Part shown: piece after piece, positions 1 through 62,521 of the stretch
Layout of the letters: each line of letters starts with the position of its first letter
Position numbering within the stretch: the first letter of the stretch is position 1
Assembly: GCA_001804415.1 (NCBI GenBank)
Contig: MHGA01000027.1
Coordinates: forward strand, 1-62,521
Length of the DNA stretch: 62,521 bases
Direction: 5' to 3'
DNA from: Candidatus Aquivivens invisus
GTDB lineage: Bacteria; Omnitrophota; Gorgyraeia; Aquiviventales; Aquiviventaceae
Notes under the pieces: model-generated
Databases searched by the model: none
What the model saw: the letters and a program-made list of their open reading frames with translations, nothing else
Told to the model about the DNA's origin: nothing
Made by a program: the position numbers and the translations under genes

Positions 1-2
1 CG

Positions 3-326
3 CCGCGGCTCAAGCGCCTCCACGGCTTCTTGTTGAGCTACTTGTACCATCCCACGGACTTCCTGCCGGAAGACAGCGTGGGGCTCTTTGGCTATCTGGA
101 TGACGCCTATCTGGTGGGGAGTGTCTACACCCGCACGATGCAGCAGCTGGATCATCGCACGCGGCGCACCCTCCCCAACCTGGCCGATCTCTCGGGCCAG
201 ATGGCGACCTGGCTGGACCTCGCGAGGCGGCTCTTGCCGATTGAAACCCAGCAGATCAACCACCTGCTCGATGAAATCGTCGCCGGGCGCTCTGAGGCCT
301 TCCGTCATCTGATGAGCAAGGCGTAA
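3..326 (+). CDS. YkvA/DUF1232-family membrane protein (5' truncated by window)
   Basis: Frame open from the window start; motif YLYHPTDFLPEDSVGLFGYLDDAYLV matches the DUF1232 pattern (P-D-x-I-P-D...G-x-L-D-D). Confidence 0.7.
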   Translation, partial: PRLKRLHGFLLSYLYHPTDFLPEDSVGLFGYLDDAYLVGSVYTRTMQQLDHRTRRTLPNLADLSGQMATWLDLARRLLPIETQQINHLLDEIVAGRSEAFRHLMSKA

Positions 327-357
327 GGGGCGATGAGATGAAAGGAGGGTTGAGATT

Positions 358-1215
358 ATGAACGTGCTGAAGACCGGGTTCTTGCTGGCGCTGTTGACGG
401 CGCTGCTGGTCGGGCTCGGCAGCCTCGTGGGCGGCACGCAGGGAGCGACCATCGCGCTGGGCTTCGCCCTGCTGATGAACTTCGGAGCGTACTGGTTCAG
501 CGACAAGATCGTCCTGGCCATGTACCGGGCCAAACCACTCAGTGAAGCCGACGCGCCCCAGGTCCATCGCGCCGTCCGCGAGATCGCCTCACGCTCCGGC
601 TTGCCGATGCCGAAGCTCTACTGGATTCCCACGACCACCCCGAATGCGTTTGCGACGGGCCGAAGTCCCAAGCACGCCGCCGTGGCGGTCACCTCCGGTT
701 TGGTGGAGCTGCTGGGTGAGGAGGAGCTCAAAGGGGTACTGGCGCATGAGCTCTCCCACGTGAAGAACCGCGACACGCTGGTGATGACGATCGCTGCCGC
801 GATTGCCGGGGCCATCATGTGGCTGGCGGACATGGCCAAATGGAGCCTGTGGATGGGTGGCTCCGATCGCAACCGGGACAACCGGAGCGCGGGCGCTGCG
901 CACCTGATCGTCATCGTGCTCATTGCGATCCTCGCCCCACTGGCGGCGATGCTCATCCAGATGGCTATCTCGCGCACCCGGGAGTATGACGCGGATGAAA
1001 CAGGGGCACGACTCGCGGGCACGCCTCATGGGCTGGCGGCGGCCCTGGAGAAGCTCCATGCGGCCAACCGCAAGTTCCCCTTGCCCAAAGTCAACGAAGC
1101 CACCGCCCACCTGTTCATCGTCAATCCACTCTCCGGGAGAGGCCTCGCGACGCTCTTTTCGACCCATCCGCCCATGGAGGAGCGGGTGCGCCGGCTGCGC
1201 CAGATGCGGCTGTAA
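358..1215 (+). CDS. htpX: Zn metalloprotease HtpX (M48)
   Basis: PNAFATGR, HELSH (HExxH), SRTREYDAD and FSTHPP motifs; GGAGG/GGAGA upstream. Confidence 0.95.
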   Translation: MNVLKTGFLLALLTALLVGLGSLVGGTQGATIALGFALLMNFGAYWFSDKIVLAMYRAKPLSEADAPQVHRAVREIASRSGLPMPKLYWIPTTTPNAFATGRSPKHAAVAVTSGLVELLGEEELKGVLAHELSHVKNRDTLVMTIAAAIAGAIMWLADMAKWSLWMGGSDRNRDNRSAGAAHLIVIVLIAILAPLAAMLIQMAISRTREYDADETGARLAGTPHGLAAALEKLHAANRKFPLPKVNEATAHLFIVNPLSGRGLATLFSTHPPMEERVRRLRQMRL

Positions 1216-1271
1216 TCAGTGGGTTCTGAATCGCCTCCCCGCGAGGCGACCATACGAGGAGACAGGACAAT

Positions 1272-2180
1272 ATGCCGACGGACACGGTGCTCGAAACGCA
1301 AGCAGAAACACTGCAGCTCTTCAAGCGAGGCAAGGTTCGCGATGTCTACGACCTGGGTGAGCACCTCTTGATCGTTGCCACCGACCGTATCTCGGCCTTC
1401 GACGTGGTCCTGCCGACCGGCATCCCCTCCAAGGGGGCGGTGCTGACGCAGTTGTCCGCCTTCTGGTTCGACTTCATCAAGAACCTGACACCGACCCATT
1501 TCGTCTCGACCAACTGGGACGCCATCGCGACGCGCCATCCGGAGCTCACTCCCTACGCCGAGCAGTTTGCCGGCCGCTCCATGCTGGTCGAGAGAACCCA
1601 GGTCATCCCGATTGAGTGCGTCGTGCGGGGCTACCTGGCGGGCTCCGGCTGGAAGGAGTACCAGAAGACCCAGTCCGTCTGCGGGGCTCAGTTGCCACCC
1701 GGATTGAGAGAGTCAGACCGGCTGCCGGAGCCGATCTTCACCCCGGCAACGAAGGAGGAAACCGGCCACGACCTCAACATCTCCGAAGGGGAGATGGCCC
1801 GGCGCATCGGGGAGGCACTCACGGAGCAACTCAAGGAGGCGAGCCTTTCGATCTACGCGAAGGGCGCCGCGCATGCGGAATCCCGCGGGATCATCCTCGC
1901 GGACACAAAGTTTGAGTTTGGGCAGCGTAATGGACAGGTCCTCCTGATCGATGAACTACTGACCCCAGACTCCTCCAGGTTCTGGCCGAAGGAGCAGTAC
2001 GAGCCTGGCAAGTCGCAGGTGAGCTTCGACAAGCAGTACGTGCGCGATTATCTGGAAGAGAGCGGCTGGAACAAGACCCCGCCGGCACCCGCGCTACCAA
2101 ACGTCGTGGTGCTGCGGACCAGCGCGAAGTACCTCCAGGCGCTGCAGCAGCTCACCGGTCAGGGCATGCCTCCCAGTTAA
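1272..2180 (+). CDS. purC: SAICAR synthase
   Basis: GKVRDVY, ATDRISAFD, ECVVRGYLAGSGW, ADTKFEFG, DELLTPDSSRFW. Confidence 0.97.
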   Translation: MPTDTVLETQAETLQLFKRGKVRDVYDLGEHLLIVATDRISAFDVVLPTGIPSKGAVLTQLSAFWFDFIKNLTPTHFVSTNWDAIATRHPELTPYAEQFAGRSMLVERTQVIPIECVVRGYLAGSGWKEYQKTQSVCGAQLPPGLRESDRLPEPIFTPATKEETGHDLNISEGEMARRIGEALTEQLKEASLSIYAKGAAHAESRGIILADTKFEFGQRNGQVLLIDELLTPDSSRFWPKEQYEPGKSQVSFDKQYVRDYLEESGWNKTPPAPALPNVVVLRTSAKYLQALQQLTGQGMPPS

Positions 2181-2205
2181 GCGGGCTCACAGGGGACAGT
2201 CGCCG

Positions 2206-2478
2206 ATGAGGCAGTTGTGCCAGAAGGTCATGGTCGGGATGGGCATCACAGGACTCCTGGTCAGTGGCGAGCGCTCGACGCTCGTCGCGCGATCCCCGTA
2301 CAGGCTGGAAGCCTCTCAACTCCCTCAGGCCAGCACCCAGCAACCTGTCGTCAGGCTCTGCCCGGTGGGTGGCGAGCGCTACCCCGAAGAGGCGCGGGGC
2401 TGCCCCATTCACCATGTGCCACTCACCGAGCTGATGCTGGCGCGCCTCAGGTTGGAGGAGCGGTCGAGTCATGACTGA
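2206..2478 (+). CDS. Small hypothetical protein with CPxGGExYP...CPxH motif
   Basis: 90-aa ORF, hydrophobic N-terminus, paired Cys/His motif. Confidence 0.5.
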   Translation: MRQLCQKVMVGMGITGLLVSGERSTLVARSPYRLEASQLPQASTQQPVVRLCPVGGERYPEEARGCPIHHVPLTELMLARLRLEERSSHD

Positions 2479-2502
2479 GCCACGGTGAGCACGAACGCCG
2501 CA

Positions 2503-2748
2503 ATGGCTGAGCTGGAAGTCACCAAAGAGACCTACGAGCAGCTGCTGGAAAAGCTCAAGCACTGGCGGCAGGAACAGCGACGGCTTGAGCTTCAGGTCAA
2601 GCACGAAATCGACCCCGCGCGGGAGAAACCCTCGCGAGAGCTGATCCAGGCCAAGGCACAGTTGGAAGAAGTCACCAGTCGCATCACTCAACTCGAAGCC
2701 AAGCTCCAGAGCGTGCGCATCATTGCCACGAGGAACACGGAGCGATGA
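2503..2748 (+). CDS. Stand-alone GreA N-terminal-like coiled-coil protein
   Basis: VTKETYEQLLEKL...AKAQLEEVTSRITQLEAKLQSVRII parallels GreA helices 1-2. Confidence 0.6.
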   Translation: MAELEVTKETYEQLLEKLKHWRQEQRRLELQVKHEIDPAREKPSRELIQAKAQLEEVTSRITQLEAKLQSVRIIATRNTER

Positions 2749-2921
2749 CCTGATGGCCCAGAAGATGCCTGATTGGCCCATCTCGAAACACTACGGCAAC
2801 CCGGAAGTCTGCAGCGTTGGTCTTCCAATGCCGTCGAGGCTGCCAGGCGGGGAGGATGTGAGGAGCGTGGGCGGGGAATCTGTTGACGAGGAGGCCTCTC
2901 GCGGGACCTCGGTGGACGGCG

Positions 2922-3089
2922 ATGAAATCCTGGATCCCTAAGCATTGGCTTTCGGTCCGCAACCTGCTCTTGGTGATCGTCCTCTTGCTGTTGTTGCTTG
3001 TGCTGACCGACTGCGCCAACTCGCCCAATCCGAACAGCCATCCGCGGGCGATCGTGGACCAGGCCACGACCAGGGGAGGAAGTCCATGA
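2922..3089 (+). CDS. Small single-TM protein (WLSVRN)
   Basis: 55 aa with one strong hydrophobic helix; its stop overlaps the next ATG (ATGA). Confidence 0.5.
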   Translation: MKSWIPKHWLSVRNLLLVIVLLLLLLVLTDCANSPNPNSHPRAIVDQATTRGGSP

Positions 3090-3241
3090 TGAGGCGATGG
3101 TTGAGGGTCCGCAATGTCGTGATCGCAGCAATCGTTCTGATCGTTCTCCCAGTGTTGGCACTCATCCTACTGGCTGAGGATGAGCCGATGGAGACGTGGT
3201 GGGACCCGCTGGGTGTGGGGGACCATGCCCAGACCAGATGA
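3086..3241 (+). CDS. Small single-TM protein (WLRVRN), probable paralog of the preceding ORF
   Basis: 51 aa; GGAGGA RBS at about 3075-3080; ATGA coupling; shared WLxVRN plus TM helix. Confidence 0.55.
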   Translation: MMRRWLRVRNVVIAAIVLIVLPVLALILLAEDEPMETWWDPLGVGDHAQTR

Positions 3242-3269
3242 GCGAGGCCGAGCCAGGCGACGCAAGCAA

Positions 3270-3401
3270 ATGGAGCAGTGCGCATTTTGTCGGAAGAGGT
3301 TGACCGCTGCGATGGAACAGGAGGGTCGCATCCTCCAATACGGAGGCCAGCGGATCTGCCAGTCATGTTTTGACACGATGCCGCATTTCCAGAACCTGTA
3401 A
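3270..3401 (+). CDS. Small CxxC...CxxC zinc-finger protein
   Basis: MEQCAFCRKR...QRICQSCFDTMPHF, 43 aa. Confidence 0.5.
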   Translation: MEQCAFCRKRLTAAMEQEGRILQYGGQRICQSCFDTMPHFQNL

Positions 3402-3514
3402 GTGGCGGTTGAAAAGTCAGGAGGGTCGGGATGGACAAATTTGTTGAGGATGAATGGCAGCCACCACGGATCAACCCGCGAGCAATGGAACCCCATCACG
3501 AGGAGGTGTCGTCA

Positions 3515-4039
3515 ATGGAGCAGTCTTCAGGGCGTGGCGCACAAGTCGGGATTCTCATGGGCAGCCAGAGCGACTGGGCCAAGATGGAGAAGGCGGCTGA
3601 AGCGTTGAAGCAGTTCGAGGTTCCCTGCGAGATGTTGGTGCTCTCGGCGCATCGGCTGCCGGATCGCGTCGCCGAGTACGCAAGACAGGCCGAGGCTCGG
3701 GGCCTCCAGATCCTCATCGCTGGTGCGTGCATGGCGAACCATCTAGCCGGTGCCCTGGCGGCCAACTGTACGTTGCCGGTCATCGGCGTCCCGTTGAGCG
3801 GGAGCGCCCTCAATGGCGTCGATGCGCTCTATGCGACGGTCCAGATGCCGAAAGGGGTGCCGGTGGCCACCGTCGCTATCGATGGCGCCGCCAACGCCGC
3901 CTACCTGGCCGTCGAGATCCTGGTATTGCAAGACGAACCACTGAGGGCGCGGCTCAAGGCCCACCGCCAAGCCGAACGGGCCAAGCTCGAAGCCGCACTC
4001 GTCGAACAGACACCCCAAGTCCAAGAGGTTGCGCGTTAA
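3515..4039 (+). CDS. purE: N5-CAIR mutase / AIR carboxylase PurE
   Basis: [35 protein letters not shown]; AGGAGG RBS. Confidence 0.95.
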
Positions 4040-4046
4040 CCCACAT

Positions 4047-5434
<1,388 letters not shown>

Positions 5435-5438
<4 letters not shown>

Positions 5439-5875
5439 CCCTCGCGAGAACGTTTCCGAGAGTGAAAATGCCGGCGCGCGAGCCTCTCCGGACCGTGATT
5501 TTTGATGGGGACTGCGCCTTCTGTCTTCGGTCCATTGCGCTTGGGAGACGACTGGATTGGGGGAGGCGTATGGAGTGGCGGGCGCGTCTTGAGCCTGGAG
5601 TGCGCGAGCGGTTTCCGCAGCTCTCCCACGAAGAGACCCAACGGCGCATGGTCTCCATTCGACCAGACGGGAGGACCTATGGGGGATTTTTTGCCGTCCG
5701 TGACATCATGCTCCACCTTCCCCTGACGCTGCTGCCGGCGCTCCTGCTTTACCTGCCAGGGATGTCCCGCATCGGAGTGCCGTGCTATCGATGGATTGCC
5801 AGCCACCGGCATCGCTTTGGCGGCGCACGGGAAGCAACCTGCTCCGTCAGGCGAGAGGGGCACGAGGGAGGATGA
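5435..5875 (+). CDS. DCC1-like thiol-disulfide oxidoreductase (DUF393)
   Basis: [10 protein letters not shown] (DxxCxxC) and YRWIASHR; start uncertain. Confidence 0.85.
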
Positions 5876-6930
5876 GCGGGGACGTGGCGCAGACCAGCGG
5901 GGTGGTGCTAGCCGATGCGGCGATGATCAAGGAGGCCGCAGGCGTCATCAAGCGTGGGGGGCTCGTCGCGTTTCCCACGGAGACGGTCTACGGACTGGGT
6001 GCCGATGCGACGAATACGCACGCGGTGGCGACACTCTTTCAGGTCAAGGGCCGTCCCAAGTTTGATCCGCTCATCGTGCATGTGGCCTCGAAGGAGGAGG
6101 CGTGTGGTTTGTGGGCGCACTGTCCGGACATGACCCACCGGCTGATGGAGGCGTTTTGGCCAGGACCCCTGACCTTGGTGCTGCCCAAGAACGAGCGCAT
6201 CCCTGACCTGGTGACTGCGGGGCTTTCCACTGTGGCCGTGCGCATGCCGGATCACCCCGTCGCCCTTGAGCTGATCCGCCAGGCGGGATGCCCGATTGCC
6301 GCCCCGAGCGCGAACCGGTTCGGCGGCGTCAGCCCCACGACTGCGCAGGCCGTCGAAGAGGACCTGAGGACGCGCCTCGACGTCATCCTCGATGCCGGAC
6401 CGGCCAGGATCGGGATCGAATCGACGGTCGTCGCGTGTGAACGTGACACCCTCGTGGTCCTCAGGCCTGGCGGGATTCCTGTGGAAGCCATCAGAGAAGT
6501 TGCTGGGACAGTGACGGTCGCTCACACCAATCCTGCTCAGCCCGCTGCTCCGGGGATGCTGGCCCGCCACTACGCGCCCCGGACACCCCTCTACCTCCTG
6601 GACGGACTGACGAATCCTCGGGTCCGCTTGGGTCCTGTAGGGATGACAACGGGGCGGATGGGGCTGTTGTCCTTCGGTCCTGTGATCGAGCCCTCCGGTT
6701 TTACCATCACCGAGGTCCTCAGCCATCAGGGAGACCTGGTGGAGGCTGCCGCCAGGCTGTTCCAAGCCATCAGGCGGCTTGATGCCGAAGGGTTGGAGGC
6801 CATGGTCGCCACCCAGACGCCCGAGCACGGGCTGGGGTTGGCGATCATGGATCGCTTGCGAAAGGCCTCGCAGGGCATCGCGCTCGTGGCCGAAGGGCGG
6901 TTAGTGCTGATTGATCGGAGCACCCCATGA
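5872..6930 (+). CDS. tsaC: L-threonylcarbamoyladenylate synthase (Sua5 type)
   Basis: VAFPTETVYGLGA, KGRP, FWPGPLTL, APSANRFG, SPT, GIESTV, C-terminal PGMLARHYAP. Confidence 0.95.
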   Translation: MSGDVAQTSGVVLADAAMIKEAAGVIKRGGLVAFPTETVYGLGADATNTHAVATLFQVKGRPKFDPLIVHVASKEEACGLWAHCPDMTHRLMEAFWPGPLTLVLPKNERIPDLVTAGLSTVAVRMPDHPVALELIRQAGCPIAAPSANRFGGVSPTTAQAVEEDLRTRLDVILDAGPARIGIESTVVACERDTLVVLRPGGIPVEAIREVAGTVTVAHTNPAQPAAPGMLARHYAPRTPLYLLDGLTNPRVRLGPVGMTTGRMGLLSFGPVIEPSGFTITEVLSHQGDLVEAAARLFQAIRRLDAEGLEAMVATQTPEHGLGLAIMDRLRKASQGIALVAEGRLVLIDRSTP

Positions 6931-7496
6931 GGAAACACCAGACGCCTCCTGCCCTGATCCTCTGCTGCATGGATTACCGCTACATTGACGCTGCCTTGCG
7001 GTTCGTCAAGAAGCAGCTGGGTGTGAACGCCTACGATGTGAAGACAGACGCTGGCGGCACGAAAGCGCTGCTCAACGGGGATCCATCGGTGCGCGCGTGG
7101 ATTTTGAGCAACGTCAAACTGGCCTACCATCGCCACGGCGTCAGGACGGTCGTCCTAGTCCACCATGAAGACTGCGCAGCGTATGGCGGCTCAGTAGCGT
7201 TCAAAGATGGAGCCGAAGAAACGGCCTGTCACGCCCAGCAACTGGCGATGGCAGCGTCGATGCTGAGGGCCACCTTTTCGCGTCTTACTGTGCGGATGTT
7301 CTATGCGCATGGAGCCCCACCTGTACGGGTGGGGCGGAATCCCGAGCGAGCCCACGGCCGGCCTGTCCCGAGCGGAGTCGAGGGAAGGCCGTGGTGCGAG
7401 TCGAGGGATCGCGCAAGTCGGCGGATCGTCTTTGCGGAAATCGTGGGCAGCCGCCCGAGGCATCGGGCAGCACGCCGCGTGTGCACAAGGGGGTGA
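6927..7496 (+). CDS. Beta-carbonic-anhydrase-like protein with repeat-derived C-terminal tail
   Basis: CMDYR, DAGG, HHEDCAAYGG (Cys/His/Cys Zn ligands). Confidence 0.7.
   Translation: MRKHQTPPALILCCMDYRYIDAALRFVKKQLGVNAYDVKTDAGGTKALLNGDPSVRAWILSNVKLAYHRHGVRTVVLVHHEDCAAYGGSVAFKDGAEETACHAQQLAMAASMLRATFSRLTVRMFYAHGAPPVRVGRNPERAHGRPVPSGVEGRPWCESRDRASRRIVFAEIVGSRPRHRAARRVCTRG
7339..7409. repeat. Nested palindromic REP-like element inside the CDS
   Basis: Outer ATCCCGAGCG...GAGTCGAGGGAT; arms CCACGGCC/GGCCGTGG; intact inner TCCCGAGCGGAGTCGAGGGA. Confidence 0.7.
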
Positions 7497-7501
7497 GAGA
7501 G

Positions 7502-8512
7502 ATGAATGGGCGAACGGACGGGATCATGGACTCATTGCGGGATGATCTGAAGGGCTTCTTCAAGCCCCGTATGCTCTTTACCGCAATGGGGCTTGCGGGG
7601 GCGCTGTGGCTGGGATCAGGGGTGTACATGGTGGGGCCCAGCGAACAGGGGGTGGTGCGGCGGTTCGGCAAGGAGTACGCGCTCACCGGCTCGGGGCTGC
7701 GCTACCATCTGCCCTGGCCGATTGAGAGCCGCGACGTGGTCGATGTGGCCCGGGTGCGGCGGGTGGAGATCGGCTTTCAGACCGAGATGGGCCGAGTGAA
7801 GGTCATCGAGGCAGAGGCGTTGATGCTCACCGGCGATGAGAACATCGTCTCCTGCCAGCTCTTTGTCCAGTACGTCATCAAGGATCCCGCGGCCTTCGTG
7901 TTTCGGGCCCGGGACCCCGAGCAGGTCCTGCGGACGGCGGCGGAGGTCGCGCTGCGCAGTGCCGCGGGGCGCAACACGATCGACTTCACGATGACCGATG
8001 GGCGCTTCCAGGTGCAGGAGCAGATCAAGGAGCAGTTGCAGAGACTGTTGGATGCGTACCAGACCGGGCTGTTGGTCACCGAGGCGCGCCTGCTGGAGGT
8101 CGATCCCCCGCAAGCGGTGCAGGACGCGTTCCACGACGTGGTGCGGGCCTGGGAGGATCGCGAGCGGCTGCTCCAGGAAGCGCGGGGCTTTACCGAGGAT
8201 ATCGTCCCGCGCAGCCGTGGGGAGGCCGCGGAGATGGTCCTGAAGGCGGAGGCGTACAAGGAGCAGCGCGTCATCCGCGCCCAGGGCGAGGCCAAGCGGT
8301 TCCTGGAAGTCGCCGCGGCCTACGCGGCATCGCCGGTGGTGACCCGCGAGCGACTCTATCTGGAGGTGATGGAGCGCATCCTGCCCAACGCGGAGAAGAT
8401 CGTGCTGCCCAGCCAGTCGGCGGGATCGGTGTTGCCCTGGTTGCCGCTGCGAGCTCTCCAGGCCCCTGCCGCCGCGTCCACCTCACCCCAAGTGAAAGGA
8501 GTCACCCCATGA
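7502..8512 (+). CDS. hflK: FtsH modulator HflK
   Basis: SPFH domain: EQGVVRRFGK, GLRYHLPWPIE, MLTGDENIV, PPQAVQDAF, VTRERLYLEVME. Confidence 0.93.
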   Translation: MNGRTDGIMDSLRDDLKGFFKPRMLFTAMGLAGALWLGSGVYMVGPSEQGVVRRFGKEYALTGSGLRYHLPWPIESRDVVDVARVRRVEIGFQTEMGRVKVIEAEALMLTGDENIVSCQLFVQYVIKDPAAFVFRARDPEQVLRTAAEVALRSAAGRNTIDFTMTDGRFQVQEQIKEQLQRLLDAYQTGLLVTEARLLEVDPPQAVQDAFHDVVRAWEDRERLLQEARGFTEDIVPRSRGEAAEMVLKAEAYKEQRVIRAQGEAKRFLEVAAAYAASPVVTRERLYLEVMERILPNAEKIVLPSQSAGSVLPWLPLRALQAPAAASTSPQVKGVTP

Positions 8513-9381
8513 ACTGGAAATTGATCAACGCACTCGCCAGTGCGGGGTTCCTCGCCGTCGCGGTGGCGATGCAGGCCGTGTACGTCATCGATGAGCGCGA
8601 GCAGGCCATCATCACGATGTTCGGGCAGCCCCTCCGCACCGTGCGTGAGCCGGGCCTCTACCTGAAGCTCCCGCTCATCCACACCTTGCAGCGGTTTGAC
8701 AAACGCGTCCTCTCCTCCGACGCCCAGGCGATCGAGTATCTCACGCTGGATAAGAAGCGCGTGGTGGTGGACCACATCTCGCGGTGGCGGATCGTCGATC
8801 CGCTGGAGTTCTACCGCACCGCCCGCACGGAGGCGGGGGCGTTCGTGCGGCTGGATGACATCATCACCGGCCGGCTGCGCGAAGAGATCGCCAAGTACCC
8901 GTTCATCGACTTCGTCCGCGAGAAGCGCGAAGCGATCGTGGCTGCGGTGACCAAGGACGCCCAAGGACTCACCATCGAGCAGTTCGGCATCGAGCTGATC
9001 GATGTGCGCATCAAACGGCTCGATCTGCCCCGGGAGGTGCAGCAAAGCGTCTTTGCCCGCATGCAGGCCGAGCGGCAGCGGATCGCCAAGAAGTACCGCG
9101 CGGAGGGTGAGGAGCGCGCCCGGGAGGTCCGGGCCGGGGCGAGCAAAGAAGCCCAGATCATCGTGGCGAAGGCCTACGAGCAGACCCAAGCGCTGATGGG
9201 CGGGGGCGATGCCCAGGCCACGGCCATCTACGCCGAAGCCTACGAGAAGAACCCGGAGCTCTACTCGTTCCTGCGGCGCCTGGAGACCTACGAGCGCTCG
9301 CTGGCCAAAGACACCACGATCGTGCTGGACGCAGGCTCTGAACTGCTGAAGTATTTCGAGCGGTTGGGTCCGATCAAGTGA
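8509..9381 (+). CDS. hflC: FtsH modulator HflC
   Basis: EPGLYLKLP, TLDKKRVVVD, DVRIKRLDLP, RMQAERQR, YSFLRRLETY. Confidence 0.93.
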   Translation: MNWKLINALASAGFLAVAVAMQAVYVIDEREQAIITMFGQPLRTVREPGLYLKLPLIHTLQRFDKRVLSSDAQAIEYLTLDKKRVVVDHISRWRIVDPLEFYRTARTEAGAFVRLDDIITGRLREEIAKYPFIDFVREKREAIVAAVTKDAQGLTIEQFGIELIDVRIKRLDLPREVQQSVFARMQAERQRIAKKYRAEGEERAREVRAGASKEAQIIVAKAYEQTQALMGGGDAQATAIYAEAYEKNPELYSFLRRLETYERSLAKDTTIVLDAGSELLKYFERLGPIK

Positions 9382-9403
9382 AGCGCGTCCGGAGTATTGA
9401 GGA

Positions 9404-9496
9404 ATGGGAAAAGTCATCCAGTTGTTGACGCTCGTTCTCCTCATTCTGCTCATCGTGCTGGTGGTGCGGATCTTGTGCTCGCAGCGCCGACGCTGA
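9404..9496 (+). CDS. 30-aa single-TM peptide (below the ORF-track cutoff)
   Basis: MGKVIQLLTLVLLILLIVLVVRILCSQRRR; fills the gap between hflC and the next gene; GGAG upstream. Confidence 0.5.
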   Translation: MGKVIQLLTLVLLILLIVLVVRILCSQRRR

Positions 9497-9527
9497 CCAT
9501 CTTGCTGAACTCAAGCGGAGGGACACG

Positions 9528-9833
9528 GTGAAGGTGATCAAACGGTGGGCGACGATCATCGTGGGCGGCCTGATCCTTGCCACGGGCCTGCTGCTGATGC
9601 CGCTGCCAGGACCGGGAGGCACGCCGGTTGCGTTACTCGGCCTGGCGATGCTCTCCTCGGAGCTCCCATGGGCGAAGCGGTTCCTTGAGCGCATGAAGCA
9701 GCGGCTGCAGCTCGCCAGGGCCCAGCGCGGCGCGAGGACGTTGCCGAGATTGCGGATGCTGGCGGCCGTCGGTGGCTTGATCGTGCTCTGGATCGTGGGA
9801 GGCGTCATCGTCTGGCGGGTGTGGGCGTTCTGA
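9528..9833 (+). CDS. PGPGW-like membrane protein
   Basis: LLLMPLPGPGG...LSSELPWAKRFL; GGAGG RBS, GTG start. Confidence 0.8.
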   Translation: MKVIKRWATIIVGGLILATGLLLMPLPGPGGTPVALLGLAMLSSELPWAKRFLERMKQRLQLARAQRGARTLPRLRMLAAVGGLIVLWIVGGVIVWRVWAF

Positions 9834-9855
9834 GTGAACAGAAAGAGCAGGCGTC

Positions 9856-10812
9856 ATGATTGAGAACGGCTTGATGCTGTGGGTCATCTTCAGCGCGGTG
9901 ATCGCCGCGATGCTCTACGTCGACCTGGGCGTCGTGAACCGCCATGCCCACGTCATCTCGATCAAAGAAGCGCTCACCTGGAGCGGCGTCTGGATCGCCA
10001 TCGCCCTGTTGTTCAACCTGGGCCTGTACGTCTGGCGCGGCAGAGAGCCGGCGCTTGAGTTCCTCACCGGATACCTGATCGAGAAATCGCTCAGCGTGGA
10101 CAACCTCTTCGTCTTCCTGCTCATCTTCTCGTACTTCCGCGTGCCGGCCCAGTACCAGCACCAGGTCCTCTTCTGGGGCATCTTCGGCGCGCTGGTCATG
10201 CGGTTTTTCTTCATCTTCGCCGGCGTGGCCCTGATCAAGCAGTTCCACTGGATCATCTACGTCTTCGGGGCCTTCCTGATCCTGACCGGCATCAAGCTCG
10301 CGTTGGAGAAAGACAAGGAAGTCCATCCGGAGAAAAACCCTGTCTTGAAACTGTTTCGCCGGTTCATGCCGATGACGGACCGCTATGATGGCGGCCGCTT
10401 CTTCATCCGGGAAGCGGGCCGGCTTCTGGCAACGCCGCTCTTTGTCGTGCTGCTCGTGGTGGAGACGACGGATGTGATTTTCGCGGTCGATTCGATTCCA
10501 GCGATCTTCGGCATCACCCTGGACCCGTTCATCGTCTACAGCTCGAATGCCTTCGCCATTCTGGGGTTGCGGGCACTCTACTTCGCCCTGGCCGGGCTGA
10601 TGCGACTCTTCACCCACCTCCACTATGGACTAGCCGCCATCCTCGTCTTCGTGGGCGTCAAAATGCTCATCGCGGACATCTACAAGATCCCGATCGGCAT
10701 CGCGTTGGGGGTCGTGGCTGGCATCCTGGGCATCTCCATCCTGGCCTCCATCCTCTTCAAGCCAGTCGCAGAAGCGCCAAACCCGACCCGTCAACCAGGA
10801 GGGCCCGCATGA
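9856..10812 (+). CDS. TerC/Alx family membrane protein
   Basis: EKSLSVDNLF, LFWGIFGALVMR, ETTDVIFAVDSIPA, SNAFAILGLRALYF. Confidence 0.93.
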   Translation: MIENGLMLWVIFSAVIAAMLYVDLGVVNRHAHVISIKEALTWSGVWIAIALLFNLGLYVWRGREPALEFLTGYLIEKSLSVDNLFVFLLIFSYFRVPAQYQHQVLFWGIFGALVMRFFFIFAGVALIKQFHWIIYVFGAFLILTGIKLALEKDKEVHPEKNPVLKLFRRFMPMTDRYDGGRFFIREAGRLLATPLFVVLLVVETTDVIFAVDSIPAIFGITLDPFIVYSSNAFAILGLRALYFALAGLMRLFTHLHYGLAAILVFVGVKMLIADIYKIPIGIALGVVAGILGISILASILFKPVAEAPNPTRQPGGPA

Positions 10813-11123
10813 TGAACGCCAGCCACGTCTGGATCTGGTACACAACGGTGGGTGTCGTCCTGACGGTCGCAACCATTGCGGCCATCCGCGGCGGCCTTAC
10901 GTCGCGCCATGCGATGACCGCGATCCGGTTGGCCCAGGGCGAAGTCATCGCCGCCCGCAGTGCGCATCCGGATACGATGATGCCCCAGGCCTTGCAAGAT
11001 GCTGAGGCGATGATCTCCACAGCGTACGAGGCGTTGGAAGCGCGTCGCTATGAGGAGGCGATCGCCGCCGCGCGAAAGGCCAGCCAGATGTCACACGGCG
11101 CACTGAAGCAAGACCTTCGATGA
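10809..11123 (+). CDS. Hypothetical helical protein with N-terminal TM segment (DUF4398-like)
   Basis: ATGA-coupled on both sides; AQGEVIAARS...YEEAIAAARKA. Confidence 0.55.
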   Translation: MMNASHVWIWYTTVGVVLTVATIAAIRGGLTSRHAMTAIRLAQGEVIAARSAHPDTMMPQALQDAEAMISTAYEALEARRYEEAIAAARKASQMSHGALKQDLR

Positions 11124-12097
11124 GCGTTGTGCAATCCACCAATCAAGCCGCACAGTTTCAGCGCACTGTCGAAGGCCGGCTGAAGATCGCGCTGGCCCTG
11201 AACACGCTTGTGATCGCTGTTGAGCTTGTTGTGGGCCAGTACGCCAACAGCCTTGGCCTGCTCAGCGACGCCCTCCATAACCTCATCGACGAGGCCACGC
11301 TCATCCTAACGTTCTAGGCCTACCGCCTTGCAAACCGCCCCGCGTCGCATACCAAGACATTCGGATTCCACAAAACAGAAGCCCTCGCTGGCTGGGTGAA
11401 CGCTTCGGCCTTGATCCTCATCACGCTTTGGCTCATGGCCGACATGATCCAACGGCTGATGCGCCCCCAATCGGTCCATGGCATCGTGATGCTGGTGACG
11501 GCCTTGGCGGCGGCGGTTGGGAACCTAGCCGTCGCCATGAGCTTGCGGGCCTCGAGCCGCGGCAATCTGAATATCCAAACCGCCTACCTTCACAATCTTG
11601 GCGATGCGGCGATCTCTCTCGCGCCGGTGGTGGGAGGCTTTGTCATCGCCCGAACAGGGTGGACGGCCGTGGATTCGCTGATCGGTCTTGGCATCGGCGT
11701 GGCGGTGCTACTCGGGACAAAATCCATCTTGAAGCAGAGTACCGCCATTCTCCTGGATCACGTGCCAGGCACGATTCAGTCCGGGCAGGTGGCGGACGCG
11801 CTCTGCGCCGTTCCCGGAGTCAAGAATGTCCATGATCTGCATATCTGGTCGGTGAGTCCCACGCTGCGATTGCTGACCTGCCAACTCCTGGTTAACGACA
11901 TGACCATCGGCGACAGCCGCGAGCTCTTGCGGACGGCTCGGCAGATGCTCCGTGAACGATTCCGGATCGCGCATTGCACGATCCAGCTTGAAACCACCAC
12001 CTGCCATTCGCAGGCCTTATACTGCAATCTTGCTCGACGGCACGACCACCAGAGAACGGAGACGGAACCCATAGAGACTCAATGGCAACCTTCTTGA
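11120..12097 (+). pseudogene. Cation diffusion facilitator (CzcD/ZitB-like) with in-frame TAG at 11315-11317
   Basis: SLGLLSDALHNLID...LTF*AYRLANRPA..KTFGFHKTEALA continues in frame; VHDLHIWS and HCTIQLE motifs. Confidence 0.85.
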
Positions 12098-12645
12098 AGG
12101 CACTCTTCCTTATCACCGCGGCGGAGATGGGGGACAAAACCCAACTCCTGACACTCGCCTTCGCTGCGCGGTTGCCCGTCCGGCACGTGCTCGGCGGCGT
12201 GTTGCTGGGGACGCTCGCCAACCATGCCTTAGCCGTGGCACTGGGCGGGGCCACGCTGCTGCTGGTGCCGGTGCACTGGATCAAGATTGCAGCCGGGGTG
12301 TCGTTCATCGGCTTTGGGCTCTGGACAGCGCGCGGTGATGCATTGAGCGGTACGGAAGAGAAACGGTTCGGGCATCCCTTGATCACGGTGGCGGTGTCGT
12401 TTTTCCTGGCCGAAATGGGCGATAAGACGCAGCTGGTCACCGCCGTCTTGGCCGCAGAATCAGGCGTCTTCCTTCCTGTCTGGCTGGGCTCGTCTCTTGG
12501 CATGGTGGTAGCCGATGGCCTGGCGGTGGTGATCGGGTCCATACTGGGGCGGCGGCTGCCTGAGCGTGCCATCAAGATCGGTGCGACGGTCCTGTTCGTC
12601 CTCTTCGGGCTGCTGCTCCTTCGAGAAGGGCTGATCAGACAGTAG
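12082..12645 (+). CDS. UPF0016/TMEM165/GDT1 family (putative Mn/Ca exporter)
   Basis: Two copies of E-x-G-D-K-T (AEMGDKTQL). Confidence 0.93.
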   Translation: MATFLKALFLITAAEMGDKTQLLTLAFAARLPVRHVLGGVLLGTLANHALAVALGGATLLLVPVHWIKIAAGVSFIGFGLWTARGDALSGTEEKRFGHPLITVAVSFFLAEMGDKTQLVTAVLAAESGVFLPVWLGSSLGMVVADGLAVVIGSILGRRLPERAIKIGATVLFVLFGLLLLREGLIRQ

Positions 12646-12648
12646 GAT

Positions 12649-12864
12649 GGGGGATCTATTACCCATAGCGGGCGCAGCCGCTAGGCGGTAAGCACTTCAA
12701 TCCGCTTGTGATTCCACCGCCCGGGCGTGATCCTGATCGGGATTTCATCCCAGAGGAGCGCGCTTCGAGCCGACACTCCGGGGAGCCATTCGTGACTCGA
12801 ACCTGAGCCCCTTGCGGTGAGCATGTCGCAAGGGGCTCAGGCTTTCTAGGCGCGCGAATCCCCC
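12649..12864. ncRNA. Unassigned structured intergenic element (candidate ncRNA or MITE)
   Basis: Ends GGGGGAT/ATCCCCC are complementary; several internal stems including a perfect 15-bp hairpin at 12802-12841. Confidence 0.35.
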
Positions 12865-12870
12865 AACAGA

Positions 12871-12921
12871 TTGACACGGACCCGTCGGGCCGATATTATA
12901 TCCGTCTAGACGGATATAATA
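12871..12921 (+). promoter_or_regulatory. Sigma70 promoter of the ars operon with a 28-bp perfect palindromic operator
   Basis: TTGACA(12871)-17 bp-TATTAT(12894); TATTATATCCGTCTAGACGGATATAATA at 12894-12921. Confidence 0.85.
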
Positions 12922-12922
12922 G

Positions 12923-13270
12923 ATGGCGCCGAACGCCTTGCTCCAATCCAACCGGCTTTTCAAAGCCTTCGCCGATCCGACGCGGTTGCGCATCCTCAAT
13001 CTGCTGCGCGCGCGGCAGCTCTGCGTCTGCGAGCTCATCGCCGTGCTCAAGTTGCCCCAATCGACCGTCTCGCGCCATCTGGCCTACTTGAAGCGGGCCG
13101 GGTTGGTGGACAGCTGGGAGGAAGGGGCGCGGGCGAACTACCGGCTCGCCAAGCCAGGCGGGAAACTGCACCAGGCTTTGCTCGGATGCGTCGGAACCTG
13201 TTTGGGTGATGAGGTGGGCCAATTCAAGGTGGATCGACAGGCCTTACTGGAGAAAGCGATCCGGTGCTGA
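12923..13270 (+). CDS. arsR: ArsR/SmtB family repressor
   Basis: [39 protein letters not shown]. Confidence 0.93.
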
Positions 13271-14760
13271 TGGACGCAGCGTGCCCAAAGCAGCTCTCGT
13301 GGCTGGATCGATGGCTGACGGCGTGGATTTTCCTGGCGATGGCCGTGGGGGTGGGGCTCGGGTGGGCCTTCCCCGGCGTTGAGGCGTGGTGGCATCGCTT
13401 CCAGGTGGGAACGACCAACCTGCCGATTGCCATCGGCTTAATTCTCATGATGTACCCGCCGCTGGCGAAAGTGCGGTACGAGAAGTTCTGGACGGTACTC
13501 AAGCATGGCCGGATTCTCGCGCTGTCGCTGTTCATGAACTGGGTGATCGGCCCGGTGGTGATGTTCGCGCTGGCCGTCACCTTGCTGCGCGATCTTCCAG
13601 GCTACGCGGTCGGACTCATTCTGGTGGGACTGGCCCGGTGCATCGCCATGGTGTTGGTCTGGAACGATCTGGCGGAAGGCGATCGGGACCTGGCGGCCGG
13701 ACTGGTCGCGTTCAACGCGGCGTTCCAAGTGTTGCTCTACGGCGTCTACGCGTGGATCTTCATCACCGTGCTGCCGCCGCTCGTGGGGGTCCAGGGGGCG
13801 GCGGTTGACGTGAGCATGGGCGAGATCGCCAACACGGTCTTCATCTATCTCGGCATTCCGTTCCTGGCCGGCTTGGCCAGCCGCGTGGTCGGACTGCGGC
13901 TGCGAGGGGTCGAGTGGTATGAGCGACGCTTCCTCCCCGTGATGAGCCCGCTGACGCTGACCGCGCTGCTCTTCACCATTGTGGTGATGTTCAGCCTCAA
14001 GGGCGGGCTGATTGTCCAGTTGCCCTCCGACGTGTTCCGGATCGCGGTGCCCTTGGCGCTCTATTTCGTCGTGATGTTCCTGATCACGTTCTTCGTCGCC
14101 AAGATGCTGCGGGGCGACTATCCGCAGACAACGACGGTCGCCCTCACCGCGGCCAGCAATGACTTCGAGTTGGCGATCGCGGTGGCCATCGCCGTCTTTG
14201 GCATTAACTCGGAGGCGGCCTTTGCCACGGTCATCGGTCCTTTGATTGAGGTCCCGGTCATGATCTGGTTGGTGAATGTTTCGCTCGGGTTCCGCACGCG
14301 TTTCTTCTCCCGGACAGCAGCCATGATGAAACGCGTCTTAATCCTCTGCACCGGCAACAGTGCCCGGTCGCAAATGGCGGAGGGGCTGCTGCGCCACCTG
14401 GTGAAAGGAACTGTTGAGGTCCACAGCGCCGGGACGCACCCGGCCACGGTCAATCCGTTGACGATCAAGGCCATGGCGGAGATCGGCATCGATATCTCCC
14501 GCCACCGCTCGAAGTCGGTCACGGAGTTCGCCGGCCAATCCTTCGACTACGTCATCACGGTGTGCGACAGCGCAAAGGAATCCTGCCCGGTGTTTCCTGG
14601 AGCGCCGGTGCGCCTTCACTGGAGTTTCTCGGATCCCACCGCCGTGCAAGGGAGCGAGGAAGAGCGGCTCCAGGCGTTTCGGCAGGTGCGGATCGGCCTC
14701 CTGAATCGGCTGAGGCTGTTCGTGGAGGCCCATCACTCCGCACCGAAGCCCTCATCGTAA
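13270..14760 (+). CDS. acr3: Acr3 arsenite efflux pump fused to thioredoxin-type ArsC
   Basis: [39 protein letters not shown]; then [16 protein letters not shown] and [10 protein letters not shown] from 14323. Confidence 0.92.
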
Positions 14761-14832
14761 TCACGGAAACGCGTTAGTGGACCGTGTCATTTCTCAGTGG
14801 CGAAGTCCAGGCTGTTGGGGGAGAATAGCATC

Positions 14833-15330
14833 ATGGCGGCGGAGCATAGTGTTGACATCGTCTCGAAGGTGAACCTCCAAGAGGTGCGCAATGCGATCCA
14901 GCAGGCGCACAAAGAGATCGCGACCCGATTTGACTTCCGGGGCAGCAGTGCGAGCGTCACCTTCGAGGAGTCGCCGGCGGTGCTGAAGGTGACGGGCGAT
15001 CATCAAGCACAGCTCAGGAGCGTGGTGGAGGTCGTGGAGGGCAAGCTGGCCAAGCGGGGGGTGCCGCTCAAGGCCTTCCAGTGGAATCCCCCGGAGCCGT
15101 TGCCGGGCGGAAGCATGAAGCAGCAGGCCACGCTCCAGCAGGGGTTGTCGTCAGAGAACGCGCGAGCGATCACGAAGGCGATCAAGGACCTGGGGATCAA
15201 AGTCCAAGCCCGTATTGACGGCGACTCGGTGCGCGTCGCGGGCAAGCAGATTGATGCGTTGCAGGCGGTCATCCAGGCCTTGAAGCAGCGAGACTTCGGC
15301 TTTCCCATCCAAGTAGAGAACTACCGGTAA
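14833..15330 (+). CDS. yajQ: YajQ family nucleotide/c-di-GMP-binding protein
   Basis: SVDIVSKVNLQEVRNA, RFDFRGS, KVQARIDGDSVRV, NYR terminus. Confidence 0.92.
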   Translation: MAAEHSVDIVSKVNLQEVRNAIQQAHKEIATRFDFRGSSASVTFEESPAVLKVTGDHQAQLRSVVEVVEGKLAKRGVPLKAFQWNPPEPLPGGSMKQQATLQQGLSSENARAITKAIKDLGIKVQARIDGDSVRVAGKQIDALQAVIQALKQRDFGFPIQVENYR

Positions 15331-15350
15331 TTCGCGGTGCTGAGGATTGC

Positions 15351-16322
15351 ATGATCACCTCGTTTCGGCCGGCCTGGTGGTGTCGTGGGCGACACGCGCA
15401 GACCCTGTGGGGAGCGCTGGTTCATCCGACTCCGCCTGTGCCGCTCACGCGGGAGCGATGGGAGACGCCGGATGGGGATTTCTTGGACATCGACCGAGCC
15501 GAGGGGACCGCGCGTGCTCCGGCGTTGATCGTGCTGCACGGACTCGAGGGGTCCTCACGATCGAAGCCGGTCCTTGGGTTGATGGCCGCGGCCCACCGCG
15601 TCGGATGGGAGGCGGTGGGCATCAACTTTCGCTCCTGCAGCGGTGAACCAAACCGGCTGCGCCGTGCCTACCATGGAGGAGACAGCGAGGAACTCGGGTG
15701 GGTGATCGACCGGATGACCGCGGAGCATCCCACGCGTGCCATGGGGTGTGTCGGGGTGTCGCTTGGCGGGAATGTCTTGCTGAAATATTTGGGCGAACGC
15801 GGCGCGCAGGTCCCGCAAGCCGTGCGTGCGGCCAGCGCGATTTCCACACCCTTTGATTTGGGGATTGCGGTTCGCTATATGGAACGCGGCATGAGCCGGC
15901 TCTACATGCGCCATTTGGTGAGCAGCCTCAAGCAGAAGACGGTTGCGAAGCTGGCACGGTATCCGGACTTGGTGGATCCCCTGCGTCTTGGCGCGGTGCG
16001 AACCCTTGCGGAATTTGATCACGTGGTCACCGGCCCGCTGCATGGTTTCCAAGACGGCCGGACGTATTGGCACGCCTCCAGCTCCGTCGGCAGGCTGAGC
16101 GCGATCCGGCGGCCCACCCTCCTCATCAATGCCGAAGACGATCCCTTCTTCCCCGGTGAGGCCTTGCCTCGGGAGGCCATCGCGCGGAATGTCCACCTCA
16201 CCGCGGAGTTTCCCCGCTCCGGAGGGCACGCGGGCTTTATCAGCGGCCGCTGGCCAAGTCGTGCGACGTCCTGGGCCGTGGAGCGCGCGATGCGCTTCTT
16301 GCGTGAGAGGCTGGCGTGGTAG
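15351..16322 (+). CDS. YheT-like alpha/beta hydrolase
   Basis: HAQTLW, LHGLEGSS, RAYHGG, GVSLGGN, NAEDDPF, GGHAGF. Confidence 0.9.
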   Translation: MITSFRPAWWCRGRHAQTLWGALVHPTPPVPLTRERWETPDGDFLDIDRAEGTARAPALIVLHGLEGSSRSKPVLGLMAAAHRVGWEAVGINFRSCSGEPNRLRRAYHGGDSEELGWVIDRMTAEHPTRAMGCVGVSLGGNVLLKYLGERGAQVPQAVRAASAISTPFDLGIAVRYMERGMSRLYMRHLVSSLKQKTVAKLARYPDLVDPLRLGAVRTLAEFDHVVTGPLHGFQDGRTYWHASSSVGRLSAIRRPTLLINAEDDPFFPGEALPREAIARNVHLTAEFPRSGGHAGFISGRWPSRATSWAVERAMRFLRERLAW

Positions 16323-16395
16323 AATGCGGTCAGGCAGCAGCAGCGTGGGCGTGCGGCGGTCGCCGGGCGCCAGGTGATTGAACGCGGAGGTCGGC

Positions 16396-17022
16396 ATGCA
16401 CAAAGCCCTCGTCGAGCTGATCGGAACCTTCTTCCTGGTGCTGGTCATTGGGTTGACGGTGATCGCGCCCGGAGCCGGCGCCATGGCCCCCATGGCGATC
16501 GGCGCGATGCTCATGGTGATGGTCTACGCGGGCGGGCCCATCTCCGGCGGGCACTACAACCCGGCGGTGACGCTGGCCGTGTGGATGCGGGGCAAGTGCG
16601 AGGCCAAAGACGTCCCGTCCTACATGGGCGCGCAGGTCCTCGGCGCGGTGCTGGCGGCGCTGCTGGTCGGGGTGTGTAAGCGGGGCAGCTACGTGAGCGC
16701 GCTGGCACCCCAGGTCCTGCCAGCGTTGCTGGTGGAGTGTTTGTTCACCTTTGCGCTGGCGTTCGTCGTGCTGAACGTGACCACGTCCAAGAAATCCGCG
16801 GGGAACTCCTACTTTGGCCTGGCCATTGGCTTTGCCCTGGTGGCGGCCGTCTATGCCGGCGGCGGCATTTCCGGCGGGGCGTTCAACCCAGCGGTCGCCA
16901 TCGGCATCACCCTCTTGGGGCTGAGCTCAGTCGGCAACCTGTGGATCTTCCTGGTGGCGAACCTCGCGGGCGGCGCGCTGGCTGCGCTGGCCTTCCGTCG
17001 TACGAACCCCGATCTTTCCTAG
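16396..17022 (+). CDS. MIP/aquaporin family channel
   Basis: ELIGTF, SGGHYNPAVT, GGAFNPAVA (two NPA motifs). Confidence 0.93.
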   Translation: MHKALVELIGTFFLVLVIGLTVIAPGAGAMAPMAIGAMLMVMVYAGGPISGGHYNPAVTLAVWMRGKCEAKDVPSYMGAQVLGAVLAALLVGVCKRGSYVSALAPQVLPALLVECLFTFALAFVVLNVTTSKKSAGNSYFGLAIGFALVAAVYAGGGISGGAFNPAVAIGITLLGLSSVGNLWIFLVANLAGGALAALAFRRTNPDLS

Positions 17023-17055
17023 CGTAACACTGATGTGTGCTGTCATAAGGTTGCT

Positions 17056-17667
17056 ATGACGCTTGGCACCGTGGACCTCCATACCCTCGCGCTCACCTTC
17101 ATTCCCATCTTCGTGGCGATTGAGCCCTTCAGCAACGTCACGACCTTCATCGCCCTCACCCAGGGCTTCACGAAGACCCAGCGCAGCAAGGTGGTGCGGG
17201 CCTCGCTCCTCACCGCCAGCGCGGCCGTGACCACGTTTCTGTTCATCGGGAAAGGGATCTTCGTGACGCTGGGGATTTCGGTCCCGGACTTCTTGGTGGC
17301 CGGCGGACTCCTCTTGCTCGTGGTGGCGATCCTCATCATGCTCGGCTTTGAGCGGATCGGCCGGTGGCCGAAAGACGAGGTGGGGGTCGTGCCGCTGGGA
17401 ACCCCGCTGATCGCCGGCCCGGCTGTGCTGACCACGATGCTGATCCTGCTCGATACCCAGGGGGCGGCACCGACGATGCTCGCCTTCCTCCTGAACATGG
17501 CGCTCATGTGGTGGCTGTTTGCGAAGGCGGACTGGCTCATCCGAATCCTGGGCGTGGGCGGGACGAGGGCGATCTCCCGCATCAATGGGCTGCTGCTGGC
17601 CGCTATCGCGGTCATGATGGTCCGCCGGGGCATCCTGGGCATCGTGTGGGCTGTCACAGCCCGCTGA
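17056..17667 (+). CDS. MarC family membrane protein
   Basis: IFVAIEPFSN, VVPLGTPLIAGPAV, RINGLLLAAIAV. Confidence 0.9.
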   Translation: MTLGTVDLHTLALTFIPIFVAIEPFSNVTTFIALTQGFTKTQRSKVVRASLLTASAAVTTFLFIGKGIFVTLGISVPDFLVAGGLLLLVVAILIMLGFERIGRWPKDEVGVVPLGTPLIAGPAVLTTMLILLDTQGAAPTMLAFLLNMALMWWLFAKADWLIRILGVGGTRAISRINGLLLAAIAVMMVRRGILGIVWAVTAR

Positions 17668-17791
17668 GCCACCACGCCCGGCTCCATGGAAAAGCTCGGA
17701 TTATGAGCCGCTTTCTGCTATAGTAGGGGCAAAGAGGCTGGGTGTCGGAAGTCTCTTTGAGGTGGGTGGGGTGAACAGAGGAGAGGGAACG

Positions 17792-17989
17792 ATGGCGTTT
17801 CAGCAGGGTGGGGGTGGATTTGGCGGCGGGTACGGCGGTGGCGGCGGATTCGGCGGGCGGCCTCGGGAGATGCACAAAGCCACCTGCGCCGAGTGTCAAA
17901 AGGAATGTGAGGTCCCCTTCAAGCCGAGCGGAGACCGCCCGGTCTACTGCAAGGAGTGTTTTGCCAAGCGCAAGAGCAGCGGCCGGTAA
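17792..17989 (+). CDS. CxxC-x17-CxxC domain protein with Gly-rich N-terminus
   Basis: REMHKATCAECQKECEVPFKPSGDRPVYCKECF. Confidence 0.92.
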   Translation: MAFQQGGGGFGGGYGGGGGFGGRPREMHKATCAECQKECEVPFKPSGDRPVYCKECFAKRKSSGR

Positions 17990-18063
17990 CCGGCCGGGAC
18001 CGAAGTGATCACGTCGAGGCGAGACGGCGAGAGCGCGCTCGCTCCTCGACACCGTGAGGGTGG

Positions 18064-19827
18064 ATGAGCGCGCGCGGAACCTCTGGCAAGAAGAAGACGT
18101 TCCACGTGGTGCTGATCAAGCCGTCGCATTATGATGACGACGGCTACGTCATCCAGTGGCTGCGTTCCTCGATTCCCTCCAACACGCTCGCGATCCTCTA
18201 TGGCCTCGCCCTCGATGCAGCAAGTCGCCACGTGCTCGGATGCGATGTGGCGATTCGGCTGCATGCCTATGATGAAACCAACACCCGCATCCGGGTCGAG
18301 CGGATCGTCCGCCTGATCCGATCAGCCGACGGCGGAGGGCTCGTCGCGCTGGTCGGCGTCCAGTCCAATCAATATCCCCGGGCGATGGACGTGGCCCGCC
18401 GCCTTCGCGCGGAGGGCCTCCAGGTGTGCATCGGGGGGTTCCACGTGAGCGGGTGCCTCGCCATGCTGCCGACCCTTCCCCCGGATCTGCAGGAAGCGCT
18501 GGACCTCGGCATTTCCCTCTTCGCGGGCGAGCTGGAAGGCCGCATGGATGCGCTGCTCCAGGATGCCTTCCGCCAGTCGCTGCACCCGCTGTACAACTAT
18601 ATGAAGGACCTGCCGGCCCTGGAGGGCAGCCCGGTGCCCTATCTGCCGGCGGAGGTCATCCATCGGCGAACCGGCTCGAAGACGAGCTTTGAGGCGGGAC
18701 GCGGCTGCCCCTTCCAATGCAGCTTCTGCACCATCATCAACGTGCAGGGGCGCCGATCCCGCCATCGCAGCGCGGATGACGTGGAGCGGATCGTGCGGGC
18801 CAACGCCGCGCAGGGCGTATCAAATTTCTTCATCAGCGATGACAATTTCGCCAGGAACACGGAGTGGGAGCCCATCCTCGACCGGTTGATCGCGCTGCGG
18901 GAGGTGGAGGGGTTCTCGATCAGGCTGATCATCCAGGTTGATACCCTCAGCCACCAGATCCAGGGTTTCATCGAGAAGGCGGGACGCGCGGGGGTGAACC
19001 GCGTGTTCATCGGGCTGGAGAACATCAATCCGGACTCCCTCCTCAGCGCGCAGAAGCGGCAAAATTCCATCGGCAAGTACCGGGCCATGCTGGACGCCTG
19101 GCATGCGGTCGGCGCCCTCACCCTGGCCGGCTACATCCTGGGGTTTCCGGCGGACACCCCCGAGAGCATCCTGCGGGACATCCGGACGATTCAGCGCGAG
19201 CTGCCCATCGACCTCCTGGAGTTCTTCATCCTCACGCCGCTTCCCGGATCGCAGGACCACCGAGCGCTCACGGATCGGGTGGTCGCGATGGATGAGGACA
19301 TGAACCGGTATGATCTCGCGCACGTCACGACGGCGCACCCGAAGATGTCCCGCCAGGCATGGCAGGGGATTTACCAGCAGGCCTGGGAGGCGTATTACAC
19401 GCCGGCGCACGCCGAAACGCTGATCCGCCGAGGGACCGCGTGGGGATTCCCGCCGCGGGGGATGATGATGAAGCTGTTCTGTTTTCATGCGTGCGCGCGC
19501 ATCGAGCACGTCCACCCGCTTGAAGGCGGTCTGTTCCGGTTGAAATACCGTCACGACCGGCGGCCTGGCCTGCCCCGCGAGCATCCGACGATCTTCTACG
19601 GGCGCTATCTGTGGGAGATCGTGAGCAAGCATAGCCGCTATCTCGCGCTGATGCTGCGCTATCTGCGCGCGCTCCGTCGAGCCGAGACAGGTACCGCGAC
19701 GGTCATCACGAGAGAGCCCGTGACGAGCCCAAGTGACCAGGGCGAGGAGGTGGAGCTCGCACCCTCCACGATGCCGAACGCGCCCACGGAGGTTGAGGAC
19801 GAGCGAGTGGCCGTGGCGGCGCGTTAG
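18064..19827 (+). CDS. B12-binding radical SAM protein
   Basis: RGCPFQCSFC (CxxxCxxC), DDNF, FIGLEN; N-terminal cobalamin-binding-like region. Confidence 0.88.
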   Translation: MSARGTSGKKKTFHVVLIKPSHYDDDGYVIQWLRSSIPSNTLAILYGLALDAASRHVLGCDVAIRLHAYDETNTRIRVERIVRLIRSADGGGLVALVGVQSNQYPRAMDVARRLRAEGLQVCIGGFHVSGCLAMLPTLPPDLQEALDLGISLFAGELEGRMDALLQDAFRQSLHPLYNYMKDLPALEGSPVPYLPAEVIHRRTGSKTSFEAGRGCPFQCSFCTIINVQGRRSRHRSADDVERIVRANAAQGVSNFFISDDNFARNTEWEPILDRLIALREVEGFSIRLIIQVDTLSHQIQGFIEKAGRAGVNRVFIGLENINPDSLLSAQKRQNSIGKYRAMLDAWHAVGALTLAGYILGFPADTPESILRDIRTIQRELPIDLLEFFILTPLPGSQDHRALTDRVVAMDEDMNRYDLAHVTTAHPKMSRQAWQGIYQQAWEAYYTPAHAETLIRRGTAWGFPPRGMMMKLFCFHACARIEHVHPLEGGLFRLKYRHDRRPGLPREHPTIFYGRYLWEIVSKHSRYLALMLRYLRALRRAETGTATVITREPVTSPSDQGEEVELAPSTMPNAPTEVEDERVAVAAR

Positions 19828-19849
19828 TGACGGAACGTTGATGGCCGTG

Positions 19850-19883
19850 AGACCCCTTTCTGCGAGCATGCGGAAAGGGGTCT
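19850..19883 (+). terminator. Hairpin after the radical SAM gene
   Basis: AGACCCCTTTC...GAAAGGGGTCT followed by TT; GAGCATG loop like the hairpin at 12802. Confidence 0.55.
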
Positions 19884-19896
19884 TTGCGTGTGAGCG

Positions 19897-20859
19897 ATGA
19901 AGCGAATCCGGGTGTCGGAACTTGGCGAACCGGAGGTGATGCGGGTGGAGGAGGCTTCCCCGCTCTCGCCAGGGCCGGGACAAGTGCTCGTGCGGGTCAA
20001 GGCGGCGGGGGTCAATCCCGTCGACACCTACGTGCGAGCCGGACAGTATGGCTATCATCCCGAGGTGCCGTACACGCCGGGGGCTGATGCCGGGGGCCTC
20101 GTCGAGGCCGTGGGCGAAGGCGTCTTGCACGTAAAGATCGGGGACCGAGTCTACGGGGCTCGCTGCCTCAGCGGGGCGTATGCCGAGCAGGCGTTGTTCG
20201 AGGCGCTGCATGTGCAGCCCCTTCCGGACTCGGTGACCTTCGCGCAAGGCGCCTCAATCGGCATCCCGTATGTGACCGCGTACGGGGCGTTGTTCCTCCG
20301 CGCGAAGCTCAAACGGCGCGACACGGTGCTGGTGCACGGTGGAAGCGGCGGCGTGGGCACGGCGGCGCTTCAATGGCTGCGGGGGAGGGCGGCGCGGATC
20401 ATCGCCACCGCAGGATCAGAGGAGGGCCGACGCCTCGCGAAGGCACAAGGCGCGCAGGTCGTCCTGGATCATCACGATCCAGGACACTATGACGAGATCA
20501 AACGGCTGACGCGCGGCCGAGGGGTGGACGTGATCCTGGAGATGCTGGCGAATGAGAACCTCGCGGATGATCTGAAGGTCCTGGCGTTCAACGGTCGCGT
20601 GGTCGTGATCGGCTGCCGCGGGACGGTTGAGATCGACCCGCGCCAGCTGATGTGGACGACCGGCTCGATCTTCGGGATGCGGTTGCGTAACGTGACGAAG
20701 GCGGCGTACCGGAAGATCCACGCGGCTGTGGTGAGCGGCCTCCAACAAGGTCATCTCCGGCCGATCGTCGGCAAAGAATTTCCCCTCGCGCAAGCCGCCT
20801 CCGCCCACCGCGCCGTCCTCCAGCCGCCCGCGTACGGCCACATCGTCTTGATTCCCTGA
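19897..20859 (+). CDS. qor: NADPH:quinone reductase (zeta-crystallin/MDR family)
   Basis: GVNPVDTY, PYTPGAD, VLVHGGSGGVG, GVDVILE. Confidence 0.9.
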   Translation: MKRIRVSELGEPEVMRVEEASPLSPGPGQVLVRVKAAGVNPVDTYVRAGQYGYHPEVPYTPGADAGGLVEAVGEGVLHVKIGDRVYGARCLSGAYAEQALFEALHVQPLPDSVTFAQGASIGIPYVTAYGALFLRAKLKRRDTVLVHGGSGGVGTAALQWLRGRAARIIATAGSEEGRRLAKAQGAQVVLDHHDPGHYDEIKRLTRGRGVDVILEMLANENLADDLKVLAFNGRVVVIGCRGTVEIDPRQLMWTTGSIFGMRLRNVTKAAYRKIHAAVVSGLQQGHLRPIVGKEFPLAQAASAHRAVLQPPAYGHIVLIP

Positions 20860-20881
20860 CATGCGTCGGAGGAGCGGGCGG

Positions 20882-21478
20882 ATGACCGGCCTCCTGCTCC
20901 TCCTCACACAAGCCGCCTCAGCCCAGGAGAGCTCACAGACCATGAGCACGATGCAGAAGGCCGTGTTTGCCGGCGGATGTTTCTGGTGCATGGAGGGACC
21001 GTTCGAACAGTTGGAGGGTGTGGTCTCCGTGACGTCGGGCTACACGGGAGGCACCAAGGAGCATCCGACCTACCAGGAAGTATCCGCAGGAACGACGGGA
21101 CATGCCGAGGCGATCGAGGTGCGCTACGACAGTGCTGTGATCAGCTACGAGCAGTTACTTGAGGTGCTCTGGCGCAACGTTGATCCGACCCAGCCCGACG
21201 GGCAATTTGCCGATCACGGCTCGCAGTACCGCACGGCGATCTTCTACCACGACGAGCAACAGCGGCAACTCGCGGAGGCCTCTAAGCAACAGCTCGCTGC
21301 CTCCGGAAAGTTCAAGAGTCCAATTGTCACCGAGATCCTTCCCGCCTCAACCTTCTACCCCGCCGAGGACTACCACCAGGACTACTACAAGAAGCACTCG
21401 CTTCGCTACAAACTGTATCACGAGGGCTCAGGCCGTGCGGGATTCCTGCGGAAGGTCTGGGGGACAACAGGTCACTGA
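20882..21478 (+). CDS. msrA: Peptide methionine sulfoxide reductase A, probably exported
   Basis: AGGCFWC, SGYTGG, GHAE, QYRTAIF, FYPAEDYHQDYY; signal-peptide-like N-terminus. Confidence 0.93.
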   Translation: MTGLLLLLTQAASAQESSQTMSTMQKAVFAGGCFWCMEGPFEQLEGVVSVTSGYTGGTKEHPTYQEVSAGTTGHAEAIEVRYDSAVISYEQLLEVLWRNVDPTQPDGQFADHGSQYRTAIFYHDEQQRQLAEASKQQLAASGKFKSPIVTEILPASTFYPAEDYHQDYYKKHSLRYKLYHEGSGRAGFLRKVWGTTGH

Positions 21479-21482
21479 CGGC

Positions 21483-22085
21483 TTACAGGGCTCGACGACC
21501 CTCGAGCGCGCGGGCGAGCGTCGCGTGGTCGGCGTACTCCAGATGGCTGCCGAGCGGAAGGCCCAGCGCCAGCCTGGTGACGCGCAGGCCATCGTGAGAC
21601 GCGAGCAGCTTCCCGAGATACGCGGCGGTGGTTTCGCCGTCTTTATCCGCGTCGGTGGCGATCACCACTTCCTGCACCGTCCCCTCCGCAATCCGCCGGC
21701 GTAGCTCGTCGATCTTCAACAGCTCCGGCCCGATGCCATCCAGCGGAGCCACGGCCCCCATCAGCACGTGATACAATCCTCGAAAGACCCCGGTTTTCTC
21801 AATGGCCAGCACGTCCTTCGGCTCCTCGACGACGCAGAGGATCGAAGGATCCCGCGAGGCGTCCTGGCAAATCTCGCAGCGGGCTGATTCGGTCAGGTTG
21901 AAGCACACCTCGCAGAACGTCAGCCCTTCCCTCGTCTCGCGGATCGACTGGGCGAGCTGCTGAGCCTGTTCCTTGGGAACGCGCAGCAGATGAAAGGCGA
22001 TGCGTTCCGCCGACCGCGGCCCGATTCCCGGCAGCCTCTCGAGCGCCTCAAGCAATCGCAAAAACGAACGCGCGTAGTTCGCCAT
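21483..22085 (-). CDS. recR: Recombination mediator RecR
   Basis: LPGIGPRSAER, C4 finger CEVC..CEIC, CVVE, YHVLMG, LEYAD. Confidence 0.96.
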   Translation of the reverse strand: MANYARSFLRLLEALERLPGIGPRSAERIAFHLLRVPKEQAQQLAQSIRETREGLTFCEVCFNLTESARCEICQDASRDPSILCVVEEPKDVLAIEKTGVFRGLYHVLMGAVAPLDGIGPELLKIDELRRRIAEGTVQEVVIATDADKDGETTAAYLGKLLASHDGLRVTRLALGLPLGSHLEYADHATLARALEGRRAL

Positions 22086-22093
22086 TCCGGGCC

Positions 22094-23836
22094 TCAAGAC
22101 GTCGCTGGCCTTGACGATTGCGGCTTGACGATCGTCGCGTCAAACAGATTCACGATCTCCTGCACGATCGGCGGCATGGGGGGAGCGGGTGCGGCTGGAG
22201 GAGCGGAGGCCGACGCATTCGCTGCGCTGATCGCCTCAGCCTTGGGTGCGGGCGGTGGGGAGGGGAGATCCGGCAGGGTCGCGTACGTCACGGCCAGCGA
22301 GCGACCGAAGAGCTCGCTCATCACCCCTGCAATCACCCGCATGTTCTCCGGCTCGCTGAGGACCTCCTGGTGCAGCGCCACCGACGGGATGCCGATCTGA
22401 ATTTTCTCGCCGTCGATGCCAAGCACCTTGGCGTCCATCAGGTACGAAGCCAGGGACATTTTCCGCTTCCCCAGGCGCTCCAGGAACGCCTCCCATCGAC
22501 TCGCCACTTCTTCGAACGCCACGAGGCCTGCCTGCCCCCGCACCCCCGAGCTTTCTTGCGAAAGCAAGAATGGGGGAAGCGGCGGGGGCGCAGGCAGGGG
22601 GCTCGCCATCGCTGCAGGATGGATCGTCGCGGCAGGGGGAGGTGGAAGGTTCTCCTCGTCCTCTGAGGGCGGAAGGGTGCGCGCCAGTTGTTCCAGCCGT
22701 TCGAGTGCCTGATCCAGCGACACCCAGGACTCCCTCGTCGCCAGTTGAATGAGGACCAGCTCCGCCACCGCCTGGGCAAACGGGCTGCGGCGAGCCACGT
22801 CATAGGCGCCCGTCAGCACCTGCATCATCATCAGCAGCTCCTGGGCGTTGGTGCGAGCGGCTTGCGCTTCCAGGCGGTTCAGGATGTCCTCCGGCACGTC
22901 GATCAATTGGGCGAGCAGCCGCTTCCGGTCAGCGGCTTTATTGAGCGTCGTCGCCACGAGCAGATGCCGCAGGTGCATGAGGAGATCAGCCAACAAGCGG
23001 CTGACGTCCTTGCCAAGATTCACTTGTTGGGTCAAGAGGGTGACGGCCGTCGAGGCATCGCGGTCCAGCACGGCTTGCGCCCATTGGAACAGGACATCCT
23101 GTTCAAGGCCTCCCAGCAACTGCGCGACGTCTTCTTCACGAATGCGTGCCTCGCAGAAGCTCATCGCTTGCTCCAAGATCACCTCGGCATCCCGGAGGCT
23201 GCCTTCGGCGGCGCGGGCGATGGTATAGAGCGCCGCCTCGTCGACGGCGACCTTCTCAGCCTTGACCATGCGCTGCAACACCTCGACGATCGTCTTGACC
23301 TCGATCCGCCGGAAATCGAATCGCTGGCATCGCGAGAGGATCGTTGGAGGGACTTTGTGTGGCGCGGTGGTGGCGAAGATGAACTTCACGTGCGCCGGAG
23401 GCTCTTCGAGGGTTTTGAGGAGCGCGTTGAAGGCGTCGTGGGTGATCTGGTGGACTTCGTCGATGATGTAGATGCGAAACGCGCCGTGGGACGGGGCGTA
23501 CTTGACCGTCTCCCGCAAGGCGCGGACTTCGTCAATCCCGCGGTTGGAAGCCCCGTCCACCTCGATGACGTCGAGGCTTAAGCCGGCGGTGATCTGCCGG
23601 CAGCTCGTGCAGGTTTGGCAGGGTTTCGGCGTCGGGCCCTTCGCGCAGTTGAGGCTCTTCGCGAGGATCCTCGCCGCGGAGGTCTTCCCCACCCCGCGCT
23701 GCCCCGCGAAGAGATAGGCCTGGCCGATCCGCTTGGAGGCGATCGCCCGGCTGAGGGTGTCGGTCACATGGGCTTGGCCGATGAGCTCCTCAAGCGTCTG
23801 CGGCCGGTACTTGCGGGCGAGCGGAATATAACTCAT
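22094..23836 (-). CDS. dnaX: DNA polymerase III gamma/tau
   Basis: LARKYRPQ, GQRGVGKTS, DGASNRGIDE, DEVH, AFNALLKTLEEPP, SRCQRF. Confidence 0.97.
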   Translation of the reverse strand: MSYIPLARKYRPQTLEELIGQAHVTDTLSRAIASKRIGQAYLFAGQRGVGKTSAARILAKSLNCAKGPTPKPCQTCTSCRQITAGLSLDVIEVDGASNRGIDEVRALRETVKYAPSHGAFRIYIIDEVHQITHDAFNALLKTLEEPPAHVKFIFATTAPHKVPPTILSRCQRFDFRRIEVKTIVEVLQRMVKAEKVAVDEAALYTIARAAEGSLRDAEVILEQAMSFCEARIREEDVAQLLGGLEQDVLFQWAQAVLDRDASTAVTLLTQQVNLGKDVSRLLADLLMHLRHLLVATTLNKAADRKRLLAQLIDVPEDILNRLEAQAARTNAQELLMMMQVLTGAYDVARRSPFAQAVAELVLIQLATRESWVSLDQALERLEQLARTLPPSEDEENLPPPPAATIHPAAMASPLPAPPPLPPFLLSQESSGVRGQAGLVAFEEVASRWEAFLERLGKRKMSLASYLMDAKVLGIDGEKIQIGIPSVALHQEVLSEPENMRVIAGVMSELFGRSLAVTYATLPDLPSPPPAPKAEAISAANASASAPPAAPAPPMPPIVQEIVNLFDATIVKPQSSRPATS

Positions 23837-23852
23837 GCAAGCGCTACAGTCC

Positions 23853-23890
23853 TGTGTAATGTTCCACATTCCACATTGAACATTACACAC
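23853..23890. repeat. Heptamer-based palindrome (CACATTC family)
   Basis: TGTGTAATGTT..CCACATTCCACATT..AACATTACACA; related copy at 26089-26110. Confidence 0.6.
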
Positions 23891-23911
23891 ACGTAGCGAT
23901 CACGGAGCATG

Positions 23912-24005
<94 letters not shown>

Positions 24006-24011
24006 CACGCA

Positions 24012-24470
24012 TTAGGCTCGAGATCCGACGGTCGATTTGCGTAAGATGGCGGCGCAGTCGCCGGCCAACACGCCTCTCGTTACGGTCAGCTTGCGGTTCA
24101 GCCGTTCATTGGCCGGCAGATCAATCGCCGAACCGCAGGCGCCCTGCTTCACGTCATCGGCCCCGAACACCAGACGATTGATCCCGCCAAGCAGCATCGC
24201 CCCCACACACATGCAGCACGGCTCTTGCGTGACGTACAGCGTGGCGTTGGCCAGTTGCTCAGACTCGACGGTGTTCGCCGCCTGGGTGATGGCGATGATC
24301 GCGGCGTGCGCGGTGGGATCCCGCAGGGCTTTCGTCTGGTGATGCGCGCGGCCGATCACGCGGGACCGCTGGACGACCACCGCCCCGACGGGTTTCTCGC
24401 GCGCTTTCAAGGCATCCTGCGCCTCTTTCAGCGCCTCCCGAATGTACTGCTCATCGAGTTTTGTGGCCAT
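24012..24470 (-). CDS. tadA: tRNA adenosine(34) deaminase TadA homolog with catalytic Glu replaced by Ala
   Basis: PVGAVVV, DPTAHAAII (HAE expected), YVTQEPCCMC, GACGS. Confidence 0.88.
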   Translation of the reverse strand: MATKLDEQYIREALKEAQDALKAREKPVGAVVVQRSRVIGRAHHQTKALRDPTAHAAIIAITQAANTVESEQLANATLYVTQEPCCMCVGAMLLGGINRLVFGADDVKQGACGSAIDLPANERLNRKLTVTRGVLAGDCAAILRKSTVGSRA

Positions 24471-24485
24471 AAGGCTCAAATGAAA

Positions 24486-24559
24486 TGCGCCCAAGTGGGA
24501 TCGAACCACTAACCTTCGGCTCCGCAGGCCGACGCTCTATCCAATTGAGCTATGGGCGC
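24486..24559 (-). tRNA. tRNA-Arg(GCG)
   Basis: GCGCCCA acceptor; stem TCGGC/GCCGA around loop CT-GCG-GA; no encoded CCA. Confidence 0.93.
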
Positions 24560-24582
24560 GTCGTCGCTTAGTGGAAGAAATG

Positions 24583-25959
24583 CTAGGATGACTTTCTTTC
24601 AAGTTCTTTCGCCGTGACGCCAAGCTGCTCGATGGCTTTGTCCGGATCGGCGACGTAAAGCTGGCAGAACTTCGTCACCTCATGGACATCACTCACCCGC
24701 AGCTTGGTATGCAGGAGCCGCAAGATGTTCGCCCGGCGGACGGTTTCGGCGATGATGTGCGAGGCCAAAAACCCCGAGGCTTGCGCCAGACGATCACGAT
24801 AGGCGCTGCTGGGGGACGTCTCCACGGCTCGATGGCGCGCGCTGTCATAGGTCCAAACCGGTGAGAGCAACACCACGTTCTTTTCCATCCCGGATGTTTC
24901 CACCACCTCGCCGACGACGCGGGTGATCTGCCCCCAGAGATTCAGCCGCTTCAGGACGATCAACACATCCACTAGGTTCGTGAGCGTCTCGGGGGCGTTC
25001 ATGGGCTCATTCTGCAACCGCAGCAGCGTCTCGCGGGCGGTGGAGGCATGGAGGGTGCCCATGCAGTACTTGCCCAGATTGATGGCGGTCATGAGGTCGC
25101 GCGCTTCCCGCCCCCGGACCTCGCCGATGATGATGCGGTCGGGCCGCATCCGGAGGCTGTTCTTCACCAGGGCCTCCATGGTGAGGCTGCCGGAGCTCTC
25201 GAGTCGCGAACAGGCCTCGAGGAATTTGGTGTTGAGCTCCAGGGTATCTTCGATCACCACCATCCGGTGGGACCAGGGCACAAAACTCAGCAGCGCGTTG
25301 AGCAAGGTCGTCTTCCCGGCGCCTGGTTCCCCTGAGATCAGCAGATTCGCCGGACGGATCGACAGCCCCTCCACGTAGATCCAGAGCTGGGCCGCTAGCT
25401 CGTAGGTACACAGCCCCTTGTCGATGAGCTCGATGATGCTCAGCGCCCGCTCCTTCGCGCGAGTGATCGTTACCTGGGGGCCGAACGGCGAGCGGACGAT
25501 GTTCACCCGCCCGCGGACCTCCGAGAGCTCCACATCGTTGATCTGCGACAACTCCGCGCGGCCCCCGAAGACGATCAGCTTGTTGACAAACATCTCGAGG
25601 GCCCGGTTGTTGGGAAACCGCTTCTCGGTCTTGACCAGTCCCTGCCCGGTCTTGTGCACGAAGATCGATTCGGTTGAGTTGATCATGATATCTTCCACGA
25701 GGGGATCTTGGAGGAACTCCTCAATGAGCTCGTAGGAGATGAAGGCGCGCAAGAAGGCCTTCCGGGTTGGCTCGTCGGCCAAACGCACCCGCAGCTCATC
25801 GCCTAACTCGCCCGACACATCATCCAAGGCGTCCGCGGCCAGCGCATGCCGCTCCTGCTGGTCTTGGATCAGCGTCATCTTGCCCCGGAGGCGGTCGAGG
25901 AGCTTCTCGCTCAGCCCCATCCACTTGGCGTCTGTAAATTGCACGGTTGGGTCGCTCAT
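24583..25959 (-). CDS. Type II/IV secretion or pilus ATPase (CpaF/VirB11/FlaI-like, archaeal-style)
   Basis: Walker A GEPGAGKTT, IEDTLEL, LRMRPDRIIIGEVRG, GTLHA. Confidence 0.88.
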   Translation of the reverse strand: MSDPTVQFTDAKWMGLSEKLLDRLRGKMTLIQDQQERHALAADALDDVSGELGDELRVRLADEPTRKAFLRAFISYELIEEFLQDPLVEDIMINSTESIFVHKTGQGLVKTEKRFPNNRALEMFVNKLIVFGGRAELSQINDVELSEVRGRVNIVRSPFGPQVTITRAKERALSIIELIDKGLCTYELAAQLWIYVEGLSIRPANLLISGEPGAGKTTLLNALLSFVPWSHRMVVIEDTLELNTKFLEACSRLESSGSLTMEALVKNSLRMRPDRIIIGEVRGREARDLMTAINLGKYCMGTLHASTARETLLRLQNEPMNAPETLTNLVDVLIVLKRLNLWGQITRVVGEVVETSGMEKNVVLLSPVWTYDSARHRAVETSPSSAYRDRLAQASGFLASHIIAETVRRANILRLLHTKLRVSDVHEVTKFCQLYVADPDKAIEQLGVTAKELERKSS

Positions 25960-25973
25960 CGATTGCTCAGACA

Positions 25974-26063
25974 CGGAGAGGGTGGGATTCGAACCCACGA
26001 GCCACCTTGTGGGTGGCTACACGATTTCCGGTCGTGGTCCTTCGGCCACTCGGACACCTCTCC
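25974..26063 (-). tRNA. tRNA-Ser(GGA), with C instead of U at position 33
   Basis: CACGA-CCGGAAA-TCGTG anticodon arm, long variable arm. Confidence 0.92.
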
Positions 26064-26133
26064 ATTTTAGCGGAAAAAGCCTTCCTCCTGTGTAACGTGG
26101 AACATTACACCACCCCGATGATTGACACGCATG

Positions 26134-26223
26134 TGGCGGAGAGGGTGGGATTCGAACCCACGAGACCCTTGCGGGCCTACCGCTTTTCGAGAGCGGCTCC
26201 GTCAACCACTTGGATACCTCTCC
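26134..26223 (-). tRNA. tRNA-Ser(CGA)
   Basis: CCGCT-CTCGAAA-AGCGG, long variable arm, encoded CCA. Confidence 0.95.
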
Positions 26224-26241
26224 TACGCAACCTGTCCTAAA

Positions 26242-26329
26242 CGGAGGAGGCAGGATTCGAACCTGCGGTCCACTTGCGTGGACAACGGTTTTCAAGACCG
26301 CCGCCTTAGGCCGCTCGAGCCACTCCTCC
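26242..26329 (-). tRNA. tRNA-Ser(TGA)
   Basis: GCGGT-CTTGAAA-ACCGT, long variable arm. Confidence 0.95.
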
Positions 26330-26342
26330 ACATTCCCCATTC

Positions 26343-27077
26343 CTACAAAAACAATCGCTGAATGAACGTCGTGTAGATCGCCTGCGCCTGCGTCAGGCCG
26401 GTGCCGAGCATCTGGACAAAGGAGAGCTCCGGGGCCACCAGCGGCAGGCACGCCGCTGTGACCACGAGGGTCACGCCGAAGACCAAGCTCACGGCCAGCA
26501 GATAGGTCTCCATGTGCCAGGCTCGACGCTGCTCCTGCAGCTCATCGGCCGTCATGAGCCAGTGGAACGCGAGCGACATCCCGATGGCCACATACAAGGG
26601 CACCTCAAGAGTCGCGCGCTCCACCCACTGTCTCAGTCCCCAACCGACCAGGCACAAAAGCACCGTGTAAACCGGCACCACGTAGGGGCTGAACGCCACG
26701 AGGACCGATCCCTGCGGGCGGCGCTGGCCTTTTTCCGACGGCTCGCGCTTGGTCGTACGACCCGTGGGGGACGCTTTCTGGGGCTGCTCGGTGCTGGCGA
26801 CCTGCCCGCCGAAGAGCCACACCGCCATCGCCGAGAAGAGCGCGTGGCTTGCGCGAAACAGCGCCACCGGCCGATACAACACCACATGGATGCCCACGTA
26901 GGCGGCCAACCCCCATTCAATCCACTGGCGGGCGCTGCCGGCCGATGTGCTGATGAGCCCCAACTGCTCGCGCATGCCCTGCAAGAGCCCGATGACCACG
27001 GGCAGCAGGATCACCACCATCAGCCCCTTGATGAGGCGCGAGACCCACTCGGAGACCTTAGATTTGATTTTGCCCAT
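26343..27077 (-). CDS. Membrane protein resembling M50B-like peptidases but lacking HExxH
   Basis: Multiple TM helices; ...AVWLFGGQV and VAFSPYVVPVY segments. Confidence 0.6.
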   Translation of the reverse strand: MGKIKSKVSEWVSRLIKGLMVVILLPVVIGLLQGMREQLGLISTSAGSARQWIEWGLAAYVGIHVVLYRPVALFRASHALFSAMAVWLFGGQVASTEQPQKASPTGRTTKREPSEKGQRRPQGSVLVAFSPYVVPVYTVLLCLVGWGLRQWVERATLEVPLYVAIGMSLAFHWLMTADELQEQRRAWHMETYLLAVSLVFGVTLVVTAACLPLVAPELSFVQMLGTGLTQAQAIYTTFIQRLFL

Positions 27078-28317
27078 CGAGGTACGGCCGTAAAGGCTCA
27101 GGGATGCGGATGTGCCCGTCGGCCTGCTGGTGCGTTTCCAGGAGGACAATCAGCGTCCGAGCCAGCGCCACACCGGAGCCGTTGAGCGTATGGACGTAGG
27201 CGAGTTTCTTTGAGCCGCGCTGGCGATACCGGATGCTCGCCCGCCGCGCTTGAAACGCCTCAAAGTTGCTGCAACTCGACACCTCCAGGTACTGCGCAAG
27301 GCCCGGCGCCCATGCTTCCAGGTCGTAACATTTCGCCGCGGCAAACCCCAGATCGCCTGATGCCAAACAGACGACCCGATAGTGCAATCCCAGACGCTGC
27401 AAGATCACCTCGGCATCCCGCACCAATCGTTCGTGCTCTTCGTAGGACGTCTCAGGGGTCGCAAGCTTCACCAGCTCCACCTTGTCGAACTGATGGACGC
27501 GGATGAGCCCCTTGGTGTCTTTCCCGTACGATCCCGCCTCCCGCCGGAAACACGGGGTGTACGCCGTATACTTCAGCGGGAGCCGCTCTTCCTCAAGGAT
27601 GTCGTCTCGGTGCAGATTCGTGACCGGGACCTCCGCGGTGGGAATCAAGAAGAGGTCGTCATCCTTGAGCCGGTACATATCCTCCTCGAACTTCGGGAGC
27701 TGCCCGGTGCCGAACATCGAGGCGCGATTGACCAACGCCGGCGGCCAGACCTCGGTGTAGCCGTGTTCCTTGGTCTGCACATCGAGCATCCATTGGATCA
27801 ACACCCGCACCAGCCTCGCGCCTCGATCGATGAACAACGGGAAATGCGACCCGGCGATTTTGGCCGCCCGCTCAAGATCCAGCAGTCCGAGGGCCGCTCC
27901 CAACTCCATGTGGGTTTTCGGCGAAAAGCTGAACGTCGAAGGGGTGCCGTGCGTGCGCACGACCTGATTGTGACTCGCATCGCCCGAGGGGACGGACTCA
28001 TGCGGGATGTTGGGCACATACGACAGCTTGGAAACGATCTCTTCCTCAACAGCTCTCAGCTGCTGTTCGTCCTGGGCGATCTGATCCGAGAGCTGCTTCA
28101 GCGTGGCAGGCGGTGCGGCAAGTCCTTTGGTTTTCTGGCGCGCGAACTCCTCCGAGCCGCGCTTCAGCGCCTGCCGAGCTCCTTCGATGGTGCCGATCAG
28201 GGTCCGACGGGTCTGCTCCAATTCAAGGAGCGCATCAAGCGACAGCGTCAGGCCTCGACGCCTGATGGCCTCGCGGATGACTTCCGGTTGTTCACGCAGT
28301 AATCTCAAGTCCAACAT
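27058..28317 (-). CDS. serS: Seryl-tRNA synthetase
   Basis: MLDLRLLR, PNIPHESVP, LIPTAEVP, CFRREAGS, RVHQFDKVE, EVSSCSN, TLNGSG. Confidence 0.97.
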   Translation of the reverse strand: MLDLRLLREQPEVIREAIRRRGLTLSLDALLELEQTRRTLIGTIEGARQALKRGSEEFARQKTKGLAAPPATLKQLSDQIAQDEQQLRAVEEEIVSKLSYVPNIPHESVPSGDASHNQVVRTHGTPSTFSFSPKTHMELGAALGLLDLERAAKIAGSHFPLFIDRGARLVRVLIQWMLDVQTKEHGYTEVWPPALVNRASMFGTGQLPKFEEDMYRLKDDDLFLIPTAEVPVTNLHRDDILEEERLPLKYTAYTPCFRREAGSYGKDTKGLIRVHQFDKVELVKLATPETSYEEHERLVRDAEVILQRLGLHYRVVCLASGDLGFAAAKCYDLEAWAPGLAQYLEVSSCSNFEAFQARRASIRYRQRGSKKLAYVHTLNGSGVALARTLIVLLETHQQADGHIRIPEPLRPYLDGQNQI

Positions 28318-28325
28318 GCTGATCC

Positions 28326-28757
28326 CTAGACATCCAGCACGACCATCGCTTCCCACCCCCTGGGGGTGTGCTCGACCCGAAGCCGGTGGAAGGTCACCGC
28401 TTTCACGTCCACCTTCAACGCATGTCTCTTGGGGTTGACCGGTTCTCCTGAGACGACCGCATCCAGCACGAGGCAACGACCATGTCGCTCCACGCGGAGC
28501 CTGTCGGGACGCAGGAGCAGGCGCTCGGCGTCCTTGTAATAAATCAACTCCTGGAGGAAATTGACCAGCAGCAGATCTTCGGCCTCGTCTTCCACATGGA
28601 TGGATTTCGTGGTCGTGCGATCGATCGTCCCCAGATCATCGACCATGGCGTTCATGGTCGCATCCGCCGCCGAGGTCAAGAGCTCCTCCAGACTTTGGCC
28701 GGTGGCTCGGAAGGCCACATCGGCAATGGCCACCTCCTCCAAAAACTCATAGGGCAT
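28326..28757 (-). CDS. Archease
   Basis: YEFLEEVAIADVAF, DVKAVTFH, terminal VLDV. Confidence 0.9.
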   Translation of the reverse strand: MPYEFLEEVAIADVAFRATGQSLEELLTSAADATMNAMVDDLGTIDRTTTKSIHVEDEAEDLLLVNFLQELIYYKDAERLLLRPDRLRVERHGRCLVLDAVVSGEPVNPKRHALKVDVKAVTFHRLRVEHTPRGWEAMVVLDV

Positions 28758-28799
28758 GACGCCCGCTCGCACGCATGAAGCCGTCGGCGTCAGAGGCGC

Positions 28800-30254
28800 T
28801 CAGCCTTTGACGTTGCCGATTGGGGTGAACCGCGCCACGCGCTTGCTGATCCCTGCCAGCTCGGTGGTCTCGATCACTTCATCGATATCCTTATATGCCC
28901 CGCCGGCTTCCTCTGCGAGCCCCGCGTAAGAGGCGCTGCGCACATAAATCCCCTTCGCTTCCATCTGCTGCAGGAGCTGTCTTCCGTTGTAAATCCTCTT
29001 GGCTTTGACGCGGCTCATCGTCCGCCCGCTGCCGTGGGCGGTGCTAAAGAACGTCTGTTCTCCGCTGGGCACCCCGACGAGCACATACGACCCGGTCTCC
29101 ATGCTGCCGCCGATAATGACCGGCTGGCCGGTCTGCCGATACGCCTCCGGCAGGTCGTCCGCTCCTGGCGCGAAGGCGCGTGTGGCGCCCTTCCGATGAA
29201 TTAGGAGCTGCCGTGCGGTTCCCTCGACCACGTAGCGCTCGAGCTTGGCCGTGTTGTGCGTCACATCGTACACCATGCGCATGCCAAGCGCTTCGGGTGT
29301 TCGGCCGAGCACCTCCGAGAAGACCTCGCGAATGCGATGCAGGATGACCTGCCGGTTGGCAAACGACATGTTGATGGCGCACTGCATGGCGGCGAAATAG
29401 TCTTGCCCTTCGGGCGAACGAAACGGCGCGCAGGCGAGCTCCCGGTCCGGCACGCTGAGGTGGTACGTCGGCATCGCCCGGAGAAAGCGCTGCAAGTAAT
29501 CCGTCGCCACCTGATGGCCAAACCCGCGCGAACCGCAGTGAAACATCACCACGACCTGATGGGGAATCGTGATGCCAAAGACTTTCGCGATCTCGTGGTC
29601 AAAAACGTGCTCCGGTTTGGCGACTTGGATTTCGAGGTAGTGATTGCCTGATCCGAGCGTCCCGATCTGGTCGCAGCCTCGCTCGACGGCCTTTTGACTG
29701 ATCTTCCCGGCATCCGCGCCGGCCATACACCCGCGCTCCTCGGTGCGCTCCAGATCCTCTTCCCAGCCGAGCCCTTTCTTCACGCACCAGCGAGCGCCTT
29801 GCTCGACGACGTCTCGGAACTCCCGCTGCGGGACGTTCAGAAATCCTGTACAGCCCACCCCTGCCGGGACACGCTCGAAGAGCCGATCCACCAATCGCTT
29901 AAGGTGGGGCTTGACGTCATCATACGTCAGGTTCGTGACGACCAACCGCATGCCGCAGTTGATATCGAACCCGATTCCGCCTGGGGAAATGACCCCTTCC
30001 TCGGCATCCATGGGAGCCACACCACCGATCGGAAATCCGTAGCCCCAGTGGCCGTCGGGCATGCAGAAGGCGTACCGCACGATGCCGGGCAGCATGGCCA
30101 CGTTCGTCACCTGGTCGATGACGCCGTCGTCCATCTCGCGCAGGAGCTTCGCGGTGGCGTAGAGGCGCGCGGGCACCCGCATCCCCGGCTTGTAGGACGT
30201 GGGGATCTCCCACACGGTGTCAGAGATTTTCTTGATGCTCGGAGGAACAGCCAT
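28800..30254 (-). CDS. rtcB: RNA ligase RtcB
   Basis: MPDGHWGYGFPIGG, GFDINCG, GTLGSGNHYLE, HCGSRGFGH, HRKGATRA, HGSGR. Confidence 0.96.
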   Translation of the reverse strand: MAVPPSIKKISDTVWEIPTSYKPGMRVPARLYATAKLLREMDDGVIDQVTNVAMLPGIVRYAFCMPDGHWGYGFPIGGVAPMDAEEGVISPGGIGFDINCGMRLVVTNLTYDDVKPHLKRLVDRLFERVPAGVGCTGFLNVPQREFRDVVEQGARWCVKKGLGWEEDLERTEERGCMAGADAGKISQKAVERGCDQIGTLGSGNHYLEIQVAKPEHVFDHEIAKVFGITIPHQVVVMFHCGSRGFGHQVATDYLQRFLRAMPTYHLSVPDRELACAPFRSPEGQDYFAAMQCAINMSFANRQVILHRIREVFSEVLGRTPEALGMRMVYDVTHNTAKLERYVVEGTARQLLIHRKGATRAFAPGADDLPEAYRQTGQPVIIGGSMETGSYVLVGVPSGEQTFFSTAHGSGRTMSRVKAKRIYNGRQLLQQMEAKGIYVRSASYAGLAEEAGGAYKDIDEVIETTELAGISKRVARFTPIGNVKG

Positions 30255-30264
30255 CCGCGCTAGG

Positions 30265-30331
30265 CTCGTCAGCAGTCAGCAGATAGTGAGGTTCCACCAA
30301 CTTGTCACTTGTCGCTTGTCACGTGTCACTT
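30265..30331. repeat. GCTCGTC/CAGCAGT units plus four CTTGTCA-type heptamers
   Basis: CTTGTCA CTTGTCG CTTGTCA CGTGTCA at 30301-30328. Confidence 0.65.
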
Positions 30332-30361
30332 TCGCCTTTTCGCCATCGGCGAAAAGGCGAA

Positions 30362-30434
30362 TGGGCCGCCTGGGACTCGAACCCAGCACCCAGGGCTTAA
30401 AAGGCCCTTGCTCTGCCTGATGAGCTAGCGGCCC
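30362..30434 (-). tRNA. tRNA-Lys(TTT)
   Basis: GGGCCGC acceptor, AGGGC-CTTTTAA-GCCCT, TTCGAGT. Confidence 0.93.
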
Positions 30435-30533
30435 ACATTGTAAAAGAACGGCAAGCTATTATAACAGAGCCCTCGACGGGGAAAACAGCAATCGAGCTGA
30501 CGGCTGATGGCTTGGTAAGGAAGAACCGGAAGG

Positions 30534-31112
30534 CTAGACGGTGAGGAGGTCGTGCTCTTTGGACTTGAGGAGGGTGTCGATCTGGCCGATGAATCGGTCG
30601 GTCAGCTTCTGGATCGCGTCCTGGGTCTTGAAGGCGTCGTCCTCAGAAATTTGCTTCTCTCCCTTGAGCTTCTTGACCACCTCGTTGGCGTCTCGGCGAA
30701 TCGTGCGAACGGTGATGCGGCCTTCTTCCGCCATCTGGTGGAGCAGCTTCGTCAGTTGCTGGCGGCGCTCCACGGTGAGCGGAGGAATGGGTAGACGGAT
30801 GAGCTTGCCGTCGACCTGCGGGCTGATGCCGAGGTTGGACTGTAGGATGGCTTTCTCGATCTCGAGCACCACGCCCGCATCCCACGCCTGCACCACGAGC
30901 ATCCGGGGCTCCGGCGCGGTAATCGCCGCAAGCTGCTTGAGGGGGGTGGGCGCACCGTAATAGGACACGGTGAGGTGCTCCACCAGCGTCGGGTTGGCCC
31001 GTCCGCCCCGCATCTCGCCCAACTGGCGTGTGGCCGCCTCGAGCGATTTCTTCATCTTGTCTTCGGTGTCCTTCACGAGCTTCTGAAGCTGAGGGGTCGC
31101 GGTGGTGGTCAT
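30534..31112 (-). CDS. frr: Ribosome recycling factor
   Basis: [34 protein letters not shown]. Confidence 0.95.
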
Positions 31113-31879
31113 CGGTTGTCGACGATGGTGCCGACCGGCTCGCCGCAAACCGCCCGGCGGATGTTGCCGGGGCGATGCAGGTTGAACACGATGATCGGCA
31201 CGCGGTTCTCCCGACAGAGGCTGACGGCGGTGGCATCCATCACCTTCAGGTTGCGCTTGAGGACTTCGGTGAAGGACAGGCGTGAGAAGCGTTTGGCGCC
31301 CGGGTTGCGCGCCGGATCCGCCGAGTAGACGCCGTCCACGTTGGTCGCCTTGAGCACGACCCCGGCCCCGATCTCGATGGCCCGCAAGGCGGCGGTGGTA
31401 TCCGTCGTGAAGAAGGGGCTGCCGATCCCTCCGACGAAGATCACCACGCGCCCTTTTTCCAGATGGCGGATCGCGCGGCGGCGGATGTAGGGCTCGGCGA
31501 TCTTGGCGATCTCGATGGCCGTCTGCACGCGGGTGGGCACCTTGAGCCGTTCGAGCGCATCCTGGAGTGCTAAGCCGTTGATCGCGGTGGCCAGCATCCC
31601 CATGTAATCGGCCGTGGCCCGCTCCATCCCCGTCGCCGAGGAGGTGGAGAGCCCCCGGAAAATGTTCCCGCCTCCGACGACCACCGTCACCTCGACCCCC
31701 AAGTCTTTGACCTCTTTGACCTGGCGCGCGAGGGCGTTCAGCACCCCCGCGTCAATCCCGAATCCCAGCTTGCCCTGGAGGGCTTCCCCGCTGAGCTTCA
31801 AGACGATGCGCCGATACGTGGGCGATGCGCCGGCCGTCCGCGGTGCGCCCCGCTGCCGTTTGGGAGTCGCTGAGGGCAT
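31109..31879 (-). CDS. pyrH: UMP kinase
   Basis: [41 protein letters not shown]. Confidence 0.97.
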
Positions 31880-32343
31880 CAGCGTGCCTCCCCGAGGCCG
31901 AATCGCACGAACCGCTTGACTACGATATTCTCGCCCGTCTTGGCCACCAGGCTGCTGACGTACTGGCCGATCGTCTGTCCCTGGTCTTTGATGAAGGGTT
32001 GTTCGAGCAAGACCTGGAGGGTCTCGGGCTGTTGGGAGGCGATTTGCATTCCCAGGTCACGACAGAGCTGCTGAAACTCCGGCAGCCGCGCGACAAAATC
32101 CGTTTCGCAGTTGACCTCGACGAGCGCCCCGACGCGCCCGTCGTGGTGGACGTAGGCCTCGACGCGGCCCAGTTTCGCGGCACGCCCCTGACGTGTTTTG
32201 GCCGCTTCGAAGCCCTTGCGCTTCAGGTAGTCGATGGCCTTGGCTTCATCGCCCCGGCAGGTTTCCAAGGCGGACTTCACATCGCCGATCGGCGCGCCGG
32301 TTTTCTCGCGCAGGTTTTTGATCGCCTCAACGGAAATACCCAT
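31879..32343 (-). CDS. tsf: Elongation factor Ts (short form)
   Basis: [34 protein letters not shown]. Confidence 0.93.
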
Positions 32344-32347
32344 CGCG

Positions 32348-33121
32348 TCAGGGAGTCGGCTCGGACGCAGGCTCTGGATCCGGCTCCTCGTCCGTGGCGT
32401 CGGATGCGGAGGCGGACAACGGCGTCACCATGCCGGCTTGGTGACGGGCTGCCTCGATGCGATCCGCCGCGTAGGTGGTGATGAGGCGAATGGATCGGAT
32501 GGCGTCGTCGTTCCCTGGAATGGGGTAGCTGATGAGCTCCGGATCGGCGTTGGTGTCGCAAATCGCCACGATCGGAATCCGCAGCCGGTTGGCTTCCCGC
32601 ACGGCGTTCTGCTCGCGCTTGGGATCAATGATGTACACGCACGCCGGCAGGCGGTCCATCGTGGCCAGGCCGGCGTAGCGCTCCTCGAGCTTCGTCAGCT
32701 CTTGCATCAGCCGCTTGGCTTCTTTCTTCGACAGCCGCTCGAAATACCCTTCCTCGCGCTGCCGGCGAAGCAGCAGCAGCCGCTCGATGTTGCGTTTGAT
32801 CACCGCGAAGTTGGTCAAGGTGCCTCCCAGCCATCGGGAGGTCACATACGGCATCCCGCAGCGCAGCGCCGCCTCTTCCACGAGGCGCTTGGCCTGCTTC
32901 TTCGTCCCCACCAGGAGGATCAGGTCGCCCTTGGAAGCCCACCCTTCCAGCGCCTCGCCGGCGCGCAACAAGAACTGCTCGGTCTTCTCCAGGTCGATGA
33001 TGTAGATCCCCGAACGGCTGCCGAAGATGAACGGCTTCATCTTCGGATTCCAGCGTTTGGTCTGGTGGCCGAAATGGACGCCGGCCTCCAGCAACTGCTG
33101 CGTGAGCGGTGAGGTGGGCAT
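32348..33121 (-). CDS. rpsB: 30S ribosomal protein S2
   Basis: [38 protein letters not shown]. Confidence 0.98.
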
Positions 33122-33215
33122 GGGCGATGTGTCCTTGTGTTCCGTGCGCGCTCCGATGGATGATCCTCACGCACCCCGGTTAGAGATCACGGGGCATGTG
33201 ATGGGACTCTCCGAG
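33122..33215 (-). promoter_or_regulatory. Candidate rpsB (S2) autoregulatory leader
   Basis: GCCCCG...CCGGGGTGC hairpin upstream of rpsB recalls the S2 leader; not folded computationally. Confidence 0.3.
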
Positions 33216-35012
33216 CTTCGCAGTCGGATGCATCAGCTGCAGCTCGCAGAACCGCCGGTACAACGCGCTCGTCTTCAGCAGCTCCTCATGGCTGCCTTGC
33301 TCTACAATACGGCCCTCCTGGATCACCACGATCCGATGGGCCAGGCGCACGGTGGACAGCCGATGGGCGATCAGCACCACCGTGCGCTCCTGACAGACCC
33401 GCTCCAAGGCCTCGGTGATGAGATGCTCGGAGGCGGCGTCGAGTTGGCTGGTCGCTTCATCGAGAATCAAGATCGGCGGGTTCTTCAACACCGCGCGCGC
33501 AATCGCCAGCCGCTGGCGTTCCCCGCCGGAGAGCAGGCTCCCGCGCTCCCCCACAACGGTGTCATACCCCTTCGGCATCCGGCTGATGAAGGCGTGCGCA
33601 TTGGCCACTTTCGCCGCCTCCACCATCTCGGAGAGGCTGGCGGAGGGGTTGCCCACCGCCAGGTTGGCCCGCACCGTGTCGTTGAAGAGCGTGGTCTCCT
33701 GGGTGACCAACCCAATCTGGCCGCGTAGGGAGGCCAGCGTCACGTGGCGCAGATCCACGCCGTCGAGGAGCACCCGCCCCGAGGTGGGATCGAAGAAGCG
33801 CGGCAACAAGTTGGCGAGCGTCGTCTTGCCGCCTCCGCTGGGGCCCACCAGCGCGATGATCTCCGCGCGAGGGATCGTGAGGGACACCCCGCGCAGGACC
33901 GGCTGGTTGTCATACTGGAACGACACCTTGTCGTACGTGATCTCGTGCCGAAACATCGGCAGGGTCTTGGCCTTGGGGTGCTCCGTGATGGTCGGCTCCA
34001 CGTCGAGGATTTCGAAGATCCGCAGGGCGGCCGCGACGGTCTGCTGATTGACGCTGTGGAGCTTGGCCAACCGCTTGAACGGCCGAATCAAGAACATCAT
34101 CGCCGCGAAAAACGCGGTGAAGGTCCCCAGGGTCATGGTGCCCGCCAGCACCTGCCGGCAGCCGTACCAGAAGACGAACGACGCGCCGACGGCCCCCAGG
34201 AAATCCGTCATGGGGGTGAGGAGATTCATCCGCTTTTGGATCTTGCGGTTGATCCGGTAGGAGCGCTCATTCGTCGAGGCGAACTTCACCCGAGCGTCAT
34301 GTTCCATCTGGAACGCCTGAACGACCTGAATTCCCGTGATGGATTCGAGGATGGTGGAATGCAGCTGCCCCATGACCACCTGGGCCTGCCGGGAGTACTT
34401 CTTGAGGAGCCGGCCGATCCAGAGGGTGATCAGCGCAATCAGCGGAATCACCGCAAAGGTCATGAGGGCCAAGGCCCAGTTGATGCGCAGGACGATGGCG
34501 AGGTACACGGCGATCTGGAACGGCTGGTACACCAGATCCGTGAGCCCCTCGATGAGCGAGTTTTGGACGATCCCCGTGTCATACATGATCCGCGACATCG
34601 TCGAGCCGGCGGGCTGCCGGTGGTGGTAATCGAGCGACAGCGCGGTGAACTTGTCAAACATCTTCTGGCGCAGGTCCCGGACGACCCGCTGGGAGGCGTC
34701 GCTCATGAAGAACGTCTGCAGGAACTCCAAGAGGCTTTTGAACAGGAACAGTAAGGGGATGGCCACCGCGAAGAGGTTCACGAGAGTCCGCTGGGGCAGG
34801 CTGTTAAACCACAGGATGAGCCCGTTCAGCCAGCCCGGGAACCACGCCAGGGTGGGCAGCAGGCGGTCGTTCGCCACCCGGTCGATCAGGGGGATGAACG
34901 CCCCCACCTGGACGCCATTGAGGATGGTGGAGCCGACCATGCACAGGACGGCCACCCCAAAGACGCCGAGATGGGGTTTGATGAATTGGAAGAGTCGAAA
35001 GTAGGCTCGCAT
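33180..35012 (-). CDS. msbA: MsbA-like lipid ABC exporter
   Basis: TM domain plus GPSGGGKTT, LSGGERQRLAIARA, ILDEATS, IAHRLST. Confidence 0.85.
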   Translation of the reverse strand: MRAYFRLFQFIKPHLGVFGVAVLCMVGSTILNGVQVGAFIPLIDRVANDRLLPTLAWFPGWLNGLILWFNSLPQRTLVNLFAVAIPLLFLFKSLLEFLQTFFMSDASQRVVRDLRQKMFDKFTALSLDYHHRQPAGSTMSRIMYDTGIVQNSLIEGLTDLVYQPFQIAVYLAIVLRINWALALMTFAVIPLIALITLWIGRLLKKYSRQAQVVMGQLHSTILESITGIQVVQAFQMEHDARVKFASTNERSYRINRKIQKRMNLLTPMTDFLGAVGASFVFWYGCRQVLAGTMTLGTFTAFFAAMMFLIRPFKRLAKLHSVNQQTVAAALRIFEILDVEPTITEHPKAKTLPMFRHEITYDKVSFQYDNQPVLRGVSLTIPRAEIIALVGPSGGGKTTLANLLPRFFDPTSGRVLLDGVDLRHVTLASLRGQIGLVTQETTLFNDTVRANLAVGNPSASLSEMVEAAKVANAHAFISRMPKGYDTVVGERGSLLSGGERQRLAIARAVLKNPPILILDEATSQLDAASEHLITEALERVCQERTVVLIAHRLSTVRLAHRIVVIQEGRIVEQGSHEELLKTSALYRRFCELQLMHPTAKLGESHHMPRDL

Positions 35013-35021
35013 AAACGGGAG

Positions 35022-35050
35022 ATTATACCACGGAAGTTGACGGCTGGCAA
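35022..35050 (-). promoter_or_regulatory. Sigma70 promoter of msbA
   Basis: TTGCCA-17 bp-TATAAT with TGn extension, 9 nt before the ATG. Confidence 0.7.
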
Positions 35051-35167
35051 CGCCGTCTGTTAGACTCGAACAGCTCGTTTGTCGTCGGTCGGACCCGTCG
35101 CCCGTGTCGGAAATGACGAACGACGAAATGGGCCACGGGCCCGAGAAACGAGCCGCGAGATACGGCC

Positions 35168-36100
35168 ATGTCAACTCATCCGATTCGAGTGGGGGTGGTG
35201 GGGGTGGGCCACGTCGGCTCCCTCCACGCCCAGGTGTACGCCAAGCTGCCCAACGCCCGGTTGGTGGCCGTGTGCGACCTCAACCAGGCGCGGGCCAAGG
35301 GGGTGGCCGCGCACCTCCGGTGCCTGGCCGTGCGCGAGGCGGCAGAGCTCCTGGGGGCGGTGGATGCGGTGAGCGTGGCGGTTCCCACGAGCGCCCATGA
35401 CGCGGTGGCCGCTCCCCTGCTTGAGGCGGGCATCCACGTCCTCATCGAAAAGCCCATTGCCACCAACCTCACGCAAGCCGATCACCTGCTGGCCCTGGCC
35501 CGACGCCGAAGGGTGATCCTGCAGGTGGGCCATATCGAGCGATTCAACACCGCGATCCAAACCGCCAAGGCGTATCTCACCCACCCGCGGTTCATCGAAG
35601 CGCATCGGCTCTCGCCCTATCCCTTCCGCGGGTTGGATGTCAGCGTCGTCCTGGATGTGATGATCCATGACCTGGACCTGATCCTCGCGCTGGTGGGGTC
35701 GCAGCCGATCCGTATCGAGGCGGTGGGGGTCGCGGTCCTCTCGCCGAGCGAGGATATCGCCAACGTCCGGCTGACCTTCGCGTCAGGCTGCGTGGCCAAT
35801 CTCACGGCCAGCCGCATCAGTGACGAGACCATCCGGCGCCTGCGCGTGTTTCAAGAGGACTGCTACCTGTCGGTCGATACCCACCATCAAGTCGTCGAGA
35901 TGGCCAGAAAGGTCGGCCGCACGATCCATCGGCAAGCCCTGCCCATCAGTCCCCGCCCGCCCCTCGACGAGGAGCTGGCATCGTTCCTGAAGGCCGTGCG
36001 CACCAACCGACGCCCGGTCGTCTCCGGCGAAGAGGCCCGCGAGGCCCTCGCGCTGGCCTTGCGCATCGAACATGCCATCCATCTGCCTCGTCGCCGGTGA
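35168..36100 (+). CDS. Gfo/Idh/MocA oxidoreductase, candidate GnnA
   Basis: GVVGVGHVG, HVLIEKP, QVGHIERFN, DVMIHDLD; overlaps lpxB. Confidence 0.85.
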   Translation: MSTHPIRVGVVGVGHVGSLHAQVYAKLPNARLVAVCDLNQARAKGVAAHLRCLAVREAAELLGAVDAVSVAVPTSAHDAVAAPLLEAGIHVLIEKPIATNLTQADHLLALARRRRVILQVGHIERFNTAIQTAKAYLTHPRFIEAHRLSPYPFRGLDVSVVLDVMIHDLDLILALVGSQPIRIEAVGVAVLSPSEDIANVRLTFASGCVANLTASRISDETIRRLRVFQEDCYLSVDTHHQVVEMARKVGRTIHRQALPISPRPPLDEELASFLKAVRTNRRPVVSGEEAREALALALRIEHAIHLPRRR

Positions 36101-37232
36101 CCCCTCCGGCGACGCCCGAGCGGCTGCTGTCGTCGACGTCCTCAAACGCCTTCGCAGCGATTGCTCCTTCACCGGGCTCGGCGGCCCCCAGATGCGTCGG
36201 GCCGGGGTGGCGCTGCTGGACGACCTGACCCCAACCGCCTCGATCGGCCCCTTCGATGCGCTGCGCCACCTCCAACGCTTCGCACGCGCCAAGGCCCTGC
36301 TGCGCGAGCTGTTCCGCCGCCGCAAGCCTGACCTGGTCATCTTGGTCGATTTCGGGGATTTTAACCTGCCGGTTGTCGCACCCTTGGCGAAACGAGCGGG
36401 CTGCCGCGTGGTGTATTACATCAGCCCCCAGCTGTGGGCGTGGGGCCGATTTCGGCTGCGGTGGATCCGACGGTACGTGGACCGGATGCTGGTGCTGTTT
36501 CGGTTCGAGGAGGCATTCTATCAGCGTCTCGGCATCCCGGTTACTTGGGTGGGCCATCCGCTCGTTGACCCCGCCCTTCAGGGCGGGGTTGAGACGCGCG
36601 CCTCCTCGAGGCCTCGCGAGCAGGCAATGGCTGCGTTGGGTCTCAATCCCTGGCGGATGACGGTGGGGCTGCTGCCGGGCTCCCGGGCGCAAGAGATCCG
36701 GCGCCACCTGCCGGTCTTCCTCGACGCGGCTTCGCGCATCGCCTGGCGCATGCCCGGGGCGCAGTTCCTCGTGCCGACCGTCCCCGGTATCCCGCCAGGG
36801 CTCCTTGAACCGCTGGCCACACCCCGTGCCACCGATCTCATGGTGTCGGAGCGACCGATGGCGGAATGCCTTCCTGCCATGGAGGTCGCGTTGATCGCTT
36901 CAGGCACCGCGACCCTCGAAGCGGCGTTGATGGAGGTCCCGATGGTCGTGGTGTATCGGACCTCCTGGCCGACGTATCTGGCGGCGCGCGCGGTCATCCG
37001 CGTCCCGCACATCGCGATGGTCAATGTGATCGCCGGCAAGGAGGTCGTGCCCGAGTATGTGCAGCATCGGGCGAGGCCTGCGCGGATCGCGCAGGAGATC
37101 GTGGGACTCTTACGGCAGGCTCAGCACCGGGAGGCGATGCGGCAGGAATTGCGGAAGGTCCGCGAGGCGCTCGGGCCCCAGGGCGCCGTGGAACGCACCG
37201 CCCGCGCCATCCTCTCAGAACTTCCCCGTTAA
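36072..37232 (+). CDS. lpxB: Lipid-A-disaccharide synthase
   Basis: VAGDPSGD, YYISPQLWAWG, VGHPL, GLLPGSR, SGTATLE. Confidence 0.95.
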   Translation: MPSICLVAGDPSGDARAAAVVDVLKRLRSDCSFTGLGGPQMRRAGVALLDDLTPTASIGPFDALRHLQRFARAKALLRELFRRRKPDLVILVDFGDFNLPVVAPLAKRAGCRVVYYISPQLWAWGRFRLRWIRRYVDRMLVLFRFEEAFYQRLGIPVTWVGHPLVDPALQGGVETRASSRPREQAMAALGLNPWRMTVGLLPGSRAQEIRRHLPVFLDAASRIAWRMPGAQFLVPTVPGIPPGLLEPLATPRATDLMVSERPMAECLPAMEVALIASGTATLEAALMEVPMVVVYRTSWPTYLAARAVIRVPHIAMVNVIAGKEVVPEYVQHRARPARIAQEIVGLLRQAQHREAMRQELRKVREALGPQGAVERTARAILSELPR

Positions 37233-37327
37233 CTCGTCGGCTCGTCGGCAATCAGCTCGTCAGCAGTAGGAAAAAACTTACTGCTTATTGCTTACTGCCG
37301 TCGAGCTGACGAGCTGTCGAGCCGATG
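37233..37327. repeat. Heptamer-based palindrome between convergent genes
   Basis: CAGCTCGTCAGC...GCTGACGAGCTG arms with CTTACTG/CTTATTG units inside. Confidence 0.7.
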
Positions 37328-37328
37328 G

Positions 37329-39263
37329 TCAGGATTTGCCGGTCATCAGCCACACCCGGCAGGGCGCGTTCTTCATGACGTATTCCACCGTCGTGCCAAA
37401 GGTGGAACGCCCGGGGGCGGCGGCCAGGATGCGGGGTTTATCTTTCATGATGATCAGATCGTAGTCGTTCTCTTTCGCCAGCTCGACGATTGTCTCCCCG
37501 GCAAATCGCGATTGCTTGATCTGCGCCTCCACGGGGATTTCGTACTCTCGCCCAATGGCTTGCGCCTGTTGGATGATGGAGTCCGCCACCGTCAGCTTCT
37601 CGGGGAAAAACGTCTCGAGGGGCAACGACGGGGGAATCTCGATCACCGACAACGCGGTCAGATGGGCGCCGTGCAGCTTTGCCAGCTTGGCGGCAAATTG
37701 GACGGTCTCGTTGACCGAGGCATCCGCCGTCGGCACCAAGATCTTCTTGATCGGAATCTCCTGGTACCCCGGTAACGTCAGCTTCTCGAGCTCCACCCGC
37801 GCCGTGGCGGGCAATTTCTGTTGCCGCCGATACCACAAGTACAACGTCACCCCCACCCCCATCCACAGGAACCCCAGATTTCGTCCCGCGGGTTTCGTGA
37901 GAATTACGTCGATCCAGACGGCGGTCGTCCCCAGCAGACCGATCAAGGAGCTCACCGGCAACTCGTAGCGGCCGAACCGGAGATTCCAGCCGATCTTGAA
38001 CGGCCGCGGGAGGCTGGGTTGACGGATGCGCAGCCCCAACAACGACAGGTGGGCCAGCGCGAAGGAGAGCATCGCCCCGAAATTGTACAGTTCCGCGATG
38101 TGCGTCAGGTTCCGGGCCCACAGCACGACGACGCCCGCGATGACGGTGAAAAAGATCAGGGTCACGTACGGCGTCTTGAAGCGCGGGTGCAGGCGGTAGA
38201 AGAACCGAGACCACGGGAGGGTGAAGTGCTCGCTCATCGAGAAGGTCAACCGCGAGGCACCGATCAAACCCGCGTTGGCCGCGACGAACAGGATCGTCGC
38301 TCCCAACAACCCGACCCAGGGCGCCAGGTACTGCCTCCCAAACGGCATCGAGGCGGCGATGCCCGCCAAGGGATCTTCAAGGTAGCCGGTGGTTAGCTCC
38401 TGCGGGGTCATGGCGGTCAAGGCGATGGCGGCGATGCCGAAGTACAACAGGAAGAGCGTGCCCATCGTCCAGAACATCGCCCGCGGGATCGTGCGGTTGG
38501 GGTGGCGCGCTTCCCCCGCCAACTGCGAGATCGCCTCGATGCCGATGTAGGCGACCATCGCCATGCCGACCCCCTTCCAGAACTGCCCCCACGTCGGAGA
38601 CCAGGCCGAGCCGGCCAACCCCACCTGCATGTGGGACCACAGCTGCTTCAGATGCGTGAGGAACAACTCCGGGTTCGCCAGCTGCATCAAGACCACGAAC
38701 CCGATGGTGATAATGACGAGCTGGGTGGCGATATCAAAGACGCACAGCAGCAGGGAGACGCGCGTGGATTCCTTGATGCCCAGGACGTTTAAGGCCAGCA
38801 GGATGCCGAGGATCGCCAGGGTGAAGGGCACGTGGCCGATCGAGGTCTTGAGCACGGGCAGGACGTTGCTCAGATACGGGCCGATGGAATAGGCGGAAAT
38901 CGCGATGGTCACGATATAGTCCAACAGCAGCGCCCAACCGGCGATGAACGAGAGCAGATCGTTAAACGCGTGCCGCGCGAAGCTGCAGGAGCCGCCGGAC
39001 TCCGGCATGGCGGTGGACAGCTCGGCGTACGACAGCACGGTGCAGAAAAAGACGATGCCGGCTAGCGCCAGGGCTAAGGGGGTGGCGCCCAACGCGTAGA
39101 GCGTCGTCACCCCGAGGGCATAGTAGATGGAGGATCCCACGTCCCCGTAGCCGAGGGCGAAGAGCTGGGGGGTGTTGAGGACGCGGTGGAGATTCCCACG
39201 ATCCAGCACCGGCACCTTCCGCGACGGCGGTTCAGAGAAGTCGATACTGTGAGGGTCAGCCAT
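37329..39263 (-). CDS. APC family amino-acid permease fused to a universal stress protein domain
   Basis: GYGDVGSSIYY, GIEAISQLAGE, SRLTFSM; C-terminal KKILVPT...VEYVMKNAPCRV. Confidence 0.88.
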   Translation of the reverse strand: MADPHSIDFSEPPSRKVPVLDRGNLHRVLNTPQLFALGYGDVGSSIYYALGVTTLYALGATPLALALAGIVFFCTVLSYAELSTAMPESGGSCSFARHAFNDLLSFIAGWALLLDYIVTIAISAYSIGPYLSNVLPVLKTSIGHVPFTLAILGILLALNVLGIKESTRVSLLLCVFDIATQLVIITIGFVVLMQLANPELFLTHLKQLWSHMQVGLAGSAWSPTWGQFWKGVGMAMVAYIGIEAISQLAGEARHPNRTIPRAMFWTMGTLFLLYFGIAAIALTAMTPQELTTGYLEDPLAGIAASMPFGRQYLAPWVGLLGATILFVAANAGLIGASRLTFSMSEHFTLPWSRFFYRLHPRFKTPYVTLIFFTVIAGVVVLWARNLTHIAELYNFGAMLSFALAHLSLLGLRIRQPSLPRPFKIGWNLRFGRYELPVSSLIGLLGTTAVWIDVILTKPAGRNLGFLWMGVGVTLYLWYRRQQKLPATARVELEKLTLPGYQEIPIKKILVPTADASVNETVQFAAKLAKLHGAHLTALSVIEIPPSLPLETFFPEKLTVADSIIQQAQAIGREYEIPVEAQIKQSRFAGETIVELAKENDYDLIIMKDKPRILAAAPGRSTFGTTVEYVMKNAPCRVWLMTGKS

Positions 39264-39987
39264 GCGGCGCGTCTGTCAGGGTTGTGAGCAGGCGGCAGAA
39301 CGTTTCGGCGACGTGCCGGGAGAGCTGCTGCAACCGCCCGACATGGTGTTGGGTCTGGCGCCGGATGGCCATGGGATCAATCACACCGTGCAGGCTGTCC
39401 AGTTCCGCGCGGTTCACGGGCGTGCGCATCCACGCGCGGATCATCGGTTCGGTCACTTCCACGTGGAATTGCAGGCCGTAGACGTTATCGCGATACCGGA
39501 ACGCTTGCTCCATGCACAGCGGTGAGCTGGCCAATCGGATCGCGTCCTTGGGCAGCGCACAGGTGTCCCCATGCCATTGGAACACCGTCTCGGTGGAGCC
39601 GAAGGCCTCGAACAATGGATCACCGTCGGCGCCAGGCTCCCGCATCACCGGATACCAGCCGATTTCTTTCTGAGGATTTTTCGTCACCCTCGCCCCCAGC
39701 GCGGCCGCCAGCATCTGAGCCCCAAGGCACACCCCAAGGATCGGCAGCCCCTTGCGCAACGCCTCGCGCAACAGGGCCAATTCGATCGCCATCCAGGGGT
39801 GGCGATCTTGGTCATACACGCTCTGCGGTCCCCCCATGACGATCAACCCATCGATGCCATTGAGCGTCGGAGGAGCGGCCTCGGCCATCGCCACGGTCAA
39901 AAGCCGACAGCCGGCCTCTGTAAGACAGCCTTCAAAGCTGCCCAGCCGTTCATGAGGAACATGTTGGATGACGAGCAGTTGGGTCAT
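39256..39987 (-). CDS. Type 1 glutamine amidotransferase
   Basis: VMGGPQS, GVCLGAQ (Cys), FQWHGD, LQFHVE (His-Glu). Confidence 0.92.
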   Translation of the reverse strand: MTQLLVIQHVPHERLGSFEGCLTEAGCRLLTVAMAEAAPPTLNGIDGLIVMGGPQSVYDQDRHPWMAIELALLREALRKGLPILGVCLGAQMLAAALGARVTKNPQKEIGWYPVMREPGADGDPLFEAFGSTETVFQWHGDTCALPKDAIRLASSPLCMEQAFRYRDNVYGLQFHVEVTEPMIRAWMRTPVNRAELDSLHGVIDPMAIRRQTQHHVGRLQQLSRHVAETFCRLLTTLTDAPHG

Positions 39988-40017
39988 GCGGACGGTGGTT
40001 CAGGGTAGCATGAGCAG

Positions 40018-40048
40018 AAAGACGGGGCAAGCCTCTTGCCCCGTCTTT
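40018..40048 (-). terminator. Intrinsic terminator after glnA
   Basis: AAAGACGGGGCAAG-3 nt loop-CTTGCCCCGTCTTT. Confidence 0.8.
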
Positions 40049-40078
40049 CCAATCTCACCCCGCCAACGGGCGGGATGC

Positions 40079-41605
40079 TTACGCGTCAAAATAGAGGTAG
40101 AATTCGTACGGATGCGGCCGCAGGCGGACCTTGTCGATCTCCTGCCGCTTGAATTCCACCCACACGTCGATGACGTCTTTGGTGAACACGCCGCCCTTGA
40201 GCAAGAACTCGTGGTCGCGCTCGAGCGCGTCGAGCGACTCATCGAGCGACCCGGGCACCTGCTTCGGGGCCCGATCGGCCGACATCTCGTAGATATTCTC
40301 ATCCACCGGCTTGCCCGGATCGAGGCGGTTCTGAATCCCGTCGAGCCCCGCCATCAGCATCGCGGCGAAGGTCGTGTAGGGATTGCAGGACGGGTCCGGC
40401 GCGCGGAACTCCACCCGCTTGGACTTGGGATACTCGACATAGACCGGAATGCGGCAGATGGCGGAGCGGTTCCGAGCCGAGTAGGCCAGGTTCACCGGCG
40501 CCTCGTAGCCTGGGACCAACCGCTTGTAGGAGTTGGTCGTCGGGGCCGCGAAGGCCAGGATGGCGGGGGCGTGCTTGAGCAGCCCGCCGATATACCACTT
40601 GCACATCTGGCTGATGTTGGCGTAGCCGCCCTTCTCGAAGAAGAGGTTCCGATCCTGCTTCGTCAGGCTCTGGTGGGTGTGCATCCCGGAGCCGTTGTCG
40701 CCGAACAGCGGTTTGGGCATGTACGTCGCGACCTTGTTGTGCCGGCGGGCGACGTTCTTCGTAATGTACTTGAGCATCAACAGGTGATCGGCCATCTTGG
40801 TCAGCGTCGAGTAGCGCATGTCGATCTCGGCTTGGCCGGCGGTGGCCACCTCGTGATGGTGCTTCTCGACCGGCACCCCGACCGCGCGCGCCTTGCTCAT
40901 GATTTCGCTGCGGATGTCCTGGAAGATATCGTGCGGAGGAACCGGGAAGTAGCCTTCCTTGTAGCGGGGTTTGTACCCGAGGTTCGGCTTTTCATCCCGC
41001 CCGGTGTTCCAGTCCCCTTCGATGGAGTCGACGAAATAGTAGCTGGCGTTTTCCGTCGAGTCGAAGCGGATGTCATCGAAGATGAAGAACTCCGGCTCCG
41101 GCCCCCAGTAGCTCACATCCGCGATGCCGGTCTTCTTCAGGTACGCCTCGGCTTTCTTGGCGATGTAGCGGGGATCACGACTGTAGGGCTGCCTGGTGAG
41201 CGGGTCGTAGATGTCGCAGATGAGGCTGAGGGTTGGCGTCTCACACACCGGATCCAAGACCGCGGTGGTCGGGTCAGCGAACAGATTCATGTCGGATTCT
41301 TGGATCTTCTGGAAGCCTCGGATGGAGGAGCCGTCGAACCCGATGCCGTCGACCCAGATCCCTTCCCTCGCGCTCTGGGCGACTTCCTCGACCGGGATAG
41401 AGAAGTGCTGCCACAACCCGGGCAGGTCGTTGAACTTCAAATCGACGACGGTGATCTTGTGCTTGCGGATGACCTCCCACACGCGCTTCACCGCGTCCTC
41501 GGTGATATTCGCCGGGCGGGAGTTGGTGGACGCCTCCGCCCGCACCCTCGGGCGGCTGGCGGCTACGGCGATCCGTCGACGAGCAGCAAGCGTCCCTCTA
41601 GGCAT
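40079..41605 (-). CDS. glnA: Type I glutamine synthetase
   Basis: FDGSSIRGF, GPEPEFFIF, HHEVATAGQ, GDNGSGMH, RLVPGYEAP, NIYE adenylylation-site Tyr; AAGGAGGT RBS. Confidence 0.97.
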   Translation of the reverse strand: MPRGTLAARRRIAVAASRPRVRAEASTNSRPANITEDAVKRVWEVIRKHKITVVDLKFNDLPGLWQHFSIPVEEVAQSAREGIWVDGIGFDGSSIRGFQKIQESDMNLFADPTTAVLDPVCETPTLSLICDIYDPLTRQPYSRDPRYIAKKAEAYLKKTGIADVSYWGPEPEFFIFDDIRFDSTENASYYFVDSIEGDWNTGRDEKPNLGYKPRYKEGYFPVPPHDIFQDIRSEIMSKARAVGVPVEKHHHEVATAGQAEIDMRYSTLTKMADHLLMLKYITKNVARRHNKVATYMPKPLFGDNGSGMHTHQSLTKQDRNLFFEKGGYANISQMCKWYIGGLLKHAPAILAFAAPTTNSYKRLVPGYEAPVNLAYSARNRSAICRIPVYVEYPKSKRVEFRAPDPSCNPYTTFAAMLMAGLDGIQNRLDPGKPVDENIYEMSADRAPKQVPGSLDESLDALERDHEFLLKGGVFTKDVIDVWVEFKRQEIDKVRLRPHPYEFYLYFDA

Positions 41606-41683
41606 AGTTTGACCTCCTTGTCATGGGATCTCTGGAATGTTCCAGTGCCTCAAACGGCCGTCCCCGGGAAGGACGGTCCTCCT

Positions 41684-41711
41684 AGTATAGCAAAGACCTT
41701 CCTGCGGTCAA
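41684..41711 (-). promoter_or_regulatory. glnA promoter
   Basis: TTGACC-16 bp-TATACT with TGn extension. Confidence 0.6.
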
Positions 41712-41720
41712 GCGCACTCT

Positions 41721-41796
41721 CAATTCGGAATGCGGAAGTGGGAATTCGGAACGCCTACGTTGACATTCCGCACTCCGCATTCGTCATTCCGCATTG
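41721..41796. repeat. Heptamer-based palindrome (CATTCCG family) between glnK and the glnA promoter
   Basis: CGGAATG/CGGAAGT/CGGAACG versus CATTCCG/CACTCCG units. Confidence 0.7.
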
Positions 41797-41799
41797 GTC

Positions 41800-42138
41800 T
41801 TACAGGGCGCCTTCCCCCCGCTCCCCGGTACGGATCCGGTACACGTCTCGGACATCCGACACGAAGATCTTCCCGTCCCCGACAGCCCCTGTCTTGGCTG
41901 AGGAGGCGATGGTCTGGATGATCCGCTCTGCGTCGCCGTCACTGACGACCAGATCCAGCTTGGCCTTCGGCAACAGGTCCACGCGGTACGATTCCCCGCG
42001 CCACTGTTGCGTTACGCCTTTCTGCTTCCCGTGGCCTTCGACCTCGCTGACGGTCATCCCGGGATAGCCGGCTTTCCCGAGGGCGCGGCGGACGTCTTCC
42101 ACTTTGTCCGGTCGAATAATGGCTTCGATTCTTTTCAT
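41800..42138 (-). CDS. glnK: PII nitrogen regulator with full T-loop
   Basis: IEAIIRP, GHGKQKG..WRGESY, TGAVGDGKIF, RIRTGE; directly after amtB. Confidence 0.93.
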   Translation of the reverse strand: MKRIEAIIRPDKVEDVRRALGKAGYPGMTVSEVEGHGKQKGVTQQWRGESYRVDLLPKAKLDLVVSDGDAERIIQTIASSAKTGAVGDGKIFVSDVRDVYRIRTGERGEGAL

Positions 42139-42145
42139 CGTCTCC

Positions 42146-43477
42146 TCACTCCGCGATCCGCTCGGCGATCCTGACGTAGGAGTACGCCGGCTTGCGTGTC
42201 ACGAACTCCGGGTAGGTCGTCTGTCCATGTTCCCCGATGTCCAACCCTTCGATTTCTTCCTGGATGCTCACCCGAATCCCCATGGTGACTTTCAGCAACC
42301 ACCACGCCGCGTACGAGGTGAGAAACGCAAAGAGCGCGACCGCTCCGATCCCCTGGAGTTGAATCATCAACTGCTTCAGGCCGCCTCCGAAGAACAGACC
42401 AGCCGCCTGACCAGGAGTCCACTGGGATTCCGCAAACAATCCGACGCAGAGGGTCCCAAAGACTCCATTGCAGAGGTGAACAGCCAAGGCGCCAACCGGA
42501 TCATCGACCTTGACCTTATCGAAGCCGATGACGGCTAACACGACCAGGACCCCGGCGATGACGCCGATAATCGCCGAGCTCATCACGCTGACGAAGGCAC
42601 AGGGAGCGGTAATCGCCACCAGGCCGGCCAGACAGCCGTTGATGGTCATCCCCAGGTCCGGCTTGCCCAGCAACATCGTGGAGAGAACCGTCGCTGACAG
42701 CATGGCGGCAGCGGCGGCGGTGTTCGTGGTGATGCAGATGCGGGAGATCGCCTCCACATCAGCCGCCATCGTGGAGCCCGGGTTAAATCCAAACCACCCC
42801 AACCACAGGACGAAACACCCGATCAACCCCAGCGAGAGGTTATGTCCTGGAATCGGATTCGCCGAACCATCCTTATTGTATTTCCCATACCGCGGCCCTA
42901 AGGCCAAGATGCCGGCTAAGCCCGCCCATCCGCCGATGGAGTGCACCTGGGTCGACCCCGCGAAGTCGAGAAATCCCTTTCCCGCCAACCAGCCGCCACC
43001 CCAAATCCAGTGGCCGATGATGGGGTAGATCAACATCGTGATCACAAAGCTGAACGCAATGAACGAGAAGTACTTGATCCGTTCTGCGACACATCCTGAG
43101 ACAATCGTCGCCGCCGTCCCACAGAACACCAGCTGAAAGAAGAACTTGGCCAGCAGTGGCACGCCGGTCCAGTTCAGCGAGGCATACACGCCTTTGTACG
43201 CTTCGCCGGTCGCCGGGCTGTTATCCGCTCCCCCAAGCAGCAGCAATCCTTCTGTACCTAGAAACGGGGTGCCGTTGCCGAACATCAACCCGTACCCCAG
43301 CACCCAGAAGCCGATTGTGGAGACTGCAAACACGATGAAGTTCTTGGACAGGATGTTCGTTGAGTTCTTCACCCGGCAGAAGCCCGTCTCGACACACGCG
43401 AAGCCGAGGTTCATGAAGAACACCAGCATCGCGGTGACGAGCGTCCACATCGTATCCGCCATCACTTTTGGATCCAT
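42146..43477 (-). CDS. amtB: Ammonium transporter
   Basis: TIVSGCVAER, GHWIWGGG, DFAGST.VH, GWFGFNPG, NGCLAGLVAIT, DDPVGALAVH. Confidence 0.96.
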   Translation of the reverse strand: MDPKVMADTMWTLVTAMLVFFMNLGFACVETGFCRVKNSTNILSKNFIVFAVSTIGFWVLGYGLMFGNGTPFLGTEGLLLLGGADNSPATGEAYKGVYASLNWTGVPLLAKFFFQLVFCGTAATIVSGCVAERIKYFSFIAFSFVITMLIYPIIGHWIWGGGWLAGKGFLDFAGSTQVHSIGGWAGLAGILALGPRYGKYNKDGSANPIPGHNLSLGLIGCFVLWLGWFGFNPGSTMAADVEAISRICITTNTAAAAAMLSATVLSTMLLGKPDLGMTINGCLAGLVAITAPCAFVSVMSSAIIGVIAGVLVVLAVIGFDKVKVDDPVGALAVHLCNGVFGTLCVGLFAESQWTPGQAAGLFFGGGLKQLMIQLQGIGAVALFAFLTSYAAWWLLKVTMGIRVSIQEEIEGLDIGEHGQTTYPEFVTRKPAYSYVRIAERIAE

Positions 43478-43525
43478 GTTTTCCTCCTCGTCAACAAGCT
43501 CTCACTCACTGCTTACTCACTCTGT

Positions 43526-44839
43526 TTAGAAGTGGTAAATGACCTCGGCTGCCACGGTGTCCTGGTAGCTGGAGAAGCCATCGGTGTCGTGGAAGAACAC
43601 CCGCTGGTCGGCGAAGTCATGGCGATATTCCAGCCGAGCCAACACATGCTCGTAGAGCTTCCACTGGCTGGTGAGCGTCCACTCCTGGAAATCGATGTCC
43701 GGGGGCGTGCCGCCGCCGAAGCTGGTGAAGCCGGTGCGGACGTTGTCCTTGTCATCGAACCATTCCCACCGACCCGCCAGCGACCAGGTGGGGGTGAAGT
43801 CATACTTGGCATAGAGCGCCAAGCCGGTCCAGTTGATTCCCGCTTCGCTCGTGCCGGCCGGAGCCACAGCGCTCTCATGGCCGTAGTCGTAGTTGGCCAT
43901 CAGGGTCAGCTTGTCCGTCGCCTGGTAGGTCGCCACCAAGTCGATGACCGTACGCTTGTCGTTGCTGTCACCGGCTTGCTCGGCTCCGTGGATGCCGTTG
44001 AAGGACAGCGTGACGCCCTCAAGCGGCGTCAGGGTGAGGTTGCCCAGCAACGTCTTGGCTTTGTTGTTGTCATCCACGATATCCCAGCCGTTGACGACTC
44101 CCAAGGTCGTTGAGCCCCATTCCCCAAGCGGGTAGGAGGCCAGCACGCCGGTGTGGGTGAAGGGAATCGCATAACCGAAGAGGAGCGACCGGGAAAAGTT
44201 CCAGTTGGCCGGGCTTTCGATCACCTCGGCCCCTAGCAAGGTCACGAACTTCCCGATCTTGAAATCAATCCCGTCGCCGACCGGCGCATGAGCCGTCACG
44301 TAGAGCTGCTGGACATCGATATCTTCTCCAGCGGCCCCCAGTCCGGCCGACTTGATGACGGAGGCGTCATCGCCGAAGAACAGATCGGTGCGAAACCCAA
44401 ACGGCATGGCATCTGATAACGGTTTCTCAAGCACGAGCTTAAACGCGTGCGGGGTGAAACCGTTGGGCTCGTTGTCAAACACCCGGCCGCGATTCAGCCG
44501 TGTGCCCGAGGCGACCCCGGTGGTTGAGTTGGGGCTCGGCTCCGCGAAGTTAAAGACGTAGGACACATCCGCATACCCGCTCATGGCCAACCCCTGCAGG
44601 CCACTGGGCAGCTCCAACGTGGGCAGACCGGCTTTTTCGCCAAGACCCGTCCCGCCCGTGAACGTGCCGCCGCCGACTTGCGATTCCAGCTGGGCCAATC
44701 GCTGCTTCAGGACTTCAATGTCCGCTTTCAAGGCCGCTGTGTCGGCTTCGTCAGCCCCCACCGGAGCAGCCCCAAGCACCAAGCACCAAGCACCAAGCAC
44801 AAAGCCAATCGGCCAACGACGTGCTGACAAGCCCTTCAT
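43526..44839 (-). CDS. Putative outer-membrane beta-barrel porin
   Basis: Signal peptide, short coiled coil, amphipathic strands, GKFVTLLGAEVIE, terminal F (VIYHF). Confidence 0.8.
   Translation of the reverse strand: MKGLSARRWPIGFVLGAWCLVLGAAPVGADEADTAALKADIEVLKQRLAQLESQVGGGTFTGGTGLGEKAGLPTLELPSGLQGLAMSGYADVSYVFNFAEPSPNSTTGVASGTRLNRGRVFDNEPNGFTPHAFKLVLEKPLSDAMPFGFRTDLFFGDDASVIKSAGLGAAGEDIDVQQLYVTAHAPVGDGIDFKIGKFVTLLGAEVIESPANWNFSRSLLFGYAIPFTHTGVLASYPLGEWGSTTLGVVNGWDIVDDNNKAKTLLGNLTLTPLEGVTLSFNGIHGAEQAGDSNDKRTVIDLVATYQATDKLTLMANYDYGHESAVAPAGTSEAGINWTGLALYAKYDFTPTWSLAGRWEWFDDKDNVRTGFTSFGGGTPPDIDFQEWTLTSQWKLYEHVLARLEYRHDFADQRVFFHDTDGFSSYQDTVAAEVIYHF
44773..44800. repeat. (CAAGCAC)x4 perfect tandem in the porin signal peptide
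   Basis: Read directly; encodes VLGAWCLVL on the minus strand. Confidence 0.9.
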
Positions 44840-45111
44840 CGTTCCTCCTCCTTGTTGTGAGGTGGTGACTTCCTCGCGAGCTGCTGACCTGACTTCTTGG
44901 GACGCCTGACCAGATTCGCTTTGGCAAACTTCGGGAAGCATTGATGGGGAACTTCGACGGCCTTCGCCGGGATGGCGTCGGTCTCGCTTGGGGTGGCGGT
45001 GGCTACAGACACATTGGCCGCCCACGATGAATCAGCAGTCAGCACTAAGCAGTAAGCACTAAGCAGTAAGCTAAATGACCAACGACGGGCTAGTGAGCGC
45101 TTCATGGTCAT
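44836..45111 (-). CDS. Small putative secreted basic protein
   Basis: ATGA-coupled to PII and to the porin; signal-peptide-like LLLSAYCLVLTADSSWA. Confidence 0.55.
   Translation of the reverse strand: MTMKRSLARRWSFSLLLSAYCLVLTADSSWAANVSVATATPSETDAIPAKAVEVPHQCFPKFAKANLVRRPKKSGQQLARKSPPHNKEEER
45032..45073. repeat. Six T(C/A)AGCA(G/C)-type heptamers in a signal-peptide-coding region
   Basis: TCAGCAG TCAGCAC TAAGCAG TAAGCAC TAAGCAG TAAGCTA. Confidence 0.85.
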
Positions 45112-45413
45112 ACTAAGGCTGCCGCGCCTTCTTCTTTGGTGCGGATGCGCATCACGTTATCCAGCGGTAGCACCGCGATCTTGCCGTCCCCGGTCTTGCC
45201 GGTGTACGCCGCTTGTTGGATGGTCTTGACGAGCGTGTCCACCTCAAGCTCCATCGCGTAGAGTTCAATCTTGACCTTGGTGGTTGCCGGCTTGCGCTGG
45301 TGACCAAACCCTTTGACTTCGCTGATCGTCATCCCGCCGACCCAGGCATGGCGCAAGGCCTGTTCGACGCTCGCGAGCTTGTCGGGACGAATGATGCACT
45401 CGATTTTCTTCAT
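45108..45413 (-). CDS. PII family protein with truncated T-loop
   Basis: KIECIIRPDK, EVKGFGHQRKPATTKVKIE, TGKTGDGKI, RIRT. Confidence 0.9.
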   Translation of the reverse strand: MKKIECIIRPDKLASVEQALRHAWVGGMTISEVKGFGHQRKPATTKVKIELYAMELEVDTLVKTIQQAAYTGKTGDGKIAVLPLDNVMRIRTKEEGAAALV

Positions 45414-45455
45414 GGCGGAACCTCGTGCTCATAGGCTCTCAGGATACTCAGGCGC

Positions 45456-45493
45456 GTTACAGGCACACGACGCGCATGTTAAATCGATGTAAC
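45456..45493 (-). promoter_or_regulatory. GlnR-like box array B upstream of the PII-porin-amtB-glnK operon
   Basis: GTTAC-n6-TTAAC-n6-GTCGT-n6-GTAAC, then -10-like TATCCT (45446-45441). Confidence 0.7.
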
Positions 45494-45802
45494 TTGAGGC
45501 AGGAACCGATACCCCTCCCCAGGCACTTGCTCGATGAGCCGTTCCCCGTTGAGTTCGAGGCGCCCCTTGAGGGAGCGGATGAGCTCCCCAACAACCCCGA
45601 TCCCCCCCACATCATGGCGACCGAGACCTTCTTCGACTAACCGGCGGGTCGTGACGACATATCCGGCGTGTGTAGCCAGATACACGAGCACGGCATATTC
45701 CCGGTAGCTCATCGGCACGGGTTGGCCTCGCACCGACACCAGGTAGCGCTCCATGTCGATGGTGAGCGCTCCCTGCTGGATGATAAGCGGAGCCGTCATC
45801 AT
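45479..45802 (-). CDS. Stand-alone OmpR/PhoB-type winged-helix DNA-binding protein
   Basis: GALTID.ERYLVSVRGQPV.MSYREY.VL.YL...LIEQVPGEGYRF; no receiver domain. Confidence 0.8.
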   Translation of the reverse strand: MMTAPLIIQQGALTIDMERYLVSVRGQPVPMSYREYAVLVYLATHAGYVVTTRRLVEEGLGRHDVGGIGVVGELIRSLKGRLELNGERLIEQVPGEGYRFLPQVTSI

Positions 45803-45825
45803 GGAAAGGAGGGTAACGGAGGCAG

Positions 45826-45863
45826 GTTACCGACAGATCACGGGAGGGTTAAATCGGGGTAAC
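45826..45863 (-). promoter_or_regulatory. GlnR-like box array A upstream of the winged-helix gene
   Basis: GTTAC-n6-TTAAC-n6-GTGAT-n6-GTAAC, then -10-like TACCCT (45815-45810). Confidence 0.7.
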
Positions 45864-46540
45864 TAGGCCGGAACCACGAATTTGTAGCCGACGTGGCGGA
45901 GGGTTTCGATGTAGCGCACGCCGCGCCGCTCGATCTTGACGCGCAGGCGGCGGACGTGGACATCGACGGTGCGGGTGCCGGCGTACGATTCATAGCCCCA
46001 GACCTGATCGAGCAGGGCATCCCGCGTGAAGACGCGCCCCGGGTGGGTCGCGAGGAACTTCAGCAGCTCAAACTCCTGATGCGTCAGCGCGACCCGCTGC
46101 CCGTGGGCGTGGACCTCATAGCTCTCGAAATTGATGGCCAACGCTCCGATCTTCAAGCCGTTGGTCGGCTCCACGCGGCTGGACTTCCACATGAGAAACC
46201 GCAAGCGCTCCAGGAGGCGTTTGTCGGTCAGGGGAAGCGTCAGGTAGTCATCGACGCCGTCACTATAGTTGAGGTGCCCGAGCTGCTCCTCAGTCACAAG
46301 GGCCACCAACGGCAGGGTCTTGAGCACCCGATCCTTCCGGATGAGCCGGCAGAGATGGTGGACGTCCGTCTGCGTCTCCTCCAGATCCATAAGGATCACA
46401 TCGGTCTTGGGCGAGGCGAAATCGGCGGACGCCAACTGGCGCGAGGTCACCATCGAAACGGCATGCCCCTGCTCCAACAGGCAGGATTTGAGCAGCTTGC
46501 GCTCCTCGGCGTTATCGGTGATGAACAGGACGCGATACAT
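45863..46540 (-). CDS. Orphan atypical OmpR-family response regulator (GlnR-like)
   Basis: Receiver with ILMD but DDYLTLPL in place of the conserved K-P; LTHQEFELLKFL, TRTVDVHVRRLR, VGYKF; no kinase nearby. Confidence 0.85.
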   Translation of the reverse strand: MYRVLFITDNAEERKLLKSCLLEQGHAVSMVTSRQLASADFASPKTDVILMDLEETQTDVHHLCRLIRKDRVLKTLPLVALVTEEQLGHLNYSDGVDDYLTLPLTDKRLLERLRFLMWKSSRVEPTNGLKIGALAINFESYEVHAHGQRVALTHQEFELLKFLATHPGRVFTRDALLDQVWGYESYAGTRTVDVHVRRLRVKIERRGVRYIETLRHVGYKFVVPA

Positions 46541-46546
46541 CGAGAT

Positions 46547-46632
46547 CAGCACACAGCACACAGCAGACAGCAGACAGCATCCGTCCGGCGCGAGCTGGTG
46601 CTCTGTGTGCTGTGTGCTAACTGCTGCGTGCT
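46547..46632. repeat. Heptamer-based palindrome (CAGCACA family)
   Basis: CAGCACA x2, CAGCAGA x2 versus TGTGCTG-type units. Confidence 0.8.
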
Positions 46633-46637
46633 CGTCA

Positions 46638-48329
46638 TCAGCTTTCTTGGTAGCGGTTGGTGATGGGCATCCGGCGGTCCTTGCCGAAGGCCCGCGGGGT
46701 GATCTTGATGCCGGGAGGCCCCTGCCGGCGCTTGTATTCGCTGCGGTCCACCATGCGCACAACCGCGCGGACCACATCAGCCTCCAAGCCGTTGCGCCGG
46801 ATCATCTCCTGAATGCCCCGATCCTCTTCGACATAGGCTTTCACGATGCGATCGAGCACGTCGTAGGGCGGCAGGCTGTCTTGGTCCGTTTGGTTCTGGG
46901 CGAGCTCGGCGGTCGGGGCGCGCTCGAACACGCTCTCAGGAATCGGCGCGAGGAGGGTGCCGCCTCGGTTGCGGAAGCGGGCCAGCTGGTACACGAGGGT
47001 TTTGGGGACGTCTTTGATCACGGCGAATCCTCCGGCCATGTCCCCGTACAGCGTCGAGTAGCCGGTGGCCATCTCGCTTTTATTGCCCGTCGTCAGGACC
47101 AGCCACCCGAATTTGTTGGACAGCGCCATCAAGAGGTTGCCGCGGATGCGGGCTTGCAGGTTCTGCTCGGTCACATCAACCGGACGAGCCCCAAAGAGCC
47201 CCTTCAGCGTCTGCAGGTAGGCCTGGAAACAGGGCTCGATCGAGACCTCCTCAAACCGGATCCGTAAGGTCCGTGCGAGCCGCCTGGCGTCGTATTGGGT
47301 GGCCGGCGAGGAAAAGCGCGACGGCATGCCCACGCCCACCACCTGCTCCTTGCCGAGCGCATCCACGGCGATGGCGGCGGTCAGGCTGGAATCGATCCCG
47401 CCGGAGAGTCCCAGGACGACCGTTTCAAATCCGTTCTTGCGCACGTAGTCCCGCGTGCCCAACACGAGCGCCGCGTACACTTCGGCCAGCGGATCAAGCC
47501 ACTCGGAAGGTCGGGGCTTCATAGGAGGACGTGGCGTTGGTTGACCAGCGACCGACACCTTGGCCGCTCGATGGGAAGGGTGGCGGGACGCAACGGGCAG
47601 GCCGAGATCGACGACCAGGAGGTCCTCGTGAAATTGGCGAGCGCGTGCCAGCAACCGTCCCCCCGCGTCCAGCACGAGACTGCCCCCGTCAAACACCAGC
47701 TCGTCCTGTCCGCCCACAAGATTGCAGTAGGCCACGCTCATCCGATTAGCCTTGGCCCGCTGCGAGAAGAGCTGTTGGCGCTCCCGGGATTTGCCGGCGT
47801 GATAGGGGCTGGCCGAGAGATTGACCATGAGGGAGGCGCCTGCGCGGTGAAGCGCCTGCGCGGGGAATGGCTCCCAGAGATCCTCGCAGATCGAGATCCC
47901 GAGCCGCATCCCGTGGAGGTCCACCAACAACGGCCGCGCGCCGGGACTGAAGTAACGCCGCTCGTCAAACACCCCGTAGTTGGGGAGACACCGCTTGTGG
48001 TAGGTGGCGCGGTGCCGTCCGTCGGCCAGCACCCCGGCCGCATTGAACAAGCGCCCGCGGGCATCCCGATCCACGAATCCCACGAGCGCCACGAGCCCCC
48101 CCGTCAGGGGGCAGAGCCGACGCACGGCGCGCAGGTTGTCTTCCACGAAAGTCGGTTTGAGGAGCAGATCCTCGGGGGGATAGCCGGTGATCGCCAGCTC
48201 AGGCAGCACCACGACATCGGCCCGCCAGGCTTTGGCGTGCAGGATCCCCTCGGCGACCTGACGGCAATTGCCGGTCAGATCACCCACGGTCGCATTCAGT
48301 TGGACCAAGGCCACCCGCAGGGTCGGCAT
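46638..48329 (-). CDS. nadE: Glutamine-dependent NAD+ synthetase
   Basis: Nitrilase domain (PELAITGYPPEDL, KRCLPNYGVFDE.RYF, ICEDLW) plus LGLSGGIDS, NLQARIRG, TGNKSE, PTAEL. Confidence 0.96.
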   Translation of the reverse strand: MPTLRVALVQLNATVGDLTGNCRQVAEGILHAKAWRADVVVLPELAITGYPPEDLLLKPTFVEDNLRAVRRLCPLTGGLVALVGFVDRDARGRLFNAAGVLADGRHRATYHKRCLPNYGVFDERRYFSPGARPLLVDLHGMRLGISICEDLWEPFPAQALHRAGASLMVNLSASPYHAGKSRERQQLFSQRAKANRMSVAYCNLVGGQDELVFDGGSLVLDAGGRLLARARQFHEDLLVVDLGLPVASRHPSHRAAKVSVAGQPTPRPPMKPRPSEWLDPLAEVYAALVLGTRDYVRKNGFETVVLGLSGGIDSSLTAAIAVDALGKEQVVGVGMPSRFSSPATQYDARRLARTLRIRFEEVSIEPCFQAYLQTLKGLFGARPVDVTEQNLQARIRGNLLMALSNKFGWLVLTTGNKSEMATGYSTLYGDMAGGFAVIKDVPKTLVYQLARFRNRGGTLLAPIPESVFERAPTAELAQNQTDQDSLPPYDVLDRIVKAYVEEDRGIQEMIRRNGLEADVVRAVVRMVDRSEYKRRQGPPGIKITPRAFGKDRRMPITNRYQES

Positions 48330-48375
48330 CGGAGACAAATTGATATTATAACACCCACGTGCCAGACGGAGGGAA

Positions 48376-48588
48376 TTACAAGCGAACGTTGGTGTAGATC
48401 GGGAAGGGATGAGGCAGAGGAGGAACCGCCTGAATCCTGGGGAGGCAGTCCAGGAACGACACGTAGACGTCAATGGGGCAGTCTTGGCCAAATCGCAGGG
48501 CTGCTTTGCGGAGCATCTCGAACTCCTCACGCACCTTGGGGTCGTGCGCCATGGCCTTCAACTCGCGTTTTTCTTCGTCACTGAGCAT
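48376..48588 (-). CDS. Small hypothetical protein coupled to the nucleotidyltransferase
   Basis: 70 aa, overlaps the upstream stop; MLSDEEKRELKAM. Confidence 0.6.
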   Translation of the reverse strand: MLSDEEKRELKAMAHDPKVREEFEMLRKAALRFGQDCPIDVYVSFLDCLPRIQAVPPLPHPFPIYTNVRL

Positions 48589-49129
48589 GATCAAACCGCG
48601 TTCGAAGCGCGTGGCCTTCTTCCCCCATTTCGAACAGCTCGAAGTACTCCTGAATCCGCGACCAATCCAGACGGCTGCCGTAGAGCTCCATCAACGTCTC
48701 GATGTCGACCAGCTCCCGGTTGCGTCGCTTAGGGTTATTGGCCATCGCTTGGACCTTGAAGCCGATCACATCTTCCGGATCGACGCTGCGGATCTGCAGC
48801 GCCCCTGAAAAGATGGGACGACTCTTCACGCGTTGCAAGATCGCCAGCGACGGCGATCGAAACCCATGGAGGATGTCCACGCCGCCCCAGACGGGATCAG
48901 GATGGGCATAGTGAGACACGTTCTCCGTGACCGCCGCTCGTTGATAGCCCAGCGTCGTCATGAGCTGATGGAGCTGACCGAGATCCTCATGATGAACCAA
49001 AAAATCCAAATCCTGCGTTCCGCGCGGCGCTCCCAACACCCCCATGGCAAAGCCGCCGACCGCCGCGTAGCGGATCTGGTGGCGGTCGAACTCGGTCAAG
49101 AGGGTGTTGAGCACCTGAGAGAAGTCCAC
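48578..49129 (-). CDS. Pol-beta-superfamily nucleotidyltransferase (AbiEii/MenT-like signature)
   Basis: AVGGFAM...PRGTQDLDFLV (GG..R.T.D.D), VDILHG, GFKVQA. Confidence 0.8.
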   Translation of the reverse strand: MDFSQVLNTLLTEFDRHQIRYAAVGGFAMGVLGAPRGTQDLDFLVHHEDLGQLHQLMTTLGYQRAAVTENVSHYAHPDPVWGGVDILHGFRSPSLAILQRVKSRPIFSGALQIRSVDPEDVIGFKVQAMANNPKRRNRELVDIETLMELYGSRLDWSRIQEYFELFEMGEEGHALRTRFDHAQ

Positions 49130-49135
49130 GGGGCT

Positions 49136-49164
49136 ATCATACCGTTCCTCGACGGAGAATGCAA
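49136..49164 (-). promoter_or_regulatory. Promoter predicting a leaderless nucleotidyltransferase mRNA
   Basis: TTGCAT-17 bp-TATGAT-6 bp-GTG; no SD. Confidence 0.65.
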
Positions 49165-49281
49165 CCAACCCTGCAGGAGCGGCGCGTGAGAAACGCTGAA
49201 AATTCTTTAGTCGTGCTGAACCGTGCGTAATTTTCTGCCTCTTGACGACCCCCCCCACGATCAGGCATGGTTTCAGTAAGA

Positions 49282-49437
49282 CCTCGACAAAGGCAAACCC
49301 ACGGTAACGTGGGGACGCCCCGCATGCTTTGCTTCGCAAAGCAAGCCTGCGGGGCCCCACAAGTCTGTTTCGCGAAGCGAAACATGTGGGGCAACACCAC
49401 GGATCCTTCGCGGAAGGACAGCCGGGTTGCCGAATGG
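49282..49437 (+). ncRNA. c-di-GMP-I (GEMM-I) riboswitch interrupted by a 74-bp insertion
   Basis: CGACAAAGGCAAACC-CACG-GTAA-CGTG-GGGACG [insert] CAACACCACGGATCC...GGACAGCCGGGTTGCCGAA. Confidence 0.8.
49318..49391. repeat. Two tandem 37-bp palindromic REP-like units
   Basis: CCCCGCA..TTGCTTCGCAAAGCAA..TGCGGGG and CCCCACA..GTTTCGCGAAGCGAAAC..TGTGGGG. Confidence 0.85.
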
Positions 49438-49455
49438 CAACCCGGTTTTTGTTTT
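49422..49455 (+). terminator. Intrinsic terminator (riboswitch expression platform)
   Basis: CCGGGTTGCC-GAAT-GGCAACCCGG-TTTTTGTTTT; the 5' arm is the aptamer 3' strand. Confidence 0.9.
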
Positions 49456-49560
49456 AGGATCCATGAAAGGAGGTGAGACAGCGTCGAGATGTGGCGCGTT
49501 GGGTCGCAGCAGGAGCTCGAATCTCACAGCCTAAATAAAAAAGAGGGGTAACGAAAAAAG

Positions 49561-50238
49561 ATGAACCGCATATACGCAACGATCTTCACCGCGAGTCTGA
49601 CGCTGAGTGCCCTACCAGCCCACGTGTGGGCTGACTGCCACCATGAGCCCCCCCTGTTCTCGACCGTCAGCACACAGGACGTTCGGGACGTCGGCACAAC
49701 GTTCGCGGTCGTCGCCCGAGACAAGTTCTGGGGTTGTCCTACGGGCAAGGTGACCCTTACGGCGGTGGGAGCTCCGGTTACGCCTACTCTCACCCCGGGT
49801 CCTGGAGAAGCGGCGCTGACTTTCAAAGTACCAGCAATATTCACGCCCGGGATTTACCACATCACCTATACGGCAACGGACGAGCTCAACAACACCACGT
49901 CCGTGACCCTGCCCCTGAGGACTGGGTACTCCAACTCAACGCCCATCCTCAGCCCAGTCAGCGACATCGTCGCGCCTGTCTACAAGTTGACGGGATTCTC
50001 CGTGGCACTCACTGACCGTGATGGGGATCTGCCCATCACCGAAGACGCGCTGAGGATCGATGGCCTGCCTGAGGGGACACGGAAGGTTCTTCTGCGACTC
50101 TCCTCCAGCGAAATCGTTTACCAGGTCACACTCTACCCTTCCAGCGGCCAGCGAGGAGCGGTCTACCAAGTCCTCATCAAGGGAAAAGATTCGCGAGGGG
50201 GTATTGTAATCTCTCAGATGCGAGTGCTGGTTCTCTAA
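49561..50238 (+). CDS. Secreted beta-rich protein, possibly tandem Ig/cadherin-like domains
   Basis: Signal peptide; YHITYTATDELNNT, VALTDRDGD, VLIKGKDSRGG. Confidence 0.65.
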   Translation: MNRIYATIFTASLTLSALPAHVWADCHHEPPLFSTVSTQDVRDVGTTFAVVARDKFWGCPTGKVTLTAVGAPVTPTLTPGPGEAALTFKVPAIFTPGIYHITYTATDELNNTTSVTLPLRTGYSNSTPILSPVSDIVAPVYKLTGFSVALTDRDGDLPITEDALRIDGLPEGTRKVLLRLSSSEIVYQVTLYPSSGQRGAVYQVLIKGKDSRGGIVISQMRVLVL

Positions 50239-50262
50239 GGCGTCCACGGTAAGGTACCAGCC

Positions 50263-50853
50263 ATGCGCAGAATTCCTGTCGTGTTGCTGTGCACCGTCTT
50301 GTGTGGTCTCACATCGACCGCTGAGGCGACGCAGGAAGGAGGGGGGCCTGGCGGGGGCAGTGGACCATCCGAGGCCATTGTCGCAGCCTCGGCCCTCCGT
50401 CGGACAATCGTCGTGCTTGATGACATGACGCCGATGGAGCGTCAGCAGATCGTTCCGTGGCTTGTCCAGCGCATCAGCCAGCAATCAGACGTCTATGTCA
50501 ACAGCCAACTCAGCGAGCTGCTCGAGGAGCGGCTCATCCAGCTTGGCGATCTGTCCTCGGAACGCATAGAAGCGCTCGAGGCTTCGGCACTGTCCGAGGA
50601 GGAGATCGGGCTGACGGGTGAAGAGCGAGAGCACTTCAACGCGCTGGTCCGGCGAGAGCAAGCTTCTCCGCTGCCTGAGGACGACATCCGTCAAGAAATC
50701 CTCGGGATGACGCTCGATCGGGATCAGCCTGAGCTTACGCTCAATCGCGCCATGGAGCTTGGGACGATGATCGAACGTATTCCAGACGAGAGCGTACGGC
50801 TCGCCCTACGGAGGACGCTGGAAGACAAACTGGTGGAGCTGCAGCCTCACTAA
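50263..50853 (+). CDS. Secreted helical hypothetical protein
   Basis: Signal peptide, Gly-rich linker, acidic helical body. Confidence 0.6.
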   Translation: MRRIPVVLLCTVLCGLTSTAEATQEGGGPGGGSGPSEAIVAASALRRTIVVLDDMTPMERQQIVPWLVQRISQQSDVYVNSQLSELLEERLIQLGDLSSERIEALEASALSEEEIGLTGEEREHFNALVRREQASPLPEDDIRQEILGMTLDRDQPELTLNRAMELGTMIERIPDESVRLALRRTLEDKLVELQPH

Positions 50854-50909
50854 GGGAAGCGGTGTCAAACACTTCTTGTGCGGGGAAAGAGAGAGAAAGC
50901 GTCTGACGT

Positions 50910-51704
50910 CTACCGCTTGGCGACGATCAGGACGAACTCGGTGGCCATGGCCACAAAGAAGCCGACCAGCAGGCCGATGCCGACGACCGCTTCTTCCTTG
51001 AGCTGGCGGCCAAGATGCAGCAGCTCGCCGACAATATAGAGGATGGTTCCGGAGGCGAGGGCGAGGCAGAACATCTCAAAGGGTTTGTTGACCCACCATC
51101 CCCCGATCAGCGTCCCGAGAAACGTCGGCCCGCCGGCCACTAGGGCGGTCAGCATCAGGAATCGCCAGCTCACCCGATGGCCGGACAGCGGGGCGGCGAT
51201 CCCGAAGCCTTCGGTGGCATTGTGCAGGGCGAAGCCGATAGCCATCAGCCACGCCAGCTGCACGGCGCCGCCGACGTACCCCTGCCCGATGGCCAGCCCT
51301 TCGCTGAGGTTGTGCAACCCTAAGCCCACGGCGATCATCATCGCCAGCTGCTGCGCCTTGCGCTTCGGCGTGATGCCGTCTTGATCCTTCGCCGTGCCGA
51401 GATAGCGACGCTCGAAATACACCAGTCCCAATAACCCTAACGCAAACCCCAACGCAAAGACGCTTCCCGCCCCGAACGCCGGAGCCAGCGTCGTGCCGTG
51501 CTCGACGGCTTCTTCGACGAGCTCCTCGACCTCTTCGATGAGGTGACCCGTGATCTCCACCAAGAGGAAGATGAGGATGCCGGTTGACATCGCATTGAGG
51601 AGCGCGCGGGTTTTGGTGCTGACATGTCGCAGCCGGGCGATTGGCAACCCCAAGACAATCGTTCCTCCCGCCAGAAGCCCCAGACCGAGCACTGTGGCAT
51701 CCAT
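50910..51704 (-). CDS. ZIP family divalent metal transporter
   Basis: GLGLHNLSEGLAIG, GFALHNATEGFGIA. Confidence 0.9.
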   Translation of the reverse strand: MDATVLGLGLLAGGTIVLGLPIARLRHVSTKTRALLNAMSTGILIFLLVEITGHLIEEVEELVEEAVEHGTTLAPAFGAGSVFALGFALGLLGLVYFERRYLGTAKDQDGITPKRKAQQLAMMIAVGLGLHNLSEGLAIGQGYVGGAVQLAWLMAIGFALHNATEGFGIAAPLSGHRVSWRFLMLTALVAGGPTFLGTLIGGWWVNKPFEMFCLALASGTILYIVGELLHLGRQLKEEAVVGIGLLVGFFVAMATEFVLIVAKR

Positions 51705-51709
51705 TGACG

Positions 51710-52258
51710 TCAGTGGGCCTCCTCCAATCGAAACGTCACGGGAATCTCCACCCAGACCGTCACCGGAACGCCGACACGAACGGCCGGCTTGAAGCGCCAG
51801 CTCGCAATGGCCCCACGCGCGGCGTCGTCGAGGAGATGGGAACCTGAGGAACTCGGAATGCGAATCTGCCCGCACGCCCCTGAGGCCAACACCTCCACTT
51901 CAAGGATCACCGTGCCTTGCTCGCCTCGCTCGCGGGCGAGGGTGGGATAGACCGGCGCTGGGTTGCGCAGATAGTGCGGCAGCACCTCGGTCAGCGCCCC
52001 CTTCTGCTCCGGCGTCACGATGGTGCGCGGACTTGGTTCTTGGGGTTCGCTCCTCATTGAGGGAGCCTCCGCCTGGGGAGGCGGCACAGGCGTTTCCACC
52101 CTCGTCGTGGAAGTCTGCGGGGCCACGAGCACGATTTCCACGCTGGTTGGGGCTCGTTCCACGTCGAACTCGACCCGGCTGCTCATGGGAATGCCAAGGA
52201 ACACGGCGGCATGAGCTCCGATTGACAGACTCAACGCTAGCTGCAATTCCCTCGTCAT
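51710..52258 (-). CDS. tonB: Energy transducer TonB
   Basis: N-terminal TM with S/H, Pro-rich linker, PVYPTLARERGEQGTV, WRFKPA. Confidence 0.9.
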   Translation of the reverse strand: MTRELQLALSLSIGAHAAVFLGIPMSSRVEFDVERAPTSVEIVLVAPQTSTTRVETPVPPPQAEAPSMRSEPQEPSPRTIVTPEQKGALTEVLPHYLRNPAPVYPTLARERGEQGTVILEVEVLASGACGQIRIPSSSGSHLLDDAARGAIASWRFKPAVRVGVPVTVWVEIPVTFRLEEAH

Positions 52259-52303
52259 GTTCTCATCTGTGAAATCGACTGTTGAAATCCGTGTAATCTG
52301 TGG

Positions 52304-52708
52304 TTAGTCCTTCGGCTCGGCTTGAAACGACACCCGTTGCAGACCAGCCTGCCGCACCGCATCCAACACCTCGATCACCCGCCCGTGCGCGACGGCCCGG
52401 TCCGCGTTCAGGCTCACGACGGTCTGCGGCTCGGTGCCGGCGGTCTGCCGCAGCGACGACGCCAACGCGTCGAGCGTCATCGGCTGCTGGTTCAGAAACA
52501 GCCCGCCATCAGGAGTCAAGGAGACTGTCACCGTCAGCTCTTTCGTCGAGGTCGCGGTCTGAGCGGTTGGCAAGTCGACCAGCAGGCCCTGCTGCATCGT
52601 CATGGAAAACACTCCGAAGATGAAAAACGTCAGCAGGAGGAAAAAGCAGTCGATCAACGGGACCATCTCCACCCGCGGGCGCTTAGCGGTAAACGGCTTC
52701 ACCAGCAT
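52304..52708 (-). CDS. exbD: ExbD/TolR
   Basis: EMVPLIDCFFLLL.FF, ADRAVAHGRVIEVLDAVR. Confidence 0.92.
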   Translation of the reverse strand: MLVKPFTAKRPRVEMVPLIDCFFLLLTFFIFGVFSMTMQQGLLVDLPTAQTATSTKELTVTVSLTPDGGLFLNQQPMTLDALASSLRQTAGTEPQTVVSLNADRAVAHGRVIEVLDAVRQAGLQRVSFQAEPKD

Positions 52709-53315
52709 TGGCGGCTCTGGCTTTCCCCTTTTGATAGAGGATTTGGAAGTTCGTCACGTGGGTCGCAATGCGTCCGGCGGCGTCCTCGACTTTCGCGCAG
52801 AAGTAGTTGTAGGCGATCACGGTCGGAATGGCGATGGCCAACCCTGCGACGGTGGTGATAACCGCCTGAGCGATCCCCGACGCCACAATCTTCGGATCGG
52901 GTATGCGGCCTTCCAGCGCGCCGAAGGCCACCAGGATGCCTGTGACGGTTCCGAAGATTCCCAACAGCGGGGCCACGGTGATGATGGTATCGAGCACCCC
53001 CAGATACCGCTTCATCCGTTTCACCTCCGCCTGGACCGTCACCTCCAGCGCGCCCTCGAGCGAAAAGTGATGGTGGCTGAGCCCGTTGCACAGCACGCGC
53101 GCCACGGCGTCGCGCGAGGCGCACGCGTTGACCTTGGCCTCCTCGAACAGCCCCCGTTCCGTCAGGTGCAACAGCTTGTGGATGAGCGAGGTGTCCTGCG
53201 CCGTGTGCTCCTTCACCCAGAACAGCACGCGCTCAATGGCCACCGCCACGGCGATGATGGAACACAGCAGCAGCGGCCACATGACGGGCCCGCCTTTGAG
53301 AAACCATTGAATCAT
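52683..53315 (-). CDS. exbB: ExbB/TolQ
   Basis: GGPVMWPL, APLLGIFGTVTG, GIAQAVITTVAGLAIAIP. Confidence 0.92.
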   Translation of the reverse strand: MIQWFLKGGPVMWPLLLCSIIAVAVAIERVLFWVKEHTAQDTSLIHKLLHLTERGLFEEAKVNACASRDAVARVLCNGLSHHHFSLEGALEVTVQAEVKRMKRYLGVLDTIITVAPLLGIFGTVTGILVAFGALEGRIPDPKIVASGIAQAVITTVAGLAIAIPTVIAYNYFCAKVEDAAGRIATHVTNFQILYQKGKARAANAGEAVYR

Positions 53316-53369
53316 CTCCACTCCTCCTACGAAACGAACCATAGGTCCGATCGTCGATCCACGAAACTT

Positions 53370-55478
53370 TCAAAACTTTACCCCGACGCGCACGCCGCCG
53401 TAGATGTTGCGCTCCGGCGCCGGGTCGATGCCCCCGCTGGTCACGCGGGCGTAGTAGCGCTCATCGGACAGGTTATTGATTCCGCCGAACAGTGTCACGA
53501 AGTCTTTCCACACCTTCACCTCGCCCGTCAGGTCCCACACTTTATAGGACGGGACGGTTTGATTCGTGGTATTGGCGTCATCGCCGAAATGGTCATCCAC
53601 CAACAGGCTGCTCAGATTCGCCTTGACCCGCTCGCCGAACGCGTACTGCAACCCGAGCCGCACAGTGTATTGCGGCGCGTACTGCGGGGTCTTGTTGTCC
53701 TGAGGACCGTCGACGAACTTGGCATCGAGCAGCATCAGGTTGAAGAACGGCCGCAGCGAGCCCAGGCGCGTGGCGCCATCGACGAGGGCGTAGCGATCCG
53801 CCGCCGCCAGCACATCAACCTCCGTGGAGAGCTCCAGCCCTTGGTGCAGCGCATCGCCGACATTCTCGATGGTGTTTCCGGAGGTGCCGATCTGATCGTC
53901 GAACCGCAGGGAAAAAAAGCTGGCATCCCACGTGAAGACATCGCCGTGTCCTCTGGCGCCGACATCGAACGTCCAGCCCTTGCCTTCCTCCAGGTCGTTG
54001 TTCACCACCTGGTTGGTGCCGGTGGGCACGGCCTGGGCGAAGAGCTTGGGCCGGTAGCTCTGCGAGAAGTTGGAGTAGAGTGTGACGGTCGGCGTGGCGT
54101 CGTACGCCGCGCCGATGCCGAAGAGCGGCACGAAATCGAACTCCTCCACATCGCCGAAGGCGGTACCGGCGGCGTGCTTGTCGGCATTGACCGTTTCGTT
54201 GATCCCCTGCCAGATGTGTTCCAGCCGCGCGCCTGGGGTGAGCGAAAACTTGTCGAATCGAAACAACTGCTCGGCAAACAGCGACAGGTGCTGCATCTCG
54301 CGGTCGCTGCGGTTACGCAGGCTGCCGGTGTCCGCGTAGATCGTGTCACCACGCTGATCCTCCTTCGGAGAGCTGGACAGGTACACAAGCGCCCCGGCGG
54401 TCAGCGTCTGGCCGGACTGGCCGAAGGCATCGTAGGTGTGCCGGATCCGCGGCTCCAGCCCCACCGTGTAGAAATCCTGCTCCTGAATATCGTTGGTGGT
54501 GCCAGTCGGGTTGGTGCCAAAACCTCCGCTTCGCTGGCGCTTGCTGTAGCGCCGGTAGTGGCCGCCGAACAGCTTGACGTCCACCTGGCTCTGCTCATCC
54601 AGATCGCGCTGATACGCCATGGTGCCGGCATAGCGTTCCAGGCGGAACCGATCACCGAAGCGGTGGGTGAGATCGCGACCCTCGCTGTCCGCCTCAGCTT
54701 TCGTGAGGCCACCCGGCTCGCCATGCTCCTCGTGATACTCATCGTAGGTCATGGTCAGACGTGAGTCGGTGGCTTGCCCGAGCGTCACCTTGAGACCTCC
54801 TCCCAGGACCTCAAAATCGCTGTTCGTCTGGCGGAACCCGTTGCCCTCCCGTTCATGGAGATAGGCGTAGAAGCCCAGCGGTTCAACAGAGCCGGTCAGC
54901 GAGGTGTAGGTGGAGAACAACTCGTCATCGCCAAAGAGATGCTCAGTGTAGGCCGAAAGCCTCGTGTCGGCCGCTGGGGCTTTCGTGACGAAGTTCAGCG
55001 CCCCGCCCGGCTGCGGCCCGTACAACAGCGAGGCCCCACCGTGGATGAACTCGATGCGGTCGACGGTTTGGAAGGGTGGTGTGTAGTAGGCTTCGGGGTA
55101 GCCGAAGAGATCGGCCACGATCGGCACGCCGTCCTTGAGCACCTGCATGAACTGCGCGCGATCCGGCGCCAGGCCGCGGTAGCCGATGCTCACCAGCGGG
55201 GTCGTCTCCTCGCTGAGCAACAAGCTCGGCGTTTTCGCTAAGACCTGACGATAGTTGTTGTTCACGATCGTCGGGATCTCTTGTAGGTCGATCACCGAAG
55301 TTTTCTTGCCCGCGTGGATAGCGGTCCCTACCACATCAGGGAGAAAAGGCCCCTCGATCTGCTCCGCCGACACCACCACTTCCTCCAAGCGGGGCTTCTC
55401 GGATGACTGAACATCCGCCGCCCGCGCCGTTGGCATGACCGCGAGACTAACCGCAATCCACAGGACCAACCGCTTCAT
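53370..55478 (-). CDS. TonB-dependent receptor (FecA-like)
   Basis: Signal peptide, TonB-box-like EEVVVSA, plug LKDGVP..DRIEFIHGGASLLYGP, terminal F. Confidence 0.92.
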   Translation of the reverse strand: MKRLVLWIAVSLAVMPTARAADVQSSEKPRLEEVVVSAEQIEGPFLPDVVGTAIHAGKKTSVIDLQEIPTIVNNNYRQVLAKTPSLLLSEETTPLVSIGYRGLAPDRAQFMQVLKDGVPIVADLFGYPEAYYTPPFQTVDRIEFIHGGASLLYGPQPGGALNFVTKAPAADTRLSAYTEHLFGDDELFSTYTSLTGSVEPLGFYAYLHEREGNGFRQTNSDFEVLGGGLKVTLGQATDSRLTMTYDEYHEEHGEPGGLTKAEADSEGRDLTHRFGDRFRLERYAGTMAYQRDLDEQSQVDVKLFGGHYRRYSKRQRSGGFGTNPTGTTNDIQEQDFYTVGLEPRIRHTYDAFGQSGQTLTAGALVYLSSSPKEDQRGDTIYADTGSLRNRSDREMQHLSLFAEQLFRFDKFSLTPGARLEHIWQGINETVNADKHAAGTAFGDVEEFDFVPLFGIGAAYDATPTVTLYSNFSQSYRPKLFAQAVPTGTNQVVNNDLEEGKGWTFDVGARGHGDVFTWDASFFSLRFDDQIGTSGNTIENVGDALHQGLELSTEVDVLAAADRYALVDGATRLGSLRPFFNLMLLDAKFVDGPQDNKTPQYAPQYTVRLGLQYAFGERVKANLSSLLVDDHFGDDANTTNQTVPSYKVWDLTGEVKVWKDFVTLFGGINNLSDERYYARVTSGGIDPAPERNIYGGVRVGVKF

Positions 55479-55683
55479 GACATTCTCCCCCCTGGCACAT
55501 GCCGGCGCCTCCGGAGGTCCGGTCGGTCCGAGCCGATGACACGCGAAACCGAAACTTTTCCGCTTTCTCAATCTGCACGACCTGCGAATCGTGGATGACG
55601 ATCTGGACGGATCCGAAGCGCACGTTCCGGATCGCCTCCGCAATCTTCCCCATCACCTCTGCAGATGGCTGTCCTGCAACCAT
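55447..55683 (-). CDS. YezD/DUF2292 family small protein
   Basis: IRNVRFGSVQIVIHDSQVVQIEKAEKFR. Confidence 0.85.
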   Translation of the reverse strand: MVAGQPSAEVMGKIAEAIRNVRFGSVQIVIHDSQVVQIEKAEKFRFRVSSARTDRTSGGAGMCQGGECHEAVGPVDCG

Positions 55684-55685
55684 GG

Positions 55686-56165
55686 TTATGCGACGACCTC
55701 CTCAACGTGAAGATGGGGGTGCTTGGGGGCGCGCTTCGGATCGATGCGCTGGCACGTCGCGCACAGGCCGTAGAGCTTATGCGTGTGGGACAGCAACTGG
55801 TAGCCGTACCGCTTGACGACCTCTTCTTGCAGGCGCTCCCACCGGGGCTCCTGGAACTCGATGATTTCCCCGCACTGTACGCACATCAGATGATCGTGGT
55901 GCGCCTTGCCGAACGTCACCTCGTAATTCGGCGGCCCGTAACGGAAGTCGTGCTTCTCCACCACGCCGGCCTGATGCATTAGCGCCAGCGTCCGGTAGAC
56001 CGTGCCGCGCGCCACCGACCGATCAATCGATTGCACGTCTTTGACCAGCTCCTCCGCGGTGAAATGGAGGTAGGAGACCGCCCGGCGCACGACTAGCCGC
56101 CGCTGATCGGTGAGGCGCACCCCACGCTCCCTCAACTGTTGTTCGACCTGGACAAATCGCTTCAT
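55686..56165 (-). CDS. fur: Fur family transcriptional regulator
   Basis: RLTDQR, HFTAEEL, TVYRTL, HHDHLMCVQCG, LYGLCATC. Confidence 0.93.
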   Translation of the reverse strand: MKRFVQVEQQLRERGVRLTDQRRLVVRRAVSYLHFTAEELVKDVQSIDRSVARGTVYRTLALMHQAGVVEKHDFRYGPPNYEVTFGKAHHDHLMCVQCGEIIEFQEPRWERLQEEVVKRYGYQLLSHTHKLYGLCATCQRIDPKRAPKHPHLHVEEVVA

Positions 56166-56182
56166 GGGTCGTTTAAACTTAC

Positions 56183-56260
56183 TTGAGACTCAGTCTCAAA
56201 TAGATTAAAACTATAAGTCTCTGCAGCTTGGTTGTCAAGAAGTATTTTGCGTGCTATCAT
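56183..56260. promoter_or_regulatory. Divergent promoters with a 7-1-7 operator palindrome
   Basis: TGAGACT-C-AGTCTCA within 56183-56199; minus strand TTGACA-17-TATAGT; plus strand TTGTCA-17-TATCAT. Confidence 0.8.
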
Positions 56261-56300
56261 GCACGCGGTGTCAGAGGGTTGAACCCAATAAGGAGAAAGC

Positions 56301-56720
56301 ATGGCGCTCGATACCACGAAGCTCATCAAGCTGATGAATGAAGGGCTGGAAATGGAGTACGCCAGCCAAATTCAATACCTCACGCAAGCTGCGATCACGA
56401 AGGGGCCGTATGCGGAAGGGCTGATCGCCCGCTTCAAGGAAATCGCGGGGGATGAAATGGAGCATGCGGAGATTCTGCGCAACCGCATCGCTGCGCTGGG
56501 GGGCGTACCGACGACCAAGGTGGGGCCGATTCAAATCCACAAAGATTCGCTGCAGGCGGTGAAGATCAACCTAAGGTACGAGCGGGACACCGTCGAGTTC
56601 TACCGCAAGCTCCTCAACCTCATTCCCCACGATGAGGTCATCCTCTATGAGGGGATCGAGCACGTCCTCCAGGACAGCCAGGAGCACGTGGAGGAGCTCG
56701 AGCGCTTAGCCAGCAAATAA
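56301..56720 (+). CDS. Ferritin-like (bacterioferritin/Dps-superfamily) protein
   Basis: EMEYASQIQY, DEMEHAE, YER, SQEHVEEL diiron-type motifs; AAGGAG RBS. Confidence 0.85.
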   Translation: MALDTTKLIKLMNEGLEMEYASQIQYLTQAAITKGPYAEGLIARFKEIAGDEMEHAEILRNRIAALGGVPTTKVGPIQIHKDSLQAVKINLRYERDTVEFYRKLLNLIPHDEVILYEGIEHVLQDSQEHVEELERLASK

Positions 56721-56826
56721 GCACCTAGCACACAGCACACAGAAAAATAAAAACGCCGGGAGGATTCCCGGCGTTTCTACTGTACACACTCTGTGTGCTG
56801 TCTGCTGAGTGCTGTGTGCTGCTGTT
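56719..56826. repeat. Heptamer palindrome (CACAGCA family) enclosing a terminator
   Basis: CACAGCA arms versus TGTGCTG arms. Confidence 0.75.
56751..56776. terminator. Bidirectional intrinsic terminator
   Basis: AAACGCCGGG-AGGATT-CCCGGCGTTT between convergent genes. Confidence 0.85.
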
Positions 56827-56828
56827 CG

Positions 56829-57053
56829 TTATTCTTCGACGGCTTCCACGGCTTTGACCTCGGGTACCTCGGCCTGAATGGCCCGTTCGATGCCCGCCTT
56901 GAGCGTCATCATCGAGGAGGGGCAGCCGTGGCAGGAGCCGACCAGCCGCAGTTTGACAACGCCGTCGGTCACATCGACCAGCTCGATATCCCCACCGTCC
57001 ATCTGCACCGCCGGCCGAATCCGATTGATGACTCGCTCGACTCGATCACGCAT
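56829..57053 (-). CDS. NifU-C/NfuA Fe-S carrier
   Basis: IRPAVQMDGGDIELV, GSCHGCPSS. Confidence 0.92.
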   Translation of the reverse strand: MRDRVERVINRIRPAVQMDGGDIELVDVTDGVVKLRLVGSCHGCPSSMMTLKAGIERAIQAEVPEVKAVEAVEE

Positions 57054-57129
57054 GGAAACCTCCCGTGCTTCAACGCGCACCAACGACTCCAACTCTACGG
57101 TACCACACCCGATGGATGAGGGCAACGGC

Positions 57130-58020
57130 TTATCGACTCGAGGGGGTAGGACGGCGGAGCGCTTGGGCGACGCTGCGCCCGATGGCGGCGGGGCTGTCGA
57201 TGACGGTCACACCGGAGGCTCGCAGGACCTCGATCTTCTCCGCGGCGGTTCCCTTCCCTCCGGCGACGATCGCGCCCGCATGCCCCATGCGCTTTTCTTT
57301 CGGCGCCATGCGGCCCGCCACAAAGGCGAAGACCGGTTTAGTGAGGTGGCCGCGGATGTAGGCGGTCGCTTCCTCTTCCTCGGTGCCCCCGATCTCCCCG
57401 ATCAACACCACCGCCTCCGTCCCCTGATCCGCTTGAAAGAGCGCCAGGAGATCCGCGAAGCTTGATCCGAGCACAGGGTCGCCCCCAATCCCGATGCAAG
57501 TGGATTGGCCGAGCCCCGCCTGCGTGAGCTGATAGACCGCATCGTAGGTGAGCGTCCCGCTGCGCGACAGGACCCCGATCGTCCCGGGCTTGTGGATATA
57601 GCCCGGCATAATCCCGACTTTACACTGCCCCGGCGTGATGAGACCGGGACAGTTGGGGCCGATCAAGCGGATGGACGTCCCCTTCAGGCGCTGGCGGACC
57701 TTGAGCATATCCAGCGTCGGCACGCCTTCGGTGATGACGACGATCAAGGGAATCCGTGTCTCAATGGCTTCCTGGATCGCTTCAAAGGTGTATTTCGCCG
57801 GCACGAAGATTGCGGTGGCGTTCGCCGCCGTCGCCTCCACCGCCGCTCTGACGGTGTTGAAGACCGGCACGCCGTGGATCGCGGTGCCGCCCTTGCCGGG
57901 CGTGACGCCTCCCACAACCGGCGTCTTGTATTCGAGCATCCGCTCGGTGTGGAAGGCCCCGGCCTGGCCGGTGATGCCCTGGACTAACACGCGCGTGTCC
58001 TTCCCAACCAGAATGCTCAT
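57130..58020 (-). CDS. sucD: Succinyl-CoA synthetase alpha subunit
   Basis: [37 protein letters not shown]. Confidence 0.96.
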
Positions 58021-58043
58021 TACTCGCGCCACTCACCCAGGCG

Positions 58044-58114
58044 GTGACAGGCGACAAGCGATAGGTGACAAGTCAATCCAAAACGGTTCTTTTTGTCGCA
58101 TGTCACTTGTCACC
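58044..58114. repeat. Heptamer palindrome (GTGACAA/TTGTCAC family)
   Basis: GTGACAG GCGACAA GCGATAG GTGACAA versus TTGTCGC ATGTCAC TTGTCAC. Confidence 0.75.
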
Positions 58115-59285
58115 GACGTGCAAGCTCCACCGCCCGTTGTGCGGCGGCTTCAAGCTCGTCAACGCTGATCAGGTTCAGATGCCTGGCTTCCGTCAACAGA
58201 CGCCGCCCCTCCTCGACATTGGTTCCTTGGAGTCGCACGACAATCGGCACGCGGACGTTCAGCGTCCGCGTGGCGTTCAACAGTCCCTGCGCCACCCAGT
58301 CGCACCGCATGATGCCGCCGAAGATGTTGACCAGGATCGCCTTCACGCGAGCATCCTCGAGGATGATGGAGAAGGCGTTGGTGACCTGCTCAACGTTCGC
58401 CCCGCCCCCCACATCCAGGAAGTTGGCCGGCTCGCCACCGCAGAGTTTGATGATGTCGTTGGTCGCCATCGCCAGGCCTGCCCCGTTGACGAGGCAGCCG
58501 ATGGTGCCCTCGAGTCCGACGTAGGCGATGCCGATCTGACCGGCCTTCCACTCAATCGGATGCTCTTGCGTGGAATCCCGCATCGCTGCAAGATCCGGAT
58601 GGCGGAAGAGCGCGTTGTCATCGATGATGACCTTCGCATCCAAGGCCAGGAGGCGTCCATCGGTCGACCGAGCCGTCACCACGAGAGGGTTGATTTCAAT
58701 CAGCGAGGCATCGTGAGACACGAACAGTTCCCACAACGACTTGACGACGCCGCGCGCCGTCTCCGCCAGGTCGGCGGGCACCCCGAGGGCCTCCACGAGA
58801 CCCGAGACCTGCGCAGGCTGCAGGCCGGTCGCCAGGTCGATGGGCTCCCGCGCAATAGCACCCGGCTCTGATGCCGCCACTTCCTCGATATCCATGCCTC
58901 CCTTAGCGCTGGCCAGCAGCAGGGGCCGGGCATGGAACCGATCGATCGTGAGGGCGAGATACCGCTCCGCCGCCATCTCGACGCGCTCGTCAATTAACAC
59001 CGCTGAGACGGGTAGCCCCTGAGGGCCGGTTTGCTTGGTGACCAGCCGCGTGCCCAACAGCCGCTTCGCTTGCTCGGCCGCTTGCACGGCGCTTGCGGCG
59101 ACGAGCACCCCGCCGGCCTTGCCCCGCCCGCCGGCATGCACCTGCGCCTTGACGTTCACGGAGGGTTGACACAGGGCGGTGTACGCGGCCTCCGCTTCCT
59201 CAGGGGTGTTGGCGACTTGCCCTCGTGGAATCGGAATACCCACCGAGGCGAAGAGCTGCTTGGCTTGATATTCGTGGAGTTTCAC
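58110..59285 (-). CDS. sucC: Succinyl-CoA synthetase beta subunit
   Basis: KLHEYQAK, KAQVHAGGRGKAGG, EINPL, NGAGLAMAT, NFLDVGG, NIFGGI. Confidence 0.96.
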   Translation of the reverse strand: MKLHEYQAKQLFASVGIPIPRGQVANTPEEAEAAYTALCQPSVNVKAQVHAGGRGKAGGVLVAASAVQAAEQAKRLLGTRLVTKQTGPQGLPVSAVLIDERVEMAAERYLALTIDRFHARPLLLASAKGGMDIEEVAASEPGAIAREPIDLATGLQPAQVSGLVEALGVPADLAETARGVVKSLWELFVSHDASLIEINPLVVTARSTDGRLLALDAKVIIDDNALFRHPDLAAMRDSTQEHPIEWKAGQIGIAYVGLEGTIGCLVNGAGLAMATNDIIKLCGGEPANFLDVGGGANVEQVTNAFSIILEDARVKAILVNIFGGIMRCDWVAQGLLNATRTLNVRVPIVVRLQGTNVEEGRRLLTEARHLNLISVDELEAAAQRAVELARR

Positions 59286-59288
59286 GTG

Positions 59289-60440
59289 TCAGGCCGAACG
59301 CTGGTCAATAGGAGCAAACTTCAAATCGCGGGGGCCGACGTAGAGGGCGAGGGGACGAATCAGCCGGTTATCGGCGAGCTGCTCGATGATATGGGCGCAC
59401 CACCCCGCCATCCGGGCGCAGGCAAACAGGGTCGTAAACAGCTCCGCCGGAATGCGCAGGTAATAGAGCAGCGACGCGGAGTAGAAGTCGACGTTGATGT
59501 TGAGCTTCTTCGCCTGCCACACGGCCTCTTTCAGTCGCTCCGAGATGTCAAACCATCTCGTCTCGCCGTTCAACTGCGCCAGATGCTGGGAGACCTTCCG
59601 GAGGTGCTTCGCCCGCGGATCTTCCCCTTTGTAGACGCGGTGGCCGAAGCCCATAAAGCGCTTGTGGTCCTGCAAGGTCTTCTGGACATACGCCTCCACG
59701 CGATCCGGCGAGCCGATCTCCACCAGCATCTCCATCGCCTTCGTGTTCGCGGCGCCATGCAGCGGCCCCTTGAGGGTGCCAATCGCCGCCGTGATGCCTG
59801 AGTAGAGATCGCTCTGCGTCGCCACGGTCGTGCGGGCGGCGAAGGTGGAGGCGTTTAAGCCGTGCTCGGCCAGCAGCACGAAGTACGCATCCATCGCCTC
59901 CGCCGCGTCCTGGGACGGCACGTCTCCGGTCAACATATAGAGGAAGTTCGCGGCAAGCCCCAAATCAGGGCGCGGCCCGAGCATCGGCTGTTTCTTGCGC
60001 AGCCGTTCAAACGTGGCGATGATCGTCGGGGTCTTGGCCACGAGGCTGATCGACTGGGCTTTCAGGCGCTCCGGGTCCAGGCGCTCCGCTGAAGCGTCCC
60101 CCAAGCCGATCAATGAGATGACGGTGCGCAGGTACGCCATCGGCTCGCCGTAAGGCAACATCTGCATGGCCTGGAGGACCTCGGCTGGAAGGGCCCGCTG
60201 ACTGGCGAGTTGTTGAGTCCACCCACGCAATTCCTCGCGAGCGGGCAAGTGGCCGTTGAGCAGCAAGAACGCGACTTCCTCGTAGCTCGCCTTACCCACG
60301 AGCTCATCGATGGAATAGCCGACATAGATGAGCCGGCACCCCACGCCATCCACGTCGGAGAGGCGAGTCTCCGAGGCTACCACCCCCTCAAGACCCTTTT
60401 GGATTGGCGGCGATGCGGGAGAGGACGGCGTCGGGCTCAT
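59289..60440 (-). CDS. gltA: Citrate synthase
   Basis: KGLEGVV, EHGLNASTF, GPLHGAAN, GFGHRVY, NVDFYS. Confidence 0.92.
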   Translation of the reverse strand: MSPTPSSPASPPIQKGLEGVVASETRLSDVDGVGCRLIYVGYSIDELVGKASYEEVAFLLLNGHLPAREELRGWTQQLASQRALPAEVLQAMQMLPYGEPMAYLRTVISLIGLGDASAERLDPERLKAQSISLVAKTPTIIATFERLRKKQPMLGPRPDLGLAANFLYMLTGDVPSQDAAEAMDAYFVLLAEHGLNASTFAARTTVATQSDLYSGITAAIGTLKGPLHGAANTKAMEMLVEIGSPDRVEAYVQKTLQDHKRFMGFGHRVYKGEDPRAKHLRKVSQHLAQLNGETRWFDISERLKEAVWQAKKLNINVDFYSASLLYYLRIPAELFTTLFACARMAGWCAHIIEQLADNRLIRPLALYVGPRDLKFAPIDQRSA

Positions 60441-61378
60441 CGGGGTTTGAGCGTCAAGAGCTGCTTGACTTGGGCGCGAACCTGGTCGGCGGCGCGGTGC
60501 AGGGCCTCGCGGGCCTGCGGGGACAGCGGCTGCTCGACGACCCGAGCGATCCCCTCGGTGCCAACCTCCACCGGCACGCCGATACACACGTCTCGCAATC
60601 CGTATTCACCCTCCAGCAGGACACACGCCGACAACACCCGTCGTGTGCCACCCAGCACGGCGCTGATCATGTGGACCACCCCGCTGGCCGGGGCATAGTA
60701 GGCGCTGGACGTTTTCAAGAGTGAAACGATCTCTGCGCCCCCGTCGCGGGCCCGAGCCACCAACTGATCGATCTCCTGCGAGGAAAGCCGCTGGCTGAGC
60801 GGAGCGCCCTGCACCCTGATGGCGTCTGTCAGGCACACCATCAGATCCCCGTGAGACCCCAGGACCACGGCCTGCACCTCGGACGGACTGACGGTGAGAC
60901 GCTGCGAGATGAACGCCCGCAATCGACCCGTATCCAGCATACCCGCCATGCCCATCACACGCTGCCGAGGAAATCCGGTGCGCTGGAGGACGAGCTGGGT
61001 CATCACATCGAGGGGGTTGGTCACGACGATCACGACGGCCTCCGGGGCCACACGGGCAATTTGATCGGCCAGGGGCCCCACGATGTTCGCGTTGGCGGCC
61101 AACAGATCGTCGCGGGACATGCCGGGTTTACGAGCCAGGCCGGCCGTGATCACGACGAGGCGGCTGCCTGCCATCGCTCCCATGTCGGTGGTTCCGGTGA
61201 CGGAGACGGCTAGTTCTTCGATCGCCGCCGCCTGCAGCAGATCCAAGGCTTTGCCGGCGGCCAGCCCCTCGACCACATCAATCAACACCACATCCGCCAG
61301 GCCCTTCAAGACTAGCAGGTGAGCCGTGGTGGCGCCGACTTGCCCGGCTCCAAGGATCGTCACTTTCGGTAAGCTCAT
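60437..61378 (-). CDS. mdh: Malate dehydrogenase (LDH-like)
   Basis: GAGQVGA, ARKPGMSRDDL, VTNPLD, GMLDTGR, GSHGD, SAYYAPA. Confidence 0.95.
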   Translation of the reverse strand: MSLPKVTILGAGQVGATTAHLLVLKGLADVVLIDVVEGLAAGKALDLLQAAAIEELAVSVTGTTDMGAMAGSRLVVITAGLARKPGMSRDDLLAANANIVGPLADQIARVAPEAVVIVVTNPLDVMTQLVLQRTGFPRQRVMGMAGMLDTGRLRAFISQRLTVSPSEVQAVVLGSHGDLMVCLTDAIRVQGAPLSQRLSSQEIDQLVARARDGGAEIVSLLKTSSAYYAPASGVVHMISAVLGGTRRVLSACVLLEGEYGLRDVCIGVPVEVGTEGIARVVEQPLSPQAREALHRAADQVRAQVKQLLTLKPR

Positions 61379-61440
61379 CGTCAGGAGGGTCTCGAAGCCT
61401 CAGTGTAGCAAAAGCTCGCGGCCGTCGTCAAACACTCAGA

Positions 61441-61603
61441 CGCGGTGGTAGTGGTCAAGTTTGGCGGGTGACGCGGAGCCAGGGCTCCCGCCGCCCGCGC
61501 GCAAGCGCCGAGCGGCGGTGTCCGCGAAGCGGCCGCCCCGGCGCGAGCACGGACGGCGGGATGGCGCAGCGGCAGGCCCTGCAAAACTTGACCACCACCC
61601 GCG
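61441..61603. mobile_element. Candidate MITE-like element
   Basis: Inverted ends GTGGTCAAGTTT / AAACTTGACCAC around a GC-rich hairpin-rich interior; no transposase. Confidence 0.45.
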
Positions 61604-62521
61604 TTATACGGCCTCGATCGCCACACGGCGCAGGAGCCGAACGGCGTCGGCTCGACGGAACAGCGACGTCCCGGCTGTCAATGCGCACGCGGCCCCGCAC
61701 GCCACCCCCCACCGCAGGGCCTCAGGCCATGATCGGCTGCGCAGCCACTCGACGAGAAATCCCGCGACGAGCGAATCCCCGGACCCCACAGGCGAGTCGG
61801 TTTTGACCCGCGGGGAGGCGGCGAAGAGCGCAGTCTCCGGAGCGGCGCTGGCCAAGACCGCCCCCTCCGCTCCCATCGAGATGATCACGCACCGAGGCCC
61901 TCGACGAGCCAATGCGCGCGCCGCCGCCACGACCTCGCGCCGGGTCCGCAGGGTCGCACCCAGCAATTCTTCGGCTTCGTGACGGTTGGGTTTGATGAGC
62001 CACGGCCGGGCCGAGAGCCCGTGCCGCAACGAGGTACCGGAGGCGTCAAGCACCGTGACGACCCGGTCCTTCCTGATGAGGCGCAGCAAGCGCGCGTAGG
62101 TCGTCGGTGGCGCGCCGGGAGGCAGGCTGCCCGAGAAGACGACCCCTCGGCTCCCTGCGCCAAGACGCTGCACCAGCCGCTCCAGCCGTTGAAGGTCCCG
62201 CCGAGCCACCTGCGGACCCGGCGAGTTGATCTGCGTGATCGCGCGCGGGGCCGACGATTGAACGGAATAGTTATTGCGGGTGGTGCCTCGGATCGTCACA
62301 AATCGGCAGGCAATCCCTTGCTCAACGAGCAGCTTACCCAAGAGTTGCCCGTCGCTGCCCCCGGCCAACGCGACCGCCGTCGTCTGCACCCGCAATTGGT
62401 GCAGTCCGCGAGCGACGTTGATCCCCTTGCCTCCCGGGTACCGCTCAAACCGCACGGCCCGATTGAGGCTGCCCATCTCAAGGCGAGGGACCCACACCCA
62501 CTCGTCCAGCGACGGATTCAG
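61604..62521 (-). CDS. PfkB family 1-phosphofructokinase-like kinase (5' truncated by window)
   Basis: LNPSLD, PGGKGINVA, SGSLPPG, LIKPNRHE, VGSGDS. Confidence 0.92.
   Translation of the reverse strand: MNPSLDEWVWVPRLEMGSLNRAVRFERYPGGKGINVARGLHQLRVQTTAVALAGGSDGQLLGKLLVEQGIACRFVTIRGTTRNNYSVQSSAPRAITQINSPGPQVARRDLQRLERLVQRLGAGSRGVVFSGSLPPGAPPTTYARLLRLIRKDRVVTVLDASGTSLRHGLSARPWLIKPNRHEAEELLGATLRTRREVVAAARALARRGPRCVIISMGAEGAVLASAAPETALFAASPRVKTDSPVGSGDSLVAGFLVEWLRSRSWPEALRWGVACGAACALTAGTSLFRRADAVRLLRRVAIEAV

Follow-up and report, generated by a model that had tools for sequence, protein, structure and literature searches.

A TadA orthologue without the catalytic glutamate is conserved beside tRNA-Arg(GCG) in a clade of uncultured bacteria

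Introduction

TadA, essential in E. coli, is regarded as an enzyme with a single purpose. A G34 anticodon base reads CGC and CGU directly, so that A34-to-I34 editing is no longer needed where tRNA-Arg carries it. Editing-free decoding of CGN codons has been published for Mollicutes (Yokobori et al. 2013, PMC3711424) as well as for Thermotogae and Spirochaetes (PMC8007984), in line with a first, sequence-only reading of the DNA analyzed here, which had called the GCG anticodon typical of a few bacterial lineages. In Mollicutes, a weakened TadA (TadA*) with substitutions at the sites of S. aureus R70 and R94 came first and the end state is the loss of tadA (PMC3711424); in Spirochaetes, the inosine modification has been lost (PMC6063277). 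Lineages abandoning inosine are described as simply losing TadA, a pattern from which the clade described in this study departs.

Here, we analyze a tadA locus in a DNA stretch of 62,521 nucleotides (the window); a tRNA-Arg(ACG) and a second, active tadA were sought in these 62.5 kb of the source genome and in ~130 kb from relatives. In view of the cases published for Mollicutes, Thermotogae and Spirochaetes, editing-free decoding itself is not new. The new part is the retention of a dead TadA beside GCG decoding, and a full-text literature search found no account of a glutamate-less bacterial TadA.

Results

Gene content and family identity

The tadA slot and its surroundings contain the following features, with the syntenic anchor (dnaX and recR) on one side and further tRNA genes on the other.

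24470..24012, minus strand: tadA orthologue without the catalytic glutamate (P0001), 152 aa, ATG at 24470, stop codon 24014-24012
24559..24486, minus strand: tRNA-Arg(GCG), anticodon 24525..24523, loop CU-GCG-GA (ARAGORN; Rfam tRNA, 71 bits)
24005..23912, minus strand: tRNA-Ser(GCT), beginning 6 nt past the tadA stop codon, conserved downstream of tadA in the Glu-less clade and beside canonical Omnitrophota TadA alike (ARAGORN)
22094..23839, minus strand: dnaX, then recR farther downstream, syntenic anchor of the tadA slot (open reading frames)
25973..26330, minus strand: tRNA-Ser(GGA), tRNA-Ser(CGA) and tRNA-Ser(TGA), upstream part of the tRNA cluster (ARAGORN)

A 165-aa frame beginning at a GTG codon (24509) was rejected as the start because it extends into the upstream tRNA; the ATG at 24470 gives a length of 152 aa, found also in most homologues, and leaves exactly 15 nt between the 3' end of tRNA-Arg(GCG) and the start codon. 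NCBIfam TadA (NF008113) is by far the best family for the protein, at 141 bits, a score below the equivalog cutoff of 150, and Pfam detects in the 152 aa the deaminase domain only (MafB19-deam and dCMP_cyt_deam_1). The closest sequence relative is E. coli TadA (1z3a; E 1e-34, ~48% identity over the core). An AlphaFold model (pLDDT 80, with a weaker C-terminal third) was used in Foldseek, which confirmed a TadA/CDA-like core (TM ~0.6). The intact TadA reading frame with DPTAHAAII, RAHHQ and the zinc ligands, as described from sequence earlier, agrees with what we find. Several clade members carry the JGI label "tRNA(adenine34) deaminase".

Catalytic site, base pocket and RNA-contact residues

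The residues on which the comparison with canonical TadA turns are encoded as follows.

24302..24300, minus strand: codon 57, GCG = Ala (DPTAHAAII), site of the proton-shuttle glutamate (E. coli E59, S. aureus E55)
24341..24339, minus strand: codon 44, CAC = His (codons 43-45 = H-H-Q, in RAHHQ), Asn in canonical TadA (S. aureus N42, E. coli N46)
24308..24306, minus strand: zinc ligand His55, intact

The two other zinc ligands, Cys85 and Cys88 (PCCMC), are also intact. By column statistics, 144 of 150 TadA-family cluster representatives have Glu57 and 143 have Asn44. According to what is reported from the work of Wolf and colleagues in 2002, the E59A substitution abolishes the activity of E. 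coli TadA. Among 121 clade sequences, residue 57 is never Glu (0/121): it is Ala in 77, Thr in 17, Gly in 11, Val in 8, Pro in 3, Ile in 2, Cys in 1 and Leu in 1, and the remaining sequence has Ser there, in a motif with Gly for Ala56; the residue-57 codons across six orthologues are GCG, GCC and GTC. His44, by comparison, is present in all 121 members, as are H55, C85 and C88, and both E83-P84 and DPTAH are invariant in the clade.

Relative to canonical TadA, the clade has changed at V26 (to K/R), N44 (to H), E57 (to various residues), R72 (to Q), L82 (to Q), A89 (to V/I/L), R96 (to G) and H126 (to R/K), with V28, D106, K108 and N125 retained. The S. aureus N42-type Asn reads N3 of adenine-34 (PMC8216470), R70 and R94 grip the backbone at nucleotides 36 and 37, and D104, K106 and N123 make contact with the ribose of U33 and with the C32-A38 pair (PMC3711424, PMC8216470). 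These five anticodon-loop contacts correspond to query residues 72, 96, 106, 108 and 125, of which the first two are lost (R72Q, R96G) and the other three retained. The C-terminal FFxxxRR helix, described as essential to anticodon-loop binding (PMC3711424, PMC8216470), is absent as a motif: the tail reads LRKATVGAR and ends ~8 residues past LL, while FFxxx[RK] occurs in 118/120 sister-clade proteins. Since H44, K/R26 and Q82 are new and invariant, the pocket appears remodelled and the protein more than a mere dead copy; the RNA surface has changed as well, through R72Q, R96G and the loss of FFxxxRR.

Neighbouring tRNA genes

tRNA-Arg(GCG) lies directly upstream of the gene in 9/9 clade loci (the window, L001-L006, L093 and L094), the order of the tRNA cluster is unchanged in L002, L003, L006, L093 and L094, and DNA_pol3 and RecR Pfam matches occur at the same anchor in relatives. 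Control loci with HAE-type TadA came from a metagenome-contig search with alignment A1, among whose listed matches only canonical HAE TadA occurred; 12 of these controls have a tRNA-Arg within 3 kb, and its anticodon is ACG in 12/12. Loss of the glutamate thus goes together with the GCG anticodon: a mixed state (GCG beside HAE, or ACG beside a Glu-less gene) occurs in none of these clade and control loci. No tRNA-Arg(ACG) was found in the 62.5-kb window or in any clade locus. Within the window, tRNA-Arg(UCG) was not found either; CGA makes up 11% of its Arg codons, so that a U34 tRNA-Arg(UCG) is predicted in the genome.

Aligned to 10 tRNA-Arg(ACG) genes adjoining canonical tadA, the tRNA-Arg(GCG) has a body of the bacterial Arg-ACG type with G34. 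An archaeal origin of the GCG tRNA is ruled out by this bacterial body. Both the tRNA-Arg(GCG) with loop CT-GCG-GA, 15 bp upstream on the same strand (ARAGORN and Rfam agree), and the proposed change of the substrate to G34 had been noted in the sequence-only reading, and both hold, the latter as an A34-to-G34 change in the tadA-linked tRNA on a bacterial Arg-ACG-type body.

Extent of the clade and orthology

The 120 closest homologues (64–100% identity) have Glu57 in 0/120 and His44 in all. They belong to a large, deep and species-rich clade of bacteria from groundwater and soil that are uncultured; the record titles, from which the taxonomy is taken, read Candidatus Omnitrophota or "uncultured Planctomycetales". 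After removal of the two trait columns, the core clade comes out as monophyletic (FastTree SH-like support 93); in IQ-TREE, its SH-aLRT is 98 and its stem measures 0.31 substitutions per site. Homologue representatives taken at 50% identity included few clade members, and a genome-contig search with the window protein alone as query gave 4 loci.

The sister locus L013 reads tRNA-Arg(ACG)-tadA(HAE, N44, FFKKKR)-tRNA-Ser(GCT); its relatives are named TadA [Candidatus Omnitrophica/Omnitrophota], and in the two that were looked up (L096 and L097) tadA is followed by tRNA-Ser(GCT). The arrangement tRNA-Arg - tadA - tRNA-Ser is found at the canonical loci L013, L016, L023, L028 and L073. For the distant HAE relatives L007-L012, the context was informative only at L008 and L009, both with tRNA-Arg(ACG). 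The Glu-less gene is the positional orthologue of tadA: sitting in the canonical slot between tRNA-Arg and tRNA-Ser(GCT), it looks like the orthologue itself and not an extra paralogue.

Some peripheral members look degenerate: two of the zinc ligands are missing from P0207, the L004 protein is without residues ~104-127, and both P0125 and P0198 are truncated. Parts of the wider clade may thus be losing the gene.

Authenticity, selection and expression

Four metagenome runs, drawn from different studies and possibly including the window's own source sample, yielded contigs with 0 differences over at least positions 23921-24538, and the four-run comparison listed no variants at codon 57 or the anticodon. 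A sequencing error, considered unlikely from the start, is ruled out by these identical contigs, none of which has a GAG variant. Among clade orthologues, dN/dS is 0.10–0.27 at a dS of at least 0.86 (saturated). In the same genome pairs, identity is 68–80% for the Glu-less TadA, 71–78% for RecR and 53–67% for DnaX; the Glu-less TadA is as conserved as RecR, and its reading frame is intact at all loci. The ratio and the RecR-level conservation rule out a young pseudogene. The proposed alignment of orthologues, with Glu lost in 120/120 closest homologues and dN/dS below 1, bears out the idea that the glutamate was lost and the protein kept, under purifying selection across the whole clade. The alternative that the gene is caught early in decay fails, the loss being old and clade-wide with saturated dS. 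Tiny metatranscriptomes from the same sites gave no coverage of the gene.

Discussion

A proposed non-catalytic role on tRNA-Arg(GCG)

Taken together, the sequence comparisons make it probable that the clade carries a conserved, non-deaminating TadA orthologue, which would be neither an A-to-I enzyme nor a decaying gene. The strong purifying selection on the Glu-less TadA implies that the scaffold serves a function independent of editing, given that the chemistry appears abandoned and the protein is tightly conserved with a rebuilt pocket.

As for the mechanism, we tentatively favour docking, at somewhat less than an even chance. The zinc-containing dimer would still dock on the anticodon loop of tRNA-Arg(GCG), its remodelled pocket, more polar through H44, K/R26 and Q82, taking up G34, and the protein would act without catalysis as a tRNA-Arg-specific binding factor, e.g., in chaperoning, processing, regulation or protection. 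G34 differs from inosine, the product, by an added 2-amino group. Co-purification of E. coli TadA with its product tRNA-Arg(ICG) (PMC8216470) makes the binding of an O6-purine at position 34 plausible. The tRNA binding proposed in the sequence-only reading would have to do without R72, R96 and the FFxxxRR helix motif, whose disappearance speaks against it; D106, K108 and N125 remain.

Alternative explanations

A different use of the same scaffold would be a neo-enzyme, in which zinc chemistry with a new catalytic set (His44 and K/R26 in place of Glu57) is turned to a different substrate; candidates are G34 of tRNA-Arg(GCG), which would go from guanosine to xanthosine, and some other RNA or a nucleotide. 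The invariance of the zinc ligands, E83-P84 and DPTAH, while the old Glu site drifts among small residues, would suit such an enzyme, as would the appearance of three new invariant polar residues (H44, K/R26, Q82) in the former base pocket; proteins that change function commonly show a long stem branch and tight conservation after it, as here, and the fold is common to guanine and guanosine deaminases. However, to our knowledge every characterised deaminase of the TadA/CDA fold needs the HxE/CxE glutamate, and we know of no active Glu-less member. The His44 site would moreover lie at the purine N3 edge, on the ring side opposite the zinc-bound water (judging from contacts in PMC8216470), the interchange of K and R at position 26 speaks against a precise catalytic role, and the zinc ligands are gone from some divergent members. 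We thus regard a neo-enzyme as unlikely.

Less likely still is an ADAT3-like partnership, in which the protein would be a non-catalytic subunit beside a second, active TadA-type deaminase editing an A34 tRNA elsewhere. The replacement of Glu by a small hydrophobic residue, the kept zinc ligands and the shortened C-terminal helix recall that situation (PMC8216470), and TadA proteins with the canonical HAE are found under this phylum label too. Against it, the Glu-less gene occupies the canonical tadA slot, a second deaminase-fold reading frame was not found in 158 kb of clade DNA, the 152 aa hold no N-terminal tRNA-binding domain, and the sole tRNA-Arg seen beside the gene has G34.

That the protein is still an A34 deaminase, with the Glu dispensable or replaced and a tRNA-Arg(ACG) elsewhere in the genome, we consider very improbable. 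In its favour, the zinc site is preserved along with much of the core, and the tRNA genes surveyed are those of the window and the clade loci; nevertheless, E59A reportedly kills the activity of E. coli TadA, the Asn that reads adenine N3 is lost as well, and at the position of the substrate gene 9/9 loci have its orthologue with GCG, no ACG gene being found in any of them. An artefact (a GAG>GCG error) or a recent pseudogene in early neutral decay, for which one could cite that a single codon is concerned and that a few peripheral homologues are truncated, has a negligible probability in the face of four identical runs, 120/120 homologues without the Glu, reading frames intact everywhere, an omega of 0.10–0.27 and conservation on par with RecR.

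Significance

The clade and its sister group form a matched before-and-after pair, with ACG, HAE, Asn and FFxxxRR in the sister vs. GCG, HAx, His and a short tail in the clade. For annotation, deaminase names such as those given by JGI to clade members make the presence of tadA an unsafe proxy for inosine, which cannot be safely inferred from it in comparative tRNA-modification studies. The residues N46, V28 and L84 (E. coli numbering) tune the substrate choice of TadA, so that natural variation at these positions may interest base-editor engineers.

A bolder and improbable proposal is that the Glu-less TadA would have gained a new activity as a factor specific for G34 of tRNA-Arg(GCG), possibly wobble chemistry by zinc, His44 and K/R26 (G-to-xanthosine or another G34 modification) or an essential non-catalytic role in tRNA-Arg maturation or quality control. 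If true, this would be a second, editing-independent function of TadA, which could account for similar dead copies in other phyla.

Comparison with known systems

The window protein resembles bacterial TadA (EC 3.5.4.33; NF008113; 1Z3A, 2B3J) in its fold core, zinc ligands and genomic slot, and shares with it D106, K108 and N125, which read U33 and the 32-38 pair. It differs in being without Glu57, Asn44, R72, R96 and FFxxxRR, and in the tRNA beside it, which has G34 and not A34.

The clade offers a natural bacterial counterpart of ADAT3, and we infer that the pseudo-deaminase would be a convergent, single-gene parallel to the eukaryotic protein. ADAT3/Tad3, too, is a TadA-derived pseudo-deaminase under selection, with the zinc ligands kept, a short C-terminal helix and a hydrophobic residue (Val in ADAT3) in place of the Glu (PMC8216470). 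ADAT3, however, is a paralogue; paired with an active subunit it serves A34 tRNAs, and it carries a tRNA-binding domain at its N-terminus and, at its C-terminus, an Asp that caps the zinc. The window protein, by contrast, is the orthologue, consists of the deaminase domain alone and has no conserved acidic residue in its tail.

With the published cases of editing-free CGN decoding, the clade shares a tRNA-Arg(GCG) at the tRNA-Arg(ACG) position (9/9 loci) and, with Mollicutes in particular, substitutions at both of the arginines known as R70 and R94 in S. aureus. In contrast to Mollicutes, it has kept tadA over the long term, remodelled and strongly constrained.

Gene and genomic context

The gene under study and the features that define it are located as follows:

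24470..24012, minus strand: glutamate-less tadA homologue of 152 aa by ORF and translation (ATG at 24470, stop codon 24014-24012)
24559..24486, minus strand: tRNA-Arg, anticodon GCG (ARAGORN; Rfam 71 bits)
24302..24300, minus strand: codon 57, GCG (Ala), at the site of the proton-shuttle Glu
24341..24339, minus strand: codon 44, His, at the site of Asn in the usual H-N-Q/R
From 6 nt past the tadA stop, minus strand: tRNA-Ser(GCT), then dnaX and recR

The encoded protein (GRAHHQTKALRDPTAHAAII...QEPCCMC) has intact zinc ligands (H55, C85, C88) and is assigned to TadA as the top family (NCBIfam NF008113, 141 bits, just below the curated cutoff of 150), with Pfam matches to MafB19-deam and dCMP_cyt_deam_1 and with E. 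coli TadA (1z3a, E 1e-34, aligned without gaps across residues 7-144) as the closest solved structure. An AlphaFold model (pLDDT 80) matches TadA and CDA cores only and is uninformative on geometry.

The coding sequence is squeezed between two tRNA genes, with spacers of 15 nt on the tRNA-Arg side (24471-24485, 3' end of the tRNA to ATG) and 6 nt on the tRNA-Ser side (24006-24011); comparable tadA-tRNA gaps are observed in the related loci L001, L003, L006 and L093 (9-24 nt) and in the canonical (HAE) sister locus L013 (16 nt). Processing of the tRNAs would free a tadA mRNA nearly without untranslated regions, and the spacer beside tRNA-Arg has no obvious Shine-Dalgarno sequence. Within the tRNA cluster, a CpaF/VirB11-type ATPase gene (24583-25959, minus strand) separates tRNA-Ser(GGA) from tRNA-Arg(GCG), and L001 carries a copy 81% identical to it; since the two tRNA genes are directly adjacent in L003, L006 and L093, the ATPase gene is a lineage-specific insertion into the tRNA operon. 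Directly upstream of the cluster, L006 and L093 have rtcB-archease-serS (L094 has two genes between archease and rtcB). Insertions near the locus in RtcB (intein splicing domain; L006, 3156-6134) and ribonucleotide reductase (LAGLIDADG domain; L005, 142-4167) are intein-type. An ARAGORN "tmRNA" call in L093 (9192-9665) is probably false, as it overlaps tRNA-Ser(TGA) and implies an implausible 32-residue tag.

Clade-wide loss of the glutamate

Four metagenome runs, from different groundwater and soil studies, yielded contigs that span the gene together with its two tRNA junctions and show zero differences, with no minority letters at codon 57 or the anticodon. A protein search yielded 120 clusters with 64-100% identity to the window protein, none of which has Glu57 (Ala 77, Thr 17, Gly 11, Val 8, Pro 3, Ile 2, Cys 1, Leu 1); one further clade sequence has Ser there, in a motif with Gly in place of Ala56. 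Across 150 representatives of the wider family, Glu57 is present in 144 and Asn44 in 143. Assembly error or a private mutation is thus ruled out; the sequence-only reading had judged a sequencing error unlikely, and its motifs, tRNA and layout (ORF, HAA, His44, zinc ligands, GCG tRNA 15 nt upstream) were all re-found exactly.

FastTree, run with the two trait columns removed, recovered 45 glutamate-less sequences as one clade (SH-like 93). IQ-TREE supported the core clade (SH-aLRT 98), placing it at the end of a stem branch 0.31 substitutions per site long. The FastTree sister of the core clade is a small HAE group (P0127, P0128, P0133, P0201), and the L013 protein resembles this group most; the nearest HAE lineage was not resolved by IQ-TREE. 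L013 is arranged as tRNA-Arg(ACG)-tadA(HAE, Asn, FFKKKR)-tRNA-Ser(GCT), and among 120 relatives of its protein HAE is found in 119, Asn in 120 and FFxxx[RK] in 118, four of them being named [quoted passage not shown] by NCBI. In both relatives looked up (L096, L097), tadA is followed by tRNA-Ser(GCT). Sharing this slot with canonical tadA, the glutamate-less gene occupies the tadA position and is best read as a tadA orthologue changed within the Omnitrophota-labelled radiation; by record titles only, relatives are labelled Candidatus Omnitrophota (L003, L005) or "uncultured Planctomycetales" (L001, L002, L004).

Coupling with tRNA-Arg and selection

In all nine clade loci examined (the window, L001-L006, L093, L094), the gene is closely flanked by tRNA-Arg(GCG) on its upstream side and tRNA-Ser(GCT) on its downstream side, usually in the order tRNA-Ser(TGA)-Ser(CGA)-Ser(GGA)-Arg(GCG)-gene-Ser(GCT)-dnaX-recR. 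HAE-type control loci with a tRNA-Arg at most 3 kb away have ACG in 12 of 12 cases, immediately upstream of tadA in L013, L014, L016, L023, L028 and L073. Among clade and control loci, GCG never accompanies HAE, nor ACG a glutamate-less gene, and loss of the glutamate is strictly coupled to G34 in the adjoining tRNA-Arg. In alignment, the GCG and control ACG tRNAs agree in their acceptor stem, in the D arm and in the anticodon stem-loop (CU-A/G-CG-G/A-A), so the switch is A34G on an ACG-type bacterial body and import is rejected. The 3' CCA is not encoded in the clade tRNA-Arg(GCG) genes aligned (window 24486-24559, L001-L006) and is encoded in most tRNA-Arg(ACG) genes beside canonical tadA.

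Six orthologues compared pairwise gave dN/dS values of 0.10-0.27, with dS at or above 0.86 and hence saturated; in the same genome pairs, identity is 68-80% for the glutamate-less TadA, 71-78% for RecR and 53-67% for DnaX. Position 57 alone drifts in the clade, confined to small or uncharged residues. By these measures the protein behaves as a functional, constrained one, and the orthologue is clade-wide, old and under selection. The earlier proposal, a substrate changed to G34 and a pseudo-deaminase retained after catalysis was lost, holds in large part, with its tRNA binding no more than putative; its alternative, a gene caught early in decay, is rejected.

Residues replaced and kept

Comparison of 121 clade sequences with 144 HAE representatives (query number = S. 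aureus TadA number + 2) revealed replacement of near-invariant TadA residues (V26 to K/R, N44 to H, E57 to x, R72 to Q, L82 to Q, A89 to V/I/L, R96 to G, H126 to R/K) and of the C-terminal FFxxxRR by a short LRKATVGAR end; V28, H55, C85, C88, D106, K108 and N125 are kept. In S. aureus TadA, H53/C83/C86 are the zinc ligands and E55 is the proton shuttle; N42 recognizes adenine at its N3, the base is stacked on by I26 and H53, the 32-38 pair is recognized by K106 and N123, and stem-loop binding requires the long C-terminal helix of TadA (PMC8216470). R70 and R94 clamp the backbone at G37 and G36, and D104 holds the U33 ribose (PMC3711424). Given these roles, the residues for the chemistry, for reading adenine and for two backbone contacts are gone from the clade, along with the helix motif; still in place are the zinc site, the platform for stacking, and the U33 and C32-A38 readers. 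In Mycoplasma capricolum, whose TadA* is weakened, these two arginines (R70, R94) are likewise replaced (PMC3711424). His44, Gln45, D51-P-T-A-H55, E83-P-C85, M87 and C88 are invariant in the clade set, and the new invariant residues (H44, K/R26, Q82, N66, E122 and others) favour a rebuilt pocket over a merely disabled one.

A degenerate-looking periphery of the clade includes L004 (9887-10282), whose protein is without residues ~104-127 and reads SLCSMC and whose tRNA-Arg(GCG) has U32 in place of C32, as well as P0207 (without His55 and Cys88), the truncated P0198 and P0125, and P0122, whose HPI motif resembles the HPV of ADAT3. A second small group with HAV for HAE (P0186, P0292, P0294, P0299, P0303, P0320; L012, 3276-3740) is separate from the clade and nested in Rhodothermus/Rhodothermales-like TadA (112 of 120 neighbours HAE), with Asn retained in four of six proteins and no tRNA on the one 6-kb contig (L012). 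It looks like a younger, independent loss, so the phenomenon may be recurrent.

Discussion

Because the glutamate is required for activity in the TadA/deaminase fold (e.g., E. coli E59A), the clade protein presumably no longer deaminates adenosine. G34 of tRNA-Arg(GCG) would read CGC and CGU without editing, and decoding of CGA (11% of Arg codons in the window) would need a UCG tRNA encoded outside the window. From synteny and 158 kb of clade DNA, we infer that tRNA-Arg(ACG) and a second tadA are absent from the genome.

The most likely mechanism, put forward tentatively, is that a non-catalytic, zinc-bearing TadA descendant would still dock on the tRNA-Arg(GCG) anticodon loop. Guanine is the deamination product hypoxanthine with a 2-amino group added, and the Asn-to-His change falls at the purine edge where that group would lie; E. 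coli TadA reportedly remains bound to product tRNA (PMC8216470). A new zinc-dependent activity is unlikely. The role of an ADAT3-like partner to an unseen active paralogue is somewhat less probable again, no second deaminase-fold ORF having been found in the 158 kb of clade DNA. A deaminase that is still active without the glutamate is very improbable, and an artefact or pseudogene can be practically dismissed given the identical contigs and the constraint.

Full-text literature searches turned up no case in which a TadA orthologue is kept in a remodelled and constrained form that lacks the glutamate. Arg-ACG is replaced by Arg-GCG in some Mollicutes, where tadA was lost (PMC3711424), whereas the clade has retained its orthologue; the same replacement is known in Thermotogae and Spirochaetes (PMC8007984), with inosine loss in Spirochaetes (PMC6063277). 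The closest functional analogue is ADAT3: like the clade TadA it has a replaced Glu, a zinc site and a short C-terminal helix, but it is a paralogue, carries an additional domain and works with an active partner.

Follow-up and report, generated by a model that had tools for sequence, protein, structure and literature searches.

The literature presents GlnR as the means by which actinobacteria control nitrogen metabolism. It is a kinase-less regulator of the OmpR type whose degenerate receiver keeps its aspartate (structures 8HIH, 8HIG and 8HML), and it acts on amtB-glnK and on nitrite reduction. Its boxes consist of four 5-bp sites in direct orientation, arranged a-b-a-b (gTnAc / GaAAC); in the solved activation complex these sites lie 6 nt apart, the third (a2) is atypical and the last (b2) lies downstream of the -35 (PMC10235972, PMC5826061). 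The base-contacting residues of S. erythraea GlnR are R186, V190, R193 and R194 (PMC10235972).

Several other systems come close to this arrangement in one respect or another. PhoB and PhoP have the same fold and recognition-helix residues, and pho boxes are 11-bp-phased direct repeats placed about 10 bp upstream of the -10 in the position of a -35, but the receiver of PhoB is canonical and is served by a cognate kinase, PhoR. MtrA shares its nitrogen target genes with GlnR in Streptomyces (PMC9151340); it is a canonical regulator that is phosphorylated and has a kinase, MtrB. NtrBC with sigma-54 and the cyanobacterial NtcA fill the same role when nitrogen is limiting, turning on amtB, glnK and genes of assimilation, through protein families and promoter types unrelated to those described below. 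Our literature search found no paper tying an OmpR-type GlnR to Omnitrophota or Chloroflexota.

Here we analysed the window, a 62,521-nucleotide stretch of DNA from the diderm candidate phylum Omnitrophota, in which an earlier note had proposed a GlnR-like nitrogen circuit built from an orphan regulator and two operator arrays. On the minus strand the genes run nadE, response regulator (P0001), array A, winged-helix gene (P0002), array B, short PII (P0003), BBP2 porin, amtB, glnK and glnA (Table 1), an order that matches the placement of the arrays before the winged-helix gene and before the PII-porin-amtB-glnK run in the note. We conclude that P0001 is probably a kinase-independent regulator of the GlnR-like subfamily, predicted to bind both arrays and to run a nitrogen-acquisition regulon, and that GlnR-type nitrogen control is very probably also at work outside the actinobacteria.

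Table 1. Features of the locus, in minus-strand gene order.
Feature	Position	Strand	Description
nadE, glutamine-dependent NAD synthetase	46638..48329	minus	CN_hydrolase + NAD_synthase (Pfam, identical public contigs); directly upstream of the regulator
GlnR-like OmpR-family regulator P0001	45863..46540	minus	225 aa; Pfam Trans_reg_C + GlnR_1st + Response_reg
Array A	45863-45826	minus	GTTAC-CCCGAT-TTAAC-CCTCCC-GTGAT-CTGTCG-GTAAC; four pentamers, 6-nt spacers
-10-like hexamer TACCCT	45815-45810	minus	10 bp after array A, 7 nt before the winged-helix ATG
Winged-helix paralog P0002	45479..45802	minus	107 aa, no receiver; Pfam Trans_reg_C 43.2 bits; between arrays A and B
Array B	45493-45456	minus	GTTAC-ATCGAT-TTAAC-ATGCGC-GTCGT-GTGCCT-GTAAC; four pentamers, 6-nt spacers
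-10-like hexamer TATCCT	45446-45441	minus	9 bp after array B
Short PII paralog P0003	45108..45413	minus	101 aa; Pfam P-II 78.2 bits; first gene after array B
BBP2 (OmpL-like) outer-membrane porin	43526..44839	minus	Pfam BBP2 278 bits; start as in the 437-aa gene call of the identical public contig
amtB, ammonium transporter	42146..43477	minus	Pfam Ammonium_transp 391 bits; TIGR00836 407 bits
glnK, full-length PII	41800..42138	minus	Pfam P-II 113.5 bits

The regulator and its place in the OmpR family

P0001 scores 95.1 bits with Pfam Trans_reg_C (cut-off 26.2) and a marginal 30.4 bits with GlnR_1st (cut-off 27); Response_reg also passes, with 32.7 bits (cut-off 30.2), and the 139.5 bits obtained with the NCBIfam PhoB model fall under its cut-off of 296. 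Within the receiver, the phospho-acceptor position Asp52 is retained and invariant in the family alignment, as the aspartate is in GlnR, and the second acidic residue and the threonine of the phosphorylation pocket vary among family members. The receiver had been described as lacking its Lys-Pro; the lysine is indeed lost, replaced by a leucine that is invariant in the family (Leu102, in the motif DDYLTLP, which sets P0001 apart from GlnR), but the proline is kept. No histidine-kinase-like ORF was detectable across the 62.5-kb window with phmmer and six kinase queries, no kinase gene is called within 8 kb of the locus on the identical public contigs, and none stands beside a regulator ortholog in any locus seen, which bears out the note's report of no kinase nearby. 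This, together with the change from lysine to leucine, distinguishes P0001 from PhoB. The window also holds no further OmpR-type ORF.

All four base-contacting residues of GlnR are identical in P0001, where R190, V194, R197 and R198 take the places of R186, V190, R193 and R194 of the S. erythraea protein and are invariant in the family. Most OmpR/PhoB proteins have the same residues (conservation in A2 is at least 90%), so these are not specific to GlnR. Structure comparison was rejected as a test of GlnR membership: the AF2 model of P0001 (pLDDT 85) has the OmpR/PhoB fold and matches the GlnR DNA-binding domains 8hig and 8hml at 53-54% identity with a TM of about 0.9, but Foldseek recovers this fold generically, with RpaA, GlnR, PhoP and MtrA close together, and does not discriminate among OmpR/PhoB proteins.

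The nearest relatives were taken from an unbiased HMMER search. Among the 134 closest representatives of 50% clusters, 58 match GlnR_1st and 34 Response_reg, and the pocket is canonical in only 4. (A separate contig scan was biased towards GlnR-like proteins by its peptide patterns, and its ranking was not used as evidence.) The closest solved relatives of P0001 are the GlnR structures 8HIH and 8HIG, and MtrA ranks third with 111 bits. In an unrooted tree, P0001 and actinobacterial GlnR share one side of a branch with 100/99 support, and 18 canonical OmpR-family proteins, among them Mtb MtrA and six E. coli paralogs, lie on the other; the DNA-binding domain alone returns the same split with 96/83. 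The 100/99 branch separates P0001 from PhoB as well as from MtrA. On the GlnR-like side of this tree, where the backbone does not resolve, Omnitrophota (100) and GlnR (99-100) each form a clade of their own. A sister placement of P0001 to actinobacterial GlnR, which we considered, is unsupported given these two distinct clades.

The earlier note had suggested such a phylogeny and had allowed the likeness to GlnR to be either homologous or convergent. With P0001 on the GlnR side of the 100/99 split, though not as the sister of GlnR, we favour homology at the level of the GlnR-like subfamily on the strength of these data; strict orthology is not favoured.

Candidate operator arrays, promoter geometry and conservation

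Both arrays are present on the minus strand exactly as the note had written them, and they share the 38-bp pattern GTTAC-n6-TTAAC-n6-GTnnT-n6-GTAAC. Like the GlnR boxes they comprise four 5-bp sites with 6-nt spacers in direct orientation, the third being the least canonical and the last lying downstream of the -35 position, but their b-type sites read TTAAC and GTAAC. The general form of the pentamers is GTwAC/TTAAC/GTnnT/GTAAC. A and B agree at 18 of 20 pentamer positions but at only 9 of 18 spacer positions. Array A begins on the final base of the regulator stop codon, and array B overlaps the 3' end of the winged-helix gene. With up to three mismatches allowed, the pattern still had 0 matches in 100 shuffles of the window that preserved dinucleotides, so that no array is expected by chance, and a weight matrix built from 10 arrays returned A and B as the sole sites in the 62.5-kb window. 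We found no array or half-array before glnA or nadE within the window; glnA carries its own strong sigma-70-type promoter (TTGACC-16-TATACT) and in lacking an array differs from GlnR systems. Other departures from those systems lie in the array-linked genes, which include the outer-membrane porin, the short PII P0003 and a P0002 flanked by two arrays.

No sigma-70-type -35/-10 pair was found at array A or B. The TAnnnT hexamers reported 9-10 bp past each array are both there, and the geometry, read in the note as that of an activator-dependent promoter, agrees with the published GlnR activation complex (PMC10235972, PMC5826061). As TACCCT lies so close to the winged-helix ATG, a leaderless mRNA is predicted for that gene; between TATCCT and the short PII start there is a leader of roughly 20 nt with GAGG. 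The window shows no enrichment of the sigma-54 promoter consensus (50 matches against 68.6 expected), consistent with the note, which had seen no sigma-54 elements. The arrays share with pho boxes their 11-bp phasing and their position relative to the -10, but they precede nitrogen genes rather than phosphate genes.

The arrays recur in relatives, where the note had proposed to look for the motif, and they are conserved at orthologous promoters and across phyla. None of the refutations that could be tried on the sequence data went against the interpretation in the note. Arrays A and B flank the winged-helix gene in Omnitrophota loci L002, L087, L089 and L090, in which the regulator is 57-60% identical and the surrounding intergenic DNA has diverged; the two L002 arrays score 40.7 and 40.8 with the matrix, from whose building sequences L002 was absent. 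In L087, L089 and L090 no short PII occupies this place, and array B stands directly before the porin gene. In L081 and L082, with regulators 87% and 86% identical, an array follows the regulator stop codon and leads into GAF-ANTAR, PII and NIR_SIR genes. The nadE-regulator pairing is kept in L081 and L087-L090, and nadE is also present in the Dehalococcoidales-like loci L176 and L198.

Scanning metagenomes with the pattern gave 147 matches, 132 of them non-redundant, with 74 of the non-redundant arrays before nitrogen genes. Downstream genes included the BBP2 porin (38), the winged-helix gene (28), amtB (13) and GAF-ANTAR (5). Counting these data, array A has orthologs before the winged-helix gene in the four loci L002, L087, L089 and L090 and in 24 non-redundant metagenome cases, and array B before the BBP2 porin gene in the same four loci and 33 such cases. 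The TAnnnT hexamer, which was excluded from the search pattern, occurs 9-10 bp past the array in 63/74 non-redundant nitrogen-class arrays and almost nowhere else; by class, it lies at offset 10 in 21/24 winged-helix arrays and at offset 9-10 in 31/33 porin arrays of the array B type. The locus was essentially absent from six metatranscriptome runs of the same samples or studies. An array in L104 precedes two soluble kinases; it is part of a heavy-metal-efflux-like locus from another organism and was treated as unrelated.

Further afield, the Dehalococcoidales-like contigs L108, L110, L176, L189 and L198 (also L131, L193 and L190) carry a regulator 35-37% identical to P0001, an array and amtB, followed by glnK and glnA where the contig is long enough. 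None of these regulator-array-amtB contigs has a separate winged-helix gene. An array kept beside a 36%-identical regulator in such a setting suggests that the regulator, and not the small paralog, is the binder.

Candidate readers of the arrays and a model of the regulon

In the mechanism we propose, up to four copies of P0001 would bind head to tail along each array, on its four 11-bp-phased pentamers. If TAnnnT serves as the -10, the pentamers would fall at about -60/-56, -49/-45, -38/-34 and -27/-23, and the array would substitute for the missing -35, recruiting RNA polymerase in the way seen in the structure of the GlnR activation complex. Array A would then drive the leaderless mRNA of the winged-helix paralog and array B the operon of short PII, porin, amtB and glnK, while in close relatives the same array would drive the operon of GAF-ANTAR, PII and nitrite/sulfite reductase. 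Together these operons would form a nitrogen-acquisition regulon, most likely on under nitrogen scarcity. Binding, activation, stoichiometry and the nitrogen signal at the arrays are what we infer here. The data also suggest that activation by four protomers, the unusual mode of the GlnR complex, has an earlier origin and a wider distribution than supposed. The result is a concrete model, open to testing, of how an uncultured candidate phylum controls nitrogen acquisition; it names a regulator, an operator, the geometry of the promoters and three or more target operons. The operator matrix could help to annotate the nitrogen regulons of groundwater metagenomes.

The same arrays could be read by other proteins, of which P0002 is the nearest at hand: it might autoregulate at A and control porin and amtB at B, leaving P0001 to another target such as nadE. 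In Omnitrophota the winged-helix gene is always found between two arrays, with the regulator 1-4 kb away from this module through inserted genes in L087, L089 and L002. P0002 also retains two tyrosines used in the head-to-tail contacts of GlnR DNA-binding domains, and most of its orthologs keep arginine at the R186 and R193 equivalents. However, aligned with the regulator and with GlnR DNA-binding domains, P0002 is without several DNA-contact residues: the tryptophan equivalent to W177 and the threonine, arginine and asparagine of the wing are lost, the V190 equivalent is a glutamate, the R194 equivalent a histidine or serine and, in this window, the R186 equivalent a glycine. Arrays also occur with no adjoining winged-helix gene, in the regulator-array-GAF-ANTAR order of L081 and L082 and in the regulator-array-amtB order of at least eight Dehalococcoidales-like contigs, and we consider P0002 an improbable sole reader.

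We give equally little credence to a reader encoded elsewhere in the genome, a canonical OmpR-family regulator of the PhoB or MtrA type, to which P0001 would be linked by position only. The box pattern is not unique to GlnR, as it also precedes pstS-like genes in 12 metagenome matches on AT-rich contigs, and in L180 a canonical PhoB-like gene is found some 2 kb away from an array of the same pattern; another OmpR-family protein could thus read such boxes. The recognition-helix residues are common across the family, and Streptomyces PhoP and MtrA bind GlnR-regulated promoters (PMC3561978, PMC9151340). Against this, the atypical regulator adjoins a nitrogen-gene array in three divergent lineages (Omnitrophota, Dehalococcoidales-like, and the L131/L193 and L190 types) at 35-87% identity, and neither a second OmpR-type ORF nor a kinase is found in the window. 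Far less credible still is that the arrays have no operator role and are passive remnants of a tandem duplication of the regulator 3' end and downstream DNA that yielded the winged-helix gene. P0001 and P0002 are paralogs, and both arrays start at or in the stop codon of a gene for an OmpR-type DNA-binding domain, but the pattern of conservation effectively refutes this explanation: the pentamers of A and B are conserved and their spacers are not, arrays in relatives are detached from stop codons with their distance to TAnnnT still fixed, and arrays stand before nitrogen genes across phyla.

P0002 offers a natural experiment on how an isolated DNA-binding domain may influence an array of this kind. 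One conceivable, though rather unlikely, history is that GlnR-type control is old and shared by Actinomycetota, Chloroflexota and Omnitrophota, and that Omnitrophota added P0002, which would occupy a non-canonical third box over the -35 position, so that a mixed assembly of regulator and paralog would read A and B as a feedback brake or as a co-activator. The third box differs with its surroundings: it reads GT[C/G/T][A/G]T in 53/57 arrays that flank a winged-helix gene and GTAA[C/T] in 24/26 arrays away from one.

Putative array promoters in the nitrogen gene run

The arrays described in the earlier note were both recovered as exact matches to the four-pentamer pattern. This 38-bp pattern, with three mismatches permitted, gave no match in 100 dinucleotide-preserving shuffles, and a weight matrix built from ten arrays returned A and B as the only sites in the window. 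The hexamer reads TACCCT, 10 bp past array A, and TATCCT, 9 bp past array B, and no sigma-70-type -35/-10 pair was found at either, confirming the TAnnnT hexamer without a -35 that had been reported. Two further statements also held across the window: sigma-54 consensus matches are not enriched, in line with the lack of visible sigma54 elements, and the absence of a kinase near the regulator is matched by the finding of no kinase-like ORF, nor any other OmpR-type ORF. The P0002 start codon lies ~7 nt past the hexamer, here and typically in other loci, so a leaderless winged-helix mRNA is predicted.

Features of the nitrogen gene run and its arrays
Feature	Coordinates	Strand	Remark
nadE	46638-48329	minus	first in run, ahead of regulator
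OmpR-family regulator P0001	45863-46540	minus	
Array A	45826-45863	minus	exact four-pentamer match
Winged-helix protein P0002, 107 aa	45479-45802	minus	
Array B	45456-45493	minus	exact four-pentamer match
PII paralog P0003, 101 aa	45108-45413	minus	
BBP2 porin	43526-44839	minus	
amtB	42146-43477	minus	
glnK	41800-42138	minus	
glnA	40079-41605	minus	own promoter, no array
Class-I glutamine amidotransferase, then amino-acid permease	beyond glnA	minus	

The glnA promoter (41684-41711) is a near-consensus, TG-extended TTGACC-16-TGcTATACT, and the matrix scan of the window placed no array ahead of the gene; glnA seems to stand outside the array-controlled set in this species. P0003 directly follows array B here and is missing from that position in L087, L089 and L090, where the porin adjoins array B.

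Relation of the regulator to GlnR

P0001 passes the Pfam cut-offs for both GlnR_1st (30.4 vs 27) and Response_reg (32.7 vs 30.2), and its best solved-structure matches are two GlnR entries, 8HIH from M. tuberculosis (119 bits) and 8HIG from S. erythraea, followed by MtrA (111 bits); PMC10235972 bears out the identities of 8HIH and 8HML. In an unbiased HMMER search against 1.8 billion cluster representatives, most neighbours have degenerate receivers: among 134, 58 match GlnR_1st, 34 match Response_reg and 4 keep a canonical pocket. In unrooted trees, a 100/99 branch separated 18 canonical proteins (including E. coli PhoB, OmpR, CpxR, CreB, ArcA and KdpE, Mtb MtrA, and VbrR) from a side holding the Omnitrophota clade, actinobacterial GlnR and array-linked Dehalococcoidia regulators, and the DNA-binding domain alone gave the same split (96/83). 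The proposed kinship with GlnR stood as to the side of this split and not as a sister relationship, which was unsupported; the trees gave no clear branch order within the GlnR-like side. The predicted structure (pLDDT 85) has a generic fold that does not discriminate between families.

Conservation of the arrays and the protein likely to read them

Among named sequences, the nearest to the regulator belong to metagenome-assembled Candidatus Omnitrophota/Omnitrophica genomes, and an identical locus is present on several public contigs. Across Omnitrophota the nadE-regulator pair is kept with regulator identity down to 57-60%, followed, sometimes after a 1-4 kb insertion, by an [array]-winged-helix-[array]-porin module and, wherever the fetched contig reaches far enough, by amtB and glnK. 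The motif is conserved in relatives, as the earlier note had proposed checking, while the intergenic DNA flanking the arrays varies among species; the arrays of L002, a locus left out of matrix building, score 40.7 and 40.8. In L002 (7750-7849) and L088 (6817-6953), an insertion made up of a c-di-GMP-I riboswitch followed by pilin-like genes separates the regulator gene from the winged-helix/porin/amtB module. In L081 and L082 (regulator 87% and 86% identical), an array comes after the regulator stop codon, reading GTAAC (L081) or TTAAC (L082) and then n6-TTAAC-n6-GTAAA-n6-GTAAT, and the next genes are GAF-ANTAR, then PII and a NIR_SIR reductase.

A metagenome scan with GTWACNNNGAWTTAAYN6GTN9GTAAY gave 147 matches in 118 contigs (132 non-redundant), with a BBP2 porin downstream in 38 hits, a winged-helix gene in 28, amtB in 13, a PstS-like gene in 12 and GAF-ANTAR (with PII and NIR_SIR) in 5; in the remainder the contig ends or the downstream gene is unclassified. 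The third box is GT[C/G/T][A/G]T in 53/57 non-redundant arrays flanking the winged-helix gene and GTAA[C/T] in 24/26 arrays directly ahead of amtB, GAF-ANTAR or pstS.

Arrays of GTAAC-n6-TTAAC-n6-GTAAC-n6-GTAAC, with TAnnnT ~10 bp after, precede PstS-like genes on AT-rich contigs (L092, L100, L101, L112, L143, L153, L161, L166, L178, L192, L200; GC 0.38-0.50). They probably represent pho boxes belonging to other lineages, and a canonical PhoB-like gene lies ~2 kb from a pstS-type array in L180. As the same box pattern occurs ahead of pstS, boxes alone do not identify their regulator; Streptomyces GlnR promoters are also targets of PhoP and MtrA (PMC3561978, PMC9151340). On an unrelated contig (L104, 3497-5127), a matching array lies ahead of a tandem pair of soluble histidine kinases and an efflux-type operon and is probably the box of another OmpR-family regulator.

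At the locus itself, the candidate readers are P0001 and its receiver-less paralog P0002. P0001 keeps all listed GlnR DNA-contact residues in the alignment; R186, V190, R193 and R194, which make the base-specific contacts in S. erythraea GlnR (PMC10235972), correspond to its R190, V194, R197 and R198. In the paralog the Trp and the wing Thr/Arg/Asn are missing, and two base-contact positions carry Glu and His/Ser; both tyrosines at the contact surface of adjacent DNA-binding domains are retained. In five Dehalococcoidales-like contigs (L108, L110, L176, L189, L198), a regulator 35-37% identical to P0001, matching that of the named Dehalococcoidales genome L009, is followed within ~50 bp by the same array and then amtB, and L131, L193 and L190 share this arrangement; glnK and glnA come next where the contig extends far enough, nadE is near in L176 and L198, and none of these contigs has a separate winged-helix gene. 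These residue and neighbourhood comparisons point to the full-length regulator as the likely reader; the paralog could be a modulator and might read the context-dependent third box. In L190 (744-830; GC 0.34), six phased pentamers lie between a 215-aa regulator relative and amtB, a layout reminiscent of the three boxes at the Streptomyces amtB promoter.

Promoter geometry and a proposed activation mechanism

TAnnnT was not part of the search pattern, and it occurs exactly 9-10 bp past the array in 63/74 non-redundant arrays of the nitrogen class; any other offset is very rare. Such a fixed distance indicates that the spacing from array to -10-like element is under selection, the signature of an activator site replacing a -35. 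With TAnnnT as the -10, the pentamers would occupy roughly -60/-56, -49/-45, -38/-34 and -27/-23, and conservation is lowest in the third. The GlnR activation complex has its four protomers arranged head to tail on a1-b1-a2-b2 sites 6 nt apart, a2 being atypical and dispensable and b2 lying downstream of the -35, where its protomer contacts the beta flap and sigma region 4 (PMC10235972, PMC5826061). The arrays share this layout of four sites with a least conserved third, which makes activation by recruitment the most economical reading: the regulator would bind the array pentamers and recruit polymerase in place of the missing -35, a mechanism we consider quite likely. The arrays, the relatedness, the conservation and the promoter geometry all support the GlnR-like nitrogen circuit first proposed from sequence.

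A literature search found no paper joining an OmpR-type GlnR with Omnitrophota or Chloroflexota. Features special to this locus are a receiver-less paralog with an array on either side, the presence of the porin and P0003 within the operon, and the class-specific third box.

Long intergenic hairpins of imperfect heptamer repeats lie just upstream of array promoters (46541-46640 and 41740-41800 in the window), and similar ones occur in L087 (11700-11790), L089 (8450-8515) and L090 (6685-6745), with a repeat unit that varies by species. They may serve as terminators or insulators; for the hairpin separating nadE from the regulator, the folding energy is -48.6 kcal/mol (z = -2.4).

Follow-up and report, generated by a model that had tools for sequence, protein, structure and literature searches.

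What are two palindromic hairpins doing beside the binding pocket of a bacterial riboswitch, how did they come to be there, and can the RNA that carries them still be used? The question is raised by a leader located in a 62,521-nt stretch of DNA (hereafter, the window). Sequence comparisons confirmed that nucleotides 49283-49455 correspond to a class-I c-di-GMP riboswitch with its terminator, interrupted at 49318-49391 by two 37-nt hairpins, H1 and H2 (Table 1).

The initial annotation had described a GEMM-I aptamer split by 74 nt, and the two halves did match models of the c-di-GMP-I clan separately: at a permissive Rfam threshold, RF03167 matched 49283-49325 with 33.1 bits and RF01051 matched 49366-49434 with 23.7 bits. 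At the gathering score the interrupted ("filled") allele was unmatched and only tRNAs were called in the window, so that Rfam misses this form, as had been anticipated. The 5' half of the aptamer reads ...ACAAAGGCAAACC-CACG-GTAA-CGTG-GGGACG (final letters GGGGACG at 49317), and the 3' half reads CAACACC..GGATCC..GGACAGCCGGGTTGCCGAA. The pocket residues G20, A47 and C92 (Vc2 numbering) were all found in the cmscan alignments, as G49292, A49393 and C49430, with the annotated G falling on model position 20. The P2 stem pairs CCCACG with CGUGGG and has a GUAA cap, and across the insert its two closing pairs, G21-C46 and C22-G45, can still form. The insertion had been annotated between the G45 and C46 equivalents; its exact boundary is ambiguous by 2 nt (C44/G45/C46).

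The best-scoring model, RF03167, describes the "GGC" variant, a name that we take to denote a G at the position-47 equivalent. The model consensus is GACGCGAA; the window and its natural empty allele, described below, both read GACGCAAC, with an A in the position-47 column, and the high RF03167 score comes from other columns of the model. Since the column that defines the GGC variant holds an A instead of a G, the window pocket is of the G20/A47/C92 type.

As annotated, the 3' strand of the aptamer is also the 5' arm of a strong terminator, with 12 pairs and a T run; this arm coincides with the P3/P1 3' strand. By its architecture, the leader is predicted to be a transcriptional ON switch upstream of two small exported proteins, the first of which is nearly without homologues (3 found). 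The candidate promoter was not matched in a strict sigma-70 scan, and the same promoter layout is also present in the related leaders L063, L076 and L041, introduced below. The sequence was absent from the RNA-seq runs searched. On the opposite strand, 48578-49114 holds a divergent NTP_transf_5/AbiEii-like nucleotidyltransferase gene and a 70-aa partner (the small ORF below it), possibly a toxin-antitoxin-like pair.

Table 1. Features of the interrupted leader and its genes, in window coordinates (R1, covariance model of the hairpin unit)
Feature	Position	Strand	Basis and remarks
Candidate promoter, TTGACG-N18-CATGGT	49242..49271	+	Read by eye; putative
Aptamer 5' half	49283..49317	+	cmscan to RF03167, 33.1 bits
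P1 5' strand	in 49283..49317	+	cmscan to RF03167
G20 equivalent	49292	+	cmscan alignment (model position 20)
G21/C22 equivalents	49293-49294	+	cmscan alignment
P2 (P1b) hairpin, GUAA loop	49298-49313	+	cmscan alignment
GAC	49314-49316	+	
G45 equivalent	49317	+	
Hairpin H1	49318..49354	+	37 nt; reverse orientation of the family unit; R1 58.7 bits, minus strand
Hairpin H2	49355..49391	+	37 nt; R1 51.3 bits, plus strand
Aptamer 3' half	49392..49434	+	cmscan, window and empty allele L002
C46 equivalent	49392	+	
A47 equivalent	49393	+	
C92 equivalent	49430	+	
P3, P1 3' strand	in 49392..49434	+	cmscan alignments
Intrinsic terminator	49420..49455	+	12 pairs 49420-49447, then T run; MFE structure
First controlled gene, 225-aa exported protein	49561..50238	+	No Pfam family
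Second controlled gene, 196-aa exported protein	50263..50853	+	

Each 37-nt unit closes on itself through CCCC/GGGG, as had been read from the sequence at the outset. The units had also been called tandem repeats, a description that had to be abandoned: H1 is the reverse-complement orientation of an H2-type unit, so that the two are mirror images and not direct copies. H1 has an outer stem of 7 bp, an inner stem of 8 bp, a TTC loop and a 4-nt bulge on its 3' side, and H2 has an outer stem of 7 bp, a 4-nt bulge on its 5' side, an inner stem of 8 bp and a GAA loop. When H2 (CCCCACA-AGTC-TGTTTCGC-GAA-GCGAAACA-TGTGGGG) is compared with the reverse complement of H1 (CCCCGCA-GGCT-TGCTTTGC-GAA-GCAAAGCA-TGCGGGG), three of the differences are compensatory. 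The apex of H2 (UUUCGCGAAG, 49368-49377) is complementary to that of P3 (CUUCGCGGAA, 49406-49415), a feature not conserved in L063.

Three other identities were considered for the insert and rejected. A CRISPR array was dismissed on account of identical "spacers" and single copies, and a k-turn because the pairs after the bulge are Watson-Crick. Pairing of GCUUUGC in H1 with GCAAAGC of the aptamer, as a conserved alternative fold, is absent in the window.

The initial annotation had proposed that removal of the insert restores a canonical GEMM-I sequence, and that an empty allele be sought in relatives. Through the downstream 225-aa protein we found five assemblies of the locus (L001-L005). 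Two of them (L003 and L004) are filled, L001 has an N gap at the insert and the L005 contig begins inside it; L002 (GCA_001805685.1) lacks precisely the 74 nt. Apart from the insert, L002 is 100% identical to the window over 2,832 + 3,848 nt (6.68 kb), with 0 SNPs. This natural allele reaches 61.7 bits on RF03167 (gathering score 59) and also exceeds the threshold of a second family of the clan, whereas the filled allele passes neither; since L002 passes the RF03167 threshold, the de-inserted sequence is a canonical aptamer.

Both forms also occur in natural populations, as observed by aligning Logan unitigs of public groundwater and soil runs to the locus. Only the filled path was present in runs X1-X4 and X6 (the last at 30x). 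Four runs were mixed, showing the filled path together with a joint that skips 74 nt (49316 to 49391, with 2 nt of ambiguity), at empty/filled depths of 2.2/9.2 (X9), 10.5/6.1 (X10), 6.0/13 (X12) and 5.1/7.2 (X14); a further run, X13, looks like the X10 data filed twice. In X15 only the empty form was seen, at 25x, within a 7.8-kb contig. The unitig joints of these runs showed 74-nt skips alone and never the 37-nt skip expected of single-hairpin loss, meaning that the unit of gain or loss is the doublet.

Stable hairpins are known to provoke PCR deletions, and assemblies do break at the insert (the N gap in L001, the contig end in L005), so the polymorphism might in principle stem from misassembly or from a polymerase that jumped the hairpins while the libraries were made. 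We regard such an artefact as highly improbable, because the empty share ranges from 0 (X6) to 100% (X15) between runs and because the equally structured sister loci, described below, show no skip in the same runs. Moreover, the empty form is also found in a curated MAG.

In ViennaRNA predictions for four leaders (window, L063, L041 and L076), H1 and H2 each folded on its own with high probability, and the rest of the window leader adopted the same fold with and without the insert. In the reference aptamer Vc2, the pairs G21-C46 and C22-G45 appear in the holo state only, and C44 makes a tertiary pair with G83 (PMC11705072). Because the module lies at these two pairs and adjoins C44, its insertion could well damage binding. 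A perfect four-way junction is possible, since G45 precedes H1, C46 follows H2 and linkers are absent; the junction could also branch-migrate by one or two steps, as G49317 can pair with C49355 and G49354 with C49392. In such a junction of P2-upper, H1, H2 and P2-lower, H1 would stack on H2 and make the P2 helix continuous, and the G21-C46 and C22-G45 pairs could still form, which would leave the aptamer usable. The module could be neutral, affinity-tuning or pocket-disabling.

When metagenomes were scanned with a pattern based on the H1/H2 units, 60 loci were returned. Four of these, L063, L076, L041 and the AT-rich L045, are further leaders of the GEMM-I type in which a hairpin pair occupies this junction. 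All four share the zero-nt linkers and the mirror layout of the window. Three of them (L063, L076 and L041) gave only sub-threshold local Rfam matches, at 28-31 bits, and L045, which Rfam did not match even below threshold, was assigned to GEMM-I through an alignment by eye. The MAG GCA_003528865.1 contains a window-type locus on contig 29, an L063-type locus on contig 62 and an L076-type locus on contig 46, and the depths of the latter two track that of the window locus across runs. Binning and read depth together indicate that one genome holds at least three hairpin-bearing riboswitch leaders. The L063-type locus was filled in 10/10 assemblies and the L076-type locus in 7/7. The initial picture of a single accidental insertion is untenable, given that homologous pairs are found, again at this junction, in two or more additional leaders of the MAG and also in other organisms.

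Different leaders precede unrelated genes. Those of the window and L063 encode exported proteins of unknown function, whereas the L076 leader precedes a lipoprotein-YtxH-HEAT operon and the L041 leader precedes pseudopilins (a database look-up for the L041 pilin-like protein gave no record). The proteins encoded behind the window and L063 leaders show no detectable relationship, so duplication of whole operons does not by itself account for the leaders. From promoter to aptamer end, window 49216-49434 and L063:5328-5539 are 82% identical over 219 nt. The promoter-plus-riboswitch leader appears to behave as a portable cassette.

Some further leaders deserve mention. Loose ends in the read graph indicate that this H1 variant follows one or more additional 5' halves, and a community leader joined to it reads AAAACGCAAACC, with C at the position-20 equivalent. 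L045 has an A there (AAGAGCAAAC, L045:3380-3400), the signature reported for cGAMP-selective GEMM-Ib. In a truncated GEMM-I-like leader (L050:1431-1719, reverse strand), the insertion junction is occupied by one family hairpin alone, and P3 contains another two-tier hairpin; this leader may be a single-hairpin form. In the groundwater run X29, a contig aligned to L041:1690-1753 shares the 5' aptamer half of L041 and continues after GGGGACG into a different hairpin (TCCGCCACACAGCGTTGGCGGA), neither CAAAGCC nor the H1/H2 pair; it may represent another kind of insert at the same site. Finally, the leader segments on either side of the hairpin pair in L041 (L041:1546-1593 and 1722-1753) reach 5-6x the locus depth in runs X27 and X28, which suggests several near-identical paralogous leaders in the L041 organism, one with a diverged middle of similar length.

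Among the four GC-rich leaders, the hairpin pair is 0.81-0.96 identical, whereas the aptamer flanks reach 0.57-0.76 (Fisher p from 6e-3 to 2e-6). H2 is identical between the window and L063 (37/37), and so is H1 between the window and L041 (37/37), while the aptamers have diverged. When the five expanded aptamers were aligned, 98.4% of cells were paired. P2 showed compensatory changes in 5/6 pairs, whereas the H1/H2 stems barely changed. The A47 and C92 equivalents are kept in 5/5 and G20 in 4/5 (A in L045), and a terminator that overlaps the aptamer is retained in the window, L063 and L045. Passive inheritance would not account for a pair that is more conserved than its flanks; gene conversion among copies in one genome is a possible cause of its slow evolution. 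In the case of recent, independent insertions, the covariation in P2 would carry no information on how the aptamer functions once interrupted.

The hairpins belong to a larger family. From 81 matches we obtained 60 distinct sequences, and the 54 with a length of 37 nt are all of the two-tier type. Where the search pattern imposed no base, pairing is maintained through different bases: pair 14-28 is AU in 28 members, UA in 16, CG in 9 and GC in 1, with 0 unpaired, and pair 17-25 is UA in 35 and CG in 16. Positions 5-7 of the outer stem also covary with 31-33 in the family alignment. Members occur, several per genome, in MAGs labelled Omnitrophota, Planctomycetes, Elusimicrobia and other uncultivated lineages. 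A scan of genome contigs gave 19 members with a pattern one base longer than the window units, which it left unmatched; these members still matched because many end in GGGGG.

Family members often lie 3' of stable-RNA genes (5S rRNA, 6S RNA, tRNAs); examples directly downstream of a 5S rRNA gene and a 6S RNA gene are at L026:2570-2660 and L056:900-991. Many are preceded by a hairpin A (AACTTAC..GTAAGTT) and a linker GCGAATTAAC, sometimes in 96-nt tandem units. The composite of hairpin A, GCGAATTAAC and 37-nt hairpin can be seen at L044:780-1000, L030:1-330 and L031:800-1000, and larger palindromes of the form A-B-A' are also present. Neither the 37-nt hairpin nor its A+B composite is covered by an Rfam family, and a scan of viral contigs for the doublet signature found nothing. 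In its behaviour the family is REP-like.

The distribution in the window genome is narrower. With R1, run with filters off over 92.5 kb (the window plus L063, L076, L041 and L045), the only match besides the riboswitch hairpins was L076:3330-3367: no other copy in the 62.5-kb window and one extra in about 30 kb of sister loci. A longer GC stem with TTTT behind it (L076:3322-3375) encloses this copy and serves as a terminator-like end to the riboswitch-controlled genes. In the run graphs, the right end of H2 has only three contexts, all riboswitches. The two sister loci account for both the extra H2 depth and a 33-nt unitig, which were rejected as signs of dispersed copies. In their own communities, the hairpin words of L045 and L041 likewise have a single context. 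On the basis of these 92.5 kb and the read graphs, family hairpins in the window genome occur almost only inside riboswitches.

Several explanations of the module must be weighed against these data. The pair might be an active non-autonomous palindromic element, REPIN- or MITE-like, that homes specifically to GEMM-I DNA, at the junction GGGAC(G)/(G)CAAAGC, and undergoes precise excision; filled and empty states would then be insertion or excision events, and each sister leader would have been colonised separately. An inverted doublet of REP-like units that is lost as a doublet and never as a singlet does recall REPINs (PMC3116915), and the difference between alleles with 0 flanking SNPs, the conservation of the pair far above that of its flanks (H1 37/37 with L041, H2 37/37 with L063) and a hairpin family that is widespread and multi-copy in other genomes all fit such mobility. 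A source of copies is nevertheless missing: about 92 kb held riboswitch copies and one terminator copy only, the contexts of H2 in the community graph were riboswitches only, and the hairpin words of L045 and L041 had a single context each. Furthermore, the homing reading lacks a transposase, neither a target-site duplication nor a tag motif was seen, and the orientation is identical in 4/4 GC-rich leaders. Homing seems to us rather unlikely. We consider it unlikely, too, that selection maintains the pair as a functional domain in a GEMM-I subclass, either a sequence-specific protein platform or a folding or pausing device, which would provide a second input or shift the c-di-GMP threshold and whose loss would be a heritable regulatory change. 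Stems near-invariant in sequence next to P2 stems that change freely, a fixed position with zero-nt linkers in five leaders (an AT-rich hot-spring organism included), confinement of the pair to riboswitches in the window genome and the filled state of 17/17 assemblies of two sister loci would all be expected of such a domain. However, a clean loss, with no other changes, reaches 100% in one sample (X15), which makes the module dispensable at least at the window locus. Loops and bulges differ between copies, no partner protein is known, and the same hairpin type stands behind 5S rRNA, 6S RNA and tRNA genes and in a terminator, as typical REP-like passengers do.

Alternatively, the insertion may inactivate the aptamer and leave the operon locked OFF by the terminator, with the empty allele as the functional form, ancestral or revertant. 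The site lies within the ligand-dependent P1b pairs and adjoins A47 as well as C44, the partner of G83 (PMC11705072); in addition, the filled form falls below the Rfam threshold, and the canonical empty allele is fixed in one sample. The Rfam failure, however, is expected from insert length alone, and an inactivated aptamer would be hard to reconcile with the same interruption in at least five leaders with intact cores, GNRA loops and terminators, with a P2 that covaries, and with sister loci that are filled in every assembly. Inactivation is, in our judgement, distinctly improbable. A broader formulation, which we entertain only tentatively, is that of a five-helix c-di-GMP-I subclass in uncultivated groundwater bacteria, in which the pair would be either an accessory domain recognised by its sequence, with a second input for the switch, or a palindromic element homing to the most conserved junction of the aptamer; in natural populations its clean gain or loss would be a heritable toggle for operons under c-di-GMP control.

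The explanation that we prefer, with about even confidence, is that of a REP-derived accessory module that is inherited with the riboswitch-leader family, tolerated as a four-way junction and losable as a unit. This 74-nt module, at the base of P2 (P1b) between the C44 and C46 equivalents of a genuine class-I c-di-GMP riboswitch, consists of two mirror-image two-tier hairpins that would derive from, or share ancestry with, a widespread REP-like family. Its inheritance would follow that of a family of leaders, each a promoter plus riboswitch, of which the window MAG has at least three and unrelated groundwater and hot-spring organisms have others. Tolerance of the insert, presumably with a retained response to the ligand, is indirectly favoured by the P2 covariation, by the preservation of pocket residues and terminators, and by the 17/17 filled assemblies of the sister loci. 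At the DNA level, loss would take both hairpins together, with its ends exactly at their feet, likely through hairpin-mediated replication slippage or REPIN-like excision, and loss of a doublet at that place fits either route (PMC3116915). A recent loss in part of the natural population would have regenerated the canonical aptamer.

The window locus is a new architectural variant of the class-I c-di-GMP riboswitch, whose REP-like pair is naturally removed in part of the population. The insert stands 1-3 nt from the adenine that intercalates into c-di-GMP, inside pairs that are ligand-dependent in Vc2. If the expanded aptamers work, the pocket tolerates a four-way junction and standard covariance-model annotation misses a whole set of riboswitches. 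With filled and empty alleles that have no other difference over 6.7 kb, nature has already provided an isogenic comparison. That the pair recurs at one site, and that its hairpins are so unusually conserved, poses the testable question of whether small palindromic repeats can be domesticated by a regulatory RNA or targeted to it. In our literature searches we found no description of a hairpin-expanded GEMM-I aptamer.

Compared with known c-di-GMP-I/GEMM-I riboswitches (Rfam clan CL00126; RF01051 and RF03167; reference Vc2, from Vibrio cholerae), the window leader shares the core AAAGGCAAACC...GGGACGCAA...AGCCGGGyUGCCGAA, the GNRA-capped P2, the G20/A47/C92 equivalents and a terminator overlapping the 3' aptamer strand. 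It differs by carrying 74 nt inside the two-pair P2/P1b base, which turns a three-way junction into a five-helix arrangement. Although c-di-GMP-I-GGC (RF03167) is its best model, the position-47 equivalent is A, as in canonical c-di-GMP-I.

Palindromic elements are tolerated inside functional genes, as exemplified by the Rickettsia palindromic elements and intragenic REPs. In these cases, as in the window, a small hairpin repeat resides in a functional macromolecule where looping out is possible. Unlike these elements, the window pair has a ligand-sensing RNA as its host, its site adjoins the pocket, and the same site is filled in several paralogues.

The REP superfamilies, reportedly treated by Di Nocera et al. 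2013, and the REPINs offer another parallel. The window module likewise comprises two imperfect palindromes in inverted orientation (H1 on the minus strand, H2 on the plus strand), with compensatory changes that keep the stems; its doublet is the unit of loss, and related single hairpins follow genes and stable-RNA genes. In contrast, the window units have no spacer, a GTAG/CGTC-type tag was not seen, only one copy outside the riboswitches, in a terminator, was found in 92.5 kb (R1, filters off), and the riboswitch-borne pairs lie inside aptamers, always at one position. REPINs, too, are lost as doublets, which singlets are not (PMC3116915).

A last similarity concerns the hairpin tip. The invariance of GCGAAGC in the family is a matter of ascertainment, because the motif was in the search pattern, and the riboswitch-borne copies that were not pattern-selected have other loops (GGA, TCC, GCA). 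The DNA mini-hairpin d(GCGAAGC) is extraordinarily stable (PMC13037366), and the same GCGAAGC forms the apex of H2 and of most family members; such an apex would fit a role of these elements as folded single-stranded DNA.
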